NCBI GenBank assembly: GCA_002390745.1
Contig: DGQK01000023.1
Location: 46,104 to 70,103, forward strand
Direction: 5' to 3'
DNA length: 24,000 nucleotides
Source: Bacteroidetes bacterium UBA4416
GTDB taxonomy: Bacteria > Bacteroidota > Bacteroidia > B-17B0 > Aurantibacillaceae
The translations under genes and the position numbers were made by a program. This document shows, piece after piece, positions 1-24,000 of the stretch (positions within the stretch are counted from its first letter, which is position 1; each line of letters opens with the position of its first letter). The notes under the pieces were generated by a model. It made no database searches. It had not been told where the DNA came from and saw only the letters and a program-made list of their open reading frames with translations.

Positions 1-1
1 C

Positions 2-622
2 CCGTCGTTTATTCCTAAAACGGATGAAACCAGGGTGCAGGTATTGGAAAAGGTACTGACGGCTTATGCAGGCACTGTCTGCTATGTCACCGAGAAACTC
101 GATGGGAGCTCTGTTACTTTTTACCTGAAAGACGGAGAATTCGGTGTGTGCTCAAGGAACCTTGACCTGGCATTCAGTGAAGACAATTCGATGTGGAAGT
201 TTGCCATTGCCAATAAGCTCGAGGACAAGCTAAAAGCGTTGAACCGGAACCTGGCCTTGCAGGGCGAGATCATCGGAGAAGGGATCCAGAAGAATAAATA
301 CAAGTTGAAAGGACAAAGCATTTACTTCTTCAACATCTTCGATATCGATGCCTACAGCTACTTCTCTTTACAGGAAGTGAAGGCTTTGCTGGGCGATCTG
401 GACTTGAACATGGTGCCTGTTCTGGAAGAAAACTATCTCCTGGAAAGCAATGTGGAAGCCCTGGTGGCTAAGTCTAAACTGAAATCGGTTTTGAATAAGG
501 ACACGATTGCCGAAGGAATTGTGATCAGGCCGGTGGAAGAAAAGATCGACAGGAATGTGATGCAGGGCCGGATGTCTTTCAAAGCCATCAACCCGGACTT
601 TTTGATCAAATACGACGAATAG
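2..622 (+). CDS. ATP-dependent RNA ligase, DraRnl/Rnl5-like (5' end outside window)
   Basis: The frame is open from nt 2, with no stop upstream of the listed 35..622 ORF. It has nucleotidyltransferase motif I VTEKLDGSS (KxDG lysine), EGIVIRP, and a C-terminal SFKAINPDFLIKY typical of DRB0094-type RNA ligases. Recognition is from memory. Confidence 0.7.
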   Translation, partial: PSFIPKTDETRVQVLEKVLTAYAGTVCYVTEKLDGSSVTFYLKDGEFGVCSRNLDLAFSEDNSMWKFAIANKLEDKLKALNRNLALQGEIIGEGIQKNKYKLKGQSIYFFNIFDIDAYSYFSLQEVKALLGDLDLNMVPVLEENYLLESNVEALVAKSKLKSVLNKDTIAEGIVIRPVEEKIDRNVMQGRMSFKAINPDFLIKYDE

Positions 623-846
623 AAACCAGGTAACAGGAAGATCACAAAGGATCAGGGCAACCCACAGGCCTGTGGGTATCAAGGAGTATGAACTCTAGAG
701 CGCATGCATGTTCTTTGCGGCGCTGCCCGGATCACTTGGATGCTTCTATACGGAATAAGAAATATGTCAAAACGACCCGTACATAGTTTTATATATCAGC
801 TTCTATCAGTTTATGATAGCTGAATAGGATTGGTATGCGCAAGCAT

Positions 847-880
847 AGGCCCGGTCCGTAACGACCGGGCCTTTGTTTTT
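847..880 (+). terminator. Intrinsic-terminator-like hairpin plus T-run, 3 nt before the first tRNA
   Basis: AGGCCCGGTC-CGTAAC-GACCGGGCCT is followed by TTGTTTTT. It may act as an attenuator or processing structure, because the tRNA array starts immediately after it. Confidence 0.5.
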
Positions 881-883
881 ACT

Positions 884-957
884 GCCTTCTTAACCCAACA
901 GGTAGAGGCGCTTGTCTTAGGAACAAGTTAGTATTGGTTCGGATCCGATAGAAGGTA
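884..957 (+). tRNA. tRNA with anticodon TAG on a short-variable-arm (type I) body, copy 1
   Basis: Hand-folded cloverleaf: acceptor GCCTTCT/AGAAGGT (G1-U72), anticodon stem CTTGT/ACAAG, loop CTTAGGA, 5-nt variable loop, T arm ATTGG-TTCGGAT-CCGAT, discriminator A. It carries a Leu anticodon but lacks the long variable arm of bacterial tRNA-Leu. Confidence 0.6.
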
Positions 958-993
958 CAGAAAAGAAAAAGAGCAACAAAACAAAAAATAAAA

Positions 994-1064
994 TGCCGGA
1001 TCGTCTAAAGGCAGGACATCAGACTTTGATTCTGAGAGTAGTGGTTCGATCCCATTTCCGGCAA
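994..1064 (+). tRNA. tRNA-Gln(TTG)
   Basis: Acceptor TGCCGGA/TCCGGCA (U1-A72, typical of bacterial Gln), anticodon stem TCAGA/TCTGA, loop CTTTGAT, T arm AGTGG-TTCGATC-CCATT. No CCA is encoded. Confidence 0.8.
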
Positions 1065-1068
1065 CTTT

Positions 1069-1142
1069 GCCTTCTTAGCCCAATCGGTAGAGGCGCTTGT
1101 CTTAGGAACAAGTAAGTGTAAGTTCGAATCTTACAGAAGGCA
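1069..1142 (+). tRNA. tRNA with anticodon TAG on a type I body, copy 2
   Basis: Acceptor GCCTTCT/AGAAGGC and the same anticodon arm as copy 1 (loop CTTAGGA). The T arm GTAAG-TTCGAAT-CTTAC differs from copy 1 by compensatory changes. Confidence 0.65.
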
Positions 1143-1311
1143 CATAAAAAGCTTGTTTTAAACAGGCCGGTCATCACGCCTTGCGGCTGTTGTGATGAGA
1201 CATACATAAGGAGGAATAACCGGGCGGGGCCCGGACAGGCTTGCTAAGCTATGTGTCGCGCTCCGCGCGATGGGTGTCGGGAACTCATTTCTCCGCAGAA
1301 GAAAATAAATT

Positions 1312-1394
1312 GGAGAGTAGCGACCATTGGTGGTCAGGCAGACTTGAAATCTGTAGCGGTCTGAAAGGACAGGGTTCGATTCCTATACTCTCCG
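1312..1394 (+). tRNA. tRNA-Ser(TGA)-like, type II, weak T stem
   Basis: Acceptor GGAGAGT/ACTCTCC, discriminator G, D stem GAC/GTC with loop CATTGGTG, anticodon stem GCAGA/TCTGT, loop CTTGAAA, long variable arm. The T stem CAGGG/CCTAT pairs at only 3 positions. Confidence 0.55.
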
Positions 1395-1401
1395 CAAATA
1401 C

Positions 1402-1474
1402 TGGGATGTAGCTCAACGGTGAGAGCAAGTGCCTTATACGCACGAGGTTGTTAGTTCGAGTCTAACCACCCCAA
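1402..1474 (+). tRNA. tRNA with anticodon TAT (Ile-UAU-like)
   Basis: Acceptor TGGGATG/CACCCCA (one A-C mismatch), D arm GCTC-AACGGTGA-GAGC, anticodon loop CTTATAC, T arm GTTAG-TTCGAGT-CTAAC. Confidence 0.6.
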
Positions 1475-1483
1475 CAAAATATA

Positions 1484-1567
1484 CGGGAAGTATTTCAATT
1501 GGTAGATTGCTGGCTTTGGGCGCTAGTGGTTGCAGGTTCTCACGCCGGGGCGTGACTGCCTTCCCGA
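1484..1567 (+). tRNA. tRNA-Pro(TGG)-like with a 16-nt hairpin in place of the 3' part of the T-loop
   Basis: Acceptor CGGGAAG/CTTCCCG, discriminator A, anticodon stem CTGGC/GCTAG, loop TTTGGGC. The T region is GCAG-GTTC-[TCACGC CGGG GCGTGA]-CTGC. The D stem is weak. Confidence 0.5.
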
Positions 1568-1571
1568 CAAA

Positions 1572-1644
1572 CGATTTGTGGTGTAATGGATAACACACCC
1601 GGCTACGGACCGGGAGACTTAAGGTTCGAGTCCTTACAGATCGG
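1572..1644 (+). tRNA. tRNA-Arg(ACG)
   Basis: Acceptor CGATTTG/CAGATCG, D arm GTGT-AATGGATA-ACAC, anticodon stem CCCGG/CCGGG, loop CTACGGA, T arm TAAGG-TTCGAGT-CCTTA. Confidence 0.8.
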
Positions 1645-1658
1645 CTAAATACAATATA

Positions 1659-1741
1659 CGGGAAGTAGCTCAGTTGGGAGAGCGCGTGCTTTGGGAGCAT
1701 GAGGCCGCAGGTTCTCACGCGAGACGTGACTGCCTTCCCGA
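1659..1741 (+). tRNA. tRNA-Pro(TGG)-like with a 15-nt hairpin in the T-loop
   Basis: Acceptor CGGGAAG/CTTCCCG, canonical D arm GCTC-AGTTGGGA-GAGC, anticodon stem CGTGC/GCATG, loop TTTGGGA. The T region is GCAG-GTTC-[TCACG CGAGA CGTGA]-CTGC. Confidence 0.55.
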
Positions 1742-1746
1742 CAAAA

Positions 1747-1819
1747 GGAAATATAGCAAAGATGGTCAATGCGGCAGATTGAAAATCTGCAGATGTAGGT
1801 TCGAGTCCTGCTGTTTCCA
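1747..1819 (+). tRNA. tRNA-Phe(GAA)
   Basis: Acceptor GGAAATA/TGTTTCC, anticodon stem GCAGA/TCTGC, loop TTGAAAA, T arm GTAGG-TTCGAGT-CCTGC, discriminator A. Confidence 0.75.
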
Positions 1820-1831
1820 CAGGAAATACAT

Positions 1832-1905
1832 GGTGAGATTAGTGTAAAGGCTAACACGACGGGCTGTGGATCCGTTAATACTGAGTTCGAGTCTCGTATT
1901 TCACC
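1832..1905 (+). tRNA. tRNA-His(GTG) with encoded G-1
   Basis: G-1 (1832) is opposite C73 (1905). Acceptor GTGAGAT/ATTTCAC, D arm GTGT-AAAGGCTA-ACAC, anticodon stem ACGGG/TCCGT, loop CTGTGGA, T loop TTCGAGT. Confidence 0.8.
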
Positions 1906-1910
1906 CACAA

Positions 1911-2004
1911 GGGAATGCGCTAACGCTGGAGAGTTAGGCTGGTCTGTAAAACCAGTGCCATTCGGCTGAGAAGGTTCTCACGGCGTGTCGTGATTCCATT
2001 CCCA
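1911..2004 (+). tRNA. tRNA-Tyr(GTA)-like, type II, with a 16-nt hairpin in the T-loop
   Basis: Acceptor GGGAATG/CATTCCC, D arm CTAA-CGCTGGAGAG-TTAG, anticodon stem CTGGT/ACCAG, loop CTGTAAA, long variable arm. The T region is GAA-GGTTC-[TCACG GCGTGT CGTGA]-TTC. Confidence 0.5.
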
Positions 2005-2076
2005 CAGGAATAATTATGGGATATACTTATACCGGTATTTTCCGGAATGTATTCCGCCCAGGCACAAAGAGTTAAA

Positions 2077-2122
2077 TGCCGGATGGCTCAGACGGCTCTT
2101 GTGCTTCGGCGGGATCCCATTG
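2077..2122 (+). other. tRNA-Gln-derived fragment (5' TGCCGGAT ... GATCCCATT), not a complete cloverleaf
   Basis: It shares the first 8 nt and the GATCCCATT T-arm remnant with tRNA-Gln at 994-1064. It lacks an anticodon arm and an acceptor 3' strand. Confidence 0.4.
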
Positions 2123-2131
2123 TTATAAAAA

Positions 2132-2145
2132 CGTTCTTTGACATC
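2132..2145 (+). promoter_or_regulatory. CGTTCTTTGACATC box upstream of the six-gene cassette
   Basis: The 14-mer is identical to 10858-10871. The core GTTCTTTG also occurs at 710-717 and 11745-11752, always on the + strand ahead of a transcription unit. Confidence 0.35.
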
Positions 2146-2213
2146 ATGTTTTTTTAAGATGAAGTTTAAAATAATTTGTTTACTTTGGTGTAAACCACTT
2201 AACCCAATTTTTT

Positions 2214-3149
2214 ATGACTGTAAGTTCAAACCTGGACATTTTCTTGAATAAGAAAGTCGTGGATTATTCAAAAGACGAAGGGATTCAAAACCCCGGGGAA
2301 TTTGTTTACCGCATCCGTATCTCCTATGACGATTTTGAAGATGGCGTTTCTATTGAAAGCCTGACAGACGATTTCGCGAAAGATCCGAATGCAGGGGAGG
2401 TAAAAGAGATCATCTTCGGCGCGTTTGACTTTGAATCGAGTAACTCTACCGAGGGCATCGTGAACAAGCTGGTCGAGTATAAAGGAGTATTTAAAAACCT
2501 GAAAGCGGTTTTCATTGGAGATATCACCTATGAGGAAAATGAGATCTCCTGGATCAACCAAAGCAATGTAGGGCCTGTGCTCGACGCTTACCCAGACCTG
2601 GAGCATTTCCAGGTGCGCGGCGGAAACGATCTTTCCTTCGGAAAACTGGAACATACCAATCTGAGGACCCTGATCATCGAAACCGGCGGCTTGCCGCCTA
2701 ATGTGGTAGAAGAAGTGTCAGCTGCGCATTTGCCGAACCTTCAAAAGCTGGAAATGTGGTTGGGATCCGATAACTACGGTTTCAATTCTACCATCGGTGA
2801 TTTTGCCGTGATTATTTCCGGAAAGTCGTTTCCAAGCCTTAATCACTTAGGATTAATGAATAGCGAGATCCAGAATGAGATTGCGATCGAAGTCGCGAAA
2901 TCGCCGGTGCTGGCTCAACTCGACGTGCTGGACATGTCGATGGGAAATATGGATGATAAAGGGGGAGAAGCCATTCTCAACAGCGAAGGCATGAAACACC
3001 TGAAGTACATTAATCTGCGTCATCATTATTTAAGTGATCAGATGATGTCGAAGCTGAGCGCACGTTTCCCGGCCATTAACCTGGACGACCAGGAAGAAGC
3101 CGATGATGATGGCGATGAAAGCTATCGTTACATTGAAGTATCGGAATAA
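2214..3149 (+). CDS. Leucine-rich-repeat-like cytoplasmic protein (STM4015-family-like)
   Basis: 311-aa ORF with repeated LxxLxL segments (LRTLIIETGGL, LPNLQKLEMWL, FPSLNHLGLMN, LAQLDVLDMSMGNM, LKYINLRHHYL) and an acidic C-terminal tail. It is the first gene of a tightly packed operon. The family name is from memory. Confidence 0.6.
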   Translation: MTVSSNLDIFLNKKVVDYSKDEGIQNPGEFVYRIRISYDDFEDGVSIESLTDDFAKDPNAGEVKEIIFGAFDFESSNSTEGIVNKLVEYKGVFKNLKAVFIGDITYEENEISWINQSNVGPVLDAYPDLEHFQVRGGNDLSFGKLEHTNLRTLIIETGGLPPNVVEEVSAAHLPNLQKLEMWLGSDNYGFNSTIGDFAVIISGKSFPSLNHLGLMNSEIQNEIAIEVAKSPVLAQLDVLDMSMGNMDDKGGEAILNSEGMKHLKYINLRHHYLSDQMMSKLSARFPAINLDDQEEADDDGDESYRYIEVSE

Positions 3150-3151
3150 GC

Positions 3152-4276
3152 ATGCGCTTTTTTGTTTTAGGAAATCCTGAAAACCGAAGGGTAAGCTTGT
3201 TTTCTGAAAGCTTTGAGTCATCCGGTTTTGGGCAGGTAATCGTCTTATCCTACCAGGATGTTTTGAAGACGCCGGTTTTGAAAGAAACAGATTTTTCAGG
3301 AAGCATCGTGAGGATCGAATCACCGGGAGAAAATTTTGAGGTCAGGAAATTGCTGATAGCGAAAGGTGCTGCCGCTGCCCGGGAGGAAGGCCTGCCCTTT
3401 GTTTCGGAAGAGCAGGCCCTGCTGTTGGAAGATCCCTCGGAGCTGATCCATACCAGGCAATGGTATTTGGGTTTCAGGGAGCTGTTGCAGGAAATTGACC
3501 TGGAGATGCAACGCCATCCCGGGGCTGCATTCATGAACCTTCCTTCGGATATAACGCTGATGTTCGATAAAAAAGCCTGTCAATCGCTGTTGAAAAAGCA
3601 CGATGTTCAGATTCCTGATTTTCATTGTTCCATCAACAGTTATGAGCAATTGTTGGAAATGATGAGGCTGAGAAAATGGAACAACGTATTTATTAAGCCT
3701 GCGCATGCCTCATCAGCTTCCGGAGTCATTGCTTTCAGGATAGCCGGAGAGAAGCAACAGGCCATTACCACGATCGGTATCAGCCGGAAAGGCGCATCTG
3801 TTCGGTTGTTCAACGCGTTAAAGGTTAAGACCTATACAGCTAAATCCGATATTGAAACGATCATTGACAGGGTTTTGCAGGAAAATGCCATTGTAGAAAA
3901 ATGGATCCCTAAAGCGACTATCGGCGACGACTATTTTGATCTCAGGATATTGGTCATTTGCGGACATGCCAAACACATGGTTGTGAGAAAAAGCAAACAG
4001 GTAATCACGAATCTGCACCTGGGCAATCGACGCGGCACGCCGGAGGAGCTGGAACAGGCGATTGGGAAAGAAAAAACAGAAGAGGCCAGGCGTCTTGCCG
4101 AAAAGGCCGCCGGCTGTTTTGTAAAATCCCTTTATTGTGGGGTTGATGTTCTGGTTGGCGCTGATAAGAAAGACCTTCGCGTATTGGAGGTCAATGCGTT
4201 CGGCGATTTATTGCCAAACGTGCTGCATCACAACAAAAGCTGCTACGAGGCCGAGATAGAGGTCATGATGAAATAA
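3152..4276 (+). CDS. ATP-grasp ligase-like protein (STM4014-family-like)
   Basis: It starts 2 nt after the upstream stop. RimK/ATP-grasp-like motifs are present: VFIKPAHASSASGVIAF, DLRILVICGHAKHMVVRKS..ITNLHLGNRRG, VLEVNAFGD. Confidence 0.7.
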   Translation: MRFFVLGNPENRRVSLFSESFESSGFGQVIVLSYQDVLKTPVLKETDFSGSIVRIESPGENFEVRKLLIAKGAAAAREEGLPFVSEEQALLLEDPSELIHTRQWYLGFRELLQEIDLEMQRHPGAAFMNLPSDITLMFDKKACQSLLKKHDVQIPDFHCSINSYEQLLEMMRLRKWNNVFIKPAHASSASGVIAFRIAGEKQQAITTIGISRKGASVRLFNALKVKTYTAKSDIETIIDRVLQENAIVEKWIPKATIGDDYFDLRILVICGHAKHMVVRKSKQVITNLHLGNRRGTPEELEQAIGKEKTEEARRLAEKAAGCFVKSLYCGVDVLVGADKKDLRVLEVNAFGDLLPNVLHHNKSCYEAEIEVMMK

Positions 4277-4281
4277 GGATA

Positions 4282-4974
4282 ATGAAGCTACCGTCTACCA
4301 TACAAACGATTCTCTTTGATCTCGATAATACGCTGATTGACCGCGACCGTGCCATGAAGGATGCGGTCAGGCATTGGTTGAAAAACCAGGGGACGATAGA
4401 TGAGGAAGATATAGAAACGGAATTAAACCGTGTCCTGGAAAAAGACAATTCCGGTTATACCGACAGGGATTTATTTTGTGAATGGTTGCTCAGCGGCTAT
4501 GCGAACGCTGCCACCAAAGCAAGCCAAACAGCAAGCGAAATATTGAGAGCCCTACAGGAGCTGACAATTTCTTACCTTCAGCCCGATCCTGATATCCTGG
4601 ATACTTTGCAGCAGCTGGAACAGCAGTATCAATTACTTATCGCCACCAATGGAAGTCAATACGTTCAGCAAAAAAAAATGGCGAAGGCGAACCTGGACTC
4701 CGTATTTTCTGCTGATCGCATTTTTATTTCAGAAGCACTTGGTCACCAAAAGCCGGATCCCGCGTTTTACATGAAGATCCTGAAAGCGATCGGGAGAGAT
4801 CCGGCGCAATGCCTTATGGTGGGCGATAATTATATAAATGATGTGGAAGGTGCCAGGCATTGTGGCCTGTATACCTGCTGGATCGCCCATAGGAAAGCCA
4901 GCGGAAAAAAGTCCGCAGATATGACGTTTAACCATATTACAGAAGCAAGACAATGGCTCCGGGAATCAATATGA
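4282..4974 (+). CDS. HAD-superfamily hydrolase (phosphatase-like)
   Basis: HAD motif I ILFDLDNTLID, motif II IATNGS, motif III KPDP, motif IV VGDNYINDVEGA. Confidence 0.85.
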   Translation: MKLPSTIQTILFDLDNTLIDRDRAMKDAVRHWLKNQGTIDEEDIETELNRVLEKDNSGYTDRDLFCEWLLSGYANAATKASQTASEILRALQELTISYLQPDPDILDTLQQLEQQYQLLIATNGSQYVQQKKMAKANLDSVFSADRIFISEALGHQKPDPAFYMKILKAIGRDPAQCLMVGDNYINDVEGARHCGLYTCWIAHRKASGKKSADMTFNHITEARQWLRESI

Positions 4975-5777
4975 ATGAGGTCGTCAAAAGTATGGACGTA
5001 CTTTTTATCACCCTGGACAGCCTCCGTTACGATGTTGCCCGGGAGGCATTTGATAAAGGGATGCTTCCAAACTTCAAATGCCTTTTTCCTGATGGCTGGC
5101 AGAAATGCCATTCACCCGGAAGCTTTACCTTTGCGGCGCACCAGGCCTTTTTTGCAGGCTTTCTGCCAACACCTTCCAGTCATCCGAAACAGGAACGCTT
5201 AATTGCGGCACAGTTTACCGGGAGCGAAACCACAACAGAAAATACCCTGGTAGTTGAAAGCGCCGATATTGTGAAAGGCTTTGAAGAGATTGGCTACAAT
5301 ACCCTGTGTATCGGTGGTGTAGGGTTTTTCAATAAGCAAACCGCTTTAGGATCCGTTCTGCCCTCTTATTTCCGGGAAAGCTTTTGGGAGCCCCGTTTTG
5401 GCGTTACAGAAAAGCAATCAACGAAATGGCAATTTTCAAAAGCCGCTCAGCTGATAGAAGAGCATAACAGGCAGCCCTTATTCCTGTTTATCAATGTGTC
5501 TGCGATCCACCAGCCAAACTGGTTTTACCTGCATGAAGAAAAAACAAGCGATAGTAAAGAATCACACGCTGCTGCCTTGCAGTATGTGGATTCACAGTTG
5601 CCCCTGCTTACCGATGCCTTAAAGAAAAAGCGCGATACCTTTTGCATTGTATGCTCGGATCATGGCACGGCTTACGGCGAGGATCAGTATTCCGGGCATC
5701 GCATCGGGCATCCCACCGTGTGGGAGGTTCCGCTGGCAACCGGTATTATAAAAAAAGAAATTGCAAATGAATTCTAA
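4953..5777 (+). CDS. Alkaline-phosphatase-superfamily, NPP-like phosphodiesterase/hydrolase (STM4013/SEN3800-family-like)
   Basis: VLFITLDSLRYD (metal Asp), GSFTFAAHQAFFAG (resembles the TFPNH Thr-nucleophile motif of type I phosphodiesterases) and CSDHGTAYGE. An alternative start at ATG 4971 gives an ATGA overlap with the HAD stop. Confidence 0.7.
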   Translation: MAPGINMNEVVKSMDVLFITLDSLRYDVAREAFDKGMLPNFKCLFPDGWQKCHSPGSFTFAAHQAFFAGFLPTPSSHPKQERLIAAQFTGSETTTENTLVVESADIVKGFEEIGYNTLCIGGVGFFNKQTALGSVLPSYFRESFWEPRFGVTEKQSTKWQFSKAAQLIEEHNRQPLFLFINVSAIHQPNWFYLHEEKTSDSKESHAAALQYVDSQLPLLTDALKKKRDTFCIVCSDHGTAYGEDQYSGHRIGHPTVWEVPLATGIIKKEIANEF

Positions 5778-7080
5778 ACCCGTATTCAATAATAGGTTCG
5801 AAGGGTATGCTTATTCGTACCCTCATAAACATAGCTACCGCCGTATGGAGCCGGTGTCACTGGAGCAGCTCTGGGCTTCCGAAAAAAAAGACGCCCTCTT
5901 TCTCTACATTCACCTGCCTTTTTGTGAAATGCGTTGTGGCTTTTGTAATTTGTTTACCATCGCTAATCCGCAGGAAACGATAGTGGACGCCTATCTGAAC
6001 ACGCTGCAACAGCAGGCCGAAACGATCCGGAGAGTCATAAAGCCCGAATCCTTCGCGCAAATTGCCGTTGGAGGCGGTACACCTACATTTCTGGAAATGC
6101 CTCAGCTGGAAAAACTATTTTCGATCATGCGCGCTTTAGGCGCTGAGCCGAAGGATATTCCCGCTTCTTTCGAAATGTCGCCAAAAACGATTAACCCGCA
6201 GAAACTGAAATTCCTGGAAGAGAACGGTGTCGACCGCGTGAGTATTGGCATTCAGAGCTTTCTCGATGGAGAGACCAAAGCCCTCGGAAGACCTCAAAAA
6301 AATAAAGAAGTAGAAGAGGCGCTCAACCTGATCCGTCAGTACCGCTTCAACACCCTGAACCTGGACCTGATCTATGGCACCTATGGGCAAACGCCTGCGG
6401 CCTGGCAGTATTCCCTGGAGCAGGCTGTTAGCTTTCATCCGGAGGAGATTTTTATTTATCCTTTGTATGTCAGGGCCTTAACCGGCATCAATAAGCTGGA
6501 TCAGAATGCGCAGGACCTTCGCGAAGACCTTTACCTGCTTGCGAAGAAATTCCTGACGTCAGCCGGATACGAGCAGATCTCCATGCGCCTCTTCCGTTTG
6601 AAAACCGTACGCTCCTCCAAAGCAGCGCTCAGCTATAGTTGCCAGGAAGACGGCATGATCGGTCTTGGTGCGGGAGCGCGCTCCTACACAAAGCACCTGC
6701 ATTATTCTTCGGAATATGCGGTGGCAAGGGGCAATATCAAACACATCATCAACGAATACATTGCTAAAAACAGTAGTGATTTTGAATTCGTGGATTATGG
6801 AATAGAGCTCCCGGTCGAAGAACAGAAACGTCGCTTTGTGATCAAGTCCATTCTTCATGCGAGCGCCCTCGATACGCGGCGTTACGAGTCCCTGTACGGA
6901 AACAAGCTGCTGTCGGATTTCCCACAACTGGGACTGTTGCTGGAGAACCAGCTTGCGGTTATGGATGAAAGCCAAAAGATGCACCTCACGTCGCAGGGGA
7001 CGGATTACTCGGATGCGATCGGCCCCTGGCTGTATTCTCCCTATATCAAAGAACTCATTCAAACCTTCGAACTGAAATGA
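5761..7080 (+). CDS. HemN-like radical SAM enzyme (STM4012-family-like)
   Basis: CxxxCxxC cluster motif FCEMRCGFCNL, GGGTPTF, and HemN-like length. The likely start is ATG 5767, which overlaps the upstream gene. Confidence 0.8.
   Translation: MQMNSKPVFNNRFEGYAYSYPHKHSYRRMEPVSLEQLWASEKKDALFLYIHLPFCEMRCGFCNLFTIANPQETIVDAYLNTLQQQAETIRRVIKPESFAQIAVGGGTPTFLEMPQLEKLFSIMRALGAEPKDIPASFEMSPKTINPQKLKFLEENGVDRVSIGIQSFLDGETKALGRPQKNKEVEEALNLIRQYRFNTLNLDLIYGTYGQTPAAWQYSLEQAVSFHPEEIFIYPLYVRALTGINKLDQNAQDLREDLYLLAKKFLTSAGYEQISMRLFRLKTVRSSKAALSYSCQEDGMIGLGAGARSYTKHLHYSSEYAVARGNIKHIINEYIAKNSSDFEFVDYGIELPVEEQKRRFVIKSILHASALDTRRYESLYGNKLLSDFPQLGLLLENQLAVMDESQKMHLTSQGTDYSDAIGPWLYSPYIKELIQTFELK

Positions 7081-24000: not shown

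Follow-up and report, generated by a model that had tools for sequence, protein, structure and literature searches.

The window, by which we mean the whole stretch of 24,000 nucleotides analysed here, holds a cluster of 12 tRNA-like genes on one strand within 1.12 kb (884-2004, about 10.7 genes per kb). This array is probably a supernumerary, horizontally acquired reserve of phage-type tRNAs that forms one unit with a tRNA damage-response island, a reading suggested by the make-up of the array and by comparison with related bacterial and viral loci. The features of the array and of the island around it, in window coordinates, are as follows.

2-622, forward strand: 3' part of the gene for Rnl, an ATP-dependent RNA ligase of the DraRnl/PHA02142 type (Pfam RNA_ligase, E=2e-29)
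776-880, forward strand: leader of about 100 nt, with a terminator-like hairpin at 847-872 and a U run (terminator scan; conservation)
about 884-957, forward strand: tRNA-Leu(UAG) copy 1 (Leu-1), short variable arm, degraded (ARAGORN; Rfam 44 bits)
about 994-1064, forward strand: tRNA-Gln(UUG) with U1-A72 (ARAGORN; Rfam 57.5 bits)
about 1069-1142, forward strand: tRNA-Leu(UAG) copy 2 (Leu-2), short variable arm (ARAGORN; Rfam 64.5 bits)
1210-1295, forward strand: 8/4-type tRNA-Ser(GCU) (consensus fold; conserved in the related loci L004, L005 and L025)
about 1312-1394, forward strand: tRNA-Ser(UGA), 8/4 type (relaxed ARAGORN, -ps90; tRNA-Sec model 35.8 bits; MFE cloverleaf)
about 1402-1474, forward strand: tRNA-Ile(UAU) (ARAGORN; Rfam 63.2 bits)
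1484-1567, forward strand: tRNA-Pro(UGG)-like gene Pro*-1, with a hairpin at 1540-1555 (hairpin swap; orthologue alignment)
about 1572-1644, forward strand: tRNA-Arg(ACG) (ARAGORN; Rfam 60.5 bits)
1659-1741, forward strand: tRNA-Pro(UGG)-like gene Pro*-2, with a hairpin at 1715-1729 (partial Rfam match, 22 bits; hairpin swap; alignment)
about 1747-1819, forward strand: tRNA-Phe(GAA) (ARAGORN; Rfam 69.3 bits)
about 1832-1905, forward strand: tRNA-His(GUG), with an encoded G-1 opposite C73 (ARAGORN; Rfam 46.4 bits; 5' flank read)
1911-2004, forward strand: tRNA-Tyr(GUA)-like gene Tyr*, with a hairpin at 1978-1993 (direct sequence reading; alignment to Tyr genes of relatives)
7916-8932, reverse strand: WYL/WCX-domain transcription regulator, divergent from rsr (Pfam; PADLOC WYL)
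9186-10703, forward strand: Rsr, the Ro60/TROVE protein (Pfam TROVE and Ro60 vWA domains)
10738-12000, forward strand: Y-RNA-like, tRNA-like modules, with tRNA-Lys(UUU) at about 11639-11711 (weak YrlA matches; several T-arm motifs)

Make-up and architecture of the array

With default settings ARAGORN calls seven genes in the array (Leu-tag twice, Gln-ttg, Ile-tat, Arg-acg, Phe-gaa and His-gtg), which score 44-69 bits with the Rfam tRNA model, and outside it the Lys-ttt gene 9.6 kb away. Recognisable tRNA folds are found for eight of the twelve, namely both Leu-UAG genes, Gln, Ser-UGA, Ile-UAU, Arg-ACG, Phe and His. Six genes form a canonical 7/5 cloverleaf, with a 5-bp T stem, a 7-nt T loop and the pairs T54-A58 and G53-C61; Leu-1, which carries G58, does so in part, and Pro*-1, Pro*-2, Tyr* and the two 8/4-type Ser genes depart from it. 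Identity elements are retained: His has G-1, Pro has C1-G72 with A73, Gln has U1-A72, and the Ser genes have G73 and a long variable arm. Phage tRNAs that resist anticodon nucleases are recognised by anticodon loops that depart from those of the host isoacceptors at the cleavage site or close to it (van den Berg et al. 2023, PMC10264068); the anticodon loops of Lys (CUUUUAA) and Tyr (CUGUAAA) have common bacterial forms. Nine of the array genes look translation-competent, while the three that carry a hairpin are probably not and may be disabled copies or tRNA mimics.

An earlier sequence-only reading had described a dense array of 11 genes with one 170-nt gap. The dense cluster on one strand stands, but the count is 12, as the supposed gap holds the overlooked tRNA-Ser(GCU) at 1210-1295. 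Three of its eleven anticodon readings (TGG twice and GTA) had been assigned to ordinary tRNAs, and these genes in fact have T loops replaced by hairpins. Encoded CCA is absent from all array genes, as had been stated, but this is not distinctive and carries no weight in the argument, because two ordinary long-arm Leu genes of related loci likewise end in A73-C.

The gene found in the gap has an 8-bp acceptor, a 6-bp D stem, a long variable arm, a 4-bp T stem and G73, with the anticodon loop YTGCTAA; 13 of its 33 pairs show compensatory change across four species, and the same architecture recurs in the viral array L082. Its neighbour Ser-UGA, which has an orthologue in L004, is passed over by ARAGORN at default settings and called at a relaxed threshold; the tRNA-Sec model matches it because it combines an 8-bp acceptor with a T stem of 3-4 bp, much as the sequence-only reading had noted in giving it a 3-bp T stem. 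Both genes fit the 8/4 tRNA-Ser definition (8-bp acceptor, 4-bp T stem, long variable arm, G73 and a Ser anticodon), with the T stem of Ser-UGA at 3-4 pairs against the 4 bp of the definition. They resemble the (8/4) tRNA-Ser/allo-tRNA type in the 8-bp acceptor, 3-4-bp T and 5-6-bp D stems, long variable arm and G73 (Mukai et al. 2017, PMC5389517). Members of the (8/4) tRNA-Ser type have been reported in phage tRNA clusters and are active in E. coli (PMC5389517). The anticodons here are true Ser anticodons (UGA and GCU), and therefore no recoding is implied; the GCU member differs from the known type in its unusual T loop, GTCGGGA, and Bacteroidota are not among the sources reported in that paper.

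The two Leu-UAG genes are 74 nt long with a 5-nt variable loop, so that the type I body attributed to them earlier is correct and they lie outside the long-arm (class II) form of bacterial tRNA-Leu. Despite the short variable arm they retain a Leu-type D arm, which in copy 2 comprises a 3-bp D stem and a Leu-type D loop, and A73. Leu-1 is a degraded copy, with G1.U72, an A10.C25 mismatch, G58 and the T loop TTCGGAT, and scores 44 bits against 64.5 for Leu-2. The T arms of the pair had been taken to differ by fully compensatory changes, which overstates the case, as ATTGG/CCGAT of the degraded Leu-1 includes one G.U pair. The selection on structure proposed from them is nevertheless borne out in the wider family of 14 short-arm Leu genes, where 16 of 20 pairs show compensatory change and A73 is invariant. 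To judge from these substitutions, the structures of the short-arm Leu and Ser-GCU genes are under selection.

Recurrence of the array and island in relatives and viruses

Comparative loci were anchored on Rsr, for which 580 relatives were found and 80 Bacteroidota loci examined. Ten of these 80 loci have an array of at least six tRNA genes no further than 10 kb from rsr, and most rsr loci of close relatives, several at 74-78% Rsr identity, have no array. The array is thus dispensable and patchy, being found in a minority of related rsr loci, and the essential isoacceptors must exist elsewhere. Arrays with a common core set and the same idiosyncratic tRNAs are found in Chitinophagales-like MAGs, Flavobacterium and Chryseobacterium, and anticodon identity is conserved across genera. 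Cultivable relatives with an array include Flavobacterium cheonanense JCM 17069 (L053) and Chryseobacterium aquaticum (L078). Ile-UAU recurs in five rsr-linked arrays and also in viral arrays, and of the 27 tRNA species in the rsr-linked arrays, the 12 that recur most include all seven of the Q34/s2U34 type (p=9e-4, calculated post hoc).

The order Rnl, leader, array, WYL gene and rsr is kept in L004, L005 and L025, which upholds the linkage of the array to RNA ligases and Rsr proposed from the sequence alone, and the order that runs on from Rsr to the Y-RNA-like genes with tRNA-Lys is likewise syntenic in relatives. The Rnl reading frame continues past the left edge of the window, with no in-frame stop from base 2; its orthologue in L004 is full-length (365 aa) and directly upstream of the array, and the end of the gene is likewise upstream in L025. 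The WYL gene sits between array and rsr in L004 and L005 too. L004 adds a Thg1-like gene, and L005 has RtcB and RlaP downstream. Further genes of the island in the window encode RtcB, RlaP, an SPFH protein and an RNase-T-like exonuclease. PADLOC, PHROGs and relaxed Pfam searches of the unknown ORFs revealed no anticodon nuclease or toxin in the window. The setting resembles that of a bacterial chromosome, with a T9SS protease and metabolic genes nearby and no phage structural genes in the window. The modules that follow rsr resemble YrlA and do not qualify as members of that family: the best matches to the YrlA model (Rfam RF02553) reach 25.1 and 20.7 bits, in 11496-11984, against a gathering score of 69 bits, and the same model gives 15-16 bits inside the array. 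When the conserved post-rsr sequence of L005 was searched with Rfam, its first 300 nt matched no family.

Conservation of the leader extends over the window, L004 and L005, and that of its hairpin to L025 as well. Since this terminator-like hairpin and its U run end 12 nt before the first tRNA, and no clear promoter for the array was found in the window, transcription of the array may be conditional or weak.

Similar associations are found in viruses. At least six tRNAs lie within 10 kb in 10 of 26 Rsr-bearing IMG/VR contigs, compared with 0 of 120 random viral loci (p=6e-9). Viral contig L088 brings together SPFH, an RNase-T-like exonuclease, Rsr and 27 tRNAs, and in the cultured Bacteroides phage crAss001 TROVE is paired with SPFH. 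[quoted passage not shown] These three kinds of tRNA typify arrays that belong to phages or were transferred horizontally, and each was known from earlier work. With a core set that recurs near rsr in a minority of relatives and has viral homologues, the accessory, phage-like character first suggested for the array is well founded. A phrog_850 protein of L083 was considered as a close Rsr homologue and rejected on the BLASTP result; it shares the PHROG family but is of the DUF2828/DUF7788 kind.

Hairpins in the T loops and other readings of the array

Similar clusters are already known, and what is unusual here is the constant pairing with Rsr and Y-RNA genes and the presence of three tRNAs with hairpins. 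In Pro*-1, Pro*-2 and Tyr* positions 57-61 of the T loop (GAGTC or GAATC in orthologues) are replaced by a hairpin of 15-16 nt with the form TCACG-N5-6-CGTGA, and these genes are missed by ARAGORN and, at its gathering score, by Rfam. When GAATC is substituted for the hairpin both Pro genes are recognised again; Tyr*, which has a long variable arm, still escapes recognition, as only 3 bp of its T stem are left. Pro*-2 is otherwise a perfect cloverleaf, and Pro*-1, which can be aligned to normal orthologues in L005, L001 and L003, has a weakened D stem. The Tyr gene of L004 carries a hairpin of identical type, its tRNA body differing from that of the window Tyr* by compensatory changes, while the Tyr genes of L005, L001 and L025 are normal. 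The hairpin is also found in two of the Y-RNA-like modules near rsr (10764-10779 and 11267-11280), beside T-loop-like motifs, which gives five copies in the window against 0.2 expected, all in noncoding RNA genes. Its stem is conserved in sequence, and its loop varies in sequence and length.

Hairpin variants of this kind are confined to the window and L004. A scan of viral contigs for GGTTCTCACG-N-CGTGA gave at least 120 matches, and none of the matches listed was tRNA-like in the hairpin-swap test; a search of metagenome contigs for any insertion of 10-30 nt at the T-loop site of Pro tRNA gave four matches, all of them non-tRNA, so that the variants appear to be rare. In L054 the hairpin pattern is matched by chance, within an RtcB-like coding sequence. 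An intron was rejected by inspection, as no contiguous deletion brings back both the 5-bp stem and a T loop of 7 nt, and a bulge-helix-bulge motif is absent. A double-stranded operator was also rejected, as the spacer varies from 4 to 6 nt and a hairpin fits better than a dimer site of fixed spacing.

The T-loop hairpin is the only clearly new element of the locus. A tentative suggestion, on balance doubtful, is that it could be a selected protein-binding tag, making hybrids of tRNA and Y RNA that recruit Rsr or a repair enzyme. Its conserved stem and variable loop, the compensatory changes in Tyr* and the five copies against 0.2 expected speak for this; it is weakened by the restriction to two genomes, the invasion of tRNA-like genes of L004 by other palindromes and the decay of two of the carriers. 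If true, the locus would preserve a stage in the evolution of tRNA genes into adaptors of the Y-RNA type. The variants are also a natural experiment that shows what part of the tRNA elbow is replaceable, and may be signs of tRNAs turning into regulatory or adaptor RNAs.

Another, unlikely reading would have the array RNAs, the hairpin-bearing three above all, be tRNA mimics that titrate tRNA-cleaving nucleases or, as Y RNAs do, act as adaptors for Rsr and its partners instead of decoding. It would suit the loss of the canonical T loop from three genes that otherwise keep the cloverleaf, and the hairpin in the Y-RNA-like modules by rsr, always next to a T-loop-like motif. [quoted passage not shown] However, nine genes retain anticodon loops, aminoacylation identity elements and a canonical or known-functional (8/4) architecture, a pure decoy would have no need of anticodons conserved across genera, and the hairpin variants are known only from the window and L004.

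Nor do we think it probable that the array is an eroding prophage or mobile-element remnant, which would have arrived with phage-derived RNA-repair genes and now be neutral, decaying and invaded by palindromes. The degraded Leu-1, the weak D stem of Pro*-1 and the 3-bp T stem of Tyr* are consistent with such a fate, as are the terminator-like hairpin immediately upstream and the interruption of several tRNA-like genes of L004 by a second palindrome (CCCGATAGCTATCGGG) and long insertions. Against it stand the persistence of the core set and idiosyncratic tRNAs from Chitinophagales-like MAGs to Flavobacterium and Chryseobacterium, the abundant compensatory change and a gene order with Rnl, WYL and rsr that has been maintained. 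An ordinary housekeeping tRNA operon lying near repair genes by chance would likewise have closely spaced genes on one strand, and no encoded CCA, as is normal for the phylum, but is very improbable, given that the cluster is absent from most rsr loci of close relatives, that housekeeping clusters do not feature duplicated Leu-UAG and Pro-UGG, short-arm Leu, Ile-UAU, 8/4 Ser or defective T loops, that long-arm Leu genes are found elsewhere in related loci, and that a defective Tyr* alone cannot provide the essential tRNA-Tyr.

Proposed role and comparison with known systems

As a phage-type reserve within a damage-response island, the array could work as follows. Anticodon nucleases or other ribotoxins would deplete particular host tRNAs, and we infer that the island is then induced. 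Ligases and nucleotidyltransferases would reseal the cleaved tRNAs, while Rsr, the Y RNAs and the exonuclease would dispose of those beyond repair. The array would supply fresh copies of the most vulnerable species, mainly tRNAs of two-codon boxes with Q34 or xm5s2U34, together with Arg-ACG, Pro, Phe, Leu-UAG and Ile-UAU; the match between this set and nuclease targets is post hoc, with weaker precedent for Phe, Pro and Leu-UAG. That array tRNAs may replace cleaved ones is suggested by known parallels. Long horizontally acquired tRNA arrays are known in Bacteroidetes, and that of Anabaena is induced by translational stress with rtcB (PMC8421152); the counter-defence of jumbo phages combines tRNAs, RtcB or Rnl, and RlaP, in some cases with TROVE (PMC7824862); tRNAs encoded by phages restore infection where a defence cleaves tRNAs (PMC10264068, PMC11555353, PMC11464382); and RlaP repairs tRNA halves that are short of one nucleotide (PMC12776372). 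Against the proposal, Leu-1 and the three hairpin genes show decay of a kind that would equally suit an acquisition in slow erosion, and the searches of the window revealed no anticodon nuclease or toxin gene.

If this is right, some Bacteroidota house reserve tRNAs with ligases, end-repair enzymes and the Rsr/Y-RNA machinery, and the link between a Ro60-type protein and tRNA metabolism, for which the resemblance of Y RNAs to tRNAs in shape has so far been the main argument, would become directly testable in a cellular system. The phage counter-defence package of tRNAs, repair enzymes and TROVE would then have a chromosomal counterpart, which may protect cells from ribotoxins.

The closest known systems each share part of this arrangement. 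A tRNA array unit has been defined as at least 20 tRNA genes at a density of at least 2 per kb (Tran et al. 2015, PMC4758250); with about 10.7 genes per kb the array is well above the required density, and with 12 genes it is below the required number. Like the L-arrays and the Anabaena trn operon, it is tightly packed, patchy, linked to phages or mobile elements and probably supernumerary (PMC8421152, PMC4758250). L-arrays are further characterised by silence under standard conditions, induction by translational stress and aminoacylation of their tRNAs (Santamaria-Gomez et al. 2021, PMC8421152). As for the other features used to recognise them, its patchy distribution is seen in the 10 of 80 rsr loci, its supernumerary status is inferred from relatives, and its relatives on phages or transfer vectors are those of viral contigs L082-L084 and L088. 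Cyanobacterial L-arrays adjoin and are co-regulated with rtcB, and backup and sponge roles have been proposed for them (PMC8421152, PMC4758250). The present array differs in its selective, not near-complete, isoacceptor set, its fixed synteny with Rnl, a WYL regulator, Rsr and Y-RNA-like genes, and its three replaced T loops.

In Mycobacterium mucogenicum/phocaicum, acquired clusters hold a short-loop tRNA-Leu(TAG) beside the normal long-arm host copies and an expressed tRNA-Ile(TAT), and a phage origin has been proposed (PMC6582537). The combination of short-arm Leu-TAG and Ile-TAT is common to both systems, whereas the mycobacterial clusters belong to another phylum, are associated with an HNH endonuclease, not with Rsr and ligases, and have no T-loop hairpins reported in that paper. 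Among phages, the T4 tRNAs are accompanied by Rnl1 and Pnkp, and jumbo phages carry RtcB or Rnl, RlaP and TROVE (PMC7824862, PMC10264068). The repertoire of tRNAs, Rnl, RtcB, RlaP and TROVE matches that of the island, the tRNA set is U34-rich, and the Ser-Ile adjacency is shared with T4-like Klebsiella phages; the context here is in contrast chromosome-like, and the island would presumably protect the cell, not a virus.

The Salmonella rsr-yrlBA-rtcBA operon, which responds to tRNA damage (PMC4201824, PMC7790460), is similar in having tRNA-like noncoding RNAs after Rsr and a link of Rsr to RtcB. The island differs in that the YrlA model stays below its gathering score, so that the post-rsr modules fall outside the family, and in that real tRNA genes accompany the mimics. 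It also differs in its control: the ORFs of the window yielded no RtcR or RtcA domain, and in place of RtcR/sigma-54 control there is the WYL/WCX protein, which is the probable regulator of the island. The motif CGTTCTTTGACAT is a candidate target of this regulator.

Members of the array and their architecture

The cluster at 884-2004 is a phage-type accessory tRNA array, of an already known kind, in a genome of Bacteroidota type. The window has a gene for a protease that bears a T9SS sorting domain, and the close relatives of its Rsr (the Ro60/TROVE protein) are all Bacteroidota. The array has twelve members. The sequence-only reading, which is partly confirmed as an observation, had recognised the dense cluster and eleven genes that can all be located, but had taken the site of the twelfth, a conserved tRNA-Ser(GCU), for a 170-nt gap. 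With default settings ARAGORN calls seven tRNA genes at 884-1906, scoring 44-69 bits on the Rfam tRNA model, and a tRNA-Lys(UUU) at 11639. The members discussed individually below are as follows.

884-957, first Leu(UAG) gene (Leu-1), short-arm form
1210-1295, Ser(GCU) gene
1312-1395, Ser(UGA) gene
1484-1567, Pro gene (TGG), T loop replaced by a hairpin
1659-1741, second Pro gene (TGG), T loop replaced by a hairpin
1911-2004, Tyr gene (GTA), T loop replaced by a hairpin

The Pro and Tyr genes listed here are called by neither ARAGORN nor Rfam at normal thresholds. Ser(UGA) is called by ARAGORN only at a relaxed threshold and scores better on the Rfam tRNA-Sec model (35.8 bits) because of its 8-bp acceptor stem, 5-bp D stem with 4-nt loop and T stem of 3-4 bp, the last having earlier been read as 3 bp. 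Encoded CCA is absent from every array gene, as had been stated (each is followed by C, mostly by CA), but this is not diagnostic, since ordinary Leu genes of relatives likewise end in A73-C. Where identity elements are readable in the sequence they are intact: G-1 opposite C73 for His, C1-G72 and A73 for Pro, U1-A72 for Gln, and G73 with a long arm for Ser.

Bases 1210-1295 are kept in three related loci (L004, L005 and L025) and have a fold whose acceptor, D and T stems measure 8, 6 and 4 bp. The T loop reads GTCGGGA, the variable arm is long and shows strong covariation, the anticodon loop is YTGCTAA (GCU, Ser), and position 73 is G. Compensatory changes occur in 13 of 33 pairs, in an alignment of four sequences only. 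The predicted architecture is that of the (8/4) tRNA-Ser, which Mukai et al. found in phage tRNA clusters and showed to be active in E. coli (PMC5389517), and the same build occurs in a 25-gene array on a 194-kb IMG/VR viral contig (L082). Only the window has the 66-nt spacer that precedes the gene (1144-1209); within it lies a hairpin, TCATCAC-N14-GTGATGA (about 1166-1196), with the word TCACG in its sequence.

Both Leu(UAG) genes do have the short body that was claimed for them, with a 5-nt variable loop. In an alignment with ordinary Leu genes of 85-86 nt from related loci, their D loop, A73 and 3-bp D stem of the Leu type are all retained, and the long arm alone is missing. A consensus cloverleaf of fourteen short-arm Leu(UAG) genes from bacterial and viral arrays has compensatory changes in 16 of 20 pairs. 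Leu-1 is, judging by its G1.U72 pair, A10.C25 mismatch and G58, a worn copy. An exact 21-nt stretch of Leu(UAG) is present in three IMG/VR contigs, always within an array of 8-25 tRNA genes; these arrays also carry short-arm Leu genes of other anticodons, and two of the three carry Ile(UAU). In acquired mycobacterial clusters, a Leu(TAG) of the short-arm form was reported together with an Ile(TAT) that is expressed (PMC6582537).

Hairpins in place of T loops

The T-loop hairpin variants are one of two notable traits of the array, the other being its conserved coupling to an Rsr/Y-RNA repair island in Bacteroidota. Orthologues of the Pro and Tyr genes in L005, the closest syntenic array, and in L001, L003 and L025 have normal T arms (GCAGG TTCGAGT CCTGC; ATAGG TTCGAAT CCTAT), and alignment with them reveals that exactly the five bases 57-61 are swapped for TCACG-loop-CGTGA. 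Substituting GAATC for the hairpin in silico restores ARAGORN calls for both Pro genes, while the Tyr gene remains uncalled because just three T-stem pairs are left. In the predicted cloverleaf fold, the T arm forms a long helix interrupted by a 4-nt bulge, GUUC. The window contains five copies of TCACG-N4-6-CGTGA where 0.2 are expected, each of them on the same strand and within a noncoding RNA gene.

Three copies, in T loops of array genes
10764, one copy, with AGGTCGAAG directly after it
11267, one copy, directly 3' of a complete T arm

Two readings of the hairpin stand side by side. It may be a selected tag common to the array tRNAs and the Y-RNA-like RNAs: all copies have an identical stem but loops of differing sequence and length, and the Tyr gene of L004 carries the same hairpin on a tRNA body that differs from that of the window by compensatory changes, which suggests selection on the stem. 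Equally, it may be a selfish palindrome targeting T-loop DNA. Among the matches listed, tRNAs with this hairpin occur in no examined locus, viral or metagenome contig beyond the window and L004; in L004 another palindrome occupies the same T-loop site in a Lys-like gene and lies within further tRNA-like genes as well; and two of the hairpin carriers are otherwise degraded. An intron is rejected, as removing any contiguous piece rebuilds no T loop.

In the second array of L004 (12549-14040) the palindrome CCCGATAGCTATCGGG interrupts several tRNA-like genes, in a T loop and an anticodon loop. Anticodon-loop insertions of 75-130 nt are also seen, in a Thr-like gene of L004 and a Ser-UGA-like gene of L025 (2306-2536).

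The rsr island and its viral relatives

Rsr as a query yielded 580 relatives, of which the best 80 loci, all Bacteroidota (64-81% identity), were compared. At least six tRNA genes lie within 10 kb of rsr in 10 of these 80 and at least three in 15; most, several of the closest relatives included, have none within that distance. The recurrent core of the rsr-linked arrays is Phe-GAA, Pro-UGG, Arg-ACG, Lys-UUU, Gln-UUG, His, Asp, Tyr, Leu-UAG (always the short-arm form), Asn, Ile-UAU and Glu-UUC, with Ala, Gly, Val, Thr, Met, Cys and Trp being rare; across related loci, the Lys-UUU gene directly 3' of rsr shows the highest conservation of any tRNA.

Window, left edge: gene for the ATP-dependent RNA ligase Rnl, truncated by the edge
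Window, 2214-7922: six-gene cassette (NCBIfam) of STM4015, STM4014 (ATP-grasp), HAD hydrolase, STM4013 (sulfatase-like hydrolase), STM4012 (HemN-like radical SAM) and STM4011 (radical SAM)
Window, 9186-10703 (+): rsr
Window, 10738-12000: at least five tRNA-like/Y-RNA-like modules, with canonical tRNA-Lys(UUU) amid them at 11639-11711
Window, 12340-14468: SPFH/band-7 protein, small S24-peptidase-like protein and RNase-T/ExoX-like exonuclease, 3' of the Y-RNA region
L004: reverse transcriptase, Thg1-like gene, Rnl, array, WYL regulator (opposite strand), rsr, Y-RNA-like genes and second array
L005: WYL regulator, rsr, RtcB, RlaP

The order Rnl-array-WYL-rsr is kept in L004, and the chromosomal link to RNA ligases and Rsr holds well, given also the rsr-linked arrays elsewhere; a full-text literature search found no published link between Ro60/Rsr loci and tRNA arrays. 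The cassette, between array and WYL gene in the window, is absent from L004 and L005. The patchy yet syntenic distribution, duplicated isoacceptors, non-standard bodies and defective Tyr gene point to a supernumerary set, not a housekeeping operon. In L004 (3026-6224) the reverse transcriptase and the Thg1-like gene, a tRNA 5'-end repair polymerase and a fourth class of tRNA-repair enzyme in that island, immediately precede Rnl and the array.

The modules 3' of rsr have in common T arms of the GGTTCGAATCC type, segments resembling D arms and 5' motif repeats such as ATGCCGTAGA...TACTTCG, and score just 21-25 bits on the Rfam YrlA model. In L005 (11560-11720), and right after rsr in L007 and L025, the usual first module is replaced by a conserved, structured-looking stretch, GACCCGATAGCTTAAAAGGAAAAGCTGTGG...CAGTGCACCGAAA...AGGGAAGCGTATTTACAGCC, with no family match in Rfam.

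An Rsr relative is encoded by 26 IMG/VR contigs, ten of which have at least six tRNA genes within 10 kb (27 in one contig and 42 in another), against none of 120 randomly matched, though shorter, viral loci (Fisher p=6e-9). With the 21-nt Leu match and the L082 Ser build, this bears out the likeness to phage accessory arrays and supports the original interpretation, and the Ser-Ile pair of the window aligns with an adjacent Ser-Ile pair of T4-like Klebsiella phages. The contig with 27 tRNAs (L088) encodes, as the window does, an SPFH protein and an RNase-T-like exonuclease beside Rsr. The cultured Bacteroides phage crAss001 (NC_049977) has an unannotated tRNA-shaped RNA at 6084-6227 (46.6 bits, Rfam tRNA), 270 nt past its TROVE gene, with the anticodon arm replaced by an 82-nt insert and an SPFH/band-7 gene 2.3 kb further on. 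This RNA is a candidate for a phage counterpart of Y RNAs, its tRNA topology being unpermuted. These neighbourhoods in L088 and crAss001 suggest a conserved Rsr-SPFH-exonuclease module. Jumbo phages are reported to combine tRNAs with RtcB or Rnl and RlaP, sometimes with TROVE, against host attacks on tRNA (PMC7824862), and long horizontally transferred tRNA arrays occur in several phyla including Bacteroidetes, those of Anabaena being induced by translational stress along with rtcB (PMC8421152).

Proposed role and control

Beyond the anatomy, synteny, phage relatives and structural conservation of the array, which are observed, we infer that the island responds to tRNA damage. Broken tRNAs would be mended by Rnl, RtcB and RlaP, plus the Thg1-like enzyme in relatives; those that cannot be mended would be removed by Rsr, its RNAs and the exonuclease; and the array would replenish the tRNAs that are most at risk from anticodon nucleases. 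The twelve species that recur most often in the arrays include all seven with a Q34 or xm5s2U34 wobble base (post hoc p about 9e-4). Colicin E5, PrrC and zymocin-type enzymes attack these seven, and colicin D attacks Arg-ACG. Phage tRNAs are known to rescue infection from tRNA-cleaving defences (PMC10264068, PMC11555353, PMC11464382). Against a damage response stand the decay signs in four array genes, a search near the array that turned up no nuclease gene, and a terminator-like hairpin upstream.

That hairpin (847-872), a strong one followed by a U run, belongs to a leader of about 100 nt (776-880) that ends shortly before the array, the hairpin and U run lying 12 nt before the first tRNA. 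The leader is conserved in the window, L004 and L005, and no clear promoter was found in this region; the hairpin might terminate Rnl transcription or act on the array as a conditional attenuator. The WYL regulator is the likely control element of the island. The motif CGTTCTTTGACAT follows arrays and rsr in many loci, and many related loci have GTTCTTTGA just 3' of arrays and at a distance of 70-400 nt past rsr; the motif is probably a shared promoter or operator of the island. In the window CGTTCTTTGACAT lies ahead of the STM4015 cassette and of the Y-RNA-like genes, at 2132-2144, 10858-10870 and 11727-11756, the last being an inverted pair.

Follow-up and report, generated by a model that had tools for sequence, protein, structure and literature searches.

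A hairpin cassette replaces half of the T-loop in Pro and Tyr tRNA genes of a Bacteroidota RNA-repair island

Few known RNA structures are as conserved as the T-loop, and we know of no bacterial tRNAs described without it. In the DNA stretch of 24,000 nucleotides analyzed here (contig DGQK01000023.1 of the Bacteroidetes bacterium UBA4416; hereafter the window), two Pro genes and one Tyr gene of an accessory tRNA array carry a short hairpin at this place. The locus raises the question of what these hairpins are: inserts removed from a precursor, scars of a mobile palindrome in dying genes, or parts of RNAs that are kept for some purpose. The array belongs to a family of islands containing Rnl, a Thg1-like protein, a tRNA array, a WYL regulator, Ro60, Y RNAs, RtcB, and RlaP (Table 1). 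Related loci (L-numbered) were found using the window RNA ligase as the probe.

Table 1. Features of the window that bear on the hairpin-carrying genes.
Feature	Coordinates	Strand	Basis or details
ATP-dependent RNA ligase Rnl, DRB0094-type	35..622	+	Pfam PF09414 E 2e-29; NCBIfam TIGR02306; directly 5' of the array
Accessory tRNA gene array	884..2004	+	ARAGORN, Rfam, scan for acceptor and anticodon arms
tRNA-Pro(UGG) derivative, paralogue A (ProA)	1484..1567	+	Alignment with orthologues; minimum-free-energy fold
Cassette in ProA, TCACGC-CGGG-GCGTGA	1540..1555	+	6-bp stem and tetraloop; replaces T-loop nt 57-61
tRNA-Pro(UGG) derivative, paralogue B (ProB)	1659..1741	+	Canonical D arm GCUC/GAGC; alignment
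Cassette in ProB, TCACG-CGAGA-CGTGA	1715..1729	+	5-bp stem, 5-nt loop
tRNA-Tyr(GUA) derivative	1911..2004	+	Bacterial-type long variable arm
Cassette in Tyr, TCACGG-CGTG-TCGTGA	1978..1993	+	Replaces nt 57-62
WYL/WCX-domain regulator	7916..8932	-	Conserved between array and Ro60 in related loci
Ro60/TROVE orthologue (Rsr)	9186..10703	+	Several Y-RNA-like/tRNA-like genes follow (10703-12340)
Cassette TCACGG-CACG-CCGTGA	10764..10779	+	Apex of a longer hairpin (UGCCAGGCU...AGCCUGGCA); just 3' of Ro60
Y-RNA-like (YrlA-type) module	11250..11298	+	T arm (GCCGGTTCGAATCCGGT), cassette, D-arm-like segment
Cassette TCACG-CTTG-CGTGA in the YrlA-type module	11267..11280	+	In the place of the closed acceptor-like hairpin
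RtcB RNA ligase	21115..22542	+	Pfam PF01139 E 2e-81
RlaP nucleotidyltransferase, RNA-repair-associated Pol-beta family	23151..23936	+	Pfam PF10127 E 2e-78

Hairpin-bearing tRNA genes of the array

A search of the window for GGTTCTCACG-N(3-10)-CGTGA placed the motif on the + strand at 1535-1555, 1710-1729, and 1973-1993. The junction of GGTTC with TCACG..CGTGA was thus counted three times, compared with none across 100 dinucleotide-preserving shuffles. The array, syntenic with arrays lying 3' of the same RNA ligase in other Bacteroidota, reads Leu-UAG, Gln, Leu-UAG, Ser-GCU-like, Ser-UGA, Ile-UAU, Pro, Arg-ACG, Pro, Phe, His, and Tyr. Both Pro genes and the Tyr gene are of the hairpin type and the array holds no canonical copy of either; the cassette spared the Arg and Phe genes, whose T-loop sequence is identical.

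Outside the T arm, the three genes have the features of ordinary tRNAs: a 7-bp acceptor stem, the discriminator base, a 5-bp anticodon stem, and a 7-nt loop with U33 and purine 37, the anticodons being UGG, UGG, and GUA. CCA is not encoded, the genes ending in ...CCCGACA and ...CCCACA. A canonical T arm consists of 5 bp, including G53-C61, and a loop U54-U55-C56-R57-A58-N-N; in these genes 3-4 pairs remain and both A58 and C61 are absent, while U54-U55-C56 and the GG of the D-loop are retained. In ProA, a 4-bp T stem (GCAG/CUGC) is followed by unpaired GUUC and the cassette, and the minimum-free-energy fold reproduces exactly this layout together with the acceptor, D, and anticodon arms. In the Tyr gene, 3 bp of the T stem are left (GAA/UUC); unpaired GGUUC comes next and then the cassette, whose sixth pair is G.U in the window and A-U in L185. 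ProA was aligned with its canonical orthologues of L121/L122 and the hairpin-bearing one of L185. Its D arm is weak: a U.U mismatch at 11-24 is shared with the canonical relatives and the window copy adds a broken 10-25 pair. An earlier note on this DNA, made from its letters, had described good acceptor and anticodon arms, D arms good in two of the genes, and the loss of the A58 and C61 equivalents with T54-T55-C56 kept; the alignment with orthologues agrees with this description, and the weak D arm is that of the first Pro gene.

None of the three genes was called by ARAGORN with default, relaxed, or intron options, and the Rfam tRNA model (RF00005) missed all of them at the gathering score. 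A search with a permissive E-value matched only ProB, truncated and at 22.1 bits against a cut-off of 29; no intron family was matched in Rfam. When the hairpin was swapped for GAATC or GAATCC, ARAGORN called tRNA-Pro(tgg), tRNA-Pro(tgg), and tRNA-Tyr(gta). Standard tRNA finders overlook such genes, so accessory arrays are under-annotated.

Replacement of the T-loop and its recurrence in related loci

The earlier note had taken the hairpin for an insertion into the T-loop, possibly one processed by RtcB or Rnl. The alignments contradict the former: Pro orthologues read GGTTC-GAGTC-CTGC and Tyr orthologues GGTTC-GAGTCC-TTC, related genomes hold the same genes with the normal GGTTCGAGTCC T-loop, and the window Tyr gene is the tRNA-Tyr of L121/L122 everywhere except in the T-loop. 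The hairpin overwrites nt 57-61 in the Pro genes and 57-62 in the Tyr gene, so that the T-loop loses its 3' half and the stem its G53-C61 pair. As the orthologues have a normal T-loop exactly where these nucleotides are now missing, it is a replacement instead of an insertion. Two other structural readings were dropped on inspection: a kink-turn at the junction, the bulged strand being without G.A pairs, and a T-loop with an inserted helix, G53 having no partner. Avoidance of a GAGTC restriction site as the cause of the loss was also rejected, since the Arg, Phe, Ile, and His genes of the array keep GAGTC.

Processing would require a mini-intron, with the hairpin excised from the precursor and a working T-loop resealed by RtcB or Rnl, perhaps with fill-in by RlaP. 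The island does encode RtcB, Rnl, RlaP, and a Thg1-like enzyme, RlaP adds 1-2 nucleotides to damaged RNA 3' ends (PMC12776372), and ARAGORN accepts some deletions of 10-12 nt as 'tRNA'. The accepted variants, however, are without A58 and C61, and a scan of about 3,900 single deletions found none that yields a UUCRA loop closed by a stem of 4 bp or more. No single excision rebuilds the T arm because A58 and C61 are absent from the DNA; according to the orthologues 5-6 essential nucleotides are missing, and about five specific ones would have to be added during repair. Judged by sequence, the junctions have no bulge-helix-bulge motif, being perfect hairpins of 15-16 nt without 3-nt bulges flanking a 4-bp helix. 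Where whole arms were deleted, the cassette caps the gap, and it also occurs in Y-RNA-like and protein-coding genes. The intron reading was rejected since the hairpin replaces nucleotides and no single excision restores the UUCRA T-loop, and we regard it as highly improbable. Non-canonical archaeal tRNA introns, T-loop positions included, are spliced by the bulge-helix-bulge endonuclease and RtcB. The likeness to them ends with the extra sequence in the T-loop region and the nearby RtcB gene: here the host is bacterial, the bulge-helix-bulge is missing, nt 57-61 are absent, and excision is not restorative.

The comparative search that the earlier note had suggested revealed the cassette in Pro, Tyr, Leu, and Phe genes. 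It was gained in at least three Pro lineages, the paralogues A, B, and C each being known with and without it, in two Tyr lineages (that of the window and L185, and independently L126), as well as in Leu-UAA and Leu-UAG of L129 and Phe of L216/L217/L219, these Leu and Phe genes belonging to other Bacteroidota. The junction lies directly 3' of C56 in 12 of the 13 T-loop cases, and across related genomes at least nine events that look independent share this junction. Elsewhere the cassette also occupies D-loops, the D-loop and T-loop together, or whole arms, with replaced segments of 4 nt to 45 nt.

Two forms were recognized, TCACGN-loop-N'CGTGA and an 18-nt sister, TCCCGAT-NNNN-ATCGGGA. In the compared cassettes, pair 3 of the stem is A-U in 12 and C-G in 11, pair 6 is C-G, G-C, A-U, or G.U, and pair 7 is U-A, A-U, or C-G; the stems covary and the loops vary freely. 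The earlier note had taken the identical junction in two isotypes to speak against a random deletion, and had described the hairpin stem as conserved with differing loops. Both views are strengthened by the independent recurrence, the empty shuffles, and the covarying, stereotyped cassette of the relatives. A literature search, including one with the cassette sequence, found no published bacterial tRNA class of this kind, in line with the earlier statement that none was known.

An artefact of sequencing or assembly deserves practically no weight. The same structures are present in independent assemblies (GTDB MAGs, JGI and ENA metagenomes, and the Logan assembly of SRR628916, the genome of the window), the hairpin loops differ among assemblies, and the stem changes are compensatory. 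Altogether, tRNA and Y-RNA-like genes of this family of Bacteroidota RNA-repair islands were struck repeatedly, the same cassette or its sister form taking the place of a single-stranded loop or of a whole arm.

A dispersed palindrome or constrained RNA genes

The remaining question is whether the overwritten genes are dead. A REP-like selfish palindrome of 16-18 bp may spread at the DNA level and be tolerated in redundant accessory arrays; the three genes would then be young pseudogenes, their intact look due to a recent strike and the constant junction due to a target preference of the mechanism. Support comes from TCCCGATAGCTATCGGGA, which is perfectly palindromic as DNA and has 49 distinct sites in IMG/VR viral stretches as opposed to two hits for a random 16-mer. 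These sites shun coding DNA, the median open frame across a site being 62 codons compared with 220 at random positions. The 18-nt palindrome was also found in terminator loops (a few copies), within other repeats, and once in-frame inside a Thg1-like protein gene. The sister form thus acts like a dispersed selfish repeat, so the tRNA cases could be collateral. Replaced segments of any size fit the same reading, and so does the presence of pseudogenes in accessory arrays, 3 of 26 genes in the Anabaena trn operon (PMC8421152).

The form present in the window behaves differently. The TCACG form has no excess in viral contigs (two matches, both coding), and all five TCACG cassettes in 34 kb of the genome (the window and 10 kb downstream, where no further cassette was found) sit in tRNA or Y-RNA-like genes. 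REP-like dispersal is hence seen for the TCCCGATAGCTATCGGGA form, while the TCACG form lies in RNA genes only in this part of the genome. The looser pattern GGTTCTCACG-N-CGTGA occurred in at least 120 viral stretches, all by chance, with a single spurious tRNA call after the T-loop swap, and the tighter patterns (GTTCTCCCGA..TCGGGA and AGGTTCTCACG..CGTGAYT) had no tRNA context in viral contigs; the idea of a phage tRNA feature was dropped, as these searches gave no sign of it. A preference of the palindrome for existing hairpin tips was rejected too: despite the few copies in terminator loops, flank complementarity at the 18-mer was like that of random positions (mean 2.6 vs 2.7 pairs; at least five pairs in 16% vs 11%). 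No RAYT or IS200/IS605-type transposase gene was found within the window. The fixed C56 junction is not explained by a simple target-site rule because D-loop junctions are without the target sequence of the T-loop.

The history of the genes speaks on both sides. The L185 orthologue of ProB (9336-9409) is nearly identical and has a normal GAGTC T-loop, therefore the gain in ProB was recent; in the Pro alignment, gains are altogether recent and patchy among close relatives, as expected of a selfish element. Decaying cassette-bearing copies are known as well (the second Tyr gene of L185 and the Pro gene of L123). Against it, the hairpin alleles shared with L185 changed far less than synonymous sites. 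The third codon positions of the ligase differ by 37% between the window and L185, whereas 2 of the 94 positions differ in Tyr and 8 of 84 in ProA (overall 2-10%), inside the range of 0-15% of the canonical array tRNAs. Both T-stem changes of ProA keep pairing as G.U, and the cassettes of ProA and Tyr differ by two loop changes and one G.U-to-A-U change. The 10-25 pair of the ProA D stem was broken independently in the two genomes. The cassette sequence follows the tRNA allele and not the genome, which indicates that the hairpin alleles are shared by descent; in the ligase tree the window and L185 are not sisters. How much this constraint argument weighs is uncertain along with the age of the shared alleles, as recent exchange or gene conversion would weaken it.

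Two further observations are at odds with dead genes: the only Pro and Tyr genes of the array are of the hairpin type and yet intact, and the 'mini-Gln' of L186/L187, in which the cassette replaced the anticodon, variable, and T arms, keeps its acceptor helix with three apparent double (compensatory) changes relative to canonical Gln, as read by eye. The earlier opinion that pseudogenes are unlikely was too strong in view of the clearly decaying L185 and L123 copies. We consider the selfish palindrome a plausible account, at less than even odds, and a close rival of the reading favoured below.

The cassette also occurs in the RNA genes following Ro60. YrlA-like elements lie at 11250-11298, 11496-11622, and 11890-11984, with Rfam RF02553 scores of 25 and 21 bits, below the cut-off of 69. 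The T-arm/hairpin/D-arm architecture is repeated in L126, L130, L141, and others, and Y-RNA-like genes beside Ro60 carry the cassette also in L126 and L141. This arrangement fits an RNA module shared by the tRNA and Y-RNA-like genes, which may act as the protein handle or nuclease-resistance feature suggested in the earlier note. Ro60 lies 7.2 kb 3' of the window array with the STM4011-4015 cluster between them, the gap being about 1.3 kb in L126. Among the related loci compared, no island gene co-varied with cassette presence; the STM4011-4015 cluster was discarded as a cassette partner, being present also in L121, L122, and L125, whose Pro and Tyr genes are canonical.

Possible tRNA mimics or remodelled tRNAs, and related systems

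The reading we tentatively favour (with a probability of roughly 0.4) is that replacement at the DNA level created tRNA-derived RNAs without a canonical T-loop, which are probably retained and expressed as tRNA mimics. It is favoured because the Tyr and ProA alleles of two genomes changed so little with stems kept, and because the cassette is also built into Ro60-linked Y-RNA-like genes; we think it likelier than either working elongator tRNAs or dead genes. The transcripts would be ordinary in their acceptor stem, discriminator base, anticodon arm, and variable arm, and their T arm would become a stem of 3-4 bp, a GUUC bulge of 4-5 nt, and a capped helix of 5-6 bp, and therefore the canonical T-loop docking with the D-loop (the elbow) could not form. 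Such RNAs are predicted to be poor substrates for the RNase P specificity domain, the CCA-adding enzyme, and the ribosomal L1/L5/L11 contacts. Showing a real anticodon arm and acceptor end, they may serve as decoys, sensors, or partners for tRNA-directed nucleases and repair proteins. The cassette may have been copied by gene conversion or by a palindrome-specific mobilising enzyme.

Alternatively, the genes may encode working tRNAs, remodelled so that a toxin reading the T-loop or elbow loses the part it needs, which would keep Pro and Tyr decoding toxin-resistant during RNA-damage stress. T-loop-cleaving toxins exist, a Burkholderia CdiA-CT with its cut between T54 and Psi55 being one example. 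For recognition, bacterial ProRS and TyrRS rely mostly on the acceptor end and the anticodon (TyrRS also on the long variable arm) and not on the T-loop, so the remodelled RNAs could still be charged. All these identity parts are intact, A73 included. The retained U54-U55-C56 and D-loop GG, the C56 junction common to independent events, the hairpin type of the sole Pro and Tyr genes, and the setting in a tRNA-repair island point the same way. On the other hand, the loss of A58, C61, and the G53-C61 pair precludes the T54-A58 pairing on which the shape of the T-loop depends. In the absence of an encoded CCA, RNase P and the CCA-adding enzyme would both need to tolerate an arm longer by 5-6 bp, and a helix reaching past the elbow should, from the established tRNA structure, clash with the ribosomal elbow contacts. 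The replacement of the D-loop and T-loop together or of whole arms in other genomes is hard to square with decoding. The untouched Arg and Phe genes also count against this reading. We find working tRNAs improbable.

Among the closest known systems are the YrlA-type Y RNAs, which mimic tRNAs and are bound by Ro60/Rsr (Chen et al. 2014, PMC4201824). They are tRNA-derived modules whose genes neighbour Ro60 and RNA-repair genes, and two RNA elements in 10703-12340, one of them YrlA-type, carry the cassette itself. In YrlA RNAs, the 5' and 3' ends pair into a Ro60-binding stem that encloses T arm, closed hairpin, and D arm in a permuted order. The three genes show neither feature; they have the ordinary tRNA order, an acceptor stem of 5' and 3' strands, and a genuine anticodon arm. 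YrlA also keeps a canonical T-loop and D-loop, whereas in the three genes the T-loop is destroyed.

REP sequences, Rickettsia palindromic elements, and the GC-rich hairpin elements of fungal, sponge, and placozoan mitochondria are short dispersed palindromes that land in genes (e.g., PMC7813641). The 18-mer form resembles them as a small hairpin repeat, mostly non-coding and occasionally in-frame or inside RNA genes. The cassette differs in being much shorter (15-18 nt), in replacing without target duplication repeatedly at the same T-loop position, and in the restriction of its TCACG subtype to structured-RNA genes in the 34 kb of genome. The mitochondrial tRNAs of nematodes and other metazoans that lack the T arm or are armless are shortened, with replacement loops, and work with a specialised EF-Tu (e.g., PMC6158502). 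They share with the window genes the absence of the D-loop/T-loop interaction and the kept acceptor and anticodon arms; here, in contrast, a stable helix makes the arm longer, a dedicated translation factor is not in evidence, and a translational role would be conjectural. The L-array of the Anabaena trn operon was linked to RtcB and translational stress, and its non-functional members were proposed as a 'sponge for toxin RNases' (PMC8421152). It is likewise a horizontally mobile tRNA array near RNA-repair genes, though hairpin-remodelled T-loops and D-loops were not described there.

On a broader and more doubtful view, the islands would make an unrecognised class of elbow-less tRNA-derived RNAs, built by copying the hairpin onto the T-loop, in many cases onto the D-loop too, or onto entire arms of array tRNAs, as well as into Y-RNA-like genes. 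With their anticodon arm and acceptor end still on display, these RNAs would act alongside Ro60, RtcB, the Thg1-like enzyme, and RlaP when tRNAs come under attack, in the role of decoys, sensors, or toxin-resistant substitutes. A dedicated factor would recognise the hairpin module, and this would also account for the fixed stem sequence.

If the three genes are casualties of a palindrome, the interest moves to an unusually small element of 16-18 nt, one that strikes the loops of structured-RNA genes always at the same place and now and then ends up in-frame within a protein gene. If they are expressed, the sister genomes provide natural matched pairs, the same tRNA with and without a T-loop, to probe the need for the elbow in bacteria, and the hairpin RNAs would give a concrete handle on the role of Ro60, Y RNAs, RtcB, and accessory tRNA arrays in RNA damage.

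Replacement of the T-loop in three tRNA genes

The earlier note had described a stem-loop in the T-loop of three tRNA genes of the window (two tRNA-Pro and one tRNA-Tyr), and this motif was borne out: the + strand has three occurrences of GGTTCTCACG-N-CGTGA and 100 shuffles had none, the tRNA arms were present, and ARAGORN called Pro, Pro and Tyr after the hairpin had been swapped for GAATC or GAATCC. Left unaltered, none of the three genes was called by ARAGORN (default, relaxed or intron settings) or by Rfam at the gathering score; a permissive Rfam threshold retrieved only the second Pro gene, as a truncated match of 22.1 bits against a cut-off of 29. Acceptor stems of 7 bp, anticodon stems of 5 bp and proper 7-nt anticodon loops (anticodons UGG, UGG and GUA) accompany the long variable arm typical of bacterial tRNA-Tyr in the Tyr gene. 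The first Pro gene had the expected cloverleaf as its minimum-free-energy fold, in which a T stem of 4 bp is followed by a GUUC bulge and a capped helix of 6 bp. The Arg and Phe genes of the window carry an identical GGTTCGAGTCC sequence and no hairpin.

The RNA ligase used as a probe yielded 64 genome, 80 metagenome and 39 viral loci (L-numbers), similar tRNA arrays being found in about 25 of them. The nearest relatives of the window, L121 and L122 (ligase nucleotide identity 86%), possess ordinary T arms in Pro (GCAGG-TTCGAGT-CCTGC) and Tyr (GAAGG-TTCGAGT-CCTTC), and their tRNA-Tyr is identical to the window copy outside this arm. Because these orthologues carry an ordinary T arm, the 15-16-nt hairpin, as judged from the compared genes, replaces nucleotides 57-61 (Pro) or 57-62 (Tyr), and the insertion originally proposed has to be abandoned. 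A58, C61 and the G53-C61 pair are absent from the DNA of the hairpin genes.

The same note had raised, from the neighbouring RtcB and Rnl, the possibility of a processed insertion; on this reading an intron would be cut out and its ends religated. In an exhaustive scan, segments of the T region were removed one at a time in all possible ways; some 10-12-nt deletions were still accepted by ARAGORN, and no single deletion placed a UUCRA loop on a stem of 4 bp or more. Since this loop is not restored, splicing and ligation is not viable regardless of the nearby ligases, and we consider it extremely improbable. Archaeal T-loop introns are among the nearest known counterparts, and as a model for the window hairpins they fail the restoration test. 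Unlike the window genes, a tRNA-Pro(UGG) of L193 (2743-2838) has a different pure insertion of about 21 nt in an otherwise intact T-loop with both flanks kept, TTCGAA[ATGTTAATTCGACGAAGTCA]ATCC, which could be a true intervening sequence.

Recurrence, constraint and decay of the cassette

The D arms and anticodon stems divided the Pro paralogues into three lineages. The hairpin is present in lineage A of the window and L185 and in none of L121 and L122, in lineage B of the window only, where the L185 orthologue is nearly identical yet canonical, and in lineage C of L185 only. The Tyr hairpin occurs in the window and L185; L126, which is more distant, has one of independent origin. Further hairpins in the same place were seen in Leu-UAA and Leu-UAG-like genes of L129, Phe genes of L216, L217 and L219, Ile-like genes of L217 and L219, and Pro of L123, the junction lying directly after C56 in 12 of 13 T-loop cases. 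Hairpin gains are recurrent, and replacement by a cassette at the DNA level removes the 3' half of the T-loop at a fixed position and leaves the other arms intact.

The cassette exists in two forms, TCACGN-tetraloop-N'CGTGA (all five copies of this genome) and TCCCGAT-NNNN-ATCGGGA. A compensatory change at pair 3, from A-U to C-G, distinguishes them; covariation is also seen at pairs 6 and 7, and the loop sequence varies freely. Both occur in one RNA, the Leu-UAG of L122, where the TCCCGA form sits in the D-loop and the TCACGA form replaces the whole T arm. D-loops are replaced in L121, L122, L129, L155 and the Phe genes of L216-219, the last having lost both elbow loops. In a reduced gene syntenic with tRNA-Gln (mini-Gln, L186 1104-1163; same element in L187), made of an acceptor stem, a Gln D arm and a cassette, the latter stands in for all that normally separates the D arm from the 3' acceptor strand, so that anticodon, variable and T arms are missing. 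The module is common to the hairpin tRNAs and the island Y-RNA-like genes: window cassettes lie near Ro60 at 10764 and 11267, the second occupying the exact site of the closed acceptor-like hairpin in YrlA-type RNAs. An 18-nt palindrome, TCCCGATAGCTATCGGGA, lies in-frame inside a Thg1-like (tRNA 5'-end repair) gene (L126 5329-5346), in which four codons are replaced and the IAFEK of homologues becomes DPDSYRDER without a break of the reading frame. In L132 (3080-3250), one copy of a tandem hairpin repeat of about 28 nt (GTCATACTTCGACTCCGCTCAGTATGAC) has its loop GACT replaced by this palindrome; the ATACTTCG motif is common to the repeat and the Y-RNA-like genes.

A close rival explanation, which we hold possible rather than probable, is that the hairpin genes are pseudogenes of recent date, created by a selfish palindrome. 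The 18-mer, a perfect palindrome, was found at 49 distinct sites in IMG/VR stretches versus 2 for a control 16-mer; these sites avoid coding sequence (median open frame across the site 62 codons versus 220 at random positions), and some copies lie in terminator loops or inside larger repeats. Overall, self-complementarity of the 18-mer flanks was no higher than random. Such a profile is typical of dispersed REP-like palindromes. The TCACG form, however, departs from it, showing no excess in viral contigs and having all five copies in the 34 kb examined of this genome within tRNA or Y-RNA-like genes. No tRNA with either form in its T-loop was found among the viral contigs searched, and no island gene tracked cassette presence among the compared loci. 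A selfish-repeat origin of the cassette is a serious possibility; among the nearest known counterparts are small hairpin repeats invading RNA and protein genes (REP, Rickettsia palindromic elements and mitochondrial hairpin elements).

In favour of live hairpin tRNAs, the window and L185 have hairpin-bearing Tyr and Pro-A alleles (Tyr*, Pro-A*) in common; a derived anticodon-stem pair, like the cassette sequence, follows the allele, not the genome. The two loci differ at 37% of ligase third codon positions; Tyr*, with 2 of 94 positions changed, and Pro-A*, with 8 of 84, resemble the canonical array tRNAs (0-15%) in this respect. The T-stem changes retain pairing as G.U, and the cassette changes comprise two in the loop and one G.U to A-U. 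The mini-Gln acceptor helix of L186, read by eye against canonical Gln, is kept through three apparent double (compensatory) changes. Against live hairpin tRNAs count the ligase tree, in which the window and L185 are not sisters, the Pro-A* 10-25 D-stem pair, broken independently in both, and several mismatches in the L123 Pro*. The shared alleles may stem from a recent exchange. Also against is the second Tyr* of L185 (9958-10100), with an insert of about 49 nt in the anticodon loop and mismatches in the D and anticodon stems; it is a copy in decay or else carries a further type of insertion. That these genes provide toxin-resistant working tRNAs seems unlikely.

The RNA-repair island

The window is a Bacteroidota chromosomal RNA-repair island; a type IX secretion sorting domain is present in one of its genes, and the closest loci belong to assemblies that are Flavobacterium-like or from other Bacteroidota. 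Upstream of the ligase, related loci also have a Thg1-like gene and a further RtcB.

Main features of the window in gene order
Feature	Position	Strand	Remark
Rnl-type RNA ligase	35-622		
tRNA array	884-2004		
STM4011-4015 gene cluster	2214-7922	+	
WYL regulator	7916-8932	minus	
Ro60/TROVE	9186-10703		
Y-RNA-like and tRNA-like genes	10703-12340	+	1.6 kb, between Ro60 and SPFH gene
tRNA-like matches	11351-11423, 11934-11995		
YrlA matches	11496-11622, 11890-11984		weak, Rfam
tRNA-Lys	11639-11711		true tRNA
SPFH, S24, RNase T-like genes			between Y-RNA-like stretch and RtcB
RtcB	21115-22542		
RlaP	23151-23936		

Inserted behind the tRNA array and ahead of the WYL regulator, the complete STM4015-STM4014-(HAD)-STM4013-STM4012-STM4011 cassette encodes an ATP-grasp enzyme, a sulfatase-like hydrolase, two radical SAM enzymes and one uncharacterised protein; the cluster is present in L121, L122, L125, L185 and L189 and absent from L123, L126, L129 and L130. 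Non-coding 623-883 (+), from the ligase to the first tRNA, is strikingly similar to L185 8586-8857 despite the ligase divergence, and might serve as a leader or promoter or encode another RNA.

Within the array, a Ser(GCU)-like class II tRNA (1210-1297, +) was called by no tool. Its acceptor GGAGGAA/TTTCTCC has an A.C mismatch at pair 6 (GGAGAAT/ATTCTCC in L126), hairpin CCGGGCGGGGCCCGG replaces the D arm, the anticodon loop is TTGCTAA, the variable arm is long (CGCGC-TCC-GCGCG), and the T arm has an odd loop, GTCGGGA; the gene is conserved in L126, L129 and L185, and its T stem covaries. The tRNA-Ser(UGA) at 1312-1395 (+) was found by ARAGORN only when relaxed, its best Rfam match being the tRNA-Sec model (35.8 bits, below the cut-off). 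Also in the array are a tRNA-Ile whose anticodon is UAU and Leu(UAG) genes of 75 nt that lack the long variable arm expected of tRNA-Leu. Directly after the Tyr gene, an element at 2018-2118 (+), conserved at L185 10100-10210, starts with GGGAT and ends with ATCCCA; these ends could form an acceptor-like stem of a structured element. The dense cluster behind Ro60 contains seven GGTTCRAATCC T-arm motifs, and its units have the common 5' motif TG(C/T)CGTA...ATACTTCG.

Hairpin genes as putative tRNA mimics

From established tRNA structure, a T-loop would be unable to form without A58 and the G53-C61 pair, and therefore canonical D-loop/T-loop docking at the elbow would be lost; the acceptor/T stack would be about 5-6 bp longer. 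Because of both changes, elbow-dependent steps should be impaired, namely docking of the RNase P specificity domain, the addition of CCA, which the hairpin genes do not encode, and ribosomal elbow contacts. Enzymes reading both the anticodon and the acceptor end could still bind the RNAs.

Tentatively (probability of about 0.4), the best reading is that the hairpin genes are retained tRNA mimics belonging to the RNA repertoire of the island. In spirit they would resemble YrlA RNAs and accessory array tRNAs in the "sponge" role that has been proposed for the latter (PMC8421152). Of the nearest known counterparts, YrlA Y RNAs are like the hairpin genes in neighbourhood and module but differ in topology and keep an intact T-loop; armless mitochondrial tRNAs are shortened, whereas the window hairpin tRNAs are extended. 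No description of a bacterial tRNA whose T-loop is replaced by a helix, or of the cassette sequence itself, was found in the literature searched. Altogether, the hairpin is a real and recurrent structure of putative function, and the tRNA loop that it partly overwrites is conserved almost universally.
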